A stretch of DNA of 64,000 nucleotides from an uncultured Gammaproteobacteria bacterium. Its GTDB lineage: Bacteria; Pseudomonadota; Gammaproteobacteria; JACCXJ01. The notes beneath the pieces were generated by a model. The model was not told where the DNA came from. It searched no databases and worked only from the letters and a program-made list of their open reading frames with translations. Below are positions 1 through 64,000 of the stretch, piece after piece (the first letter of the stretch is position 1; each line of letters begins with the position of its first letter). A program made the translations under genes and the position numbers. The stretch covers positions 64,001 through 128,000 of the forward strand of contig CAVXTM010000012.1 in assembly GCA_963764725.1 (NCBI GenBank). Reading direction: 5' to 3'.

Positions 1-319
1 CGGTCGGGTCGTAATCGATCTCGCCCAGACCCCGGGTGTCCAGGAAGCGGACGAAACAGTGCGTTGTGTCTGGAAAGTCGTACAGACGCGCGGTACGCGT
101 GCAGGGTTGAAAGCCGTTGCCGATGGCGGCATCGTCGCGGCCCGTGAGCGCCCGGATCAGGGCGCTCTTGCCCGCCTGGGCTTTGCCGAGCACCCAGATC
201 ACCGGGACCGGCAGCGTCTGTTTGATCGCGTCGAGTTTTTCCGCTAGCTTTCTCTCGCTGATCTTGGGCGTGAAGATCGCCCTGCCCAGGGCATCGCGGA
301 ACTCTTTGGCTCTCGCCAT
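1..319 (-). CDS. P-loop GTPase (Era/YcjF-like), 5' part; runs off the window edge
   Basis: Manual translation MARAKEF...WVLGKAQAGKSALI...FLDTRGLG gives G1 (GxxxxGKS) and G3 (DxxG) motifs; not in the ORF track. Confidence 0.75.
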   Translation of the reverse strand, partial: MARAKEFRDALGRAIFTPKISERKLAEKLDAIKQTLPVPVIWVLGKAQAGKSALIRALTGRDDAAIGNGFQPCTRTARLYDFPDTTHCFVRFLDTRGLGEIDYDPT

Positions 320-496
320 TGGCTGTTTCGTCGAATGTGCCTCGATGCGCGCCAGGGTGGCGCTGCCGATCCGCTTTGCGCTCAGGGCAGCCAAGATACG
401 ACTGGACCTGTTAGCTGTCAAACACGCGGCCCACGCCCAAGAAAGTCTGTTGCTCGTCGTCCATTGGCCTTGGCCTCGGCTGTCTCGAGCTCGCTT

Positions 497-750
497 CTAA
501 CCAATCTGTTCGTCCTCGCGCTTAGTCCGTTCCATCGCCTCGGGCTCCATCGTGGCATGCATGTTAAACCAGATAAAGAGGCCTCATCCCGCTAACAACA
601 CAGTGACGGCGATGCCGATCGCCGAGGCTGCGGGTAGCTGCGCCGGGTCATCATGGACGAGCCCAAATACCGCAACCAAGAGCTCGATGATCAACGATCA
701 TGAAGCGCGAGAGGAAGCGGCGCAATCGCGTGGGCGTGCTCGTGTGGGTC
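497..750 (-). pseudogene. C-terminal remnant of a membrane protein
   Basis: Broken frames read TPTRLRRFLSRF..ELLVAVFGLVHDDPAQLP..EPEAMERTKRED, with a stop and a frameshift. Confidence 0.4.
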
Positions 751-950
751 TTCTATGGACACTTTCGACCAAAGCCTAGGTGTGCGCCGCCGTTTGGCGG
801 CATCCGGTGGTGCAGCTATCAGTAGACTCTCCTGTGGTAACTCGCGGGCGTCGACACCGGGCGCAACGTCGATGGTAGCAGTAAAACGCATGCGCGATCC
901 CTGCGCCGATCTTGTCGAAACCGCATTTTGGAGGCTAACATCCGTGGTCG

Positions 951-1426
951 TTAGGAACGTCTCCTAGCCTCACCAGCCATCAGCGAAAGGACCAGCGCGC
1001 CGAATCCCACAAGATGAAAGACAAAATGGGCCGCGTGCCCGTACTCCCACCGGTCCCGCCAGCGTCCAATCGCTCGGGGGGACCGCGAGTGTCCATCCCC
1101 TTCATCTCGACGTTGGCGGGCTCGACAAACGCGAAATACGCGGCGAGGCCCGCAGCTAGAAACAATATGCCCAGCAGCGTCAGCCAGAAGGCGGGCCGGT
1201 GCTTGCGGACCAGAAACACGAGCACGCCGGGCAGCGAGGATTGCTCCGATCTCGATGAAAGGGCCGGGAAGGGCCCAAAAGCCGCATAAAGCGTGCGATG
1301 GAGGGTCAGGTACAGCGATGCGGGATACTCCATCTTGGCCGGCAGCTCCAACACATGGCAAAATGTCATCCTCACAAGGAGAGCAGTGAGAAGGCTCGTA
1401 ATGAACTGCCAGGCCTTCACAAGCAT
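951..1426 (-). pseudogene. DUF1772-like (anthrone oxygenase family) membrane protein, frameshifted
   Basis: HVLELPAK, FVEPAN and WRDRWEYGHAAHF motifs are split over two frames. Confidence 0.65.
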
Positions 1427-1621
1427 ACCGACCCTCCGCAGCGTAACTCAAGCCCGATCCGCGCACCGAACTTCAAAGGCCTTGTCGAATCATTGCCGCA
1501 CATATCGCACCGCCCGAGACATCGAGCTAGGCGAGGTGTCTTGAGTTCAAAGCGTCGATGAGGCATCGGGCGCGAGCATGCCCTGGAACGAATGAGTGCG
1601 GGCTTTTATAAGCCTGTCAAA

Positions 1622-1657
1622 TAAACGATCTCCGCCGCGAGCGGCGGAGATCGTTTA
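1622..1657. terminator. Perfect 17-bp inverted repeat; probable terminator of the 24-aa gene
   Basis: TAAACGATCTCCGCCGC-GA-GCGGCGGAGATCGTTTA. Confidence 0.75.
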
Positions 1658-1671
1658 CTACGCGCGAGGCT

Positions 1672-1746
1672 CTAGAAGACGCCTAGCAACGCCAGAATGA
1701 TAATGACGGTAAGTGGTACACCCAGAAGCCACAATATAATAGGCAT
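1672..1746 (-). CDS. 24-aa single-TM small protein MPIILWLLGVPLTVIIILALLGVF
   Basis: Strong SD (AAGAGGAGGA) upstream, hydrophobic ORF, followed by a hairpin; below the ORF-track cutoff. Confidence 0.8.
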   Translation of the reverse strand: MPIILWLLGVPLTVIIILALLGVF

Positions 1747-1818
1747 TTTATCCTCCTCTTATGATAAACGATAGCTGCGCTTGTGCCTTCGGCCAAGCCG
1801 AGACAGAGTTAAGTTAGG

Positions 1819-1933
1819 TCATGTTGTGTGCCAAGAGCGACACCATGAAGGAGACAGCCAATTGTCTCGGGTGCCGGGCCGTGCGAAGGAGACTTGATCG
1901 GTAATAGTTGCCGCTTCGCGCGGAAAGTCTTGC
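1819..1933 (-). promoter_or_regulatory. sigma54-like promoter (TGGCAC-N6-TGA variant) with tandem upstream palindromes
   Basis: GG-N10-GA at 1819-1832; GTAATAGTTGC (1901-1911) and GAAAGTCTTGC (1923-1933). Confidence 0.5.
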
Positions 1934-2104
1934 AAAAGGGCTATCTGTCCAGCTCCTGTCTCACGGGCTTGCGTGTAGAAATTCTCGAGACGGGCCCCTT
2001 CGGTTCATGCGGCCGACCCGTACGACCATGCCACCGGATAACTGCCGGCCGAAGGCCGGACATGAGCAACGTTGGTGCGAAACTGTAGGAGGTAGCCTCC
2101 ATAG

Positions 2105-2214
2105 GTAATTTTTACAGACTGGCCCGTCGAAATTTCCCGCTCTATGGGTTGTAGTAACCCTTTGATAACGCTTTGCTATCCTTTGCGGGCGATGTATCTG
2201 GTACGGTCGATGCT
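2105..2214 (+). promoter_or_regulatory. sigma54 promoter TGGTACGGTCGATGCT with upstream GTAATTTTTAC
   Basis: GG 2200-2201 and GC 2212-2213; perfect GTAA-N3-TTAC at 2105-2115. Confidence 0.6.
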
Positions 2215-2260
2215 GAGCCCAGGTACGTTAGTTCGATTGACCTTAGTAGGAGGGTAGCAA

Positions 2261-2491
2261 ATGAACCGTACCAGAGCCGAAGAACGCGCCGAACGCAATC
2301 TCATAGAGTCCTTATGGTGGGCCCTGGCATTAGGGCTAACTGTTATTCTAGGCGCACAGATTTACAATAGCGTTTCCTGGGAAATCTACAAGGAGGCACA
2401 GGGATGTGAAGTTACGGAGTATCTAAGCGAATCGGATTGGAGAGACGCCTCAGCATGGTCATGCGCAGATGGCAGCACGCATTTTCGATAG
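2261..2491 (+). CDS. Small membrane-anchored hypothetical protein
   Basis: SD AGGAGG, one TM helix, two Cys. Confidence 0.6.
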   Translation: MNRTRAEERAERNLIESLWWALALGLTVILGAQIYNSVSWEIYKEAQGCEVTEYLSESDWRDASAWSCADGSTHFR

Positions 2492-2599
2492 ATCGCGTTC
2501 CTACCGGGCGCGGGAGACTCTCCATGAGACCTGGTGCAATTTCCTGTATCGCCGAGTCCAAGACGCGAAGGGTTCCGTAGGAAGACCAGGTTCCACGGA

Positions 2600-4339
2600 A
2601 TGCGATACCTCGCTCTGGCGTGTGACTACGACGGCACCCTGGCTACAAACGGGCAAGTCGATGCAACAACGATAACGGCTTTAGAGCGCCTCCTTGCCTC
2701 AGGGCGGCGGTTGCTTCTGGTGACCGGCCGCGAGCTTGAGGATCTTGTGTCCGTGTTCCCTCGCCTCGATCTGTTCGATTGGGTGATCGCCGAGAACGGC
2801 GCTTTGCTATATCGACCTTCCACGCGTGAGGAGAAGCTTCTCGCGGGTAAACCGCCACAAGAGTTTGTCGGCGCACTTCATGAACGAGATGTGCCGTTGT
2901 CCGTCGGACGGGTGATCGTCGCCACGTTCGAACCGCACGAGACTACGGTACTTGAAGTGATTCGAGATCTCGGGCTCGATCTTCAGGTGATCTTCAACAA
3001 GGGCGCGGTGATGGTTTTGCCTTCGGGCGTGAACAAGGCTACCGGACTTGCCGCGGCGCTCGAGGAGCTGAAGATTTCACCGCATAACGTAGTGGGCGTG
3101 GGAGATGCCGAGAACGATCATGCGTTTTTGCGGCTCTGTGAGTGCTCGGCAGCCGTAGCAAACGCGTTACCGGCGGTTATGGATCACGCGGACTTCGTCA
3201 CCCGAGCGGATCGCAGTGCGGGTGCGCGCGAGCTGATCGATGAGATGTTGAAAGACGATTTGCGTAGCCTCGCAGGCAAGCTCACACGTCACTATTTCTA
3301 TCTTGGTTCGCGTCCCTCGGGCGAGGAGGTTCGTATCCCTCCATACGGCATAAATCTACTGGTGGCCGGATCGTCGGGAGGAGGAAAATCCACGCTGGCG
3401 ACCAGTTTACTGGAACGCTTCAGCGAAGGGGGCTATCAGTTCTGTGTCATCGATCCGGAGGGCGACTACGAGGATCCGGACCATGCACTCGTGCTAGGTA
3501 ATCGCCATGACGCACCGAGCGTCCATGAGGTGTTGCAGGTATTGGATGACCCGGCACGCAATGTCGCAGTCAAGTTAGTAGGCTTGCCGCTCGAAGAGCG
3601 ACCTCGGTTCTTCGGTGCATTGATTTCGCGCCTGCAGGATCTGCGCGCCCGCACCGGGCGGCCGCATTGGATCGTGGTGGACGAGACCCATCATGTACTG
3701 TCGGCGGGCTGGGAACCGGGCGAGATCACGCTGGCCAAGGGCTTTACCAGCATCGTGTTTATTACCGTCCATCCGAAATCGGTGACTCCCGCGGTGTTGA
3801 AATCGGTGGATCTCGTAATCGCGCTCGGTAAGGATCCGGCCGCGATGCTCAATGAGTTTGCGGAATGCGTCGGGGAAAGCCTGTCTGCCTCCGATTCCTT
3901 GGAGAGCGGCTCGGGACAGGCGTTGCTATGGCAACGGTATACAAGCGATGCGCCATTTCCGTTCCTCCCCGAGGAGAGCCGCGGCGAACGGCAACGGCAT
4001 CGCCGTAAATACGCCGAAGGTGACCTAGGGGAGCGTAGTTTCTATTTTCGAGGTGCACAAGGCGAGTTGAATCTACGCGCGCAGAATCTCATTCTCTTTA
4101 GTCAAGTCGCCGAGGGAGTCGATGACGCCACGTGGGTCTATCATCTGCGCAACGGCGATTACTCGCGCTGGTTTCGGGAAGTGCTCAAAAATCAAGATCT
4201 CGCCGCCGAGGTCGCACGTATCGAGCAGTCCGAGAAGTTGTCTCCCGGCGAGAGCCGCGCACAAATAAAGGGCATTATCGAGCAACATTACACCCTGCCT
4301 AGCTCGGCCGGCGCATCGGGCTCCGATAACACACCCTAA
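2600..4339 (+). CDS. HAD-IIB phosphatase fused to a HerA/DUF87-like P-loop ATPase
   Basis: DYDGT, TGR, K and GDAEND HAD motifs, then GSSGGGKS, IDPEGDY and VVDETH. Confidence 0.85.
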   Translation: MRYLALACDYDGTLATNGQVDATTITALERLLASGRRLLLVTGRELEDLVSVFPRLDLFDWVIAENGALLYRPSTREEKLLAGKPPQEFVGALHERDVPLSVGRVIVATFEPHETTVLEVIRDLGLDLQVIFNKGAVMVLPSGVNKATGLAAALEELKISPHNVVGVGDAENDHAFLRLCECSAAVANALPAVMDHADFVTRADRSAGARELIDEMLKDDLRSLAGKLTRHYFYLGSRPSGEEVRIPPYGINLLVAGSSGGGKSTLATSLLERFSEGGYQFCVIDPEGDYEDPDHALVLGNRHDAPSVHEVLQVLDDPARNVAVKLVGLPLEERPRFFGALISRLQDLRARTGRPHWIVVDETHHVLSAGWEPGEITLAKGFTSIVFITVHPKSVTPAVLKSVDLVIALGKDPAAMLNEFAECVGESLSASDSLESGSGQALLWQRYTSDAPFPFLPEESRGERQRHRRKYAEGDLGERSFYFRGAQGELNLRAQNLILFSQVAEGVDDATWVYHLRNGDYSRWFREVLKNQDLAAEVARIEQSEKLSPGESRAQIKGIIEQHYTLPSSAGASGSDNTP

Positions 4340-4554
4340 GTGGCGCTCGATCCGGATTCGGCTGGCGCTTCGCTAGGGGTGGTGTTTGCAGGGCTCGGGC
4401 CGCGAACCAGTAAAGCAGCGCCCACACCAGATCCGCCGATCATCGGCCAATACATCGCCGGATCGTGCATATCAAGATAGGTCCGGCTCAGTCCGATGAT
4501 ACCGGTCAACGCCAGCACAACACCAGGAAGTATAGCGCCGAGACCGTACCTCAC
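4336..4554 (-). CDS. Small hydrophobic hypothetical protein (5' end uncertain)
   Basis: Two hydrophobic segments in the ORF track. Confidence 0.35.
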   Translation of the reverse strand: MRYGLGAILPGVVLALTGIIGLSRTYLDMHDPAMYWPMIGGSGVGAALLVRGPSPANTTPSEAPAESGSSAT

Positions 4555-4792
4555 CGCGGTAAAGATTACAAAGAAGTTGGTAAAACGTGCGTGGGGATAC
4601 CCGTGCCTCGCTGACTGTTCTTCACTAGTAACTCTTAGAGCAGCGTTTCCAAAATCGATAATCCCATCCTTCCAAGCTTAGACGAGGAAGGTACAAAATC
4701 ATAGACTTGTAGCTCTCACCTCAATCCACTTACAAGGGGAAGAAAATCCGCGGAGCGCCGATCGCCCAAGATGAGTGACCGCTGATGTAATA

Positions 4793-4807
4793 TGGCATAT
4801 TGAGTGC
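4793..4807 (+). promoter_or_regulatory. sigma54 promoter TGGCATATTGAGTGC upstream of GT4-GDE
   Basis: GG-N10-GC; a perfect GTAAAGATTAC lies at 4559-4569. Confidence 0.55.
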
Positions 4808-4940
4808 CCATACGCTTAGGGTGGAAGCCCGGACCGCCGACTCGGGATGACACGTTGACTTCCGTCACCCGCGAGATTGCGGCAAATCACTTTAAGTTAA
4901 TGTACCGGTACGGCATGCCCCGGCAGCTTAGGGAGGAAAC

Positions 4941-5991
4941 ATGAGGATAGCTCAAGTTGCACCGCTTTATGAGAGTGTCCCGCCGCAACTCTACGGGGGC
5001 ACGGAACGGGTAGTCGCATATTTGACCGATGAGTTAGTGCGGCAGGGACACGATGTTACACTGTTTGCGAGTGGTGACTCACAGACGCAAGCACGACTGC
5101 ATCCGATATGCAGGCGCGCGCTGCGTTTGACAGACTGCCGGGACGCGCTGGCTTATCACATGTTGCTGCTGGATCGGGTGGCTCGCGAGGCGACCAACTT
5201 CAACATTGTTCATTTCCATATCGACTACCTGCATTTTCCGCAGACGCGCCTGATGGACCTCCCCAACGTCACCACCTTACACGGTCGTTTGGACCTGCCG
5301 GATCTAGCCCCGATTTATCATGAGTTCAATGAGATGCCAGTGGTATCCATATCTAATGATCAACGCACGCCGCTGCCCTTTGCGAATTGGCAGGCGACCG
5401 TGTATCACGGGTTGCCCGCCGATTCTTACCGCTTGCATCCCGAGCCGGGCAAATACCTAGCTTTTCTAGGGCGTATCTCTCCGGAGAAGCGTGTTCGACC
5501 GGGCGATACGGATCGCACAGCGCGTTGGGATGGAGCTACGTATCGCGGCCAAGGTGGACAAAGTCGATGAAGCCTATTTCAAAGAATGCATTCAGCCCCT
5601 GCTTTCCGACCCTCTCGTCCAGTTTATCGGGGAGATAGGGGAAAAGGAGAAGAACGATTTCCTCGGCAACGCATACGCTTTATTGTTCCCCATCGACTGG
5701 CCGGAGCCTTTCGGCTTGGTGATGATCGAGGCGATGGCCTGCGGTACGCCGGTTATTGCGTACCGGCGCGGCTCCGTCAGCGAGATCGTGCGTCCCGGTG
5801 AGAGCGGGTACGTCGTCGATAATCTGGACGAAGCCGTGGCCGCGGTAGCAAGAGTCGATGCCGTGAATCGTCGACGCTGTCGCCAGGCATTCGAAGCACG
5901 TTTTTGCGCTTCTCGCATGGCCCGCGATTATCTTGCTGTCTACCGCGCTATAATTGACGCCGGCGTCCAGACACAACAACCGGCAGCATAA
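4941..5991 (+). CDS. Glycosyltransferase family 4, single +1 frameshift near 5494 (possibly a sequencing artefact)
   Basis: MRIAQVAPLYESVPP..YGGTERVV; FLGRISPEK; EPFGLVMIEAMACGTPV in the second frame. Confidence 0.9.
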
Positions 5992-6019
5992 AGCCGCCGC
6001 CGGGCACGGGTAGAAAACA

Positions 6020-8185
6020 GTGCCGGAACTAATTCAAGTCGAAGACAACTGGTACGTGCGTGCGACCTCCGCGCGCGCCGACGACCGCCCCCGCGTTCTC
6101 AAGAAGGGGGAAACCTTCGGGATCTTCGACCGGTCCGGCGATATTAGCGCGAACGGCCTCGGCGAGGAGGGGCTTTACCATCAAGGGACGCGTTTTCTGT
6201 CAGCCATGGAGCTGAAGATCAACGGCGCCCGGACTCTGGTGCTCAATTCGGCGGTGCGGGAGGACAATAGCCTTCTAATGGTCGACCTCACTACACCGGA
6301 TCTCTACGAAGCCGCGAAGCTTAGTATTCGCAAGGACACGCTGCACATTTTCCGGGCCAAGCTCTTGTGGGAGGGAGCGCAGTACGAACACATACGTCTG
6401 GTGAATTATGGCGATCAACCGATGAGTCTTAGGATAAGCGTCTTGTGCGAGGCGGACTACGCGGATATCTTCGAGGTTCGAGGTATTCGCCGAGCAGTCC
6501 GAGGAAGCTGCCTTCCTGCACGCCGGCTAGGCCGTGAGTTGCTGCTTGCATACCGCGGTTTGGACCATGTGTCGCGTCATACTCGGATCATCGCCAGCGT
6601 CGATCCAGATCCGGGCACCGGCGCTCGGCTGTATTTTTCGCTAGTGCTCGGCCCACGCGATGAACACGAGCTGTCTTTGACCGCGGTCTGCGAAATCGGC
6701 GAGCGAATCCAAAGTGCCCCGAGCTACGAGCGAATGATGGAGCGATGGAACGTGGCAGTGACGGCGAATACCGAGGCTATCGCCAAAGTTCTTACGTCGA
6801 ACGAGCCGTTGAATCAGTGGTTACAGCGCTCCTCGGCGGATCTGCACATGCTCACAACCGAGACACGGCATGGCCTTTATCCGCACGCGGGCGTACCGTG
6901 GTTCTGCACCGAGTTCGGACGCGACGGGATCATAACGGCATTACAATTCCTTTGGATGCAGCCCGAGCTCGCTCGCGGGGTCTTGAATTTTCTCGCTGCC
7001 GAGCAAGCCGATACCGAGGCGCCCGCCCAAGATGCCGAGCCCGGGAAGATCTTGCATGAAGCCCGGCGTGGCGAGATGGCTGCGCTCGATGAAATCCCGT
7101 TTCGCCGCTACTACGGCAGCGTAGATGCGACGCCCTTGTTCATTCTGCTGGCAGGAGCCTATTTCGACTTGACCGGCGATCGAACCTTCATAGAGAGTAT
7201 TTGGGCCAATATCGAATACGCCCTCGATTGGATTGACCATTACGGTGATACGGATCGCGACGGCTTCGTGGAGTATGCGCGCGAGAGCGTGAATGGTCTC
7301 GAGCACCAGGGTTGGAAGGACTCGGCGGATGCGGTGTTCCATGCGAACGGTCAGCCGGCGCGGCCGCCGATCGCTTTGTGCGAGGTGCAAGGATACGTGT
7401 TCGCGGCAAAGCAGGCGGCCGCCAAGCTGGCAGCGCTTCTCGGCGATCATCGGCGTGCGGAGATCCTTAGCGAGCAGGCCGAGCAGTTGAAGACACGCTT
7501 CAACGAGGTGTTTTGGTGCGCGGACATCCAGGACTTTGCCTTGGCATTGGACGGGGAGAAGCGTCCTTGTTGCGTACCGGCATCGAATGCCGGGCATGCG
7601 CTGTTCACCGGCATCGCTAGTACCGAACACGCCCAGAGCGTAGCGGAAATCCTGCTCGGTGAAGACTCGTTCAGCGGCTGGGGTGTGCGCACCATCGCCC
7701 AAAGTGCAGCGCGCTTCAATCCGATGTCCTATCACAACGGCTCGGTGTGGCCGCATGACAACGGCATCATCGCCATGGGGCTCGCCCGTTACGGATTCAA
7801 GGACCAGGCGCTCGCGATCTTCACCGGGCTGTTCCAAGCAAGTACTACCATGGATCTTTACCGTCTGCCCGAGCTTTTCTGCGGTTTTCCTCGTCGCCCC
7901 GGACAAGGCCCAACGCAATACCCGGTGGCGTGCTCTCCCCAGGCCTGGGCGAGCGGGGCTCCCTTCCATCTGCTACAGGCATTGCTGGGATTGACTTTCC
8001 ATGGGGAGAAGCCGCAATTGCGTATCTATCGTCCCTTGCTGCCCGACTATTTGGACTGGCTGCAAATTAAGAATATGCGAGTGGGAGATGCCGTCCTCGA
8101 TCTCGGTTTTAGCCGTCACGACCAGGATGTAGCCGTCAACGTATTGCGCAAGGAAGGCGACGTGGACGTGGCGGTCCTCGTTTAA
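6020..8185 (+). CDS. Amylo-alpha-1,6-glucosidase / glycogen debranching enzyme
   Basis: AGVPWF..FGRD, EPGKILHE, YYGSVDATPLF, QGWKDS, YHNGSVWPHD. Confidence 0.92.
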   Translation: MPELIQVEDNWYVRATSARADDRPRVLKKGETFGIFDRSGDISANGLGEEGLYHQGTRFLSAMELKINGARTLVLNSAVREDNSLLMVDLTTPDLYEAAKLSIRKDTLHIFRAKLLWEGAQYEHIRLVNYGDQPMSLRISVLCEADYADIFEVRGIRRAVRGSCLPARRLGRELLLAYRGLDHVSRHTRIIASVDPDPGTGARLYFSLVLGPRDEHELSLTAVCEIGERIQSAPSYERMMERWNVAVTANTEAIAKVLTSNEPLNQWLQRSSADLHMLTTETRHGLYPHAGVPWFCTEFGRDGIITALQFLWMQPELARGVLNFLAAEQADTEAPAQDAEPGKILHEARRGEMAALDEIPFRRYYGSVDATPLFILLAGAYFDLTGDRTFIESIWANIEYALDWIDHYGDTDRDGFVEYARESVNGLEHQGWKDSADAVFHANGQPARPPIALCEVQGYVFAAKQAAAKLAALLGDHRRAEILSEQAEQLKTRFNEVFWCADIQDFALALDGEKRPCCVPASNAGHALFTGIASTEHAQSVAEILLGEDSFSGWGVRTIAQSAARFNPMSYHNGSVWPHDNGIIAMGLARYGFKDQALAIFTGLFQASTTMDLYRLPELFCGFPRRPGQGPTQYPVACSPQAWASGAPFHLLQALLGLTFHGEKPQLRIYRPLLPDYLDWLQIKNMRVGDAVLDLGFSRHDQDVAVNVLRKEGDVDVAVLV

Positions 8186-8278
8186 ACAGAAGGAGGTTCG
8201 GGTGACGGCCCGCCGTCCATCGTGGCCCGGACATTCACCGATATGCAAACCCTCAACTCCTCGAGATGTACCAAGCGT

Positions 8279-8391
8279 GTAAGAATTTCTGATCGACGGT
8301 AACAAATACCGATGGGCAGGGGTCGCCGAGGGGGCTCCACCCATTCCCTTTCAAGCAGCGGCGCCGGATCGCGCAATGGTACAAAGGTTGC
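8279..8391 (+). promoter_or_regulatory. sigma54 promoter TGGTACAAAGGTTGC with tandem upstream palindromes
   Basis: GG 8378-8379 and GC 8390-8391; GTAAGAATTTC (8279) and GTAACAAATAC (8299). Confidence 0.65.
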
Positions 8392-8437
8392 CCCGCCTCC
8401 AAACGACCAATTACATTCTTCTTCTATGGAGGCATCT

Positions 8438-8773
8438 ATGAATGAGACATTGCACCAATGTATCCAGGAATGCGTTAACTGCCACGGCATTTGTCTGAAT
8501 ACTATTACCTATTGTTTAGAGCAAGGCGGCCGGCACGCCGAGGGCGGCCATATCCGGCTGTTAACCGATTGCGCCGAGATCTGTCAGACCAGCGCGAACT
8601 TCATGCTTCGCGGCTCTTCCCTGCATGCCCGCACCTGCGCTGTGTGCGCCGAAATCTGCGCTCAGTGCGCCGCAGATTGCGGGCAGTTCAAGGACGATGC
8701 CCATATGCAGCGCTGTGCGGAAGCATGCCGACGCTGCGCCGAATCCTGCCGAGAAATGGCGGCGCATGGCTAA
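8438..8773 (+). CDS. Cys-rich four-helix-bundle copper-storage protein (DUF326/Csp3-like)
   Basis: Repeated CxxCxxxC motifs, DCAEIC, CAEACRRCAESC; SD GGAGG. Confidence 0.9.
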   Translation: MNETLHQCIQECVNCHGICLNTITYCLEQGGRHAEGGHIRLLTDCAEICQTSANFMLRGSSLHARTCAVCAEICAQCAADCGQFKDDAHMQRCAEACRRCAESCREMAAHG

Positions 8774-8885
8774 TATTTTACACTTCGGTGGACGTTCAGC
8801 GTATAGGCGCGGATCGTGCCTGCGAGAGCGGTCCCCACTCAACGGATTAGATTATAGGTCCACCCTCCGCGATCCGGTTTAGTCG

Positions 8886-9434
8886 ATGAGCTGGGATACA
8901 GCAGTGAGTGTTTTCATGCAAGAACTGACTGTCGGACTACCGGACCCGGCCCAAACGATACGTGTAACGATGCGTCTCGGTGCTGCCATGCTCCTCGGTG
9001 CGATCGTCGGGATTCAACGCGAGCAGATAGGCAAAGCAGCAGGGCTGCGCACGCATATGCTGGTGGCCGTGGGCACAGCTCTATTCGTGATTGCCGCCCT
9101 GGAGGTCGGTATGTCCATGCGCGATTTATCACGGGTGATCCAAGGCATCGCCGCGGGCATCGGATTCATCGGGGCAGGAGCGATTCTTAAGCTTGCCGAA
9201 GAGCGCCAGATCCAAGGGCTGACGACGGCTGCCAGCATTTGGATGACGGCAGCGGTAGGGGTAGCGGCGGGCCTGGGCCGCGTGGGACTGGCGCTACTTA
9301 GTGCTGTTCTCGCCTGGACGATCCTCGCGGTTGTCGGAGCAATCGAACATCGAATCGAAAGGCGCGCAGCGAAAGCCGAAACCATGAACCGAACTGTATC
9401 GATAATAACTTGCTCCGGTGAGGCGAAACGGTGA
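8886..9434 (+). CDS. MgtC/SapB family membrane protein
   Basis: AGLRTHMLV, GIGFIGAGAI, GLTTAASIW. Confidence 0.92.
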   Translation: MSWDTAVSVFMQELTVGLPDPAQTIRVTMRLGAAMLLGAIVGIQREQIGKAAGLRTHMLVAVGTALFVIAALEVGMSMRDLSRVIQGIAAGIGFIGAGAILKLAEERQIQGLTTAASIWMTAAVGVAAGLGRVGLALLSAVLAWTILAVVGAIEHRIERRAAKAETMNRTVSIITCSGEAKR

Positions 9435-9479
9435 GCACGGAGCGTCTAATGCGGGTAGAATCAGCTTCATTGCGTATCC

Positions 9480-9600
9480 AACCATTGGATTACGACCTCG
9501 ACCGTCGGTACCATGACAACGCGTACAGCTTTCCGTGACTGCGATAGGCGTTGATTCCGGATCGGGGGAACCCTCCGTCAGCGCAGCCTTGTTCTGAGCT
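9480..9600 (-). pseudogene. Cytochrome c fragment
   Basis: ESCTRCHGTDGRGR heme-binding CxxCH motif with no intact gene around it. Confidence 0.45.
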
Positions 9601-9830
9601 CGAAGCTCATAAACTCCACGCCCACCACCGCCACTATCCACCCGTAGCGACTATGGGCCGCTGAGCGAAAGTCAGCGCGACCGAGGGAAGGAATGTTGAG
9701 TAAATCACCGCCCCGAGCCGCCAACTATTATTACTAAGTCGCACAATCCATATGGCAGGCACGGCAGCGCGAGTGATGAGTATTAGTTGTCAATCAGTGC
9801 CTCTTAGCGCGGCGCACCGTGGTACGGTTT

Positions 9831-9971
9831 CCAACCCTTACAGCCTCGACCGGAAAGTGTTACCGATTCGGGTCCCTATTGCACACCCGTACCTTGTCCC
9901 TCGCACACCCCTAACTGCCTGACTGCGCGCGTTTATGGCCGGACACGCCAAAGCCGGGCATGAAGAATGCT
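9831..9971 (+). promoter_or_regulatory. sigma54 promoter module, copy A (tandem UAS, IHF-like box, -24/-12)
   Basis: CCAACCCTTAC-N11-GAAAGTGTTAC; CTAACTGCCTGACT; GGGCATGAAGAATGCT; conserved in copy B at 17186-17322. Confidence 0.7.
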
Positions 9972-9980
9972 CTCCAGTCA

Positions 9981-10107
9981 GTCATGGCTCACCAGAAGAA
10001 CTAAGATCGCGGCTACGGCGCATGCTGACTACCCCATTTGCCTCCCCCATTTGCCCGCCCTCGGGTGCCCTCTCCCCTAACCGGCATCACGGGCGGGATT
10101 CTTTTTT
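9981..10107 (+). ncRNA. Candidate C-rich small RNA, copy A
   Basis: Follows the sigma54 box, contains TTTGCCTCCCCCATTTG, ends in a CCCGCCC...GGGCGGG hairpin plus T-tract; paralog at 17332-17432; no conserved ORF. Confidence 0.55.
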
Positions 10108-10179
10108 ACCTGGGGTGGGGTTGTTGGCGAAGCGGTGTACTACTGACGACCAGGGAAGAAACCCGGCCGGGGGCAACCT

Positions 10180-10644
10180 ATGAGAAATTTGAGACCAGCT
10201 CGTTCGCGTATCCTCGCGCGAAGTAAGGCAGATACCTTGACGGTCAGGATAACCGGAAACTTAGGCCTCAGCCTCAGCTTCGATCTCTGGCATATCTGCC
10301 GTTTGGAGCAAAGCCGCTACCGTCGCTATATCTTCGATCTGGAGAAGATCGTCGTGCTCCATGACTCTGGTTTAGCGTGGCTCCTGATGTTCCAGCGGCA
10401 CGCACTGCGGGCCGGGGCACGGGTCCTGATCGTTAAATGCCGCAACGCAATCGCTCGCCGCTGCGCGGCGATCGGTCTTGAGGTGATAGCCGCCGAGCCA
10501 TGGATTCGACAGCCGATGCTTCGCCAAGGCATGCCTTACCGCGCACCAGTTTGGGGATCTGCAATCGGGCCGAGCGGTGGAAGTCGGGTGCCACACCTCA
10601 GCCTCTGTAAGAATAACGAGCACAATGCACGCGTAATTCACTGA
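10180..10644 (+). CDS. STAS-domain (anti-sigma antagonist-like) protein
   Basis: TLTVRITG, YIFDLEKI..HDSGLAWLL pattern; C-terminal tail looks degenerate. Confidence 0.6.
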   Translation: MRNLRPARSRILARSKADTLTVRITGNLGLSLSFDLWHICRLEQSRYRRYIFDLEKIVVLHDSGLAWLLMFQRHALRAGARVLIVKCRNAIARRCAAIGLEVIAAEPWIRQPMLRQGMPYRAPVWGSAIGPSGGSRVPHLSLCKNNEHNARVIH

Positions 10645-10902
10645 TTCTTTATTCGGTTGGGGCCGAGACGCTGCAGTGCTTACTTGGTTCTATCTCCTAT
10701 ACGTATTCACAGTAGTTTGGGGCGGTCATTCTCCTCCTGCGTCGCTAGAGTTGGCATTACCTCCAGAGCAGGAGAAGATATAATGGGGGAATATTGATCG
10801 AACCCGGAATGTCCGCATTCGAAGGCGCCTCACCGGCGCCCTCACCGAGCACGTTGATCTACATCGCGATGTAATTACGCGCGAGCGCGATCGCGCAAGT
10901 TC

Positions 10903-11061
10903 CTAGATTCTCCCCAAGAGCAACAAAATCAGTACCACCAGCAACACCGTGCCAAGGATACTGCTTGGACCGTAGCCCCATCCGCTGCTGTACGGCCAGG
11001 ACGGTATGGCACCGATCAAAAGCACGATCAGTACGATCAATAATATGGTTCCTAATGACAT
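10903..11061 (-). CDS. DUF3309 family small membrane protein (52 aa)
   Basis: MSLGTILLIVLIVLLIGAIPSWPYSSGWGYGPS...LLGRI; SD AGGAG. Confidence 0.9.
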   Translation of the reverse strand: MSLGTILLIVLIVLLIGAIPSWPYSSGWGYGPSSILGTVLLVVLILLLLGRI

Positions 11062-11349
11062 CGCTTTCTCCTATCTCATAAATCGTATGTCTACTCTCGG
11101 TTCAGGACTATTACCGCAATTATCAGCACTCAGGTGCACCCTCGCATGAGGAAAATGACCAGTAGAATGGGTATGGGCACGCCTAAAAGCCACAATAGGA
11201 TGTAACCCGCCTTACCTGCTTGCGACTTCAGGGTCGCAGGACGCTTAAAGATGCGCCGCAACTCATTTTTCATTCCCGTGCCACTCTCCTCACGTTCGTT
11301 GGGTTTGCTCCGCGGCCACCAGAGCCGCGGAGCGCAATATCCGGATTTA

Positions 11350-11547
11350 CTATAGGTTCCTCACCCACCCATCGGCTTCTTCCTGCGCTTTTTCCTTGGT
11401 ATAACCATACTTGGCCTGTAACCGACCGACCAGCTCTTCGCGCTTCCCTTCTATGACATCCAACTCGTCATCGGTAAGATCACCCCACATCTGCTGCGCC
11501 TTACCTCTGACCTGCTTCCAACTACCCTTGACTTGATCCCAGTTCAT
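11350..11547 (-). CDS. CsbD/YjbJ general stress protein
   Basis: MNWDQVKGSWKQ..WGDLTDDEL..GRLQAKYG. Confidence 0.95.
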   Translation of the reverse strand: MNWDQVKGSWKQVRGKAQQMWGDLTDDELDVIEGKREELVGRLQAKYGYTKEKAQEEADGWVRNL

Positions 11548-11622
11548 GTTTTCCTCCTCTATCTCTATGTATTGCGGTTTGTGCTTTAAACCCGCGACTC
11601 AGCCGCGGATGTTCAAATCGAC

Positions 11623-11758
11623 TTCAAGTACCGTGCCGCTAAACGGCATAACGCAATTTACCTTTCGGTTTAGTGGGATAGCACAGTCGCTTTGGCGAAC
11701 GGTGAAGTCGCACATTAAGATTGGCAGCAAGAATTTCCGGTTGATTTGTAAGGCTTAC
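11623..11758 (-). promoter_or_regulatory. sigma54-like promoter CGGCACGGTACTTGAA for csbD, with tandem palindromes
   Basis: GG-N10-GA at 11624-11637; GCAAGAATTTC (11727) and GTAAGGCTTAC (11748). Confidence 0.55.
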
Positions 11759-11899
11759 GCGGAGCGGCGTTCACCTCCCAAGGTTACGCGGGCAGTCATT
11801 ATAGAGCGCGCTGGCCGTACCTCGAGACAAACAACTGGATCTTCTCCCAGAGGCTATAGTCGACCGTATCGCCGCACAACAATGAGCCCGCTGGCGCAT

Positions 11900-12047
11900 G
11901 TAAGATTTGCAACGACGCAAGGTAATATTTACACGAATTAAACACAGCGTTTCTTTCTAGGGAACCATTTCTGGATCATTACGAGCGCAAACTGACCGCG
12001 ATTGTTCATCTCGGATGCACCAGCCAATAGCGGGCATAAAAGGTGCT
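11900..12047 (+). promoter_or_regulatory. sigma54 promoter GGGCATAAAAGGTGCT with tandem palindromes
   Basis: GTAAGATTTGC-N11-GTAATATTTAC; GG 12033-12034 and GC 12045-12046. Confidence 0.65.
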
Positions 12048-12115
12048 CAGTGGCATGTGATAGTAAACCTCTGGGCGAAGAGCCTCCGACTAATTCGCGA
12101 AAGCGGGAGAATCAA

Positions 12116-12271
12116 ATGAACAAGTTAACATCTATAATACTTGGTGGTCTTGTACTCGGTTCGCTGGCCGGTTGCGGGAACCAAGGCCCTGCGGAACGAG
12201 CTGGGGAGAATGTGGACGAGGCCGTCGAAGAAATGAAGGATGAAGTCGATGACGCGACCGACGCGCGTTGA
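12116..12271 (+). CDS. Small acidic lipoprotein
   Basis: Signal peptide with LAGC lipobox; GPAERAGENVDEAVE. Confidence 0.8.
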   Translation: MNKLTSIILGGLVLGSLAGCGNQGPAERAGENVDEAVEEMKDEVDDATDAR

Positions 12272-12314
12272 TATCCCACTAACTTGCCTGTGCTGAGGGT
12301 ACCTTTCGCATCCG

Positions 12315-12692
12315 TTGCAGTATTCAACATTTTCTGAACAAGGATCTAGCGAACCGAAACCCGTGAACAAAACACCGGCTCCAACTCCCGTCTCTCCTAC
12401 CCCGCTGATAAGCGGGATGGAGGCGTACGACGCGGACTTTCGGAATAACTTCCAAGCCACGTTCGGGATTCGCGGCTATAGCTACAACCAGTGTGCGCCA
12501 GCCTATGAATTCGGTTATACGATTGCTGTCGACCCACGTTACCACGGCCAGGAATGGATGACGATAGAAACCGAGGCCCGCCGCGAGTGGGAGCTTCGCC
12601 ATGAGGATGCATGGGAGGAATTCAAAGGCGCTGTGCATTACGCGTGGGATCGCGTTCATGGGCTCGATCATCGAACGCAGCTCACCGTTTAG
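12315..12692 (+). CDS. Conserved stress-associated hypothetical protein (resembles the C-terminal region of YsnF-type proteins); start uncertain
   Basis: YDADFR, PAYEFGY, ARREWE, WEEFKGAVHYAWD. Confidence 0.6.
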   Translation: MQYSTFSEQGSSEPKPVNKTPAPTPVSPTPLISGMEAYDADFRNNFQATFGIRGYSYNQCAPAYEFGYTIAVDPRYHGQEWMTIETEARREWELRHEDAWEEFKGAVHYAWDRVHGLDHRTQLTV

Positions 12693-12942
12693 ATACAATC
12701 TCGGAGGAGCGAGGGCTCCGATGCCGGTGCGCGCGGACGCTGTAGCAACGGATCGTATCGGTAGTCCTACAATCGATCGCTACGGTAGATTATGCTCAGT
12801 ACGCGACCTCGTTGCTAGTGCTTATCGTCGCGCCACGGCCTAAAACGCGCACAGCAAGCATTGGACGAGGCGATGAGATCAACGGGTCCAATCGGCGCGC
12901 CACCGGGCGATTTTTGTATAATGCTTCCAGAAGAATCAGGCA

Positions 12943-13509
12943 ATGCATAAGAATTTATCACTCATTCTGGGACTCTTCCTGATCACGGCACCATTCGTCC
13001 AGCCTTGGGCCGACGAATACGACGATACGATCGAGGTCTTCAAGGAGGCCGGTCAGAGCGGCAATTTTTTCAACAACGCTTACGGCTATGCGGTGTTCCC
13101 CACCATCGGCAAGGGGGGAATCGGTGTGGGCGCCGCCTACGGGAAAGGTCGCGTGTATGCTAAGGGTAAGCACGTGGGGGACACGTCCATGACCCAGCTC
13201 ACCCTGGGTTTCCAGCTGGGCGGAGAGGCCCATAGTCAGATCATCTTCTTTGAGGATCAGCACGCCTTCAAGCAGTTCACAAACGGTAACTTCGAATTCG
13301 GTGCCCAGGCCAGTGCCGTGGCGATCACCGCTGGCGTGTCCGCGGCTGCCACCACCACCGGCAGCTCGGCCGCTGCGAGCGGCGGGAAGCACGACGCCAA
13401 GACCGCCGGCGCATATCGCAAAGGAATGGGCGTGTTTACGGTGGCCAAGGGCGGTCTGATGTACGAAGCGAGTATCGGCGGCCAGAAGTACAGCTACACG
13501 CCGCTTTGA
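12943..13509 (+). CDS. SYLF/Ysc84-like lipid-binding secreted protein
   Basis: Signal peptide; AYGYAVFPTIGKGG, GFQLGG, GGLMYEASIGGQK. Confidence 0.88.
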   Translation: MHKNLSLILGLFLITAPFVQPWADEYDDTIEVFKEAGQSGNFFNNAYGYAVFPTIGKGGIGVGAAYGKGRVYAKGKHVGDTSMTQLTLGFQLGGEAHSQIIFFEDQHAFKQFTNGNFEFGAQASAVAITAGVSAAATTTGSSAAASGGKHDAKTAGAYRKGMGVFTVAKGGLMYEASIGGQKYSYTPL

Positions 13510-13569
13510 ACTGCTGACGAAGGCAGGGAGGGTACCCCACAGCGCTCTCTGCTTCGCTTTTGTTCAGAG

Positions 13570-13840
13570 CGACTCATCCCGCTTCCCAACCCCGAGCGCT
13601 TGCTCAACCCAGGCCTCACCTTCGAGCAACTCGATGCACTGGCCATGCAAATGAGCGACAATGAAAATGCTGCCCAGTTACACAAGGCACGACAACAACT
13701 CTTTAAACAGATCCATGAACAGTGGTCGCACAGCCCAGGCTCCCGACGCCCTCTCCCCGCAGGCCAGTACTCTTTCGCCCTAGGAGGCCGGGGCTTTTAC
13801 TACCTTCTTTCACACTCGTCTGAAATTAGAAAATACTTGG
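13570..13840 (+). mobile_element. 3' remnant of an integrase-type transposase
   Basis: LNPGLTFEQLDALAMQMSDNENAAQLHKARQQLF resembles transposase C-termini. Confidence 0.55.
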
Positions 13841-13859
13841 ACGGCACCGCAAAGTTCGT

Positions 13860-14625
13860 CAACCAGATCGTGTTAGTTGGCGCCAGCAATCTAACGCGAG
13901 CACTCGCAACCGCGGTGGAGGCCGCGGAGCACATCTGCGGCAGGCCGAACAGGCTCCTCATCGCCGCCGGTCATGGCCGGTCATACGGCGTCTATAGCCG
14001 GGTTCTGTTCCGCGGCCTACCGGCGATCACCCAGTGCGGCCTCTGGGATAAGCTGGCGACGGGACCGACGCTGCCTACCTTCGCCCTGCTCACCGATCTA
14101 GGCAATGACATCGCCTATGGCGTTTCCACTCGCGAACTCATCGGATGGGTGCGCTGGTGCGTCGAGCGTCTTACAGAACACCGGGCCCGGATCATCATCA
14201 CCACTCTACCGGTGCATCGCCTCGAACGTCTATCGCCAAGAAGATACAGGATCTTGCGAGCGGTGCTGTTCCCAGGACAGCGCCTCGGCTTGCCAGAAGC
14301 GCTTGAGCGGGCGCGAGCAATGAATCTGAAGCTGCGCGAGCTTGCACTTGAGCGACGGATTACGCTGGTCAGTCAGCGGCCGGAATGGTATGGCTTTGAC
14401 TCAATCCATATCCGCCGGCGCTGCTTCGCGACAGCCTATGGTGGGATCCTCAAGCACTGGCTTGCCTGCGCTCCGGATGAGCGGCCGCTCGGCAGCACCA
14501 GCATCCGCCGCTGGCTGCGATTACTGCTCCTGGCGCCGCAATACCAACGCGTCTTCGGATTCGACCGATACCGCGAGCAGCCCGCGGCTGTCCTCCCGCA
14601 CGGTTCTACCGTTTCGCTGTATTAA
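13860..14625 (+). CDS. SGNH/GDSL-like hydrolase; 5' end fused in frame to the IS remnant
   Basis: VLVGASN, GHGRSYG, TDLGNDI, YGFDSIH. Confidence 0.7.
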
Positions 14626-14845
14626 CGATGCGCATAAAAGCGAAATTGGCTGTGATACAGTATGTCTGGGAGTATGAGAGCGACTTCGACTTTAGCCAAG
14701 TAACGCATTTAAGCTGCAGGTGGTATGCGTGCGAAAGCTATAGTTAGTGTGCGTCCTTACTGATTGCCTGTCTGTGTGTCCGCACAGGGAGGCAGACCAT
14801 AAGCTCAACCGAAATCTACCATCCGGAAAGCCGAGGGACGACACC

Positions 14846-15151
14846 ATGTCAAACTGGCGAGTAGAACTGACTGCAAATAGTGATAACCAACAGGCCATTA
14901 TTGATGTAATGGACACAGTGGGACCGCTCAACAAGTGGCGGTGCGTTACTGATGATGCCTTTATTCCCGATGAGGGTGAATTCACCAATCAAGCTAGAAG
15001 AGTTGTACCGCTTATCCCCAACTTTTGGCAGCTCGACGATTTCGATATCGACGAGGTGCAAGTTGGATCGACTGGTCCCGGAGAAGTATTCGAAAGCGGA
15101 AGTTCCTTTCCGAATGGACCAGTTAGTTGGAGGGTTGTTAAAGCCTTATGA
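14846..15151 (+). CDS. Hypothetical protein (lower GC)
   Basis: ORF with GAGGG SD; no recognised motif. Confidence 0.5.
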   Translation: MSNWRVELTANSDNQQAIIDVMDTVGPLNKWRCVTDDAFIPDEGEFTNQARRVVPLIPNFWQLDDFDIDEVQVGSTGPGEVFESGSSFPNGPVSWRVVKAL

Positions 15152-15164
15152 GAGATTTCATGGG

Positions 15165-15327
15165 CCAATCCTGTCGTCTATTCGCTCAGCGCGTTCCGGT
15201 GGAGCATCTACCAGATCTCCGACGTGAGCGTCGGCACAAGCGCGGCGACAACACTGGGGTTCCCTTGCCTTGTGTCTGAGCGCGGTGTGGTGGATGTTTA
15301 AGACCGGATACCGGCTCAAGGCGTGAG
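15165..15327 (+). pseudogene. ABC-2 permease C-terminal fragment
   Basis: [13 protein letters not shown]...[12 protein letters not shown]. Confidence 0.6.
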
Positions 15328-15434
15328 GCCCTGGATCTCGCCAAGGCAACGGCGCCCACCACTATTTGACTCGGACTTGTTGACCGCCGATTAGCTCCTG
15401 CGAACCGGGCAGACTGGCATTGCGGGTGAGCGCC

Positions 15435-16073
15435 TCAGGCTCCCGGCCAGGATCGCAGCGCCAGCTGGATCGCACGTCGCAATTCAGCACGGCTTGCGCC
15501 GCCCGCTGCCTGGACTGCCAACCCATACATGACCGTTGCGACGTAGCGGGCGAGATCGGCGGCATTGACGTCGGCCGGGAGGTCACCCTTTGCTATCGCG
15601 CGCTTGAAACGCTGCCGTATCGCCGCCTCGCCCGTCTTGCGACGGGCGGCCACTTCCTTGCGGATGGTTTCGGATGCCTCCCTGCATGACAGTGCGCTTT
15701 GCACCATGAGGCAGCCCGGTGGATTCCGTGGATCGGTCTGCAGGTCCACAGCCCCCTGCAACAATCGCTCGACGACTGCGCGCGCGGTCGGCTCCTTGAG
15801 GGCTTCGTCTACGTAGGCTGCCGGCCCCTCGGCGTAGCGATCGAGTGCCTTGCGGAACAGCGCTTCTTTGTTGCCGAAGGCGGCATAGAGGCTCGGACGG
15901 TTGATGCCCATCGCTTCGGTCAGATCCGGAAGCGAAGCACCCTCGTAGCCTTTCTGCCAAAACACGTGCAACGCCCGGTCCAGGGCCTCATCGATGTCGA
16001 AGGCGCGGGGACGGCCCATTCGCGCGGGTGATTTTCTCACTTTCATACCGCGCGATACTAAACTCATTGACAA
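15435..16073 (-). CDS. TetR/AcrR family regulator
   Basis: GRPRAFD..FWQKGYEGAS..MGINRPSLYAAFGNKEALF. Confidence 0.95.
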   Translation of the reverse strand: MSMSLVSRGMKVRKSPARMGRPRAFDIDEALDRALHVFWQKGYEGASLPDLTEAMGINRPSLYAAFGNKEALFRKALDRYAEGPAAYVDEALKEPTARAVVERLLQGAVDLQTDPRNPPGCLMVQSALSCREASETIRKEVAARRKTGEAAIRQRFKRAIAKGDLPADVNAADLARYVATVMYGLAVQAAGGASRAELRRAIQLALRSWPGA

Positions 16074-16148
16074 TCTTTGTCCATGCGCGTATGTTATGTA
16101 CCAGTCGATATATAAGTATCACTCCACTTCCCCAACAGGAGCAAATCT

Positions 16149-16901
16149 ATGACAAAGACACTTACGGGCAAGGTCGCGTTGGTCACCGGCGCGTCCAAGG
16201 GCATCGGTGCTTCCATCGCCAAACATCTGGCGGCCGAAGGCGCGGCTGTGGTCGTCAACTACGCACTGAGTAAAGAAGGTGCCGACGAAGTCGTCGCCGA
16301 GATCGCAGGCAGGGGCGGAAGAGCCATTGCGGTGCAGGCCGATGTCTCAAAAAAGGCAGAGATCGAGCGTCTCTTTTCGGAGACGAGGATGGCATTTGGC
16401 AGGCTGGATATTCTGGTGAACAACGCAGGCATATACGAGTTCTCCCCGCTCGAAGACGTCACGGAAGATCACTTCCACCGGCAGTTTAACCTCAATGTAC
16501 TTGGTTTGCTCCTGGTGTCCCAGGAGGGGATCAAGTACTTCGGTGATGAGGGCGGCAACATTATCAATATCAGCTCAATCGCCAGCACCTACGCGCCGCC
16601 GAATACCTCGGTCTACAGTGCTACGAAAGGGGCAGTGGACAGCATCACGAGGTCGCTGTCCAAGGAACTCGGACCGCGCGGGATCCGCGTCAACGCCATC
16701 AATCCCGGTATGGTGGAAACCGAGGGCGTGCGCGCCGCGGGGATTACCGAGAGCGACATGCGCACGCAGATTGAAGCGCAAACCCCGCTGGGACGGATCG
16801 GACAACCGCCGGACATCGCAACGGCAGCCATCTTTCTTGCTTCCCCGGCCTCCTCCTGGATCACCGGGGAAACGCTCACCATAGCTGGCGGCCTGCACTG
16901 A
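16149..16901 (+). CDS. SDR family NAD(P)-dependent oxidoreductase
   Basis: TGASKGIG, NNAG, YSATK; divergent from TetR. Confidence 0.95.
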   Translation: MTKTLTGKVALVTGASKGIGASIAKHLAAEGAAVVVNYALSKEGADEVVAEIAGRGGRAIAVQADVSKKAEIERLFSETRMAFGRLDILVNNAGIYEFSPLEDVTEDHFHRQFNLNVLGLLLVSQEGIKYFGDEGGNIINISSIASTYAPPNTSVYSATKGAVDSITRSLSKELGPRGIRVNAINPGMVETEGVRAAGITESDMRTQIEAQTPLGRIGQPPDIATAAIFLASPASSWITGETLTIAGGLH

Positions 16902-17185
16902 AGTGCCCAGAGGCGTGAAGCCTGACGTGCTACTGAGTGCGACCAACCACAGGTAGTCAATCATCATCACTACGGCGCACTCCGGGATTGCCCTGTCCGT
17001 GCTCGGATTCTTTTTCTTTCGCACCTCATCGGAACGAACCCGCATTGGCATGTTTGTACTCCTGTTTGTCGGCGTGGTGTCTTTTCTCGATTTCCAGGCG
17101 CTCATATCGGTTCTATGCCCGCGTTCTTACGACGCGGGTGTTCGCGGTAGCCCTGCGCCCGCTGGCTTTCGACAGGCTCGCTATT

Positions 17186-17322
17186 GCAACCCTTACAGCC
17201 TCGACTGGAAAGCATTACCGATTCGCCTCTCTGGCACGCCCATTCCCTCTCGCTCGCATATCCTAACTCTCTGACTGGGCGGGGTTATGTCGGGACACGC
17301 CAAGCCGGGCATAAAGAATGCT
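17186..17322 (+). promoter_or_regulatory. sigma54 promoter module, copy B
   Basis: GCAACCCTTAC-N11-GAAAGCATTAC; CTAACTCTCTGACT; GGGCATAAAGAATGCT. Confidence 0.7.
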
Positions 17323-17331
17323 GTCTAGCCA

Positions 17332-17432
17332 GGCATGGCTCAGGTGCATGCTGACTGTCCCCGTTTGCCTCCCCATTTGCCCGCCCCTGGGGTCCCCCTC
17401 CCCTATCGCGCATCACGGGCGGGATTCTTTTT
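17332..17432 (+). ncRNA. Candidate C-rich small RNA, copy B
   Basis: GCATG..CATGC 5' hairpin, TTTGCCTCCCCATTTG, CCCGCCC..CTCCCCTA..GGGCGGGATTCTTTTT. Confidence 0.55.
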
Positions 17433-17538
17433 GACCTCGCGATGGGTTGGCAAAGTGATGGGTGGCCGAGTGCGGATCGGGTGGCTTGATTGAAGCACCC
17501 TGAGTTATTTACCTTTTGACCTCCATCCATTAAGAGGA

Positions 17539-17751
17539 GTGACCATGACTATGCTAAAGGTTGTCGAAATATTGGCGCAGTCCGAGAAGAGCTGGGAGGA
17601 CGCCGCGCAGCTCGCGGTTCAGGAGGCTGCCAAGACGGTGCGCAACATCAAATCGATCTATGTCAAGGAGATGGAAGCAACTGTGGAAAACGATCGGATC
17701 ACCTACTACCGGCTCAACGTCAAGATTTCCTTCGCGATAGAGGGACGATAG
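17539..17751 (+). CDS. Dodecin family protein
   Basis: KVVEILAQSEKSWEDAAQ..YRLNVKISF. Confidence 0.92.
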   Translation: MTMTMLKVVEILAQSEKSWEDAAQLAVQEAAKTVRNIKSIYVKEMEATVENDRITYYRLNVKISFAIEGR

Positions 17752-17860
17752 TCCCGAGGTGGGTCGGCGTCGCTCGCACGCCGCCACGCTTAACAGGCGC
17801 ACCCGTTCTGTTGCGCTGAGCACGAGAGTTCAAGGCAAGCCGTTTTAGAGGAGGAGCGCG

Positions 17861-18496
17861 ATGAGTAACCAACTGCCCTATACCCCCAAACAGTTCGCCC
17901 TCAATGGGCTCAACGGCATCTCCGATCGCACGCTCGAGATGCACTTCAAGCTCTACGAGGGCTACGTCAAAGAGACCAACAACTTGAGCGAGCAGATTGC
18001 ACGGTTCCTGGCCGACGGCAAGGTCGATCAAGAGGAGATGCCGGCCTACTCGGAGCTTACACGCCGGGTGGGCTTTGAGTATAACGGCATGGTGTTGCAT
18101 GAATATTATTTCGGTAACCTCAAGCGCGGTGGCTCTGGTAACCCTGACCGCGACTCGGCCTTCTATCAAGCAGCGGAGGCGAGTTTTGGCCGCTACGAGA
18201 TCTGGCGCGCGGACTTCACCAGCGTTGGCAAGATGCGAGGGGTGGGCTGGGCGATCTGTTACCAGGACCCGGTCAGAAAGCGCTTGTCCAATCACTGGGT
18301 TACCCTGCACGAGGTCGGCAATGTCGCTGGCTTTACCCCAATTCTGGTGATGGACGTCTGGGAACACGCTTTCTTGCTCGACTATAAGCCGTCGGAGCGG
18401 CCCAAGTACATCGAGGCCTTTTTCTCCAACATCGACTGGGACGCGGTCGAGATGCGCTTGCAGGAGGGCGCAGCGGCCCGTCCTGTCGGCGCCTGA
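17861..18496 (+). CDS. Fe/Mn superoxide dismutase family protein
   Basis: EMHFKLYEGYV, LHEYYF, MDVWEHAF. Confidence 0.92.
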   Translation: MSNQLPYTPKQFALNGLNGISDRTLEMHFKLYEGYVKETNNLSEQIARFLADGKVDQEEMPAYSELTRRVGFEYNGMVLHEYYFGNLKRGGSGNPDRDSAFYQAAEASFGRYEIWRADFTSVGKMRGVGWAICYQDPVRKRLSNHWVTLHEVGNVAGFTPILVMDVWEHAFLLDYKPSERPKYIEAFFSNIDWDAVEMRLQEGAAARPVGA

Positions 18497-19307
18497 GATC
18501 GGGGATGGCCAGACCGCCGCGAGGGCGAGAGTTCGGTTGCTTGGGCCTCGCGAACACCTTCCCGCTGCCTGACCGCGCACCTGCATGATTTGGTTTTGCG
18601 CATGCTGCTGTCTTTTACATCCGAGCCTAGGCGATAGGAACCTAACCGTCGCACCTCGATTGTTTGGTGTGCCGCGGCGGTAATCTGCGACCGGAAAGAG
18701 GTAAGTCGCGGCAGCACGAGTAAGGCCGAGCAATGATGATTTCGAACGACGAGTTGCCCGCCTTGGCAGAGCATCGGAAAGAGGGACCGCATGTGTCGCT
18801 ATTCCTGCCGAGCGCGCGCGGCTGCCGAGATCCAACAGGGCTCCGATTCGCTTCAAGAACCTGATAAGCGAGGTTGAATCTCAACTCAAGGAACAAGAGA
18901 TGAGAAACCGGAGATCGAAGCCCTGTTGAATCCCGCGCAAGAGCGTCTTCAGGATGATGACTTTTGGCAGCACCAATACGACGGACTCGCCTTTTTCCTT
19001 GCCCGGGACTTCGCGCAATCATTTTCCCTGGCGGAGCGTTCGAAGAATTGGCCGTGGTCGAGCACCGCTTTCACTTGAAGCCGCTGTTTCCTCTGATCAG
19101 CGAAGATGGGACTTTTTACCTGCTTGCCCTTAGCCAAGAAATCCTGAGACCCTTAGTAGTGAAGCGCTGCACGAGCAAGCTTGGGAGCTCGTCGGCCCTA
19201 CTTTAATGCTAGACGAGAGAGGTTCTATGCCATGGCGAGCCAGGAAAAGAGCTCCAACCGACTCACCGAGGTCTTAACTTGCCGCTGTCGATGGTCGGAT
19301 CGAGATC

Positions 19308-20686
19308 GAGCTTCCGTCAAGAGGTGTGTAAATAAGTTCAGGCGGCCTTTCTGATGGTGTCATTATTTGTTCGTATTCCATCGGCGAATGCGACGCCGTT
19401 ATAGATGTCTTTCAGTAGCTCGGTGGCGTTGAGCCGGCGGAAAGTCGTTTCAGCGACCATCATGATTTTCCAGATCAGGGCGGTGGCGTTATCGACTTTC
19501 TTGAACCGCTTGGCCGCATTGGTACGTAGCCGCACAGCGGCGAAGGGCGATTCGATCGGATTGGTGGTTCGCAAGTGGATCCAGTGTTCTTTGGGATAGC
19601 GGTAGAACGCCACCATGCGCTCCCAGTCGTGATCGAGAAGCTCAGCGGCGGCTTGGAAGCCTTGTTGACGGCACCAGCGTTGGAAGGTCGCTTTGGCCTT
19701 CTCCGCTTCTTGGCGGGTAGGGGCATAGGGGATCGGACAGAGCAGCGCTTTCGCTTCGGCCTGGCGTTTCTTCGGAAGCTTATCCAAGAGGTTTAAAATG
19801 CGATGATTCCAACAGCGCTGTTCCTCGGCCTCGGGATACACCTCGGCCAGTCCACCCCAAATCCCCAGATGTCCATCACCGACCACCAGGCGCGGTGCAC
19901 GTAGGCCACGTTTCTTCAAATCCCGTAACACCGCCGACCAACTCTCGGTGGATTCCCGAAACCCGGGGGTGATGGCTAAAAAGGCCTTGCGCCCATCGCT
20001 CAGGCCCGCCACGACCACTAAGAGCGCGGCCTTCTCCTTCTCCAATCCCGCCTTGACATACACCCCGTCTACCCACAAATAAACGACCCCCAACTCCGCG
20101 AGAGGCCGTTGATTCCAAAGCGCATATTCCCCCGCCCACTTCGCTTTCAGCCGCGCCACCGAACCCCCCGAAAGCGGCGCCCCATCCCCGAGCAGCCCCC
20201 GCAGCGCAAGCTCAAAGTCGCCCAGGGATAACCCATGGAGATACAACGTGGGAAGTAACTCCGCCACCGTCTCCGTGCGGCGGACAAATAAAGGCAACAA
20301 CCTGCTCTCAAAGCGCTCCTCCACCCCTCGCACCCGCGGCCTCGCAAGCTCCACCGTCCCACAGCTGAGGCCCAACTTCCGTACCTTCCCATACCCATTG
20401 CGGTACCCGCCCGGGCCGTCTATCTCCGCCCGACGCTCCGATTTCTCTCGCCCTAAGAACACGGTGACTTCCTCTTCGAGCAGATCTTGCAAATACCCTT
20501 GAATCCGCCCACGGACCCATTCCTCGAGATTCTCCCATACCACACTTGACCTACCCACTCCTTCGGTGCTTTGCTTCTTCATGGCGGTGTGCTCCTTTCT
20601 CTCGGGCCTGCCAGCCCGTTCTTTGTTAATTACTACAGAAAGGGTACATCGCCTTCACCTTTTTACACACCCTTTGATGGTACCTC
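19308..20686 (-). mobile_element. IS256-family element, copy 1 (1379 bp)
   Basis: Imperfect TIRs GAGCTTCCGTCAAGAGGTGTGTAAA / GAGGTACCATCAAAGGGTGTGTAAA; 8-bp TSD TCGAGATC at 19300-19307 and 20687-20694. Confidence 0.95.
19338..20582 (-). CDS. IS256 family DDE transposase
   Basis: YRNGY, WVDG, GDG, QRCWNH, RTTNPIES. Confidence 0.97.
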   Translation of the reverse strand: MKKQSTEGVGRSSVVWENLEEWVRGRIQGYLQDLLEEEVTVFLGREKSERRAEIDGPGGYRNGYGKVRKLGLSCGTVELARPRVRGVEERFESRLLPLFVRRTETVAELLPTLYLHGLSLGDFELALRGLLGDGAPLSGGSVARLKAKWAGEYALWNQRPLAELGVVYLWVDGVYVKAGLEKEKAALLVVVAGLSDGRKAFLAITPGFRESTESWSAVLRDLKKRGLRAPRLVVGDGHLGIWGGLAEVYPEAEEQRCWNHRILNLLDKLPKKRQAEAKALLCPIPYAPTRQEAEKAKATFQRWCRQQGFQAAAELLDHDWERMVAFYRYPKEHWIHLRTTNPIESPFAAVRLRTNAAKRFKKVDNATALIWKIMMVAETTFRRLNATELLKDIYNGVAFADGIRTNNDTIRKAA

Positions 20687-21181
20687 TCGAGATCTTGTTT
20701 CTCGCCAACGGCGTTTGCCAATGGGGCACCTTTGATACAGAGAAGCGTTTGATCGATCTGCATGACGCCGCGCATCTCGATCGCTCGCGCAAACCCCCCA
20801 TCTGGTCGGAATCATAGCACGTTGAGATCGCTCAATAGGAAAACGCCGCAACCGCACAGTTACTCACAAAGATTTCGTGTCATTGACTACCCGTCAAGCT
20901 AAGCCATATAGTCCCACCACAACAAAAAGGCCATTTCAATTTCCTAGTCGCCCTTCAGCGACGATCCGAAAAAAGACCATACGGGCTACATCCTTTTCCT
21001 TCCCGCGAAGGAGTACGCCCTGGTGCGCGACTGTCTCGGAGTCAAAAAACCCGACCCAACAAAGAAACCTCCGAAGACAACCTCCGTCTAGTGTTGCTCC
21101 CCGGCTCTGTGCCGGGAATGTTTCTTGACAGAGAGAATATTCCGTTGTAGTTCCAAGAGAGTTGTCGACGAGGAGGTCAAG

Positions 21182-21751
21182 ATGAAGCGATTACTTGCCG
21201 TACTTCTATTGTGTCTCGCGTTTCCCCCGATGGCCGCACTGAGTGTCGAAGAACATCGTGAACTTTGCGACTCGGCAGTCGGAACGGAGAAACGGATGGT
21301 GCCGTTCGAGGACGCGCGGCTCAAAGGGTACGTTGCGGAGTTCCTGCGTCGGACGCACCTCAGCGGAGCGCCGGTACTCCTCTGTGTGACCGACCATCCT
21401 GGCGCAGGGGCATGGAACGATGTCGTCGAGACGCCGAGAGGGCCGGTCTTCGTCGTCGGCGTCGGACGGCGTTTTGCAGAAGCGATGGGAACGCACATGC
21501 GCGCTGTCATGGCGCATGAGGTGGGACACGTGGTCCAGGGGGACCACTGCATCCGCCGGCGCGGTTCCCTCGAATTGTGCGAGCTTGACGTCGACCGGAT
21601 CGCGATCGGATGGGTGGGAAAACCCGCCGCGCTCGCCGCTATGAGAGCGATCATCCGCTGGGGCGACGAAGAAAGCGCGCGTCATCCGATCTCCTACGCC
21701 GGTTCCGGCGAGTTGCGGGAGAGGCTCCGCGTGCTCGAAGCGACACCATAA
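21182..21751 (+). CDS. Secreted M48-like zinc metallopeptidase
   Basis: Signal peptide, AVMAHEVGH, ELDVDRIA; TTGACA upstream. Confidence 0.75.
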   Translation: MKRLLAVLLLCLAFPPMAALSVEEHRELCDSAVGTEKRMVPFEDARLKGYVAEFLRRTHLSGAPVLLCVTDHPGAGAWNDVVETPRGPVFVVGVGRRFAEAMGTHMRAVMAHEVGHVVQGDHCIRRRGSLELCELDVDRIAIGWVGKPAALAAMRAIIRWGDEESARHPISYAGSGELRERLRVLEATP

Positions 21752-21764
21752 GACAACACGTACA

Positions 21765-21792
21765 GAGCCCCGGCATCCGGGGCTTTTTCTTT
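21765..21792 (+). terminator. Rho-independent terminator
   Basis: AGCCCCGG-CAT-CCGGGGCT followed by TTTTCTT. Confidence 0.8.
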
Positions 21793-22189
21793 GGGCGTTG
21801 ATATTGACGCGGGGAGGTTGCCGCCCTAGTCTCTGGAGAGATGTTGCGGAGATCTCGTTGTTTTACTTTTCGCCCTTATTACGTTTTCTGCCCACGCGCA
21901 ATCGGTCACACCCCCACCTCGAGACGAAGAACTCTGCGCCGCCGGAGGGCGTTCCCACGGATGGGCGCCTTCGGACGACGCCGCTGACCCACGTGCTACA
22001 TTCACGCCGAAACCGTCACGACCCGAGCAAGTTCTTCTCTATTGAAATCGTCTGCTTCTACCAACCCTCAGCAAACGTGAAAAATCACGCGAGAGCCGGG
22101 ATACTACGTACGCCAGAACCAGGTCTGGTATCCACCAAATGACCGCTTCTGGCCGCTCAGCGATTTCCATCCGAAGGAACAATACCAAC

Positions 22190-22964
22190 CTACAGGCTGG
22201 CGGCCAAATCTCGCGTACGTTGTGCGGCCGGCACCTCCCTGCATCCACTGGCATTCTGGCCCGACCAAAGCGGAGAAAAGTCACCGCTGCCGTAACCTTC
22301 AGCTTTTGCACGCAAGGGAGCAATTGCGGAGGTGGCCAAAGGAAAGGCAGGCAGAGCGGCGCTCATCGGCCCGAGTTCCTTTATCACACGGTTCATGATT
22401 GAACGCGCGGGTCGGCCGGTGAACACGTTTGTCAGCGCGGTGTGGTGGGCCGTCTCGCTTTTCAGCGCAGCACGATGCACCACGCTCGTGGTTGCTTCGG
22501 GGCAGAGCAAATAGGCCGTTCCGATCTGTACGCCGGCCGCTCCCAGCGTCAGTGCGGCGGCAACGCCTTTCGCGTCAGCGATGCCCCCGGCCGCAATGAC
22601 CGGTGTCTTCACGGCCCTCACGATCTGCGGTACCAGCGCGAACGTGCTCACTTGGCGGGTCAGATCTTCCGACAGAAATGTGCTGCGATGTCCCCCCGCC
22701 TCTAGACCCTGCGCGATGATGGCATCGACACCGTGCGATTCCAGCCCACGTGCCTCTTCAACGGTGGTTGCCGAGGACAAGATCTTCGCTCCCCACGTTC
22801 GCACGCGTGCAAGCAGCTCGGGCGATGGCAAACCGAAATGAAAGCTGACGACTGCGGGTCTGATCTCGCTCAGCATATCGGCGGCTTCGTGACTGAAGGG
22901 GCCCCGCCCAGGGCCCACTGGCACCGTGCTCACGTCCAGACCATACTCTTGGTAGTACGGCGAC
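22190..22964 (-). pseudogene. Nitronate monooxygenase, 5'-truncated by IS256 copy 2
   Basis: VVSFHFG, QGLEAGGH, AAGGIAD, GTAYL, LWSGQ. Confidence 0.9.
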
Positions 22965-24343
22965 GAGCTTCCGTCAAGAGGTGTGTAAATAAGTTCAGGC
23001 GGCCTTTCTGATGGTGTCATTATTTGTTCGTATTCCATCGGCGAATGCGACGCCGTTATAGATGTCTTTCAGTAGCTCGGTGGCGTTGAGCCGGCGGAAA
23101 GTCGTTTCAGCGACCATCATGATTTTCCAGATCAGGGCGGTGGCGTTATCGACTTTCTTGAACCGCTTGGCCGCATTGGTACGTAGCCGCACAGCGGCGA
23201 AGGGCGATTCGATCGGATTGGTGGTTCGCAAGTGGATCCAGTGTTCTTTGGGATAGCGGTAGAACGCCACCATGCGCTCCCAGTCGTGATCGAGAAGCTC
23301 AGCGGCGGCTTGGAAGCCTTGTTGACGGCACCAGCGTTGGAAGGTCGCTTTGGCCTTCTCCGCTTCTTGGCGGGTAGGGGCATAGGGGATCGGACAGAGC
23401 AGCGCTTTCGCTTCGGCCTGGCGTTTCTTCGGAAGCTTATCCAAGAGGTTTAAAATGCGATGATTCCAACAGCGCTGTTCCTCGGCCTCGGGATACACCT
23501 CGGCCAGTCCACCCCAAATCCCCAGATGTCCATCACCGACCACCAGGCGCGGTGCACGTAGGCCACGTTTCTTCAAATCCCGTAACACCGCCGACCAACT
23601 CTCGGTGGATTCCCGAAACCCGGGGGTGATGGCTAAAAAGGCCTTGCGCCCATCGCTCAGGCCCGCCACGACCACTAAGAGCGCGGCCTTCTCCTTCTCC
23701 AATCCCGCCTTGACATACACCCCGTCTACCCACAAATAAACGACCCCCAACTCCGCGAGAGGCCGTTGATTCCAAAGCGCATATTCCCCCGCCCACTTCG
23801 CTTTCAGCCGCGCCACCGAACCCCCCGAAAGCGGCGCCCCATCCCCGAGCAGCCCCCGCAGCGCAAGCTCAAAGTCGCCCAGGGATAACCCATGGAGATA
23901 CAACGTGGGAAGTAACTCCGCCACCGTCTCCGTGCGGCGGACAAATAAAGGCAACAACCTGCTCTCAAAGCGCTCCTCCACCCCTCGCACCCGCGGCCTC
24001 GCAAGCTCCACCGTCCCACAGCTGAGGCCCAACTTCCGTACCTTCCCATACCCATTGCGGTACCCGCCCGGGCCGTCTATCTCCGCCCGACGCTCCGATT
24101 TCTCTCGCCCTAAGAACACGGTGACTTCCTCTTCGAGCAGATCTTGCAAATACCCTTGAATCCGCCCACGGACCCATTCCTCGAGATTCTCCCATACCAC
24201 ACTTGACCTACCCACTCCTTCGGTGCTTTGCTTCTTCATGGCGGTGTGCTCCTTTCTCTCGGGCCTGCCAGCCCGTTCTTTGTTAATTACTACAGAAAGG
24301 GTACATCGCCTTCACCTTTTTACACACCCTTTGATGGTACCTC
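22965..24343 (-). mobile_element. IS256-family element, copy 2 (appears identical to copy 1; no TSD)
   Basis: Same TIRs, length and protein as copy 1; flanks ACGGCGAC and TTGGCAGA do not match each other. Confidence 0.95.
22995..24239 (-). CDS. IS256 family DDE transposase
   Basis: Translation identical to 19338..20582. Confidence 0.97.
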   Translation of the reverse strand: MKKQSTEGVGRSSVVWENLEEWVRGRIQGYLQDLLEEEVTVFLGREKSERRAEIDGPGGYRNGYGKVRKLGLSCGTVELARPRVRGVEERFESRLLPLFVRRTETVAELLPTLYLHGLSLGDFELALRGLLGDGAPLSGGSVARLKAKWAGEYALWNQRPLAELGVVYLWVDGVYVKAGLEKEKAALLVVVAGLSDGRKAFLAITPGFRESTESWSAVLRDLKKRGLRAPRLVVGDGHLGIWGGLAEVYPEAEEQRCWNHRILNLLDKLPKKRQAEAKALLCPIPYAPTRQEAEKAKATFQRWCRQQGFQAAAELLDHDWERMVAFYRYPKEHWIHLRTTNPIESPFAAVRLRTNAAKRFKKVDNATALIWKIMMVAETTFRRLNATELLKDIYNGVAFADGIRTNNDTIRKAA

Positions 24344-24570
24344 TTGGCAGAGAAGGAAGGACTCAAAGGCAAGGTGCAGACCATCTACCTCGACCCGCGT
24401 TAAGGCATCAAGTTCGGCTCCAACTGGCAGGTGAGCACCCGCAAGCGTGAGGTGAAGGATGGCAAAGGCCGAGGACACCACGCGCCAGCGCGAACAGGTG
24501 CGCACCTTCCGGGATAGGTGGAAGCTGGAGTGCATTCTTACCTGGCCTACCTGCGCGACCGCCTCGTGAC
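24344..24570 (+). pseudogene. Site-specific DNA methyltransferase (Mod-like) fragment
   Basis: LAEKEGLKGKVQTIYLDP(R*)GIKFGSNWQVSTRKR..HSYLAYLRDRL; decayed DPPY motif. Confidence 0.7.
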
Positions 24571-24798
24571 CGGTAGTGTGTTTGTGGCAGATCAACTCTG
24601 AAAACTCGCACTTGATGCGGAATGCTTGGAGGGGGGTTTGGGGGCCGCCGCTAATCCCACCGCGCCGCCGACGGCCATGGATTTCTCCAGCAGTAACGAG
24701 CCCTGACGACGGCTCGGCGGCCTCTCTTAGGCCGCGGTCGCCTGGGCCGATACTGTGGTGATGCGATCACACGAGAGGGTGCAGCAGCGCTCCGCCTG

Positions 24799-26838
24799 AT
24801 GCCCAACAAGAAGACGTATCCGCATGCGCTGCAGCCCGGCCATGAGCTGCTATGGTACCGGATCAGGGAAGTGCTGGGACAGGGTTCTTTCGGTATCACC
24901 TACCTATGCCAGGATCTGAACCATCATCGTCTCGTGGTGATAAAGGAATACGCACCCGAGTATTTCGCGCGACGGGAGGATGGTCATAGGATGGTGCCCG
25001 GGTCCGACACGGATGCCGATTTCGTCCGAGGACTGGAACGATTCGTCCATCAGGCGGAAACCCTCGATCGATTCCAGCACCCGAACATCGTCCGGGTCAT
25101 GGACGTGTTCGAGACCAATAACACGGCCTACATGATCATGGATTACGAGCGGGGCGAGAGTCTGGGTTCGGTGCTCACGCGTCAGAAGACCTTGAGTGAT
25201 CTGGAGCTGTGCGGTCTCCTTCTTCCCGTACTCGACGGGCTGGAAGCGATCCATCGGGCGGGGATGCTCCATGGCAATCTTAAGCCCAGCAACATTTATA
25301 TCCGGACGGACGGAAGCCCGGTTTTGCTCGACTTCGGCTGTACGCGGCAGGCACCCGGTACCCAAAGCAACGTCACCCCCCTAGCATCGCCCGGCTATGC
25401 CCCGATTGAGCAGTACACTCAGGGAAAACCAGGCCCTTGGACGGATCTCTACGGGCTTGGGGCGACCGGCTATCGGGCGGTCGTGGGCTCCGCTCCGATC
25501 GACGCACTGGCCAGGGCCGAGGCCATGCAAGCGGAGGCACCTGATCCATACGAGCCGCTGGGCGGACGAACAAAGGCACCCTATTCCCAAGCCCTGCTCA
25601 AGGGCATTGACCACGCGCTCGCGTTCGAATCGACGCACCGTCCACAAACCGTGAGCGAATGGCGCGAAGATCTCAAACTACATGCCACGCATACCTGGGC
25701 TATCAAGGTGAAGGACAGCTTCCGGACTTCGGTGGACCTGGAGGATATGCCCACCCTGCCCTCGACCCGCCGGCGCGGATCGGTAGTCAATCTGGGTCAG
25801 GACCGCGGCGGTGACGCGGTTTCGAGTCCACACTCCTCTCGCGCCACGGAGGAGATCGCCCCCGCGACGGCAGGGCACGTCAGCCGGTGGTTCGACCGCG
25901 GCAGAAACGTCGCGCTCGGCATAGTGACCGCCTTCGCTGGCGTTGGGTTGATGTTCGTGCTAGTGACAGACAATTCCGACCCCGCAACGCGAACTGATCG
26001 TGACATTGCCTACACGCCGCCGACACAGCAACCCGCGGTGGCTTCAAGTAACAAGCTGCGGCACACCCGACCCGGTCAGCCATCATCGGCCATCCAAGTA
26101 CCCAAGCCTCAGCTCCTCGCCGGAGGTCAACCCGTGGCCAATGCGATCCCGATCCCGGTATCGACGGACACCCCGTCGTCGGCGGTCGACGCCAAGGAAT
26201 CGGTGGCGGACATCCGAGATCGAAGCGAGGGGGGGCCGCCGCGAGTGCGCGAGTTGCCGAACGCTCTATCATCGGCAGTCCAGGGACAGGCCGATCCACC
26301 GGCGGTCGTGGATCCGCCCGGTGCTGGACAGCCGCGAAGCCAGGTGTCGCAGGATGGTCGATTGCCGCGGGTGTCAGATCTCCAGGCAACGGACGGCGCG
26401 TCGGCGTCATCCGAAACAAACGTCAGGACGTTCAACACCTCGACAACGACCAAACCACCCGTCGTAGCAACGGACGAAACCAAGCCATTGGGCCAGCGTG
26501 CGGCCCAAATCGCACAACTCCTCGCACAAGCCGGGCGAGATGTCGCGGCCCTGCGGCTCACGGTCCCTGCAAGCCGAAATGCATTTGCCAAGTACCAGGA
26601 AGTACTGGTGTTGGATCCCAAGAGCTCCCAAGCGCTAGACGGGATTGCATCCATTGTCGATAAGTATGTTCAACTTATCGACCGCGCCATTGAGACGCAC
26701 AGATTCGGGCTCGCGGATCTCTATCTGCGTCGAGCAGTCACGGTTTCGCCGGAGGATCGGAACCTCCGCCGGGCCCGGGAAACCATGGTGGCTAAACGCT
26801 ATCCACGAGGGGCAAAGGCAGCTTCACGTAGGCACTGA
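24799..26838 (+). CDS. Hanks-type Ser/Thr kinase-like membrane protein (catalytic loop HGN; possible pseudokinase)
   Basis: GQGSFG, VVIKE, HPNIV, HGNLKPSN, DFG, YAPIEQ; TM helix near aa 370-390; helical C-terminal domain. Confidence 0.88.
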   Translation: MPNKKTYPHALQPGHELLWYRIREVLGQGSFGITYLCQDLNHHRLVVIKEYAPEYFARREDGHRMVPGSDTDADFVRGLERFVHQAETLDRFQHPNIVRVMDVFETNNTAYMIMDYERGESLGSVLTRQKTLSDLELCGLLLPVLDGLEAIHRAGMLHGNLKPSNIYIRTDGSPVLLDFGCTRQAPGTQSNVTPLASPGYAPIEQYTQGKPGPWTDLYGLGATGYRAVVGSAPIDALARAEAMQAEAPDPYEPLGGRTKAPYSQALLKGIDHALAFESTHRPQTVSEWREDLKLHATHTWAIKVKDSFRTSVDLEDMPTLPSTRRRGSVVNLGQDRGGDAVSSPHSSRATEEIAPATAGHVSRWFDRGRNVALGIVTAFAGVGLMFVLVTDNSDPATRTDRDIAYTPPTQQPAVASSNKLRHTRPGQPSSAIQVPKPQLLAGGQPVANAIPIPVSTDTPSSAVDAKESVADIRDRSEGGPPRVRELPNALSSAVQGQADPPAVVDPPGAGQPRSQVSQDGRLPRVSDLQATDGASASSETNVRTFNTSTTTKPPVVATDETKPLGQRAAQIAQLLAQAGRDVAALRLTVPASRNAFAKYQEVLVLDPKSSQALDGIASIVDKYVQLIDRAIETHRFGLADLYLRRAVTVSPEDRNLRRARETMVAKRYPRGAKAASRRH

Positions 26839-26849
26839 CGCGGGGGAAG

Positions 26850-27237
26850 TGCGCCGATGAGCACGGTTTTCTCCTCACTTCCGCTGGTGAAAACAAACTT
26901 CTTGTAAGAATTCATCATGCGCGCCATGCCTTAACATTTCCTTCTACGTGACCCAGCCGACCAACACCGTGTCAAAAGTCCGGTACGCACGGTTGAGTTC
27001 TGCGTATATGTCGTCACCGACGCTAGTCACCCAGGCGCCGGGATCGTCCACTCGTCCGTTCAGGGTGGTCATCATTGCTAGTACTATTTTTCGCATGTGT
27101 TACTCTTTCCAGTTGAGTAAGAACCCATGCGTGAAGTGCGCTGCTTTCCCACACTGTGCGGGTTCCTGGTTAGGGCCGGCTCCGTATACATACACGTCGA
27201 GGTAAATTGAAAAGCTCTGGAGGCGGAGCTTGGTCAT
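26850..27237 (-). pseudogene. Two tandem dihydrofolate reductase/RibD-C family 5' fragments
   Basis: MTKLRLQSFSI..YGAGPNQ (from 27237) and MRKIVLAMMTTLNG..VLVGWVT*KEM (from 27096). Confidence 0.65.
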
Positions 27238-27512
27238 ATCCTAAACGCCGTTACCATCTTCTCTGAAAGACAATCCTTCGGACTGCAAAACTCTCTTCAC
27301 CTTTGGAATAGACGCCAATGTCGTCGAAGCGCCATTCGCCGTCGCAGGTGTATGCTTGCTTGGGGGATGGTGGCGTAGCTAAACCTAAACCGCAGTGACC
27401 GATCCGGACAACGGCCGAGCGACCAACGGCAGGAGGCGTTGCGATGCAGAATTCAACTTTGAACCTGCGATGGAAGCGACCCGCGGGAAGGTAGGGGCGC
27501 GTTAGCGCCCGA

Positions 27513-28313
27513 GTGACGAACCTCATGGTCCCGATGCTGCGCAACGCCGTCGCCGTCTCTATTTTGGTTGCTGGGATCACCGTGTTTCAAGATCGTCTGC
27601 TGTACTTCCCTGCGCGGTCCGCGCTCGGCGATATGGTTTCCGCCGGCCTGCGCGGGTGGCCCTCGCCGCGAAGTTTTCGTGGCCTGGTGGCGGAACCAAG
27701 AACTCAGGCCCGGGCCACGACCATCGTCTTTCACGGCAATGCCGGCCACGCCGGCCATCGGGCGTTTTACGCAGGAGTGCTCGTTCCGCTCGGCCTGCGT
27801 GTGCTCCTGGCGGAATATCCCGGCTACGGCCCCCGCGACGGCGACCTGGGCGAAAGCAGCCTGGTCGCCGATGCCGCGCGGACGATCGCGCTGGCCCACC
27901 GTGAATTCGGTGCACCGTTGCTCCTGATCGGCGAATCGCTTGGAGCCGGAGTAGCGGCCGCGGCCACTGCGCAGGAGCCACACAAGGCGGCGGGCCTGCT
28001 GCTCATCACGCCTTGGGATAGGCTTGAGCAGATCGCCGCTCATCACTATCCGTGGCTGCCCATGCAGTGGCTGCTGCGCGACCGCTACGACAGCGTCACG
28101 CACCTGGCGTCCTTTCGCGGGCCCGTGTTGGTGGCCTTGGCCGAACGGGACAGGATCGTGCCAGCGCGCTTCGGCAAGGCCCTCTTCGACACGCTGGCGG
28201 AGCCCAAACGGCTGATAGTGATTAAGGCGGCCGGTCATAATGATTGGCCCGGCCGTGTTGATGAACGCTGGTGGCGCGAGGCGCTTTCTTTCCTGCTCGG
28301 CGAGGCGTTTTGA
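27513..28313 (+). CDS. Alpha/beta hydrolase
   Basis: FHGNAG, EYPGYG, GESLG, D and H of the catalytic triad (AGHND). Confidence 0.92.
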   Translation: MTNLMVPMLRNAVAVSILVAGITVFQDRLLYFPARSALGDMVSAGLRGWPSPRSFRGLVAEPRTQARATTIVFHGNAGHAGHRAFYAGVLVPLGLRVLLAEYPGYGPRDGDLGESSLVADAARTIALAHREFGAPLLLIGESLGAGVAAAATAQEPHKAAGLLLITPWDRLEQIAAHHYPWLPMQWLLRDRYDSVTHLASFRGPVLVALAERDRIVPARFGKALFDTLAEPKRLIVIKAAGHNDWPGRVDERWWREALSFLLGEAF

Positions 28314-28527
28314 AAAAGGCGCAGAGCGGCTAGACTGCGGAGCGTCGCCCGGCCGCCAAAAGCTGTAGCTCTGACACTGACACATCAATGTACCGTTCGC
28401 TTTGGAAGAGCACGACGTTTTCGGGGATCTCGACGGTGCGTTGTAGGTACCGGATAATAGTTTCCAGGCATGTTCGAAGCGCTCGCTTTGATGCAGGGCC
28501 CGTAGTGTCAAGATAGCGTCTTACAGG

Positions 28528-28680
28528 CTATCGTTCCCGAAATTCCATACGTGCGAGTTTCGAACCTGATCCGCATGTTCTGACATCAAGCAGCTTGCCA
28601 GAGTAGTGATGATTTAGCCTCCGAGAGTGGCAATCTCGATGACCTCACTTTTACTTACGTCGGGAACTCCTGGTCTGTAG
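28528..28680 (-). mobile_element. 3' end remnant of an integrase-core transposase element
   Basis: VIEIATLGG..HHY tail, and terminal AACTCGCACGTATGGAATTTCGGGAAC resembling 39547-39573. Confidence 0.55.
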
Positions 28681-28882
28681 TAGGACTCCGCAAGAGCCAG
28701 TGCTCGCGCTTCCAAACCGATGCATAAGTTGCGGACTGCTCAGCCATATATCCAGCCTATCAATGCGGTCGCTCCACTATTCCGACCCTAACGACCTGCG
28801 GCTAGCGAGGGTCGTAGAGCACCACCCCCGCGCCGCCTGACAGCAACAGCGTTACCCACAAGAAGAGCTTACGGATCATCTT

Positions 28883-29356
28883 CTATCGGGCGACCAGCGC
28901 GGCGATATCGGCGCCGACCCGCATGTCATCGTCACGACCAAAGCTGTGCTGGTGCACCCGTCCCTCGCGGTCGATGAGAATCAAACTAGGTGTGCCGCGC
29001 ATGCCGTAGGCGCGCATGGTCACAGGCGTCTGCCCGGCCTCGTCCGGTTGGTCGACTGCGATGGGAAAGGTATATCGAAACTCGTGGATGAACGCATCCA
29101 GCGCCGTGGGTGTCATGGCCGCATGGTGTTCGAACACCGTATGCAGTCCTACCACCGCCACGTCCTCGGCCGGGAACATAGAGTGGATCTTCTGCGCCTG
29201 CGGCAGACCGTGCAGGACACAGCCCGGACAGAGCATCTGGAAGGCATGGAGCACAACGACTCTCCCGCGCAGATCCGCAAGACACAGTGGCTTGTCCGTG
29301 TTGAACCACGCCTGCACCGTCCATTCCGGTGCCGGCAACCGATCATCCTGTGCCAT
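28883..29356 (-). CDS. Redoxin / TlpA-like thioredoxin-fold protein
   Basis: AFQMLCPGC, GLHTVFEHH, GTPSLILID. Confidence 0.9.
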   Translation of the reverse strand: MAQDDRLPAPEWTVQAWFNTDKPLCLADLRGRVVVLHAFQMLCPGCVLHGLPQAQKIHSMFPAEDVAVVGLHTVFEHHAAMTPTALDAFIHEFRYTFPIAVDQPDEAGQTPVTMRAYGMRGTPSLILIDREGRVHQHSFGRDDDMRVGADIAALVAR

Positions 29357-29524
29357 ACCTACCTTCGTTCCGACGCGCTTCTGCGACTCGCCCTGGCGGC
29401 GTGCCTTAATCGGCAGCCGCTCGCCCCAAGAGTATAATAAGAAATGTTACCGGATTCTGCGACACCATCGAACTAGCTGTCCACCCGTTCCTTCCACCGA
29501 GTCGATGGGCTGCATCGGTCGAAA

Positions 29525-29596
29525 ACCCTGGTAGCTCAGGGGATAGAGCATCCGCCTCCTAAGCGGGAGGTCGCCGGTCGAGTCCGGCCCAGGGCA
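29525..29596 (+). tRNA. tRNA-Arg(CCT), degenerate (A1:C72 mismatch, 6-nt T-loop, CTA in place of CCA)
   Basis: CCCTGG/CCAGGG acceptor stem, GCTC/GAGC D-stem, CCGC-CTCCTAA-GCGG anticodon arm, GCCGG/CCGGC T-stem. Confidence 0.8.
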
Positions 29597-29663
29597 CTAA
29601 TATAATCAGATAGTTAAATGATTTTATATAAATGCTTACGATCGCAACGATCGCAAAATTATC

Positions 29664-29890
29664 CTAGCTACGCGCCATGACATTCGGCACTTTTCCGTCC
29701 GAGCGCTCGACACCCCAGGCGAAATCGCAGGAGCCGCGACGGCGATTGCGCAACTGCGCCAGTCGATCACATGATGCGGCAGTGGTACGCGGGCACTGGC
29801 GATCCTTCGATTGGCCCATGATGGTTCGATTGCATCTGTTGCCGAGCAAATATCGGCGGCCCGTTCCTCGGTGTATCGATGGCAAGCCAC
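29664..29890. mobile_element. IS debris: IS481-like 3' tail (-) and IS630-like HTH fragment (+)
   Basis: VPNVMARS* ending in CTAG; SVAEQISAARSSVYRW. Confidence 0.4.
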
Positions 29891-30040
29891 CTATCGAGTG
29901 ACCACGCTCGCGGTCAACGAAGGATATCGAGAAGTGTTGAAAGAGAAGGCCGAGCTTACGGACCGTGTCAAGGCGTCATGGCCATTTTCTCGCTCGCATA
30001 CAGCGCACTGTTTGCACGAACGGTCAGTCCAGCAAAGAAG

Positions 30041-30478
30041 TCAGCTACGCATTGATAGCACTGGCACCTCGGAGGTACGAACCACCCGTTCCGCGACGCT
30101 GCCTATCAAGAGGTGGGCAAGGCCTGTTCTACCGTGGGTCCCGATCACGATGAGATCTGCGCCACGCTTTTTAGCTGCACGGGTGATCTCGACATAGGGT
30201 ATGCCTTCATAAAGCGCGGTGGTGATCTTGACAGAGGGATCGGCCGGCTGCCTTATGAACTCATCGAGCTGCCGTTGCAGTCGATTTGACAGCTCGGTTT
30301 CGAAAGCAGGTATGAGCTCATATCCACCCTCGGCCAGTGTATAGGCTGGTAATTGGAAGACATGGATCACATCCAGCTCGGCACCAAGTTGGCCAGCCAG
30401 GGCAAGCCCGTATTCGAAAGCGCGTTTGGAGGTCTCAGAAAAATCTACGGGACAAAGGATGCGACTAATTGTGATCAT
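30041..30478 (-). CDS. Universal stress protein (UspA family)
   Basis: ILCPVDFS..ADLIVIGTHGRTG..IGSVAERVVR. Confidence 0.95.
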   Translation of the reverse strand: MITISRILCPVDFSETSKRAFEYGLALAGQLGAELDVIHVFQLPAYTLAEGGYELIPAFETELSNRLQRQLDEFIRQPADPSVKITTALYEGIPYVEITRAAKKRGADLIVIGTHGRTGLAHLLIGSVAERVVRTSEVPVLSMRS

Positions 30479-31353
30479 GGCAACTCTCTCCAACGGTTAT
30501 CGGGAGCATGGGGTGCCGCGCTGCGTATATCTGGCGTGGTATATCAGCACCCGCTCACCTCGCGCGCCCATCCAGGATGGCGATGAGCCGCGCAGACAAA
30601 AGCGCCCGTACCTCGCCATAGCGTAGCCAGCGATACTCATCATGCTCCGGGCGGCTGAGTTCCTCACTGACCGGCAATGTGCCTCCTGCTTCGCCGACCG
30701 CAGCGAGATAGTACCGCGCCACCTTACCGGCACCGTAGGACGGCCAGGAGATTCCATGCCTCTAGGCTACACCCGTATCTCAGTGGATGCCTAGCTGCCC
30801 CCCAGACTGCGAATTGAACGGCGTTCGTTATAAACAGTCCGACGAGCGCAGCGAGTCGAATACACACCGTCCGAGGCGACCAAGAAATTCCATCCGCGTA
30901 GGCTACACCGTAATTGCATTGCGCGGCTAGTCTCACCTTCTATGTCCAGAAAAACCGCGACGAATAGTTTTTGCCGATGACAGTCGTCGAGTTGCTTCGA
31001 CCGTGCACCGCGAGATGATCTTCATCAACGATCGGGCGGCATCAACGTCTTGGCCGGCCCAGTTCCCACCTATCGCTGGCGGGTTGTGCGAATTGATGTG
31101 CGGGAAGTCCCACCCTCGCAGTGACATTCTCGATCCACCGCTCCTCGTATTTCGCCGGTCGAACAAGTACGCTCCAGTAGCCAGAATCACCGCGACAGGT
31201 TCTCCGCGCACGGCGATGCGTTGCGGACCTCAACGGCCGCTTTCTTGATTACTTCGTTCAGATGCCCGTAGGCCTCCTGAAGCTGCCACTCGGTCATTTG
31301 TCACTTACCATGAGACAGCTCCGGTAGCATTAGCTGGACGATCGGCTAATTTC

Positions 31354-32470
31354 TCAGGGCTGCTCCGAATCGGCATCGGTCGTTTCGATAGGGTAGTCCA
31401 TCCGTGCACGACGCGGTGCAGGCGTGGCGCGCCGTCTGTAAATGTTATGCGTGAGATCTGAATCACGCAGCGGTGGTGGTGTGGGCTTGAGCACGACTAG
31501 CCCGTTTGCAACCATGGCTAGCAACGTTTGAAAACCGTGTTCCAAGATAATGATGCCTGGATGCCGGTCCACTTCGGGATAAAGATTGCCGAAACAGGTA
31601 AGGCCCAAGGGGTGACCCTTGCGTAACTCGGCATTGATACCGGCAAACCTCTCAGCCAACGCGGCTCCCTGCCGCTGAAAGGCGAAATGAGCGTAAAGTC
31701 TTGAACGCGGAGTGAGTCGATCGGGATGTTCTAATACACAACCCAGGTCGGTAATGCCTTCACCGATCATAAGGATACTTTGCGGCGCAAGCTCATATTG
31801 TTCGTGCACAGCCCGTAGAGGGCCTGGGTGGGGCTTGGAGTCTTTATACGGACGCAGCAGATTTATGAAGGCGCGCTGATCAGTCGTGGCGTTCGGCCAG
31901 TCAAAGTGTCCTTCCAATTCCTGAACAGAGCTTGAGCGACTCCAGATTTCCTGGATTAGATCGGGATTCTCTCCCGCCCTAATCATACGGTTGACCGCGT
32001 GCTCGGGTGCGGTAGCGGTGAAGATGCCAAACGCAGTTCTGGCGGCACGTGCAAGGATAAGAAAGTCTTCGGCCCCAGGGAAAAACCGGAAAGACTCTTC
32101 GCAAGCCGCCAAAAGACCAGGAATGGACGCCAAGAACTGAGCGTTCGCGACCTGGTGCTCGCAGTGCTGGGGCGTTGCTCCGAGCGTACGTCATCGCTAC
32201 CCGACGCAAGCTGTCTTCCGGATTGTGCAACAAAACCTCGACGCCAACTTCCGCTCTGACCACCATGGCCAGCTCGCGGGTCAACCCTGTATAACAGCCA
32301 GCATGGTCCTGTTGCAACTGATCGTGGAACCAGGCCGCCAACAACTCGAATGCTTGGAAGGCGCTGTAGGACGACATTCTGGTACCGTCGAGATCGGCGA
32401 GAATGTAACGAATGACCCAGGGATTAGCCCTCGTGGGGGCTTTCGGATCAGCGAGATATCGATCGGTCAT
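31354..32470 (-). CDS. Divergent HAD-like protein, frameshifted near 32140
   Basis: YILADLDGT (motif I) in the first frame; KPHP and MIGEGITD (motifs III/IV) in the second. Confidence 0.55.
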
Positions 32471-32588
32471 GACGTATCCAAAAGTGTTGTCACGTCAGTC
32501 TACGCCTTTGGGTTATCTAAGGCTTCCTCTCGTACACTCAAAGCCAATAACCCCGTGTCCAGAAGGCGATCGGGGCCAGACGGCGGAC

Positions 32589-32970
32589 ATGAGCGGTTGC
32601 TGCGCCGTGCGATCGCCATGGCCCAGCGGGTTCCAGGGTTCCCGTTCGCTGCGGTGATCGTGCGGCGGGCTACGGGCAACATCATTGCGGAGGCCTATAA
32701 TCGCTGGTCCAAGAGTCCGACGTCATGTCGAGATACGGCGCTGCCCACCGCTCGATTGACTGGATCACGCTGGATCTGTACACCATGGCCGCGCCCTGTG
32801 CGATGTATCAAAGCACGGTCGAACCGGCCGGGATCCGTAATGTCTATTACGGGAGATCAATTCCGTACTTGCGAGCCACTTGGCTGGAAGCAAATAGAGA
32901 GAGCTGTGCGCAGGAGGTGGCTATGGCGCCACTCCACCTCACCGGTCCAGAGGCTCTCGTCTCTCTTTTA
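32589..32970 (+). pseudogene. Nucleoside deaminase (TadA/guanine deaminase-like), decayed
   Basis: RRAIAMA..PFAAVIV; LYTMAAPCAMY (decayed EPCxMC); HAE region deleted. Confidence 0.7.
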
Positions 32971-33051
32971 GAAGCCACAATGTCCGAGGGAGGAGAACTA
33001 GCGCTCCCTGGTGAGCACGAGGAGCACGCGGCCTACTGCCGCGCTCGGTCC

Positions 33052-33558
33052 CTACGGGGAACCGACGAAATCCATCTTCCCAATCTCGACACCCCCGTGG
33101 CGCAAGATGGCGTAAACGGTCGTGATGTGGAAATAGAAGTTAGGTAGCACGAAATGCAAGAGGTAAGGCAGACCCTTGAAGGTTAGCGTTTTGGGGCCCA
33201 AGGTCAGTATGATGTCTTTTTCTTCGGTCCGGTCGATTTGTTCCGGTCTGAAGGCGTTGAGGAAGGCAATGGTCTTCGCTATGCGAGCCTTGAGCTCGGG
33301 AAAGGTAGTCTCCGTGTCGTCATATTTCGGCGGCTCCTGGCCGGCCAGCCGGGCGGCACACCCCTTGGCCATATCGGAAGCTATTTGGACCTGCCGCGCC
33401 AACGGGAACATGTCCGGGTAAAGCCGCATATGCACGAATACGCCCGGGTCAATCTTCTTGGCTTCGGCGTGCGCAACGGCCTTGTCCAAGATCCGATCAC
33501 AGTTCGTGAGCATGCGAATGAAAACCGGGATCGAAGCGTCATACATCGAAATTGTCAT
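33052..33558 (-). CDS. DUF1993 family protein
   Basis: RLYPDMFPLARQVQIA; LPNFYFHITTVYAILRH. Confidence 0.93.
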   Translation of the reverse strand: MTISMYDASIPVFIRMLTNCDRILDKAVAHAEAKKIDPGVFVHMRLYPDMFPLARQVQIASDMAKGCAARLAGQEPPKYDDTETTFPELKARIAKTIAFLNAFRPEQIDRTEEKDIILTLGPKTLTFKGLPYLLHFVLPNFYFHITTVYAILRHGGVEIGKMDFVGSP

Positions 33559-33781
33559 ACCGCGCTCCCCTCAAGTCTTTTAAGTCGTGCCCGGGTAAGT
33601 GTACTCCGAATTGAACTCGGAGATCGCGCACTCCCGTTATACGGAAAAATGTTCCTAGTCGGTGGTCTTAGGATTGGTGTTGTCGTCTCGTTACACTTGG
33701 CATTCGGACATCATGGCGACGCCGTTCCATCACTGCAACTCCCGGTTAATGTCTGCTGTCATACATGCCAAGCCGGTTACG

Positions 33782-34234
33782 CTATTTACGCGATGGGACG
33801 GATTCATCGGGAGCGGTCTTTTCGAAGCGCTTAATCGATGATCGCACTGTTGCTGGGATCGGAGTGCCGGCTTGTTTTTCATAGTCAAACCAGACAGTGA
33901 CGGCGTGGGAGCTGAGTATCAATCCATCGCTCCCTCTCTTGAATATAGCCGCGACCAGCTCTGCACTGCTGGTGCCCAATCGACTGATTCGCGTCGCCAC
34001 TTCTATGGAGCATGGGAACTGTAACTGCTGGTGGAATGTGCATTGGATGTCAGCCAGGATCCAGCCTTGCTTCAAGGCCGGGGTGAATTGCAAACCCAAG
34101 ACCTCATCGCAGTAAGCAACCCGACCACATTCCAGGTAACCGATAAGCGCAACGTTGTTAACATGACCCAAGGCATCCAAATCACCCCATCGTACGGGCA
34201 GTTCGTAGAAGTGTACAAAATCAGTTCTTTGCAT
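33782..34234 (-). CDS. Acyl-CoA thioesterase (4HBT/YbgC family)
   Basis: VRWGDLDALGHVNN. Confidence 0.9.
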   Translation of the reverse strand: MQRTDFVHFYELPVRWGDLDALGHVNNVALIGYLECGRVAYCDEVLGLQFTPALKQGWILADIQCTFHQQLQFPCSIEVATRISRLGTSSAELVAAIFKRGSDGLILSSHAVTVWFDYEKQAGTPIPATVRSSIKRFEKTAPDESVPSRK

Positions 34235-34692
34235 TGGCCAGGTTCAGCAAGAGTGTCGGCACCCGTCGAGTCAGTGTCCTAGGAATAAGGCCAGCCCTCA
34301 TTTCCAGTCTCAGAACACGCACGGGGGCAGGAAGGACGTATACCGCGATTCGTATCACCGCTGCAAGCGCCGCACGTCAGGCGAACGAAATCTGGGGTGG
34401 TGCGCGCCAGTGAGTTTTTTGGGCGTCATGGTTATTGGGATCGAGGTCGTGACGGGTCTATGTAAAATCCGACTCAAACTCTTACCGGTGTCGCGAATAC
34501 TCCGTTACCGTGCACCTATGGGCAAATGTGTGGGGTAGTCGGTGAGGTCACGACACCGTAGGCGTTCAGAATGGTGCCATCGAAACCGCTGTGAACACGA
34601 TATTGATTGTAATAGATTAGGCAATCGGCAAGCTTCTGCCAAAGGTCGCGGCGATTCATAACAGGATTTGGCCGAGGAACTCCCGGAGCTGT

Positions 34693-34902
34693 TTGATCCT
34701 GATCGAAGAGTCTGTTACACGGGATGGTACAGACTACGGCGAACGTGAGGTCTCATTGAGATCTAAGGCCGCACAAGTCAGGCGGAAGTTAGAAGCAGGG
34801 AAGTCCGTGATCCCCTATAACACTGAGGACAGCAGTACTGCGATTGTGATGAAGGAGTTGGTACCCGATGAAGTGAAATCAGATATCTCGGATGACCTAT
34901 AA
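34693..34902 (+). pseudogene. YheU family protein, 5'-truncated
   Basis: LIEE.VTRDGTDYGERE. Confidence 0.7.
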
Positions 34903-34953
34903 TCGCGTTATTGTTTCTCCGATTTGCCAGTACCGCGAGAGAGGCGTGCCAGA

Positions 34954-35175
34954 ATGAACAACTCAAACGAACCGATGAAGGTAGTTGTTGATCTTCAGAT
35001 GCCGTTCTTGTCGATCGTCACGCTAATGGTGAAATGGGCGCTAGCGTCAGTTCCTGCGATTATCATACTCGCAACGATTTTCGGTGTTGTGCCTCGGTTG
35101 GTGGGCGGAGTCATGGAACACGATGATGATGCGTTCGTTTCAGATTGGTGTTTGGTTCGTCGAGTCATTCCATGA
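34954..35175 (+). CDS. Small membrane hypothetical protein
   Basis: VVVDLQMPFLSIVTLMVKWALASVPA. Confidence 0.55.
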   Translation: MNNSNEPMKVVVDLQMPFLSIVTLMVKWALASVPAIIILATIFGVVPRLVGGVMEHDDDAFVSDWCLVRRVIP

Positions 35176-36393
35176 AAACCAGGATTCGAGAGCGACTGAT
35201 TATCGCCGCCATGCTGGCGGTGGCTTTGCCAGCGACGGTGCAGGCCGCAGATGAAGCCAAGCCTGTTCAGCGGTACACATTTTCTTGGCCGCTTTCGAGC
35301 GATCCGGCTTCTGTGCCTCGCGGCGGCACGACGCGGGGACCGGAGGTCGAGCTGGATAGGGAACCTTCGAGCGCTTGGAAAGCATTGCAGGAGGCCAACC
35401 TAACGCCCTTCGAGCGCGACCGCCGCGCCATTTTGGCTATGGCGGGCGGCTACCGTGTGACCTTCGACTTCCTCGAGACCGTGGATTTCAAGCCTACGCC
35501 CACCCGCGACCGTCCCTATCAATCCTGGGGCACCGAGTACGTCTATGTCGGGGAGGAACGCGGGCACTTCATCAGCTTGCAGCATGTGCTGGTCATGCGG
35601 GTCATCGGCAAAGACGGTAAAGTCACCGAGCCGTTTGTCACCAAGCATTGGCGGCAGGACTGGTCGTATCAGGATGACACGCTGATTGAATACCTCGGGC
35701 GGGAAACTTGGCAAAAGCGCAGGATTTCCAGGGGCGATGCCGCCGGATCATGGACGCAGGCGGTGTACCAAGTTCGACGACTCGCCGCGCTACCAGAGTT
35801 TTGGGCGCTGGCAACATGCTGACGGCGTCTCGACGTGGATCGGCGGTCAGACCTGGCGACCCCTGCCGCGACGCGAGTGGAGCGTGCGTAAGGACTACGA
35901 TGTGCTGATCGGCACCAATCGTCACACGATCACGGCCCGCGGCTGGGTACAGGAAGAGAACAATTTGAAAGCGGTGTCCAGGGCGCCAGGCGCGCTGCGT
36001 GCATCGCAGCCTTACCTCGCCCGGGAATATGGAGTCGCCCGCTACGACCGCATCAAGAACTTCGATTTCAGCGCAGGAGACCGATACTTCGAGCGGACGG
36101 GCCCCTTCTGGGACGCGGTGCGCAAAGCCTGGGAGCAGCGGTTCGCCGCCGCCGGGCGTATCACCCTGAAAGCGCCGGTCGACCAGGCAAATCTCTTCGA
36201 GCCGCTATTCCAGCAGGCCCAAAGGCTGGCAAACGGCGAACAGATCGATTTCGCCGAACAAGCGGCCTTCATCGACAAGACACTCGACTCCATGATCCGG
36301 CCGGATCCCTTGGGGGCCGCCAATGGCGCAGCCGATCACGCGGCGAACCGATACGCCGAAGCGATAGGAAAATTGGAAAATGTGGCTGATTAG
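35172..36393 (+). CDS. Secreted DUF6607-like protein, +1 frameshift near 35773
   Basis: DRRAILAMAG.YRVTFDFLET, KHWRQDW, then DDSPRY and WRPLPRRE in the second frame. Confidence 0.75.
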
Positions 36394-36491
36394 AAACCGA
36401 GTGCGGCCCATTCGTTTGGAGTTAGTTCGGAGCCGCGCATGGCCTTCCTGCGTCCGCTAAGCAGCGCCAAATAACAAGATGCCTTCAGCAC

Positions 36492-36690
36492 ATGGGCAAT
36501 ATTCTGATCGGCACAACCTCTGGACCGGCAAGACGCTGGTCGATTCTGGCCTGTTCTACCCAGGGACCGCCAACACAGAAGCGAGGCTGCGCTACTACGC
36601 CAGCCGATTTCCCATTGGAAGGTGGATAGTTCCAATTACGGCATGCCCTCGGAGTATAACTCGAGGTTATGGGTCGAGCGCAGGGCCTTT
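36492..36690 (+). pseudogene. DUF72 family 5' fragment
   Basis: FYP..EARLRYYASRFP..VDSSNYGMPS..LWVER. Confidence 0.7.
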
Positions 36691-36789
36691 CGACGCGATC
36701 CTTTTTGCCCGACTCTCCAGCCTCCGCAGCGCTTGACGCGGCGCCCGTGCGGCTGCCAGGATCGCGCCCCGAGGCTGGATGCGATCAAG

Positions 36790-36960
36790 GGGTACAACGG
36801 CTATCGCGTCCATGAGGGCATCGAGGGTGTCGCGCCAGAGGAGCGAGGCAGCAGTAGCAGACGGCCATCACTGCCATTGAACGCGTTTTGTTGGATGTCG
36901 CATTATCATGGTCTATTCAAAACACCTGTGGCGGCCTAGACTTGGATTTCGCCTAATACG
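36790..36960 (+). mobile_element. Integrase-type transposase 3' remnant
   Basis: YNGYRVHEGIEG..P..HYHGLFKTPVAA*. Confidence 0.6.
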
Positions 36961-37078
36961 TGTACCGGGGTCGGTTGCTCAATGCAATCAACATGGCGAC
37001 TGTGCTTCTCCAAGTAGCAAGTCCCATCGCCTTTTCCGTTTCTTTAAGAATAAATAAACTCCGGCGGAGGAAGAGACC

Positions 37079-37504
37079 ATGCATGTGACGTTTGATGACG
37101 CGCAGCAAGCCATTGCAGCAGCCCTTCGAAAGGCAGAACGACTCGGCACCCAGATGTGTATCGCAGTGGTGGACTCCGGGGCGAGTTTGAAAGCCTTCGC
37201 TCGGATGAACGATGCCTGGGTCGATATTGCTATCAAGAAGGCGAAGACTGCCTGTTTCTTCGGTATGCCTACCGGTCAGATCGGCAGGCTGTCCCAGCCA
37301 GGCGGATCGCTGTTTGGGATTGAGCATTCCAATGAGGGACTAATTACCTTCCCCGGAGGGCTTCCTATCGTGAACAAGGAAGGCGTTCTCATTGGGGCGA
37401 TTGGGGTCAGCGGCAGTTCAGTCGAAAACGATCATCTGGTCGCGAAGGCGGGCGTTGAGGTCATTGGCCTTTCCGACCTGCCAGCGCATCCGTGGCGGAC
37501 CTAA
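37079..37504 (+). CDS. GlcG/HbpS heme-binding protein
   Basis: [26 protein letters not shown]. Confidence 0.92.
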
Positions 37505-37530
37505 GCACAACGTCAGAAGGAGGAATCCTC

Positions 37531-37995
37531 ATGTCCAAAGAACACTTTGATAAAGCAGCGGTGGTGGCGAAGTTGAATCAGATCCTGGAGATGGAGCTGG
37601 CAGGGGTGGTCAGGTACACCCACTATTCGTTGATGGTCTTCGGTTATGGTCGCATTCCCATCGTCTCCTGGCTTCGCAATGAAGCCGACGAAGCCCTGAT
37701 GCACGCCCAAGAAGCGGGTGAGATGATCACCCAGCTCGGTACACATCCCTCCCTGGGCATCGGTCCTTTATTGGAGACGCATAAACATGACATCGGCGAT
37801 ATCTTGCAGGAGTCGCTCCAACATGAAATGGCCTCCCTGCGGCTGTATTACGAGCTGCTGGATCTCGTACGCGATCGCTCGGTGTTCCTGGAAGAATACG
37901 CCAGACGTCTTATTGCTGCGGAAGAACTGCACGTGGGAGAGGTTGACAAGATGTCACGAAAACCTGGAGAGGTGGCAGCGTTCGTTGCGGATTGA
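37531..37995 (+). CDS. Bacterioferritin-like protein
   Basis: Ferroxidase ligands in ELAGV, EALMH, EMAS and EELH; SD AGGAGG. Confidence 0.88.
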   Translation: MSKEHFDKAAVVAKLNQILEMELAGVVRYTHYSLMVFGYGRIPIVSWLRNEADEALMHAQEAGEMITQLGTHPSLGIGPLLETHKHDIGDILQESLQHEMASLRLYYELLDLVRDRSVFLEEYARRLIAAEELHVGEVDKMSRKPGEVAAFVAD

Positions 37996-37999
37996 TGTT

Positions 38000-38140
38000 A
38001 GAGACGCGTGGAATACTCGGTGTCCCGATCCAGGATGAGATTCCGCTTGTCGAGTAGGAACCCGTCCACAACGTCAGTGAGATTATGGGCCACTTGTATC
38101 ATAAAAAGCTCGTTTGGGTACTGCTGGGTTTGTGAGTTGT
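38000..38140 (-). mobile_element. Integrase-core fragment
   Basis: QVAHNLTDVVDGFL..LILDRDTEYS. Confidence 0.6.
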
Positions 38141-38740
38141 CAAACAGGCTCGTCCTCGGTCTGTCATTGGGGAGTTTCGGACCGTCAGCCATCGCCGCCA
38201 TTCGAACCCGCCTTCGTCTTTGTTCGCCATCCACGCGCCCGCAGATATGTGATTCGTGTGGCCGACGATGGAACGGTCCGGGTGACCATTCCGCGGTGGG
38301 GCTCGAAGCGCGAGGCTGCGGCATTCGCGGACCGGGAGCGGGTCTGGATAGAGAAGCAGAAGCAACGGCGTGGGGAGCAGCGCCTGCGTCCGAAACCCAC
38401 GACGATATCGCCGGAAGTCGAGCGCGAACTCCGAGACCGCGCGAAGCGCGAGCTGCCCGCCCGCCTTCTGGAACTCGCCGCCCTGCACGGCCTTACGGTC
38501 ACTCGGATAAGCGTTCGCAACCAACGCTGGCGGTGGGGCTCGTGCTCGCGGAAGGGCCGTATCTGCCTGAACTGGCGCCTTGTGCAGATGCCAGATTCAG
38601 TCCGCGACTATGTGATGATCCACGAGCTGATGCATCTGAAGTGTATGGACCACTCGCCGAAGTTCTGGAAGCTTGTCGCGGGGGCTTGTCCGGACTTCAA
38701 ATCGGCTCGCGCATGGCTGCGGGCAATCCGGAATCTTTGA
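38114..38740 (+). CDS. YgjP/DUF45 (M48-type) metal-dependent hydrolase; start uncertain
   Basis: QRWRWGSCS, LNWRL, YVMIHELMHL, HSPKFW. Confidence 0.88.
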   Translation: MGTAGFVSCQTGSSSVCHWGVSDRQPSPPFEPAFVFVRHPRARRYVIRVADDGTVRVTIPRWGSKREAAAFADRERVWIEKQKQRRGEQRLRPKPTTISPEVERELRDRAKRELPARLLELAALHGLTVTRISVRNQRWRWGSCSRKGRICLNWRLVQMPDSVRDYVMIHELMHLKCMDHSPKFWKLVAGACPDFKSARAWLRAIRNL

Positions 38741-38819
38741 GATCACAGATAAACCGTCACATATAGCTTAGCGACGCCATTTCGGTGTAGGGTGATAGAG
38801 AGTCCTCAACACGCTAACG

Positions 38820-39578
38820 TCATTTCATGATGTCTCCTCTAGTCCGCACGTGGGTGGGGAGTCCCGCGTATCGTCGGGGAACTCCGTAAGCTCGGGATCC
38901 ATGTGGCGAAATCCACCGTGGAGAAGTACCGCCTCAAACATTCCAGCCACCCTCCCCTACCTGGAGATCGTTCCTAGCCAATCATCTCGCTGACTTGGTC
39001 GCCATCGACTTCTTCGTGGTCCCGACGATGGATTTCAAGATTTTGTACGTGCTCGCGGCACATCGTCGTCGCCAAGTGATCTACTTCAATGTCACGGAGA
39101 GTCCGACTGCCCAATGGGTCGCACAACAAATGGTTGAGGCCTTTCCTTGGGAGACGGCACCCCGCTACTTGCTTCGCGACCGTGATGCGATCTATGGCGA
39201 GTGCTTTCGCCGACGCGTCCACAGTCTCCTCATCAAAGAAGTGATCACAGCACCCCGGAGCCCGTGGCAAAATCCGTATGTGGAGAGGATCATCGGTAGT
39301 ATCCGGCGCGATTGCCTGGACCACGTGATGGTTCTCAACGAGCGCCACCTGAAACGGATCATCACAAGCTATTTCGAGTATTACCATCAGTGGAGAACTC
39401 ACCTCGGTCTAGAGATGGACACACCGCACAGACGAGATGTTCAAACTCCTGCTCAAGGCAAGGTCATCGAAGTTCCGGATCTCGGTGGTCTACATCATCA
39501 TTATCTAAGACTTGCAGCGTGAGATCGGACACGTAGATCGATGCCAAACTCGCGCGTATGAGTTTTCGGGAACCACAA
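38820..39578 (+). mobile_element. Integrase-core (rve) transposase, 5'-truncated and frameshifted, with right end
   Basis: AIDFF, LRDRDAIYG, SPWQNPYVER.IGSIRRDCLD, GGLHHHYLRLAA*. Confidence 0.85.
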
Positions 39579-39763
39579 TGTCCCAATACTCCTGAAAGTG
39601 GTAGCGAAAACCCATTCGATTTCGTGATGTATTACTTGCGCTAAAAGTTCATAATCTGAAGTCGCAGGAGCGTTGAAAGCGCCGACAGTTAGAGTAGATA
39701 AAGAGGACGCGAAAGTAGCAAGAAGCGCTTTTCAACAATCGCTGAAAATTCATAGGAGGAGTT

Positions 39764-40462
39764 ATGGAAACTACAAAAAACGCAAAAGTCGAACCGGTCG
39801 ACATGAAGCTCGAAGTCGTGGTGCTCGGCGTTTCCGACGTCGACCGCGCGAAGGCGTTTTACGAGAATCTCGGCTGGCGGCTCGACATCGACATCGCGGC
39901 GGGCGACTTCCGCGGCGTGCAGATGACGCCGCACAACTCGGAAGCCTCGATCATCTTCGGCAAGGGAATCACGTCGGCCAAGCCCGGCTCGGCGGACAGC
40001 CTGGTCCTCGCCGTCGACGACATCGACGCCGCCCGCGACGACTTGATCGCCCGCGGCGTCGACGTGAGCGAGGTCTTCCACTACGCCGGCGGCCCCTTCA
40101 ACAACGCCGTGGAGAACCCGCGCGTCGGCGGGCGCGACCCGCAAGGTCGTTCCTACTTCTCGTTTGCCTCGTTCGAGGATCCGGACGGGAACGGCTGGCT
40201 GCTCCAGGAGATCCGGACGCGGCTTCCCGGCCGCGAGTGGAAGTCGACGCGGGCGCTGGCCACGGACGTCACGACCCTTGCAGAGCTCCTCCGCGAGACG
40301 GCGGAGCACCACGACCGCTACGAGAAGACGCACGCCGAGCACCACTGGTCGGACTGGTACGCGCCCTACCTGAGCGCGCGTCAGAACGGCAGCAGTCCGG
40401 AGGAGGCGGCAGCCGCCGCCGACCGCCACATGGAGGTGTTTCTTCAGGTTCTTCCCCAATGA
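39764..40462 (+). CDS. VOC/glyoxalase family protein with C-terminal extension
   Basis: VSDVDRAKAFY, FEDPDGNGWLLQE. Confidence 0.92.
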   Translation: METTKNAKVEPVDMKLEVVVLGVSDVDRAKAFYENLGWRLDIDIAAGDFRGVQMTPHNSEASIIFGKGITSAKPGSADSLVLAVDDIDAARDDLIARGVDVSEVFHYAGGPFNNAVENPRVGGRDPQGRSYFSFASFEDPDGNGWLLQEIRTRLPGREWKSTRALATDVTTLAELLRETAEHHDRYEKTHAEHHWSDWYAPYLSARQNGSSPEEAAAAADRHMEVFLQVLPQ

Positions 40463-40551
40463 CCGCCGGGGAAGACCATGACCACCGCAACCACACTCTC
40501 TGACCCTTCGCGAACCCCGGCTCCTCGGCGGCCCGGCGTCGCTTCGGGTAA

Positions 40552-41349
40552 ATGAACGATCAGACGGTGATGGGACCGCTTGCGGAGTTGCCCGGCTGGT
40601 TGCAAGCGGCCGGCTGGGGAGCCCTGTCTGCATCCGGCCTGCTGATCGGGGCCGTGGGCGGCTACTACACGTCGCTTCAGCACACCACCATCGCCCGCGC
40701 GATGACGTTCGCAGCCGGCGTACTTCTGGCTGTGGTGGCGGTGGACCTGGTGATCAACGCGCGTGGCGCGGCAAGCCTGCACTGGACGGTCACGGGTCTG
40801 CTATGCGGCGCGGCGGTGTTCAGTTCCGTCAACTGGCTACTCTCCCGCCGCGGGGCACAGCATCGAAAACGCTGCGGCGAATGCGTGGAGCAGCCGGAAG
40901 AAGAGCGGCAGCCCGGGAGCGGGCTGGCCATCGCGGCCGGCACGTTCCTCGACGGCGTTCCCGAGGGGGTGGTGCTGGGGTTGAGCGTGCTGCACCACGG
41001 CGCGCCCGGCCTGGGGACGGTCGCGGCGTTCTTCCTGGCGAACGTCCCGGAAGCCCTATCGAGCAGCGCCGGAATGCGGCGGGCGGGACGGTCCGCGCGC
41101 TACGTGTTTGGCGTGTGGATTGGAATCGCCTTGATGATCAGCCTCGCAGCGGCGGTTGCCGGGCTTGTGCTCCGAGGCACCGGGCCGGCGGTCCGGGGGA
41201 CGGTCGAGGCGTTCGCAGCGGGCGCGATCCTGGCGCTGGTCTCGGAAACGATGATCCCGGAGGCGTTCCACGGCTCGCCGCAGTTCAACGGCCTGCTGCT
41301 GGTCGTCGGTTTTGTGGCCTTACTGATCCTGCTGGCACTCAGCCACTGA
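40552..41349 (+). CDS. ZIP/ZupT-like metal transporter
   Basis: FAAGVLL, LDGVPE, LANVPEALS, ETMIPEA. Confidence 0.88.
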   Translation: MNDQTVMGPLAELPGWLQAAGWGALSASGLLIGAVGGYYTSLQHTTIARAMTFAAGVLLAVVAVDLVINARGAASLHWTVTGLLCGAAVFSSVNWLLSRRGAQHRKRCGECVEQPEEERQPGSGLAIAAGTFLDGVPEGVVLGLSVLHHGAPGLGTVAAFFLANVPEALSSSAGMRRAGRSARYVFGVWIGIALMISLAAAVAGLVLRGTGPAVRGTVEAFAAGAILALVSETMIPEAFHGSPQFNGLLLVVGFVALLILLALSH

Positions 41350-41586
41350 AGTCACTGCTGAAGGACTCGGTCATGCCCGGCACTGAGCTGCTCGCACCCC
41401 TCGGCTGCGGGGTCACCACGGGCGCGGGCGGCTGACACGGCCCGCAAGGGATACATTCACCACGCTGCCTGGCGGTCTCGGTGCGCCGGAATGCTCTGGT
41501 CCTTCTGTCGAGAACCCTTCACGCAGCCGTGGGAGGAAGAGAGCAAGACGAATTCGTAGTATAGTCTGTCGATCGAGGAGATTGGA

Positions 41587-41940
41587 CATGGCGTCCGCAA
41601 CCCCTCGGGAGGCACGGTGTCGATCCACTGGTTCGGGTATGTCGGTACAGCCCTCGTGATCGTTGCGTATCTACCGCAGATCACCCACCTCATTCGTGAG
41701 AAGTGTTCTGCAGGCATAAGCTTTGGTGCCTATGCCATCTGGGTGGTGGCTGCAGTTCTCTTGCTTACCTACGCTATCCTCACGCGCGACCCAGTCTTCA
41801 TGGCGCTTCAAAGCTACCAGGTCCTCGCGACTGGCCTCATTTGCTTCTACTCCAAGCGCTTTGCGCACAACCTTTGCGAAATCCACGGCGGCTCCGCCCA
41901 AGTGGAGCCTCCGCCTAACAAGGCCTGTGCTGGACCATGA
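41587..41940 (+). CDS. PQ-loop / SemiSWEET-like small transporter
   Basis: AYLPQI, three TM helices; ends in GCCTAACAAG. Confidence 0.75.
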   Translation, partial: HGVRNPSGGTVSIHWFGYVGTALVIVAYLPQITHLIREKCSAGISFGAYAIWVVAAVLLLTYAILTRDPVFMALQSYQVLATGLICFYSKRFAHNLCEIHGGSAQVEPPPNKACAGP

Positions 41941-42047
41941 GAGGCGGTAGGCGCTCGTCGAGCAGCAGCGCGTTTTCACTCACCGCTGCCGAGGAAGAGA
42001 GTTCGTCCGGTGCCGGGTCCACGCTGCGCCACCGCGGATCTGGCTTC

Positions 42048-42449
42048 TCAGCCCGTCGAAGCGAGCCGACGCCGGACGATGAGGTTTCCGACAGAGACCT
42101 GCACCGGCTTGTTGTTCTGATTCAGCGTCATGGTCTTCACCTTGATGACGCCTTGATCGGGGCGCGACTTGGAAGGCCGTACCTCGAGCACTTCGATGTC
42201 TAGAGGCAAGGTATAGTCCGGTCGTGCGGGGTTCGGCCAGCGCAATTCGTCGCATCCGACGCCGACGATGCCACCCACGGGCTTCAGCTCGCTCTCCACG
42301 AGCAGACGCATGGTCATCGCCGCAGTATGCCAGCCGCTCGCGGGCCAAGCCCTTGAAAACTGACCCTCGGGCGGCGTCTTCGTTGAGGTGAACGGCTGGG
42401 GATCGAATTCGGCGGCGAAGGATTTGATTCGCTCGCGATCGACCTTCAA
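42048..42449 (-). pseudogene. MaoC family dehydratase, degenerate
   Basis: FAAEFDPQPF, ASGWHTAAMTMRL, ELRWP. Confidence 0.75.
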
Positions 42450-42523
42450 CTGCCCGCAGGCGAACTTCTAGGTGAGTCGCGCGGCGAGGCATGCATGGCG
42501 TGGAGCGCAATCCGCCACGCAGC

Positions 42524-43012
42524 CTACCCCCCTTGCCAGGGCTCGCCCTCCGGGGCACCACGGCCGAGCTTGTCGGGCAGCGGCTCGCCCTCGGGCGTAA
42601 AGTCCAGAGACACGGAGTTGATGCAGTAGCGCAGGCCCGTGGGCGGCGGGCCGTCGGGGAACACGTGCCCCTGGTGGCTGCCGCAGCGGGCGCAGAGAAG
42701 CTCCGTACGCGCCATGCCCTAACTTGAGTCACGCTCTTCACGCAAGTGATCGTCGTCGAAGGGCGCCGTGAAGCTCGGCCAGCCGGTGCCGCTTTCGAAC
42801 TTTTGCCCGCCCAGGAACAGTGGCAGGCCGCAGAGCCGGCAGGTGAAGACCCCCGGACGCTTCTCGTCCAGGAATGCGCCACAGAACGGCGCCTCCGTGG
42901 CGTGACGGAGCAGCACATTGGCTTCTTCGGCCGTCAGATCCGCTTCTAACAGCTTGCGCTGCTCCGGGGACGGAGGGATCAAATCAAATCCCGAGCCGGA
43001 ATGTGCGGCCAT
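42524..43012 (-). pseudogene. msrB: Peptide-methionine (R)-S-oxide reductase with in-frame TAG at 42719-42721
   Basis: [32 protein letters not shown]. Confidence 0.88.
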
Positions 43013-43614
43013 TACTGCACCTCCTCGTCCTGATGCTCCTTATACGCCTGAATCGTCTCGATCTTGGGCTGGGCCACGGCGTGGATATAGGGCTGATCCG
43101 GGTTCCGCGCCGCGTAGTCGTGGTGATAGTCCTCGGCGACGTAAAACGTCTGCAGCGGCACAAGCTCGGTGGCGAGCGGCGCATCGAACACGCCCGCGCG
43201 CTCGATCTGGTCCATGTAGAGTTCGGCCACCTCGCGCTGCATATCGTCGGCATAGAAGATCGCCGAGCGGTATTGCCGGCCCACATCGTTGCCCTGGCGG
43301 TCCGCCTGGGTGGGATCATGGGCGATGGCGAAGAACACCTTCAGGATCTCGCCGAGGCCGATGCGGCCTGCGTCGTAGACCACTTCCACCACCTCGGCGT
43401 GGTCCGTGCGGCCGGTGCAGACGGTCTTGTAGTCCGCCGTCGCCGCGGTGCCACCGGCATAGCCCGGGCGGACGTTCGTCACCCCGTCCAGCTCCTTGAA
43501 CACGGCCTCCACGCACCAGAAGCAGCCGCCGCCCAGCACGATGGACTTCTCCCCCTCCCCTTTGGTGTCAAGCTCGGCCGCAGGGAAGGACCAGGGGTCG
43601 ATGGTCAGGGACAT
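43012..43614 (-). CDS. msrA: Peptide-methionine (S)-S-oxide reductase
   Basis: GGCFWCVE, HDPTQ, QYRSAIF, AEDYHHDY. Confidence 0.95.
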   Translation of the reverse strand: MSLTIDPWSFPAAELDTKGEGEKSIVLGGGCFWCVEAVFKELDGVTNVRPGYAGGTAATADYKTVCTGRTDHAEVVEVVYDAGRIGLGEILKVFFAIAHDPTQADRQGNDVGRQYRSAIFYADDMQREVAELYMDQIERAGVFDAPLATELVPLQTFYVAEDYHHDYAARNPDQPYIHAVAQPKIETIQAYKEHQDEEVQ

Positions 43615-43829
43615 GGGCGAACTCCGAAACGATTGCATGCGCGAATCCGCTGGTACGCCCCGCAGCGGCACAGGCCGTAGCGTCGGGTCGATCGGGGTCG
43701 GATCGAGGCACGGGAGACGCAGCAGAGGGGTGAAGGCGTGCACGTCCGATAAGATCGCGTTGGGTCAATTCGGAGCTTTATCGGGACTACGCTCCTCTCG
43801 GTGGTGCGGGGAGACAAGTGCGCCGCGCC

Positions 43830-44360
43830 TCAGGTCACATGTGCGACCGTCACAACGAGCTTTCCGCGCCCCCGTCTCTCCCTCACTTCTGCTGTGTATG
43901 CCGCGGAGGCCTGAGTAAGCGGCAACACAGCATCCACCACTGGATGGAGATCGCCCGACTCCAGCAGGTCTCCAATGCGGATCAACTGTTCATGATTCGG
44001 CTCGACGATAAAAAATGCCTGCTTAACTCGGTTGTCGGTGGTCGTCTCGCTCTCCGCGGCGATCGTGATCATTCTTCCGCCAGGTTTGAGGACGTCCCAG
44101 GAACGCTGCAGCGTGTCCCCGCCGACCGTGTCGAAAACGACGTCCATTCCCGAGACGTTTTCCTCAAAGTGCACTGCGCGGTAGTCAATCACCTGTTCGG
44201 CTCCCAACTCTGTGACGAAGTTAAGGTTCCGCGCGGACGCGGTAGCTGCTATACGCGCGCCACGAAATCGAGCGCGAAGATGCCAACCGCACCTGCTCCG
44301 CCATGCACCAGTACGTGCTCTCCAGCCTGTAGTCTCGCGCGATCGAACAACCCCTGCCTA
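43830..44360 (-). pseudogene. NADP-dependent oxidoreductase (MDR/quinone reductase), 3' part
   Basis: GAEQVIDY, DVVFDTVGG, RGKLVV; N-terminus missing. Confidence 0.8.
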
Positions 44361-44713
44361 CCCCGTGCGCGGACGTAGCCGGCACAGGCTTGTCGCACAG
44401 CCACTATGCTTCGCGGCAGCGCTCCTGCCTCTCGCGGTAGTAGACGGGGCCGCCTGTCTCGGCCATGACGGTCGTGAGCAAGGTATAGATTCTCTCACCG
44501 TGACTTCTTTGCATTTGGCAAAGACGTTTTGTCTGACATTTGGTTGCGGCCAGAGGGCGCGCTAGGAATTTCAAACGCCCTTTTTCGGCAAGCGGAAGAG
44601 TACGGATGTACCCGCGGGTTGTCAACGACGCGATCAGTCGGTCCAGGATGCGGGATGTTTCTGACCCAGCCGTCCGAGGCGCCCGGCTCCGGGGGGCGTT
44701 TTGGCCTCGCGCG

Positions 44714-44893
44714 TGTCTGTGGCGAGGTCCAAATTCTACGAGAATTTCCACGCTGATTGCAGTCTTGTGAATCATAACCGAGTGGCAAGGTTGTGGCATG
44801 CGAGAACTCTTCGTCCTCCTTGCACATCTCTGCGAGACGCTGGCGAACCTTTGTCGACCCGGTGGACTTTATGCGGTAGCGGCCGAGTCACTG
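44714..44893 (+). mobile_element. Left end and 5' transposase remnant; homologous to 52800-52980
   Basis: Shared TTCCACG.TGATTGCAGTCTTGTGAATC and GAGAACTCTTCGTCCTCCTTGC. Confidence 0.7.
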
Positions 44894-44896
44894 ACG

Positions 44897-44996
44897 CCCC
44901 AGTTCGACTACAAGCTTGCGTGGTTCGAGCGGCTGCTCCAGCATGCCAAGCGTCTGTTGGCGTCCCATCAGCCGGTGGTGCTCGCGGGCGACTTCA
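44897..44996 (+). pseudogene. Exodeoxyribonuclease III fragment
   Basis: FDYKLAWFERL..PVVLAGDF. Confidence 0.7.
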
Positions 44997-45009
44997 TGCC
45001 GACAAGTTC

Positions 45010-45185
45010 ATTGTCATCGTCAGGACGGCAGGTCACGACCTTGCGCGTCATCAACTTGCGTGGCTTGGGGATCGCGCCCATCGGCAACAACTTTTAAAAG
45101 CCAGATCGCGATCGGTCACGATGCCGACTAATTTTTTAGCCTGGTCGTTTTCGATGACAGGAATCGGACCGATGTTTCGTTCTTC
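45010..45185 (-). pseudogene. CBS-domain protein fragment
   Basis: NIGPIPVIEN..KKLVGIVTDRDLA. Confidence 0.7.
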
Positions 45186-45585
45186 ATCAATTGCGCCGCC
45201 CTTGCCACCACGTCGGTTGACAAGCAATGAATCGGTTCGTCGCCCGTTGCACACAGATTGTCGTACGATGTCTAACAGTGTCTAACGACGTCCCGCAAGC
45301 CCAAATTCGTGAAGTTTTTTCGTCCGGCGGAGAGCTAAACCTAGCAGTGTAATGAGTGAATTAGATGCTCTAGGGTTAAACCATGCGACAGGTCCTCATA
45401 TCCCGCGGGGAAGACAATTATTGGGTTGCAGAATGTCCGAGTCGCCCTGGCTGTATTTCTCAAGGCCCGTAGAGCGCCCCCTATGAGGGCGAGCTTGTCC
45501 AGCGGCGCCGAGCCCTTACAGACTTACCCAGACCGTGCCACCGAGCATTCAGGCATGGAGGATAACGGCGGTTCTTCCGACTGGA

Positions 45586-46482
45586 TCAAATATAAAGCGG
45601 TAACTGGGTTTCTACGGCGGTGGGGCTTATCCCGAGATCGGCGAAGGTCGAGGCCTCTGAGGCCTCGGCGTTAACAACGTTGTCCCGTTTCATCAATACA
45701 ACTTGATCATAGGTCAGAGGAGGGTTGGGCAGCACTCCAAGCAAGGCTGCCTGCACCCTCCATACAAAGTACGGCACAGGCAGCAAGAACCGCTTCCGCT
45801 GCTGGTGGCGCAGCAGCAGTTCCACTAAAGCCCTGTAGCTATAGATTCGCGGGCCCCCGAGTTCATAGAGCAGCCCCCGCGCTGCAGGCTCGAACAAGGC
45901 CTTCACCACCGCTTCGGCGACATCGCCGACGAATACCGGTTGCAGCAGCACCTGGCCGTTGCCGAAAAGCGGAACGACCGGTGAGAACCGCGTTATAGAG
46001 GCCAAGGTATTCAAAAACGCATCACCGGGACCGAAGAGCACACTCGGACGGAGGATGGTCGCACCCGTAAAGACCTGTCGGACCTTGGACTCCCCCTGGG
46101 CTCGAGCGCGAACATAGGCTGATTCGGAACTGGGATCTGCACCAATGCCGGAGATATGGATCAGCCGGTCGGCGCGCGCCTGTGCCGCTGCCCGCGCTAC
46201 GTTGACGGCCCCCTGAACGTGTACTCCCTCGAAGGTGGCATCGCCTCGCTCGACGTAAAGGCTCACGGCATTCACAACCGCTTCGGCACCTTCAATCGCT
46301 TGGACTACAGATCTCTCATCCCGCACATCGGCATAGACCGCACCGGTTCGTCCATTATCGGAAAGGACATGCGGGTGGCGCACTGCCACGCGCACGCGGG
46401 CGCCTTGAGCGGCGAGGCGCTTGACGATGTGCTGACCGATAAAGCCAGATCCGCCAAATACAGTAACCGAGCTGTGCGCCAT
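45586..46482 (-). CDS. NAD-dependent epimerase, complex I NDUFA9 family
   Basis: VTVFGGSGFIG, ATILRPS.LFG..D, QPVFVGDVA, YELGGP. Confidence 0.9.
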   Translation of the reverse strand: MAHSSVTVFGGSGFIGQHIVKRLAAQGARVRVAVRHPHVLSDNGRTGAVYADVRDERSVVQAIEGAEAVVNAVSLYVERGDATFEGVHVQGAVNVARAAAQARADRLIHISGIGADPSSESAYVRARAQGESKVRQVFTGATILRPSVLFGPGDAFLNTLASITRFSPVVPLFGNGQVLLQPVFVGDVAEAVVKALFEPAARGLLYELGGPRIYSYRALVELLLRHQQRKRFLLPVPYFVWRVQAALLGVLPNPPLTYDQVVLMKRDNVVNAEASEASTFADLGISPTAVETQLPLYI

Positions 46483-46929
46483 GACATTTGGAACTTTACC
46501 GTTCGAGCGTTCGACGGTCGAGCCGATGGTACTCCTTGCCCGCGGACCTCGTAAAATCCATTCGGCTGTTGCGTAGTTGTAGCGACTTTTGGTCGCTGCC
46601 ACACTCTGCGCATGACCCTCGCACAGAAGCGACGTACCCAGACCTACGATCATCGCCTTCGCGACATAGTCCATACGACAGGCGATCCGGATCTTGTCAA
46701 ACCCTATCGAGGTCCCCCGATCGACCGCGCACGGATGGAGGGTCCGCCCGCGTTCTCCGGTCGTGGCCGCCGAGGTTACATCTCTCACCTGCTCGATACC
46801 ACCGATGGCAACGCATTGCAGAAAGCTGTGGTCTGGATGACTGTTCTAGCTGTCCTCGGCTCACACCGACGCATTGGCTCGATGAGTCAGTATTGACATC
46901 GAGACATCATGATGCTTATGCTTAGGTGC

Positions 46930-47178
46930 ATGAGAACGACGCTGACTCTCGATGATGACGTTGCGGCGGCTTTGGAGCGCTTACGGCGAAGCCGTGAGGA
47001 GAGTTTGAAGGTCTTGGTGAATGAAGCTCTGCGCCGGGGCCTGAAGCAGCTCAATAAGCGGCCGGAGCAGCGTCACCCGCTTCGGACCACACCGGTATCC
47101 CTTGGGCGTTGCCGCATCGGAAGTGTCGATAACATCGCAGATTTACTCACCGTCGCGGAAGGCGACGCCTTCAAATGA
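46930..47178 (+). CDS. vapB: RHH antitoxin (VapB type)
   Basis: MRTTLTLDDDV..VNEALRRGL; overlaps the toxin start (ATGA). Confidence 0.88.
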   Translation: MRTTLTLDDDVAAALERLRRSREESLKVLVNEALRRGLKQLNKRPEQRHPLRTTPVSLGRCRIGSVDNIADLLTVAEGDAFK

Positions 47179-47606
47179 TCCTTGTTGACGCCAACCTTCT
47201 CATCTACGCCCATGTCAACACCTTCTCCCAACATGAGCAGGCCCGCGAGTGGCTCGATACACAACTCAATGGTACAGCTCCTGTCGGCCTACCTTGGCAT
47301 AGCCTACTCGCCTTCTTAAGAATCGTGACCAACCCTCGGGTGTTTGAACAACCCGAGTCCATGAGTGATGCTTGGCGCCAAGTTCTGGCATGGCTTGGTT
47401 GCGAGGCGGCGTGGGTCCCGGCTCCCGGGGACCAGCATACCGAGTTTTTGGGGCAGTTACTCAAGGCGCCAGGCGTACAGGGAAACCTCGTTCCGGATGC
47501 GCATCTTGCCGCACTGGCTATGGAGCACGGGTTAATACTGTGTTCCACGGACGGGGATTTCGGCAGATTCTCGGGGTTGCGTTGGCAGAATCCAATAGCC
47601 GTCTGA
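47175..47606 (+). CDS. vapC: PIN-domain toxin
   Basis: ILVDANLLIYA, DAHLAALA.EHG, STDGDF. Confidence 0.93.
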   Translation: MILVDANLLIYAHVNTFSQHEQAREWLDTQLNGTAPVGLPWHSLLAFLRIVTNPRVFEQPESMSDAWRQVLAWLGCEAAWVPAPGDQHTEFLGQLLKAPGVQGNLVPDAHLAALAMEHGLILCSTDGDFGRFSGLRWQNPIAV

Positions 47607-47982
47607 GAACTAAGCATGGGTGGTGCCCGGCCGGTCAGGCTAGGAAGCGGCGTGTATGTCGAGTGCTCGGCCGGTTTAGTGCACAATGCCCACGCGACCG
47701 GCTGCGCGCCAAACGCACTACAACATAGACATTGTCCGCCCAGAGAGAGGGGGGGAATACAGAAATGCCGTTGGATATTCCATCCTCCGAACTGTCCGCC
47801 GTCGTTTTGGCGGCCTTCGAGTGTGCACCGGGGCCGCTCACGATGGCGGCCTTGAAGAGGGCCCTGACCAAGCCTTTCCGAATACAGAACGGCCTATGGG
47901 ACGCAGTCTTATGGCTCATAGCCGAACGGCGCGTGCACCCGTGGCCAGGGACTTTTTTGTTACCTATCTTCCCGACCGCTCA

Positions 47983-48335
47983 CTAGAACGACCTACACGC
48001 ACTTGAGCGAACCCTCAAGACTGCTTCCTGCTGGAATTCCGCCTTGTACTTGCTCATGACCTCGTTAACCGCAATCTCGCTTTCCTCGGTGTCCGGATGA
48101 ACGAGATGCAGCACGTGGGACGCCTCGCGCTCGATCACTCCACTTGCGGCCTGCCACTGGCCCGATGCTTCCCACGATGCGTCACGATACCGCCCGGCCT
48201 GGCCGTGCCAAAGTACATAGACTCCATGACGGCACACTGCTCCCCCGGCCGGCAAGTCAGCAGCGGGCTCGACGCACAGGCTGCAACAGCGAGGGCTATG
48301 GCGAGGACGCTACTTATCCGAACCCATCTCAGACC
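47983..48335 (-). pseudogene. DUF3574 lipoprotein with internal deletion; putative first integron cassette
   Basis: LAVAAC lipobox, MYFGT, ASGQW, YKAEFQQEAVLRV. Confidence 0.7.
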
Positions 48336-48357
48336 AGACTCCTACACGCCTAGTGGC

Positions 48358-48400
48358 GGCTAACTAATGAGTGAGTGGTTTCCGTTTATCATGCGGCCAA
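48358..48400 (-). other. Putative attI (core GTTAGCC)
   Basis: GTT core about 140 bp upstream of and divergent from the intI remnant, immediately before the cassette SD. Confidence 0.45.
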
Positions 48401-48503
48401 TTTGATATCGCAGCCCTGGCAAGGTGGCAATAAGGTGCTGTTTTGACACACGTCAGCTGTCTGTATAGCATACTTTTTTTCAGAATAACGAGGCTAGGAT
48501 GCC

Positions 48504-48775
48504 ATGCTCGAACCGCTCCCCATCGACCTCGCCCGGCGCTACGAGATATAGCTAGAGCAAACCGGGATCGCCAAACCCCTCTGGAAATCACTATACGAAA
48601 TGGCTGCGTTACTACTGGGATTTCTGCCATAAGTACGGGCACCCGCCGAACCAGCAGCAAAGCTTTCCGCCGTTCGACGAGAAGCTCCGCGCCAAACATC
48701 AGTCGGAATCCCAGCGGCAGCAGGCGCGGCAGGCACTCTCGCTCTATTACGCTCTGGCGGAAACCGATCTGCGCG
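48504..48775 (+). pseudogene. intI: N-terminal extension of a long-type integron integrase
   Basis: YTKWLRYYWDFCHKY..FDEKLRAKHQSESQRQQARQALSLYY; internal stop and frameshift; catalytic domain absent. Confidence 0.6.
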
Positions 48776-49083
48776 GCGGCCAGATCTCGGTGACAAACCC
48801 GGCCACTTGGGTCTCGACCCGGAGGGGTCATTCACACCGACATCGTGATTTACCTCAAAGCGGTCGCTGAACGCTCCTCGTGAGCGGCGCTGCCGAGGTA
48901 ACCGAAGTTGCACTTTATGCATCACGCGTTCGATCGCAGCGCACCTAAGCCGAATGCCACTGGACAACTCTGCGGGCACGCCCGCCCCGGGCCCTTGGAA
49001 ACAGCGTTTATTGGCCTGCAGGCAAGGTAAGTTGGTAGTGAGCTGGACATAGTTACCGGTGTTCTGAAGACCTACCGCGTAGA

Positions 49084-49788
49084 TCAATCGCTAGTCTGCA
49101 GTTGGCAGAGCGGTGGCAGCTGTTTGCCGCTGAACCATAGCTCGTAACTGTTGGGAGAAGTTTTGGCGGCCCACACTGTCTGAGAAAGATCCTTGACCTC
49201 GAGCTCCAAGCCCAGCGTGCCGAACAGCCCAGCGATCTGCTCGGCGCGCGCCATGTCGGAGATATGGAAGAAGCGGAGCTCCTGGTTCGACTCGGCATAG
49301 CCCGGATACGTGCGAACCGCCGGGAAAAAGATCGAGGCCTTGTCCGCGTCCTTGAAACTTTCGCGCAGCTTCACCAAGCAATCGTAGACCTGATTATTCG
49401 GAACATGGATGAACACGCGCGACGGCCGCCTGAGCAGCGCGATGCGGTAGGCCTCCTCGACGTCGGGGTTCTCTTTGGCCGCGCTCTGGATCGCAACCTC
49501 GAGCATGGGCAGCAGCTCGGGGTTCTGTGCTGTCGTCGCGTAATCGATCTGAGCTGCCAGGAACTCGACCGGCACTTTGCCTTTCTTGGCCAGGTACTCG
49601 AACATGGCGATGCCATATTTTTGCTTTTCTGGTGACTTGTCCGTGACGAGATCGATCATGGCCTTCAAATCGTTGACGTTCTGCTGCCATTGCGTCCAGT
49701 ACCAGCCCATCCCGGCCACGGTCAGTGGGACAAGGACAATCGAGAGCATTTTGAAGAGCGCATCCCAAGGGTCACTGGTGAACTTCAC
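49084..49788 (-). CDS. Membrane-anchored hypothetical protein
   Basis: 234-aa ORF with GC3-rich codons and an N-terminal TM helix. Confidence 0.7.
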   Translation of the reverse strand: MKFTSDPWDALFKMLSIVLVPLTVAGMGWYWTQWQQNVNDLKAMIDLVTDKSPEKQKYGIAMFEYLAKKGKVPVEFLAAQIDYATTAQNPELLPMLEVAIQSAAKENPDVEEAYRIALLRRPSRVFIHVPNNQVYDCLVKLRESFKDADKASIFFPAVRTYPGYAESNQELRFFHISDMARAEQIAGLFGTLGLELEVKDLSQTVWAAKTSPNSYELWFSGKQLPPLCQLQTSD

Positions 49789-49834
49789 GATTCAAGATCC
49801 TCAAGGATAAAACTCCATGGCCGAGCGAATTGGA

Positions 49835-50150
49835 TTAGGCGCCGCCTGGCCTGCCGCTGACGGTGAACGATATTGTCCTATCTTCACTGCCGTCGATTTT
49901 TGCCGGTGAGAACGTCTCTAAGTGGGCAAGGGTTTTGCCAACGCATGTCCTGAGTTCGTTGAAGATCTGCTCATTGTCTTCAAATTTCGGCGGTTCCAAC
50001 CCCGCTAACCGCGAGGCCACACCCTTTGGCGACGTCGGTGGCAATCTGGACCTGGCGCGACGCATTAATGAGAACGCTGGGATCCACGCGAGCGAGGTTG
50101 CTCATCGACTTGATGCAGAAGGTAATCGATGCTGGATACATGGAAATGTG
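49835..50150 (-). pseudogene. Second DUF1993 gene, decayed
   Basis: KGVASRLAGLEPPKFEDNE..IDGSEDRTI aligns with 33052..33558. Confidence 0.75.
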
Positions 50151-50485
50151 CATAGTACTCGCCTATAGGCAGATAAGCCATCGTGGGCAGCGATGAAGGA
50201 TCTCTTTTACCAAGTGTTTGGTGAATAATAGATCAATGCACAACAGCTCGATGCTCAACCACGAGCCGGGCAAATATCCCCACTGCTTGCACCTCCACAT
50301 CCGAGATCTCACCCACATGGCGTCCCAAAGTTTCTCGTCCGAATACCCTAAGCAGACGAATTTCATGATTCGCCCCATCAGCAATTTGAGATGTGTGCGC
50401 AATGCCCTACTAAGGCAAAAGTGCCAGGTTCCAATTGACAGTCGAATGGCCGTCGGGGAAATCGACACCGTGCGTGGCAAAATTT

Positions 50486-50671
50486 TCATGAGCCACACTC
50501 GACCAGGTTGACGGTGCTCGCGGCCTCCTCGGCAACGAGGCGCGCGGCAGACTCCAGCGAACGCTGCAGCCGCTCGCCGCCGAACTCGTCGTTCCCTGCG
50601 TAAACGAATCGCAGATCCGAAACGCCGATAAACTCAAAGATCGTCCGCAGGTGCGGCTCCACGTGGTTCAT
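50486..50671 (-). pseudogene. FMN-dependent azoreductase (AzoR) C-terminal fragment
   Basis: EPHLRTIFEFIGVSDLRFVYA. Confidence 0.65.
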
Positions 50672-50938
50672 TGGCCACAGGGGGGCGACCTACGGGCGTT
50701 TCTCATAAAGGATGGCCAGCCGCACGAGCAGGCCTTCGCCCCGACACTGCGCCAGGTAGCGAGCCGCGCGGTCCGACCGGCTGTCGCGGCACTTTCCCGT
50801 CATCGAACCTTGACGAGCAGCAGTCCGCCAGGAGCGGACAAGCGAGTGGGGCTCGGCTCGCTGGCTGTGTTTGAGACTCATGCGACTGCTCAGGGCGGCA
50901 AAGCTCAGCAGACCGCCGGGCCGGCCTGCACGCGTGAA

Positions 50939-51601
50939 CTACGGCGTGTAGAAACTCGCGTCACATCGTGCAAGGCGCGCGCAGAACTCGGCCACCGGCA
51001 GCGCCGTCAAATATCCCAGCGTGCGGTCGATGCGGATGATGATGCCCAGCAGTTCGCCGCGCTCATCGAAGAGGCCGCCGCCGCTCATCCCCTTCTCACC
51101 CTTGATGCCGGTGAAGATCAACGGGACACTCACACCGTGACTGGTCCAGCGCGTTGCGCCGATGGCGCCGCGCGCAAAGCTTGCGGCGCCATCCGGTCGC
51201 CGCACCTCGACCGCCAGCACGCGCTCGCCGAACGCTGCGGGCCGCGCGCGAAACCTGGCAAAGTCGCCGACCGGCTGCTCGACGCGCAACAGGGCAACAT
51301 CGACGTCCCGGTCGAAGCGCTGCACGCGCGCAGCAAGCTTTGCTCCCTTGGCATCCGTGACGGTGATCATCGTCGCGCCCCATACGACATGCGCGGCCGT
51401 CGCGATCTCCCGCGCAGGCGTCACAACGCCCATACCCTCGCCTTTCACCGGCAGTCGGTAGCCGCTGAATCTCACGCCGTTTGCGCGCGACACCTCGATC
51501 CATACCGAAGACTCAGCGGGGCCGGCCGCTGCCGGACGAAGGCTGCAAGCCACGACCGCGAGCAACAGCAGGACAGCGCGATTCAAAGACGACGGTCGCA
51601 T
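50939..51601 (-). CDS. Secreted trypsin-like (S1) serine protease
   Basis: TAAHVV, DVALLRV, GMSGGGLFD. Confidence 0.88.
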   Translation of the reverse strand: MRPSSLNRAVLLLLAVVACSLRPAAAGPAESSVWIEVSRANGVRFSGYRLPVKGEGMGVVTPAREIATAAHVVWGATMITVTDAKGAKLAARVQRFDRDVDVALLRVEQPVGDFARFRARPAAFGERVLAVEVRRPDGAASFARGAIGATRWTSHGVSVPLIFTGIKGEKGMSGGGLFDERGELLGIIIRIDRTLGYLTALPVAEFCARLARCDASFYTP

Positions 51602-51789
51602 GGCGCATCAACCAGATCGGCCGAGCACAGGCCAGGGTCATCCGAACACGCAGCGTCCGGGATCGCTGGCGAATAAGAATTTCAAAAGCCCCTTTTTCTT
51701 CGAATGGGAAGATATGACTAAACCTGTTAGCTGTCAAACACGCGAGATCGCGGTCGAGTATCGAGGATTTCCTGAGCTATTCGTCGAGC

Positions 51790-52256
51790 AGGTATGGATA
51801 AACCGTATCGCCCCACGCCGGCACACTGGTGCGCGGCCTGCGGTCAGCGTCTCCATGCCCATCCGGCGCATCAGCGTGCGCACATGACGGCGGCCGATGC
51901 GATGGCCTTCATCTCCCAAACGTCGGGCGAGCTTGCGGGCCCCTAAAAAGGGATGGGCCAGATGCAGTTTATCCAATCGGCGCATCAAGGTCAGATCCGA
52001 CTCGCTCACCGTACGCGGCGTGTAGTACGTCGAGGAGCGGCTCAGCTCCAGCAACTCGCATTGCCGCACCACGTCGTGCTTGGTTGCAAGCTCAGCCAGC
52101 GTCTTGTCACCGCGCAGGGCGTCCAGCACCACCTTCGCCTTGAAGACCGGTGAGTGGTTACGACGGGGTCGTTTCATGGTTTCTGCTCCTTTTCTCTCGT
52201 TAATGTAGAGCAGTTCTATCACTTATGCCCCTGTCTGAAAAACCGAGACCAGCTCA
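51790..52256 (-). mobile_element. IS3-family remnant: left TIR and internally deleted orfA/orfB
   Basis: TGAGCTGGTCTCGGTTTTTCAGACAG; RRNHSPVFKAKV; QCELLELSRSSTYY; PFLGARKL. Confidence 0.85.
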
Positions 52257-52723
52257 GTTTGCGCGGTTCCGCTCCGTAGCCTTGCCCAATTCGATAAGCA
52301 TGCAGTTGCGGAAGTCCCTTCCGTCCTGAGCAAGCTTGCCCGCTTCATCCATCATTTGATCGCCCGCATCATCTGCCACGTACGCCTGTATCAGACGATC
52401 GCCGGCCGTCTCGATCTCGCGTAGCTCTTTGCTGGCTTTGCCGCCGCTCCTTTTATATGCCTCGGCGTATTCCTGGGCATTGCGCTTAAGCATCGCAAGC
52501 TGCCGCTCAGAACGAGCCGCACGAGCCACCATACTATTCACCTCCTTCACGCTTGCCTCTCGATACCCCTTTAATTCACATGCCGCCCTTGCCCTAGCCT
52601 CGACCATGCTCATACCCCCAGCGGGGGACCGCCCAGCGGGGGACTCTTGAGTTGAAGCGCAACCCGAAGATAATACCGCCAACAACAGCACCGCAATTTG
52701 TTTCATGCGTGTAGTCATATTCA
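52254..52723 (-). CDS. Hypothetical lipoprotein; stop codon supplied by the IS3 end (probably truncated)
   Basis: LSSGC lipobox; the TGA stop is the first three bases of the IS3 TIR. Confidence 0.55.
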
Positions 52724-52799
52724 TACCTTCCCCGCTACCCCGTAGCTTCACGGCTCATTTCGTAAGCCGCATTTACGAAACGGATAGAAACGCCAAGCC

Positions 52800-53270
52800 T
52801 GTCTGTGGCAAATTCTGAATTCTAAGAGAAATTCCACGTTGATTGCAGTCTTGTGAATCCTAGCCGAGTGGGTAAGGTAGTGGCATGTGAGAACTCTTCG
52901 TCCTCCTTGCCCACCTTCTCACGACGCTGATCAAGCTCTGCCGGCGCGGTGGCCTCCATGCGGTAGTGGCCGAGTCACTAGCGGTGAAGCATCAACTGCA
53001 AGTGATGAACCGAACGCGTCGTCGTGCGCCAAGATTGACGCTGTCGGGGATTGGTATTTGGTTTGTGCGGTGCCTGGATCCCTCTGAAACGCCTCGCGAA
53101 GTGCGCGGTGATTCTCAAACCTTCCAGCTTTACGAGGTTTCACCGAGCCTTGGTGAGATGTAAGTATCGATGGCTCTATGCGTCAAGAAAGTGCGGTCGC
53201 CCTGGTCCTAAGGGGCCAACGAAAGCAGTCATTGCGGCGGTCGTTGAAATGAAACGACGTAACCCACGAC
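52800..53270 (+). mobile_element. Integrase-type transposase 5' remnant
   Basis: AESLAVKHQLQV.NR.RRRAPRL; ILKPS..RFHRALV; GRPGPKGP..EMKRRNP. Confidence 0.75.
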
Positions 53271-53422
53271 AGCCTGCTTACATCTATTTTGCGGCCCCTC
53301 GGCGGTCCTCTAATTCCCGGGCTAACCCCGGCACATTCACCCGGTGGAACCGGCAGATAATGCTAAGGCTTCCCTGGTATAAAAAGGGTTGCCTTTCTAT
53401 CCATTTCGTGCCCAAATGATTA

Positions 53423-53692
53423 ATGGGCTTCGAATACGACCAGGAGAAGAGCGAAGCGAACAAAGCAAAGCACGGGATCGATTTCGAGGAGGGGCAGGCT
53501 CTTTGGGACGATCCTGACCTGGTGGAGATCCCCGCCAAGGTGACCGACGAGCCGCGCTCTGTGGTTATCGGGATGATCGGCGACAAACACTGGTCGGCGG
53601 TCATCACGTATCGAAGCGATAACATCCGCCTAATCTCGGTCAGGCGTTCGAGGAAAGAGGAGGTAGCCATCTATGAAAGCGTCGGCGTTTGA
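53423..53692 (+). CDS. brnT: BrnT family toxin
   Basis: FEYDQEKSEANKAKHGIDF..IRLISVRRS. Confidence 0.92.
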   Translation: MGFEYDQEKSEANKAKHGIDFEEGQALWDDPDLVEIPAKVTDEPRSVVIGMIGDKHWSAVITYRSDNIRLISVRRSRKEEVAIYESVGV

Positions 53693-53903
53693 CAAGAAGT
53701 TTGATGCGGGCGAGGACGTCACCAACATGCTCGACCTGTCGCGGGCCCGCCGTCCCGGCCTTCAGGCCAAGCGGGTCAATGTGGACTTTCCGGCCTGGAT
53801 GGTGCAATCCCTTGACCGGGAGGCTCGGAAGCTCGGCGTCACGCGTCAGTCTCTCATCAAGATGTGGCTCGCGGACAAGTTAGCACACCAATCAACTCCT
53901 TGA
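53673..53903 (+). CDS. brnA: BrnA-type RHH antitoxin
   Basis: KRVNVDFPAWM..LDREA..GVTRQSLIKMW. Confidence 0.88.
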   Translation: MKASAFDKKFDAGEDVTNMLDLSRARRPGLQAKRVNVDFPAWMVQSLDREARKLGVTRQSLIKMWLADKLAHQSTP

Positions 53904-54201
53904 TGGGACATAGCGCTATCCGTCTAGGCGACCCGCTCGAGGAGATCAAAATGCGCGCCACGACTGACGGTGCCTCCCAATCGCAGTACTGAAATTCTAA
54001 ATCGAGACCGCGCACAGATAGGAGACACTGCTGCTGCGGCGCGCGGGTATTCGCGCGTCAGCAGTGCTGAGTTCTTGGTTATGCGACAAATGCTCTACGA
54101 GGTGCGCCTGGCCAAACGGAACGGGTCATTCGCACAGCAGGCTTACTGTAATGCGAGGCAAGCACGCCATCGATCAGTCTCCTAATGGAAGCCATAAGCA
54201 A

Positions 54202-57200
54202 ATGAAAACCGTTCGCGACGCCTGTCAGCTTCAGCCCAATGCCCTCTCCATCAAACTCAGTGATCAGATCGAGCAGCTTGATGAGCTGATCACAACCGAG
54301 GGCGACGGATCGGCGTTCTTCGAGAAAACCCACATCACCCAGGGCATGCAGGACCTTATCAGCGAGGGTATCGCGCGCCTCGCCGGTATGTCGACTCAAG
54401 CGGTCTTCCATCTCAAGCAAGCGATGGGTGGTGGTAAGACGCACTTGCTCGTCGGCTTCGGTCTTCTCGCAAAGCACCCAGAGCTTCGCAAGAAATACTG
54501 CGGTGGAATGGCGAACGCTTCGGCCTTCGGAATAGCCAACATCGCGGCCTTCAACGGTCGCAATAGTCCCGATCACTTCTTCTGGGGCGAGATCGCCAAT
54601 CAGCTTGGCAAAGGAGAGCAGTTCAAAGCATTTTGGACGAGCGGTCCAAAGGCGCCCGACGAGAAGGACTGGCTCAAGCTCTTCGATGGTGGCGAACCCA
54701 TCCTCATCCTGCTCGATGAGATGCCGCCCTATTTTCACTACCTCGACACCCAGAAAGTGGGTAACGGCACCGTCGCCGACATTGCCACCCGCGCTTTCGC
54801 CAACCTGCTCACTGCCGCCGGCAAGAAGAGCAACGTCTGTGTCGTCGTCTCCGATCTCGCCGCGGCCTATGACACGGGCGCGAGGCTTATCAATCGCGCG
54901 CTGGAAGACGCCCGCTCAGAGTTGGGGCGCCAGGAGCGCAACATCACGCCGGTGGACCTCGCGGCCAACGAGATCTACGACATCCTGCGCAAGCGGCTCT
55001 TCACGTCCCTCCCCGACCGGGCCGAGATCGAGGACATCGCCCAGACCTTCGGCAGGAAGCTGGAAGAGGCCGCCAAGTCGAAGACCGCCAATCGCGGTGC
55101 CGAAGCGATTGCGGATGAGATCGCCGCTACGTATCCGTTTCATCCGCGGCTCAAGAACGTCGTCGCGCTCTTCAAGGAGAACGAGCAGTTCAAGCAGACC
55201 CGCGGCCTGATCGAGCTCGTGTCCCGGTTGCTCAAGTCGGTCTGGGAGCGGGGGAGTAATGATGTATTTCTCATTGGCCCTCAGCACTTCGACCTATCGA
55301 TCCCGGAAGTACGCGACAAGCTCACGGAAATCTCCGGCATGCGCGATGTCATCGCCAAGGATCTTTGGGATGCGCAGTTGTCCTCTCATGCTCAGGTCAT
55401 CGATTTGCAGACGGGCAAAGAGGCGGCTACTCAGCTCGGTTCGCTGCTTCTGACGGCAAGCCTGTCGACCGCCGTGAACGCGGTCAAAGGCCTCACGCGC
55501 GAGGAGATGGTCGAATGCCTGGTCTCGCCTCTGCGCGAGCCGTCGGATTTCCTTGCTGCATTCGAAGAACTCGATAAGCTCGCCTGGTACTTGCATCACA
55601 CCCCCGAAGGGCGCTACTACTTCGATCGGCAGGAAAACCTGACAAAGCTCCTGCAAAGCCTCGCCCACGATGCTCCCGAGAACCAGGTGGACGATCTCAT
55701 CCGGCACCGTTTGCGCGAGATGTTCAAGCCCCTCCGCAAGACCGTCTACGAAGAGGTCTTGCCTTTGCCCAGGCTGGAAGAGGTCGCCGACCGCGTGCGC
55801 AGGGGCCGCGTGCTGCTGGTCGTCAGTCCGGATTCCAAGATCCCGCCCGAAGAAGTCCAAAGGTTCTTCGAGGGCCTAAGTCAGAAAAACAACCTCTGCG
55901 TGCTCACAGGCGACAAGACGGCGATGGGCAGCGTCGAGAAGGCGGCGCGGCAGCTCTTTGCTGCCCAGAAGGCCGATGGCCGAATCCCCAAGGGCCATCC
56001 CCAGCGCGACGACCTTGAACGGAAGCAGCAGACCTACGAACACGACTTCACCTCCACCATCCTCAATCTTTTTGATAAGGTCCTGTTTCCTATCCAACGG
56101 GCCGGACGGTCTTCCCAACTCGCGCCCAAGGCGCTGGACATGACCCGCGATGGCACCAAGCCTTTCAACGGCGAGGAGCAGATCGAGAAGACACTTGTCG
56201 CGAATCCGCTGAAGCTTTATCTCGATGTCGAGCGAGAATTCGACCCGATCCGCGACAAAGCGCAGGATCTGCTCTGGCCGGAAAATCAGGACGAGGCCCG
56301 CTGGTCAGATGTCGCGGACCGCTATGCCGAGCAGGCCGGCATGCCCTGGCTGCCACCCAAGGGCTTGGACGCACTCAAGTCCATCGCCTGCAACCGCGAG
56401 CTTTGGGAAGACCTCGGTAACGGCTACGTCACCAAGAAACCAAAGAAGAAGCGGACCTCGGTTCAGGTCATCGCCGAGTACGGACCTGACGATGAAGGCA
56501 AGGTTCGTTTGCGCGTCAATCCGCAGAACGCCGGCCCCGCACCTCGCATCCTCTATGCCGAGGATGCCCCCGTTTCCGAGGCCAGCGCGGAGCTCAAGGA
56601 CCAGGCTTATACGACCGCCGCACTGCGGGTGAACTTTCTGGTGATGGACCCATCAGGCTTGTATGAGACGGGCGACCCGGTGAGCTGGCCCAACAAACTC
56701 GTCCTGCGTAACGACCTAAAGGAGAAAGATGGTAAACGCCGTGTCGAGCTCTTCGTCGCACCCAAGGGCACGATTCGTTACACGCTTGACGGCAGCGAAC
56801 CACGCGAGGGCTTATCTTATGATGGGCCGTTTGCAATCGATGACAGCGAAGTCCTGATCCGGGCCTTCGCGGAGGCCAGCGGGCTTGAGGCCAAGGCAGA
56901 GTTCCGCTTCCCGGCCAAGGGCAAGAAAGGTCTGCAGATCGATGAGGTGAAGCCCGGCCGGCTCGTATCCCGCACCGGCCGCAAGCTCGATTCCCGCGGC
57001 AAGACATTTGAGGGTCTGAAGCAGGCCGCCGAGAAGTCCGTCACGTTCGAAGGCATCGTTCTCACCGTAGGCCAGGGCACACAGATGATCGGCATTAACG
57101 TGGGTGAGATCGCCGTGGACGCCGCGTTCATCGAGGCGCTGCTCGCCAAGGTGCTTGAGAAGTTCACCCCCGACACGCCGATCACCATGACCTTCCGCAA

Positions 57201-57285
57201 GGCCCACTTCGCCTCCGGCCACGACCTCAAGGACTTTGCCGGGAAGCTCGGCATCGAGCTGCAGCAGGGTGACGTCGAGCAGTGA
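54202..57285 (+). CDS. Anti-phage-associated DUF499 AAA+ ATPase
   Basis: LKQAMGGGKTH, ILLDE, EIYDILRKRLF, YPFHP, C-terminal YTLDGSEP. Confidence 0.9.
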   Translation: MKTVRDACQLQPNALSIKLSDQIEQLDELITTEGDGSAFFEKTHITQGMQDLISEGIARLAGMSTQAVFHLKQAMGGGKTHLLVGFGLLAKHPELRKKYCGGMANASAFGIANIAAFNGRNSPDHFFWGEIANQLGKGEQFKAFWTSGPKAPDEKDWLKLFDGGEPILILLDEMPPYFHYLDTQKVGNGTVADIATRAFANLLTAAGKKSNVCVVVSDLAAAYDTGARLINRALEDARSELGRQERNITPVDLAANEIYDILRKRLFTSLPDRAEIEDIAQTFGRKLEEAAKSKTANRGAEAIADEIAATYPFHPRLKNVVALFKENEQFKQTRGLIELVSRLLKSVWERGSNDVFLIGPQHFDLSIPEVRDKLTEISGMRDVIAKDLWDAQLSSHAQVIDLQTGKEAATQLGSLLLTASLSTAVNAVKGLTREEMVECLVSPLREPSDFLAAFEELDKLAWYLHHTPEGRYYFDRQENLTKLLQSLAHDAPENQVDDLIRHRLREMFKPLRKTVYEEVLPLPRLEEVADRVRRGRVLLVVSPDSKIPPEEVQRFFEGLSQKNNLCVLTGDKTAMGSVEKAARQLFAAQKADGRIPKGHPQRDDLERKQQTYEHDFTSTILNLFDKVLFPIQRAGRSSQLAPKALDMTRDGTKPFNGEEQIEKTLVANPLKLYLDVEREFDPIRDKAQDLLWPENQDEARWSDVADRYAEQAGMPWLPPKGLDALKSIACNRELWEDLGNGYVTKKPKKKRTSVQVIAEYGPDDEGKVRLRVNPQNAGPAPRILYAEDAPVSEASAELKDQAYTTAALRVNFLVMDPSGLYETGDPVSWPNKLVLRNDLKEKDGKRRVELFVAPKGTIRYTLDGSEPREGLSYDGPFAIDDSEVLIRAFAEASGLEAKAEFRFPAKGKKGLQIDEVKPGRLVSRTGRKLDSRGKTFEGLKQAAEKSVTFEGIVLTVGQGTQMIGINVGEIAVDAAFIEALLAKVLEKFTPDTPITMTFRKAHFASGHDLKDFAGKLGIELQQGDVEQ

Positions 57286-57857
57286 GCGCCAAGCCCAAGA
57301 GCGTCGACTTCGGCGCGCCCGACGCATTTGGCGCTCACCTCTTCCGTGTAGAGATCCCAGCCGCGCGGAACGAGTCAGTGGTTATCGTCGAGGACTACGG
57401 CTACCGGGGCCAGGAGGGCGGCATCCCACGTGAGGAGGAGCGGGTGGTTCTCAAGCGCCCGGTGTGGTCAGCCATTGCCGACATCGCCCGCCGCGAGTTC
57501 AACGACCGCCTCAAGGCCGCGAAGGTCCTCACCGGTCGCTGGCACACCGGCACCAACCTTGTCGATCGGTTGCTCGGCAAGGAGCTCTGCGTGCTCGCCT
57601 GGGCAGCCGAGACCGCGAACGGCGAGCAACTCCCAATCATCTGCAGTAAGTGGGCGGCACTTCGGCCTGAAGAACGCTGGTGGCTGTTTTCAATGACCGT
57701 AGCCGAGGCTGGCCTGCCGGAAGACACCCAGCGCGGATGGCGCCGTGCGCTCTTTCATGCCCTCTCGGACGGCGAAAAACCCGCGGCCGGGCGGAAGCGC
57801 CGCCGCCCGGTGGAGCAGGATCTATTTGAGCTGCCGCTGTTTGAGGAGTCTGAGTGA
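57282..57857 (+). CDS. DUF3780 family protein
   Basis: EFNDRLK, DRLLGKELCVLAWA, LRPEERWWL, GWRRAL; GTGA overlaps on both sides. Confidence 0.88.
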   Translation: MSAKPKSVDFGAPDAFGAHLFRVEIPAARNESVVIVEDYGYRGQEGGIPREEERVVLKRPVWSAIADIARREFNDRLKAAKVLTGRWHTGTNLVDRLLGKELCVLAWAAETANGEQLPIICSKWAALRPEERWWLFSMTVAEAGLPEDTQRGWRRALFHALSDGEKPAAGRKRRRPVEQDLFELPLFEESE

Positions 57858-60690
57858 ACGACGCTGTTACTCCGTACTCGCTCAAAGATGCACCCGCGCT
57901 CATCGAACACATACTGCCCGTGCAGAAGCTGTCCGCGGAGGCGTACAAAGAGCAAATGGCGAATGTCGGTAAGACACTCACCGCGCTTGGCAGTTACTGG
58001 AAGGGTCGCAAGCCGCTCATTCTCGCTAAAGCCTGCATTCTCGGATGCCTTCTACCGCCGACAGAGGACTCCAAACGTGATCTCGAGATCTTCGAGATGC
58101 TGATGGCAATGGACGACGAATCCTTTGTCATCCGCTGGCCGCGCCGCCCCAAGCCTAAAGAGATACTCGCGACCCTATCTCTCGACTTGATCGCCGACTA
58201 CTTCACTGTTCAACCCGAAGGGGCCCTGCCTCCGTCGTCCCCCGTGGACTGGACGAAGCCCGAATACATAAAAGTCAAGGCGGCTTGGCGCAAGGACATC
58301 TCGGAGGTCGAACGCCGTCGGCTGGAAGCTCAGATGTTGCCGAAGGCTACTTACCGCCAGCGGGTGGATACCGCCAAGCGGCCCGAGGAGGTTATGGACA
58401 CTGTCCACGACCATATCTGGGATGTCGTCAACAACCACTTGGGCACCCGTGCCAGTTCCTTCCCGGAACTGGCCGAGCAGCTTGGCATCATGCGCTATGG
58501 TCACCGGCCTCGCGTGGCGGACACCTTCTGCGGTTCCGGTCAGATTCCCTTCGAGGCCGCCCGGCTCGGTTGCGACACGTATGCTTCTGACCTCAACCCC
58601 GTTGCTTGCATGCTGACCTGGGGCGCATTGCATATCGTCGGCGGGTCCCCTGACAGTCGCGAGGAACTGGAACGGCAACAACAAGAGCTCGTCGCCAGAG
58701 TTCAAGCCGAAATCGACAAGCTCGGCGTCGAGACCGATGGCAAGGGCTGGCGGGCCAAGGCGTTCCTCTACTGTCTCGAAGTCCGCTGCCCTCAGTCAGG
58801 TTGGATGGTGCCGCTAATTCCGTCGCTCATTATCAGCCGCGGTAAGCACGCCATCGCAGAGTTGGTTCCCGACCCAAAGCGCAAGCGCTATGACATATGC
58901 GTGCGGACCGGCGTGTCCGCGGACGAGCTAGCCAGGGCAGCAAAGGGATCAGTGCGAACTGACGGGCGTGGCCAGGACCCGTATCTCCTTCACACAGTCA
59001 ACGGCGTCGAGTACCGCACCAAGGTTTCAACGCTGCGCGGCGACTTCCGTAAACCGGATGGCTCTGTGGGTAACAAATTGCGCATGTGGGAAAAGGGCGA
59101 CTTCACACCGCACCCAGGCGACATCTACCAGGACCGGCTGTACGCGATCCATTGGATGCGGCCGAAAAAGACCGGGCGGTCCTTCAACTACGAGTTCCGC
59201 GCTGTGACAGCGGATGACCTGAAGCGCGAGGGCATTGTCGAAAGGTTCGTTGGTGAGCACCTCGCCGAATGGCAGGCGAAGGGGTGGGTTCCTGACATGC
59301 GGATTGAGGCGGGATACAACACCGATCAGCCGATACGTGAACGTGGCTGGACGCATTGGCACCACCTTTTCAACCCGCGCCAATTGCTGGTCAATGGCCT
59401 GATCAATCGATATGCCACCACTGCGGCATCAAAGCTCGGCGTCAGTCAAGCGGCGAACCGGAACTCGAAGCTCAGCAGCTGGGATAGTTCGCCCGGTGTC
59501 GATGCGGTGAAAGACACTTTCTACAATCAAGCCCTCAACACCTTCTTTAACCATGGGACCCGGTCGAGCCACTACATCGCGAATCAGCTTACTCTTGATT
59601 GCAAGAGCTTCCCATTAGCTGAGACCACAACAACGGTTCGCTGCCTGCCCGCTGACTCGCTTGGGACGGAGAACGACGTCTACGTGACCGATCCCCCCTA
59701 TGGCGACGCAATAAACTACGACGAGATCCTCGACTTCTTCATCGCTTGGCTGCGCAAGAATCCGCCGCCAGAGTTCGCCGACTGGGTCTGGGACAGTCGC
59801 CGATCATTGGCGATAAAGGGTGAGGGTGAAAACTTCCGCCGCGGTATGGTGGCTGCGTATAAACGTATCACGGAGCTGATGCCTGACAACGGTATCCAGG
59901 TCATCATGTTCACGCATCAGTCCGGCTCGATCTGGGCGGACATGTCAAACATCGTCTGGGCCTCCGGTCTACGGGTGACCGCCGCCTGGTACGTCGTCAC
60001 CGAGACCGACAGTGCCCTGCGCGAGGGTAGCTACGTGAAGGGCACCGTGCTGTTGGTGCTTCGGAAACGCTTGGGCACGCACAAGACCACCCGCGACGAC
60101 CTTGCCTGGGAGATCCAGGAGGAAGTCGAAAAGCAGGTGGCGTCGCTCACCGGCCTTAACCAGCAGGCTAAAGGCCTCTACCGGGACGAGAATGTGTTCG
60201 AAGATGCCGACATTCAGATGGCCGGCTATGCGGCCGCGTTACGCGTGCTGACCCGCTACGCTATCATTGATGGCCGCGATATGACGGCTGAGGCGATCCG
60301 CCCCCGTGTGAAGGGCGAGACCACCTTTGTGGACGGCCTCATAGCCTTCGCCGTGAACACCGCCAACCAGTGTCTCGTACCCCAGGGCATCCCAAAGGGC
60401 CACTGGGACAAGCTCAGCGGCGCCGAGCGCTTCTATCTCAAGATGCTCGACCTGGAGGCGCGCGGCGCGAAGACGCTTGATAACTACCAGAACTTCGCCA
60501 AGGCCTTCAAGTGCGCGACTTCCGATCGCTCATGGGCGACCAGCGCGCCAACCACGCGCGGCTTAAGAGCGCGGTGGAGTTCGGCCGCACCGAGATGAGT
60601 GAAGGCTCAGAGCTGCACCAGTCGGTCCTGCGCGCCGTGCTCTACGCCGTTATGGAGCTTGCGAAGAACGTGGACGGCGGCGAGGTGCTA

Positions 60691-61848
60691 GTGTAATGCT
60701 TCTGAATTGATGGAACTATATGCCTTCCGGTCGATCTGATCTGGAGATCGAACGAGGAGGCGAACATGCGAACAGCCGGTGTAATTGAGCTTACAGATGA
60801 ACAACGGCAACAACTGCAACGATGGACCCGGTCGAGCACGGTCAGCGTGCGTCTGGCGCGGCGGGCACGGATAATCCTGTTGGCGGCCGAAGGTATGGAC
60901 AACCACCAGATCGCAGGAGAGGTAAGCGTTGGGCGAATTCAAGTGGGTCGTTGGCGCAAGCGCTTTGCGCAAAGCGGGCTTGCAGGCATTGAAGCCGATT
61001 TGCCGCGTAGCGGCCGCAAGCGCCGCATCAACGCTGCCAAGGTCGTGCGCCTGACCACCCAGAGCACACCGCAAGGCGCCACCCACTGGAGCACGCGCAC
61101 GCTGGCGGCAAGGGTCGGGATCAGCGACAGCAGCGTGCTGCGGATCTGGCGCGCCAATGGGCTCAAGCCGCATTTGGTCGAGACCTTCAAGGTCTCGCGC
61201 GACCCGCAATTTGTCGAGAAGCTCGAAGACATCGTCGGACTGTATTTGTCGCCGCCTGAACATGCGCTGGTGCTCTGCTGCGACGAGAAGAGTCAAGTGC
61301 AGGCCCTGGACCGTACCCAGCCTGGGTTGCCGTTGAAGAGGGGCCGCGCGGGTACGCTGACCCACGACTACAAACGTCATGGCACCACGACGCTGTTTGC
61401 CGCGCTGAACACGCTCGATGGCTCGGTCATCGCTCGCTGTAATAATCGCCACCGTCACCAAGAATGGCTGACCTTCTTGCGCCAGATTGATCGGGAAACC
61501 CCAAAGGGCAAAGCCCTGCATCTGATTTGCGACAACTACGCCACGCATAAGCATCCCACGGTCCGGGCGTGGCTCGCGAAACATCCGCGTTTCCAGGTGC
61601 ATTTCACCCCGACCTCGGCCTCTTGGCTCAATATGGTCGAACGGTTTTTCCGCGACATCACCACCGAACGCCTGCGCCGCGGTGTATTCCGCAGCCTCCC
61701 CGAACTTATCAGCGCCATCCAGGACTATATCGCCGTGCATAACCATGACCCCAAGCCCTTCGTCTGGACCGCCAAGGCCAACGACATTCTGCAAAAGGTC
61801 ATTCGTGCCAATCACCGCTTAAGTTCCAAGAAAAACGAAGCACTACAC
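60691..61848 (+). mobile_element. IS630-family element
   Basis: TIRs GTGTAATGCTTC / GTGTAGTGCTTC; TA duplicated (60689-60690, 61849-61850) at a CTAG target. Confidence 0.95.
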
Positions 61849-61851
61849 TAG
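60766..61851 (+). CDS. IS630 family transposase
   Basis: CDEKSQ, HDYKRHGT, CDNYATHK, SWLNMVERFF. Confidence 0.97.
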   Translation: MRTAGVIELTDEQRQQLQRWTRSSTVSVRLARRARIILLAAEGMDNHQIAGEVSVGRIQVGRWRKRFAQSGLAGIEADLPRSGRKRRINAAKVVRLTTQSTPQGATHWSTRTLAARVGISDSSVLRIWRANGLKPHLVETFKVSRDPQFVEKLEDIVGLYLSPPEHALVLCCDEKSQVQALDRTQPGLPLKRGRAGTLTHDYKRHGTTTLFAALNTLDGSVIARCNNRHRHQEWLTFLRQIDRETPKGKALHLICDNYATHKHPTVRAWLAKHPRFQVHFTPTSASWLNMVERFFRDITTERLRRGVFRSLPELISAIQDYIAVHNHDPKPFVWTAKANDILQKVIRANHRLSSKKNEALH

Positions 61852-62581
61852 CTCATCTGACGTTGAATGTGCCCAACTACTACGGCGACATGACCCAGCG
61901 AGACTTGGCAGTAGAGTTGGCCGACTACCTCGCCAAGCGGCTCGACACGCTTCGCTCCGAGGAGGCCAGCGCAGCGCGGGTCCTGCGCGAGCTGGTAAAG
62001 AGCCAGCGGTTGGGATGATCTGGAGGCTGGCATGACCGAGATCCACCGCTTCTCCTCCCGGCGCCAGCGTCTGGATCATGCTTTCCTCAGCGCCAAGCTG
62101 AAGGGCGCGAAGTCGTACAAGCGCATCGCGGGCTATTTCCGCAGCTCGATCTTCGAATTGGTTGGCGAGGAGATTGCCGCGGTCCCCAAAGTGCAGATTG
62201 TCTGCAACAGCGAGCTGGACGCCGCCGACGTGGCGGTGTCGAAGCATGTGCGCGAAACCGCACTGAAGGAGCGTTGGAATGACGCTATTCCCGAGGTCGA
62301 AGCGCTGCTGCACCGAGACCGCTACCGCGGGCTTCACGAGCTCTTGACCAGCGGCCACGTCGAAATTCGGGTCGTGCCAAAAGACCGCGTCTTCGTCCAC
62401 GGCAAAGCGGGGGTCATCGAAGCTGCGGACGGTTCCAAGACCTGTTTTCTCGGTTCGATCAACGAGACCAAGAGCGCCTTCGCGCAAAACTACGAGATCC
62501 TGTGGGAGGACACTTCACCGGAAGGCGTCGTTTGGGTCGAGGAGGAGTTCGAGGCGCTGTGGAGGGACGCCTTTCCGCTGC

Positions 62582-63967
62582 GAGAAATAGTCAAATGTTG
62601 TGTACGGAGCTAGGTTAGGCGGCGATTCTTTCGGGGTCTTCCCATAGGCCGTCTTTGAAAATAACTCCCTCGATGACTTGAGCGAGGCGGGGAATTCCAT
62701 ACAGTTTCCGCCAATGTCGCTCGGCACTTTTTACCAACATGAATACCATCGCCAAAATGCTTTCTCGAGACACGCAGCCGCGGGTTTTGTTGGTGCGCAG
62801 CCGGACCGTAGCAAAGGTGGATTCGATCGGATTCGTGGTCCGAAGATGGATCCAGTGCTCTGCCGGAAAATCGTAGAAGGCCAACAGTGACCCCCGATCT
62901 TTTTCCAAACACTCCGCAGCTTTCGGATACTTGGGACGGTAGAGGATCAGAAAGCGATCGAAGGCGCGCTCGGCCTCCTGCCGGGTGGCTGCCATCCAGA
63001 TCTCCTGCAGCGCCGCCTTGGCCTTAGGTTGCTGGCTCTTGGGTAGCTTGTTGAGCACGTTGGCAGTCTTGTGTACCCAACAGCGTTGACCACGGGTCAT
63101 GCCGAAGACTTGCGGTAATGCCTTCCAGAATCCCAAGGCCCCATCGCCGGTGGCCAGATGCGGATCGAGCTTCAAGCCACGGGCTTTCAGATCCAATAGC
63201 ACTTCCCGCCAGGACGCTTCACTTTCCCGATAGCCATCGGCGAGCGTCACCAATTCTTTCTTACCCTCAGCCGTCGCGCCGATCACCACCAGAATGCACT
63301 GGGCCGCATCTTCCAGCCGTACCCCGAAATGGATACCGTCAACCCATAGATACACATAGCGCCGGTTCGATAGATCGCGCCGTGACCAGCGCGCGTGCTC
63401 GTCTTGCCATACCGCCTTGAGCCGACCGATCGTGCTGGCCGACAAGCCCGGCGCCTCTCGCCCCAACAAAGCCGTCAGCGCCTCCTGAAAATCACCTGTC
63501 GAGATCCCCTTCAAGTATAACCAGGGCAATAGTTCCTCCAGCGTCTTGGTGCGCCGTATATAGGGTGGCAATATCGAGGAGTTATACCGGATCGTCTTTT
63601 CCCGGTCCCGAACCCGCGGTATTTTCACCTCCACCGCTCCCACACCGGTTTGTATCGTCCGTCCCGGCAGATGACCGTTACGTACCACACGCTGGCGTCC
63701 TTCCGCCGTTTCCTGTCCCATGAAACCTTCCAGAAAAACCGCAACTTCCGCTTCAATCGCAGCCGCTAGCATCCGTTGGGCACCCGCCCGCAGAATCTCT
63801 GTGAGCGCATCCGCGACCGGAGCCGGCGTCCCTGGATTCTTCAACGCAATTACTTTATCTTCACTCATGGCGTATTCACTCCTTTCAGTAGGAATTGATG
63901 ACCTTGAAGACCATCAAGAATACGCCGCCTCCTTTACTCCTTCATCCACAACTTTCAATCATAACTC
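62582..63967 (-). mobile_element. IS256-family element, second type
   Basis: TIRs GAGAAATAGTCAAATGTTGTG / GAGTTATGATTGAAAGTTGTG; 9-bp TSD TTCCGCTGC at 62573-62581 and 63968-63976. Confidence 0.95.
62615..63868 (-). CDS. IS256 family transposase
   Basis: VRNGH, WVDG, GDGALGFW, QRCWVHK, RTTNPIES. Confidence 0.97.
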   Translation of the reverse strand: MSEDKVIALKNPGTPAPVADALTEILRAGAQRMLAAAIEAEVAVFLEGFMGQETAEGRQRVVRNGHLPGRTIQTGVGAVEVKIPRVRDREKTIRYNSSILPPYIRRTKTLEELLPWLYLKGISTGDFQEALTALLGREAPGLSASTIGRLKAVWQDEHARWSRRDLSNRRYVYLWVDGIHFGVRLEDAAQCILVVIGATAEGKKELVTLADGYRESEASWREVLLDLKARGLKLDPHLATGDGALGFWKALPQVFGMTRGQRCWVHKTANVLNKLPKSQQPKAKAALQEIWMAATRQEAERAFDRFLILYRPKYPKAAECLEKDRGSLLAFYDFPAEHWIHLRTTNPIESTFATVRLRTNKTRGCVSRESILAMVFMLVKSAERHWRKLYGIPRLAQVIEGVIFKDGLWEDPERIAA

Positions 63968-64000
63968 TTCCGCTGCCCGATGCGATCATTGAGGAGATCA

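Follow-up and report, generated by a model that had tools for sequence, protein, structure and literature searches.

The homologous sRNA genes glmY and glmZ of Enterobacteriaceae are each described as having a sigma-54 promoter, three activator sites and IHF, with overlapping sigma-70 promoters in some species (PMC3045617). In Xanthomonas, sX13 accumulates under stress and presents C-rich hairpin loops to G-rich motifs at the ribosome-binding sites of repressed mRNAs (PMC3771888), and the actinobacterial 6C RNA uses C-rich loops to bind its mRNA targets (PMC6486639). Pseudomonadaceae encode the RpoN-dependent paralogous sRNAs CrcZ and CrcY, which carry repeated short motifs (PMC6292655, PMC8871633).

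Judged by sequence, the two cassettes described here seem to represent a type of regulatory RNA that is conventional yet has not been described before. Copy A (~9821-10140) and copy B (~17176-17465) of the window, the whole 64,000-nucleotide stretch analysed, match at 75% identity over 282 nt (BLAST, E 1.9e-49), a similarity far above chance, and are true paralogs on the + strand. Their host is an uncultured gammaproteobacterium of soil and cave, and both copies lie inside a stress-gene island. BLAST and nhmmer profiles of each half revealed no copy beyond A and B in the host genome, and the further copies anticipated by the sequence-only reading were found instead in ten of the 14 other genomes of the host's uncultured gammaproteobacterial family. 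With one or two cassettes per genome, that reading was right about paralogous copies and overstated the case in calling them multicopy. The family in question makes up an entire order. No cassette turned up in a search of 149 further families within the class, and Rfam held no family matching it at E up to 10.

Our set comprises 25 distinct full copies, drawn from family genomes, from 12 metagenome matches (11 of them distinct, L041 being a duplicate of L050) and from one mislabelled MAG contig. All share one layout, in which an upstream region is followed by a variable 5' RNA segment, C-rich units and a hairpin with a U-tract, and conservation runs ~30 nt beyond the T-tract, to ~10140 in copy A and ~17465 in copy B. 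The unrelated flanks of the two copies and a Mutator-family transposase gene 2 kb downstream of copy B would suit a repeat of mobile or selfish kind, such as a MITE or an IS end, and a 52-aa open frame across copy B (17335-17493) would suit a small protein-coding gene. We consider both highly improbable, since copy number is only one or two per genome, positions are syntenic across two genera and the unit lacks flanking terminal inverted repeats, in agreement with a check that found no MITE features, while indels of 13, 17-19 and ~27 nt in the 5' segment, together with differing frames, preclude a conserved ORF. The earlier description of paralogous non-coding cassettes stands. Comparison of the copies establishes their paralogy, conservation, modularity, non-coding nature and restricted taxonomic range, as well as the presence of a terminator-like hairpin.

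The ~150-nt upstream region is highly conserved in the 25 copies, and its best-kept block is GGCAT-N6-TGC, at sigma-54 spacing. From sequence and alignment, the upstream regulatory region spans 9821-9955 in copy A and 17176-17306 in copy B. It includes an imperfect palindrome (CGGAAAGTGTTACCG, 9851-9865; TGGAAAGCATTACCG at 17206-17220 in copy B), in copy A two direct repeats lying 22 nt apart (GCACACCCGTACCT, 9881-9894; GCACACCCCTAACT, 9903-9916), and an IHF-like box (CTAACTGCCTGACT, 9911-9924; CTAACTCTCTGACT, 17263-17276). Mean pairwise column identity over 26 sequences is 0.88 in the palindrome block and 0.86 in the CCTAACT..CTGAC block. It reaches 0.91, the highest value of the upstream half, in a candidate -24/-12 element, GGGCATGAAGAATGCT (GG-N10-GC; 9956-9971) in copy A and GGGCATAAAGAATGCT (17307-17322) in copy B, within which the GG-N10-GC boxes are GGCATGAAGAATGC (9957-9970) and GGCATAAAGAATGC (17308-17321). 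GGCAT and TGC of this element are invariant in all 26 aligned sequences. Transcription from it would start near 9981-9983 in copy A and near 17332-17334 in copy B.

This layout is compatible with sigma-54, as had been proposed, and we infer sigma-54 dependence from it. Of 15 family genomes, 14 carry rpoN, the sole exception being a genome only 76% complete; the host genome additionally contains hfq and 15 matches to Sigma54_activat, of which 12 reach E values of 7.4e-41 or lower. The cassettes have no enhancer-binding-protein gene in their neighbourhood; the closest is ~24 kb off. The sigma-54 consensus is TGGCAC-N5-TTGC, to which the match is imperfect (GGGCAT and ATGC), and GGCAY-N6-TGC alone is unenriched within the window (8 observed vs 6.3 expected). 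A second, unrelated promoter-like site of the island, at 12031-12046, has GGGCAT-N5-GTGCT in common with the cassettes and is conserved in six genomes.

The conserved block could instead serve sigma-70 or sigma-S, with AAGAAT as its -10 and, in some copies, GGACA as its -35, the GG-N10-GC spacing then being coincidental. This reading fits either function of the RNA discussed below, and we regard it as unlikely but not negligible. In copy A the box is overlapped by a sigma-70-like CGGACA-17-AAGAAT, which scores 8/12 by eye, below the scanner threshold of 9, and no + strand sigma-70 promoter was called by the scanner in either copy. The neighbouring genes otsBA, CsbD-like, DUF2383, dodecin and SOD are of the kind controlled by sigma-S in model gammaproteobacteria. 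A sigma-70 start would lie ~5 nt further upstream, placing an AGTCAG..CTGACT inverted repeat inside the RNA, and overlap of sigma-70 and sigma-54 promoters is described for glmY and glmZ (PMC3045617). However, otsA-linked copies have AGAGTT, GGAGCT or AAAACT in place of the -35-like GGACA, the would-be -10 is AAGAGT in one copy (L010), and GGCAT and TGC are the parts that never change. The recurrence of GGGCAT-N5-GTGCT at the second island site, itself conserved, also speaks against sigma-70.

Downstream of the candidate promoter, the predicted RNA of copy A begins with a variable 5' part (9982-10025) that ends in a conserved GGCGCATGCTGAC; in copy B this part is short, and the predicted RNA is ~100 nt long (17333-17432; covariance model score 92.6 bits). 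The extra stretch of copy A noticed previously, measured here as ~25-27 nt, falls within this 5' part. Among the 25 copies the segment occurs in three length types, with a mean column identity of 0.37, and a search for a conserved fold in it was negative. The CATG..CATGCTGACT 5' hairpin of the sequence-only reading, whose other motifs are found in place in both copies, is better seen as a DNA inverted repeat: it is not kept in the third length type seen in relatives, and a sigma-54-type start would fall downstream of its outer arm, AGTCAG, found only 5-10 nt past the -12 GC.

Next comes a 13-nt CCCCAUUUGCC unit, present singly or in duplicate, followed by a conserved GC hairpin whose loop is CCCCCUCCCCUA and by the U-tract. 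Copy A has two tandem units, TGACTACCCCATT and TGCCTCCCCCATT (10026-10051), a candidate seed, and copy B has its units at 17358-17381; in three of the 25 copies (L021, L032, L050) the unit is single. The terminator-like hairpin of copy A (10054-10107) consists of an outer stem CCCGCCC/GGGCGGG (10054-10060/10091-10097), an inner stem (10064-10069/10083-10088), a C-rich loop (10070-10082) and the tail ATTCTTTTTT (10098-10107), and that of copy B (17380-17423) has the same outer arms (17380-17386/17417-17423) and the tail ATTCTTTTT (17424-17432). Past the terminator, conservation continues through a G-rich stretch in copy A (ACCTGGGGTGGGGTTGTTGGCGAAGCGGTG, 10108-10140; identity 0.74 over the first 12 nt) and through GACCTCGCGATGGGTTGGCAAAGTGATGGGTGG (17433-17465) in copy B. 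Identity is near-invariant in the hairpin stems (0.80-0.95), 0.69 in the C-rich units and 0.64 in the loop, as against the far lower value of the preceding 5' segment, and pairing is kept in 97.7% of cells in the outer stem and 90.3% in the inner stem. These values agree with the conserved C-rich motifs and strong intrinsic-terminator-like hairpin noted before; because the sequences are closely related, a short time of divergence may account for part of the conservation of loop and units. Structural covariation, which had been suggested as a check, was seen at one pair of the terminator stem (CG 15, UG 5, UA 4) and nowhere else: RNAalifold supported the terminator alone, with both-sided changes at that pair only. 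The U-tract is confined to the + strand, and the predicted RNAs are not more stable than shuffled sequence (z +0.40 and +0.86).

GlmY and GlmZ share no sequence or structural homology with the cassettes and act on glmS and RapZ, not via C-rich anti-Shine-Dalgarno motifs; the GlrR site motif, TGTC-N10-GACA, is absent from the cassettes, which moreover usually have a co-oriented gene behind them. The resemblance to the GlmY/GlmZ layout (PMC3045617) exists on paper: the cassettes too are a pair of homologues, with blocks of conserved sequence upstream, an IHF-like box and, as the promoter candidate, a GG-N10-GC box. Like the C-rich loops of sX13 (PMC3771888), the CCCCCUCCCCUA loop and CCCC-containing units of the cassettes stand opposite G-rich sequence, here in leaders, but sX13 is built of three stems with a C-rich loop each, as opposed to one hairpin with linear repeated units, and differs in predicted promoter type and taxon. 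CrcZ and CrcY are likewise paralogous and repeat-bearing. They are, however, protein sponges that present A-rich motifs to Hfq/Crc, activated by the enhancer-binding protein CbrB, whose site TGTTAC-N14-GTAACA is absent as such here, a single TGTTAC occurring within the CGGAAAGTGTTACCG palindrome. The cuckoo RNAs of Alphaproteobacteria are stress-responsive and present in several copies; in CcsR/cuckoo and 6C RNAs the motif sits in multiple small hairpin loops, and these RNAs are not known to be driven by sigma-54. These families belong to different phyla and show no homology to the cassettes, with which they have C-rich motifs in common (PMC4615179, PMC6486639).

A co-oriented stress gene starts ~60-120 nt past the terminator at 22 of the 25 loci (otsA 10, otsB 1, dodecin 6, STAS 5), which leaves little room for a separate downstream promoter; at L007 the otsA start is only ~60 nt from the U-tract. 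Copy A precedes a STAS-domain gene (10180-10644, +; STAS_2 E 2.2e-4, weak and under the Pfam cut-off, with STAS also matched by its orthologs in L045 and L003), and copy B precedes dodecin (17546-17751, +; E 2.5e-25), followed by an Fe/Mn superoxide dismutase (17861-18496; Sod_Fe_C E 1.1e-21). This arrangement fits equally well a purely cis-acting promoter and leader, with the C-rich region and hairpin as a conditional terminator or translational gate and no trans function, which we judge improbable but worth serious weight. The attenuating leader offered earlier as an alternative gains from these 22 loci and from L015, where the promoter half only is joined to a different leader and otsA and so, on its sequence, shows that this half alone would serve and drive otsA. 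For a conserved GGCGCAUG, pairing is possible with C-rich unit 1 (90.7% of cells) or, alternatively, with unit 2 (92.4%); the latter would cover 2 nt at the start of the terminator stem, making it a possible weak antiterminator. Post-terminator leaders are also G-rich and complementary to the C-rich parts: three or more runs of >=4 G occur within 100 nt in 11 of the 25, compared with 0.34% of random genome windows, and several otsA leaders contain the loop-complementary GGGGAGGGGG.

Yet the leader reading loses ground on several counts. The candidate antiterminator overlaps the terminator by 2 bp only, has no compensatory change and is not convincing; of the long-range helix predicted for copy A between linker and post-terminator sequence, just 47-69% of cells stay paired; and linker-downstream complementarity is not above dinucleotide shuffles (mean z -0.41, 25 loci). 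One leader would have to be common to three unrelated downstream gene families. At three loci (L004, L008, L013) a complete cassette lacks any co-oriented gene downstream, and in L012 the C-rich units and hairpin alone lie directly 3' of a DUF2383 gene, forming its 3' end. The modularity seen in L015 and L012 and the stand-alone copies count for an sRNA, as do GlmY/GlmZ and sX13 as known analogues that would work likewise. The G-rich leaders are possible cognate sites of such a C-rich RNA; a k-mer target search gave only noise and identified no targets.

We tentatively favour, with confidence just short of even, a stress promoter of the sigma-54 type, from which a terminated C-rich sRNA is made and read-through feeds the downstream gene. 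Each cassette would be a self-contained transcription unit ahead of stress genes, with the ~150-nt upstream half acting as a regulatory region of several protein-binding blocks that ends in a sigma-54-type -24/-12 promoter. Transcription would begin ~12 nt past the GC and yield an RNA of 100-130 nt, whose 5' end varies freely and is followed by the CCCCAUUUGCC unit, single or double, a conserved GC-rich hairpin with a large CCCCCUCCCCUA loop and a U-tract. Most transcripts would end at the hairpin and release a small RNA, whose exposed C-rich stretches may act as anti-Shine-Dalgarno sequences, pairing with ribosome-binding regions rich in G on target mRNAs, and a minority would read through into the co-oriented gene, expressing otsA or otsB, dodecin and SOD, or STAS. 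By combining termination with read-through, one stress signal would thus yield both a regulator RNA and protective proteins.

The two plus-strand cassettes, copy A and copy B, are paralogues, as the sequence-only reading of this DNA had proposed: BLAST aligns them with 75% identity over 282 nt (E 1.9e-49), and reading and aligning both regions shows every motif claimed there, in the same order in each. Their location stands, while their extent has to be revised, with conservation reaching ~9821-10140 for copy A and 17176-17465 for copy B. A BLAST search of the whole assembly (4.21 Mb, 19 contigs) with copy A as query found exactly one second copy, and nhmmer searches with the upstream half and the RNA half as separate profiles returned the same two places along with one further, weak match (E 0.16), revealing no promoter-only or RNA-only extra copies in this genome. 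Alignment of 25 copies agrees that no ORF is conserved, since 13-nt and other non-triplet indels exclude a shared reading frame. A MITE or IS end, which had been named as counting against the proposal, was also examined and rejected: the element occurs in one or two copies per genome, at syntenic sites, and has no terminal inverted repeats. The comparison with Rfam likewise produced no match on the element, either at gathering scores over the whole window, where a tRNA was the only match, or at E values up to 10 over 6.5 kb around both copies. Full-text literature searches, which covered few subscription journals, found no description of the element.

In a search among 60 relatives, the element was detected in 10 of 14 other genomes of the same family and in none of the 46 other families, each sampled by one genome; the GTDB order consists of this single family. 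Searched with a covariance model, the RNA half was detected in 11 of the 15 genomes of the order, our own genome included, and in none of 149 other families in a class-wide sample, which means not found in those searched, a weaker statement than absent. Scanning 185,579 species genomes for the pattern gave 11 stretches, comprising seven known loci, one new locus (L021) and three that matched the pattern only. L021 is a full cassette on contig JBOGJG010000046.1 of a metagenome-assembled genome labelled Acidobacteriota; because its flanks are 80-92% identical to gammaproteobacterial loci, this contig is probably mis-binned. A metagenome scan gave 49 stretches, 12 of which match the whole element (11 distinct). 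We dropped three genome contigs (L017, L022 and L026) and 36 of the 49 metagenome matches that had only the searched pattern in common with the element, as well as one metagenome match (L067) sharing the pattern and a further 20-nt stretch. In total, 25 distinct full copies were collected; the family genomes searched also contain two partial copies and no others, L015 (promoter half) and L012 (RNA half). Some loci come from genomes flagged unpublished, namely L004 (genome G008), L005 and L013 (G001), L006 (G014), L008 (G005), L010 (G009), and L009 and L015 (G012); these genomes are the source of the promoter-only variant and of all three cases with no downstream gene. L004, L006, L008 and L009 were also seen as public contigs.

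The upstream half comprises ~150 nt that are densely conserved in alignments of 25-26 sequences. It holds a conserved block (TTGCAACCCTTACAG), an imperfect palindrome (CGGAAAnnnTTACCG, also given as CGGAAAGTGTTACCG; identity 0.88), direct repeats of GCACACCC(G/C)TA placed 22 nt apart, an IHF-like box (CCTAACTnnCTGAC; identity 0.86) and a -24/-12 block around GGGCATGAAGAATGC, which is the best conserved part of the half (identity 0.91). The candidate -24/-12 boxes lie on the plus strand at 9956-9970 in copy A (GGGCAT-GAAGA-ATGC) and at 17307-17321 in copy B (GGGCAT-AAAGA-ATGC), with GGCAT and TGC invariant in 26 of 26 aligned sequences and a GG-to-GC spacing exactly of the sigma-54 type. Sigma-54 promoters have the familiar consensus TGGCAC-N5-TTGC, with GG and GC doublets 10 nt apart, from which the candidate boxes depart at three positions. 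Activators of such promoters typically bind 80-150 bp upstream, often with IHF in between, and the palindrome, direct repeats and IHF-like box are at distances suiting this layout, with no activator gene adjoining. The genome encodes rpoN, as do 14 of 15 family genomes; the one with no rpoN match is 76% complete and carries the element. There are 15 Sigma54_activat matches in our own genome, 12 of them strong, but none within the window, the nearest being ~24 kb from copy A. Of the proposed sigma-54-compatible layout, the GG-N10-GC box is in place, and both rpoN and enhancer-binding-protein genes are encoded. GGCAY-N6-TGC occurs eight times in the window against 6.3 expected and is not enriched, so that the sigma-54 argument rests on invariance and position rather than on counts; GGGCAY-N6-TGCW has 25 matches in the genome, and this 8-kb island contains three of the five whose context is least coding. 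A sigma-70 promoter would be the competing reading, since CGGACA-17-AAGAAT overlaps the -24/-12 box in copy A, but the otsA-linked copies lack its -35 part, and the promoter scanner calls no plus-strand sigma-70 promoter in either copy. Overlapping sigma-70 and sigma-54 promoters are described for glmY/glmZ (PMC3045617). We lean, with modest confidence, towards a sigma-54-dependent cassette promoter.

Further sites of related type were observed in the island. A third GG-N10-GC site (GGGCATAAAAGGTGCT, 12031-12046) precedes, by ~70 nt, a lipoprotein-like ORF of 52 aa (12116-12271, MNKLTSIILGGLVLGSLAGC...), is conserved in six genomes of the genus and may belong to the same regulon as both cassettes. 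More near-palindromes of the type CGGnAAnnnTTnCCG are present at 1899-1913 and 8297-8311 (CGGCAACTATTACCG, CGGTAACAAATACCG), the latter directly preceding an ORF at 8312-8773. Allowing up to two mismatches, this type has 15 matches in the window against 4.6 expected, which one and the same DNA-binding protein may recognise. On the minus strand, the U-tract of copy B is overlapped by a sigma-70-like TTGCCA-18-AAGAAT (17424-17453), from which a G-rich antisense transcript would arise; such a transcript was rejected as a candidate, the promoter-like sequence being seemingly absent from otsA-linked copies and the minus strand having no U-tract.

Immediately 3' of the -24/-12 block, identity falls to 0.37 in a variable segment of three length types, with indels of ~17-19 and 25-27 nt. 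This is followed by a conserved stretch (GGCGCATGnTGAyT), one or two C-rich units of 13 nt each, (T)CCCCATTTGCC (a single unit in 3 of 25 copies), and a hairpin with a 7-bp GC outer stem (CCCGCC(C/T) with (G/A)GGCGGG), a 6-bp inner stem (GGTGCC with GGCATC), a 13-15-nt loop (CCCCCTCCCCTA) and the tail ATTCTTTTT, the U-tract being given as AUUCUUUUU(U). Past the terminator, ~12 nt (GACCTGGCGRTG) are again conserved before lineage-specific G-rich sequence begins. With its GC-rich stem-loop and subsequent U-tract on the plus strand, the hairpin has the features of a Rho-independent terminator; a simple terminator scanner missed it, as it accepts only loops of 3-8 nt. Counting our own structure on the 25-copy alignment, 97.7% of cells are paired in the outer stem and 90.3% in the inner stem. 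RNAalifold keeps the terminator only (12 predicted pairs), and one of these pairs changes on both sides (CG in 15, UG in 5, UA in 4 and broken in 1 of 25 closely similar copies), so that structural covariation supports one terminator pair and nothing outside the terminator. Single-sequence folds are no more stable than shuffles (z +0.40 and +0.86). The 5' hairpin of the sequence-only reading was not counted as an RNA feature: it is an inverted repeat that is missing from the third length type and whose outer arm starts just 5 nt past the -12 GC, ahead of the inferred start.

Predicted folds leave the loop CCCCCUCCCCUA and unit 2 unpaired, and both are conserved over the 25 copies, whereas the 5' part varies, consistent with the exposed, conserved C-rich motif that had been suggested. 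Pairing of the stretch GGCGCAUG is possible with either C-rich unit (90.7% of cells for unit 1, 92.4% for unit 2), with no compensatory change for either pairing in the 25-copy alignment. With unit 2 the pairing spans 7 bp and, because it covers only two bases of the terminator stem, would at best make a weak antiterminator. We also tried a long helix between the linker, the C-rich stretch before the hairpin, and the G-rich sequence past the terminator. Such a helix is predicted for copy A; as a family feature it was rejected, with 47-69% of cells paired and a fit no better than that of dinucleotide shuffles (mean z -0.41 over 25 loci). An attenuating leader would be expected to have a conserved alternative structure that excludes the terminator, and the 7-bp pairing is the only candidate of this kind found.

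Both copies lie inside an island of stress-type genes. Copy A is preceded by a glycogen-debranching-like gene (6020-8185) and MgtC (8886-9434) and followed by a STAS gene (10180-10644), with DUF3309 (10903-11061) on the minus strand. Copy B is preceded by a TetR-family gene (15435-16073, minus strand) and an SDR gene (16149-16901) and followed by dodecin (17546-17751) and then an Fe/Mn SOD gene (17861-18496), ~0.85 kb downstream of which lies a Mutator-family transposase (19338-20582, minus strand). A co-oriented gene is directly downstream in 22 of 25 loci, which argues for the leader reading, and where a gene is present after the terminator it is always on the same strand. These genes, which start ~60-120 nt past the U-tract, are otsA (10 loci), otsB then otsA (1), dodecin (6) or STAS (5). 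Three loci (L004, L008 and L013) have no co-oriented gene after the cassette, counting against a leader. The first two are followed by genes in convergent orientation (a DUF2383 fragment, DUF3309 and a CsbD-like gene), and in L013 (430-470) the terminator has been fused by a deletion to the last codons at the 3' end of dodecin, where an assembly error is possible. The STAS gene behind the cassette in L005 (1997-2179) is apparently frameshifted, again with a possible assembly error. Gene loss behind an intact cassette seems recurrent. The two partial copies are chimeras: L015 keeps the upstream half to about the inferred start and continues with an unrelated 290-nt leader and otsA, while L012 has only a C-rich unit and the hairpin, from ~15 nt past the stop codon of a DUF2383 gene. 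These natural promoter-only and RNA-only variants provide a ready-made dissection of the module.

These split variants fit a promoter followed by a short terminated RNA, as do the sharp drop in conservation at the inferred start and the presence of the U-tract on one strand only. This RNA, predicted to be 100-130 nt long, would begin near 9981-9983 in copy A and 17332-17334 in copy B and end at 10098-10107 and 17424-17432. The RNA half appears to have a function of its own, because the linear C-rich units and the loop have been retained as the 5' segment decayed, because three copies persist with no gene behind them and because L012 reuses this half as a 3' end. That a stress gene in the same orientation nearly always lies close behind suggests that the promoter also feeds that gene by read-through, as does L015, where the promoter half alone serves otsA. 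As both sets of arguments stand, we tentatively favour a dual-output unit, producing a terminated short RNA and read-through to the downstream stress gene, over a purely cis-acting leader, which we consider rather doubtful. The sigma factor is a separate point from this choice.

The sequence behind the terminator is G-rich: within 100 nt, 11 of 25 loci have three or more stretches of at least four consecutive G, compared to 0.34% of 20,000 random genome windows, and the G-minus-C excess reaches values from +30 to +42, against a 99th percentile of +18. Leaders linked to otsA contain two to four tandem units AGCGTGAAGGGGGA(A/G)GGGG of 15-21 nt (L071, L074, L011, L032, L054 and L055), which on reading keep the otsA reading frame. 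The longest ORF of L071 and L074 begins 19 nt past the U-tract, with the Pfam domain from residue 45. Every unit resembles a Shine-Dalgarno sequence combined with a GTG or ATG start codon; the units may serve as alternative starts, encode an N-terminal Gly/Glu/Lys repeat or form G-quadruplexes. Within them, GGGGAGGGGG is exactly complementary to CCCCCUCCCC of the hairpin loop, a match that is suggestive but compositional. A genome-wide scan for exact 10-12-mer complements gave matches too numerous to inform on targets. A bolder extension, which we regard as quite unlikely, is a portable stress switch in which one RNA module would control protection against desiccation and oxidative stress (trehalose, dodecin/SOD) both in cis and in trans. 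Here, a sigma-54 promoter would fire a leader that usually terminates, freeing an anti-Shine-Dalgarno small RNA, while the read-through fraction would carry the same C-rich units in cis; these would gate translation of G-rich leaders with tandem Shine-Dalgarno-plus-start units, such as the 15-21-nt in-frame AGCGTGAAGGGGG repeats before otsA, the module having been recombined onto at least four different genes.

Among known systems, GlmY/GlmZ come nearest in architecture, being paralogous small RNAs whose genes have sigma-54 promoters, IHF and multiple activator sites (PMC3045617). Nearest in presumed action is sX13, whose C-rich loops face G-rich ribosome-binding sites (PMC3771888), and the CcsR/cuckoo and 6C RNAs are also near in that respect. 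None of these is a homologue of the element, which has no covariance-model match in Rfam.

The element represents no new principle of regulation; it is a clean, well-delimited family with instructive natural variants, confined to an uncultured lineage, whose RNA is predicted from sequence. The 25-sequence alignment and covariance model could seed an Rfam entry. If expressed as predicted, it would be a new small-RNA/leader family and, for this uncultured gammaproteobacterial order, the first regulatory RNA to be proposed. DNA runs tie the order only tentatively to soil, cave and sediment metagenomes (shares up to 0.27). Stress gene sets of this kind are usually under sigma-S in model gammaproteobacteria; here, expression as predicted would tie sigma-54 to a desiccation and oxidative-stress set comprising trehalose synthesis, dodecin, SOD and CsbD-like proteins.
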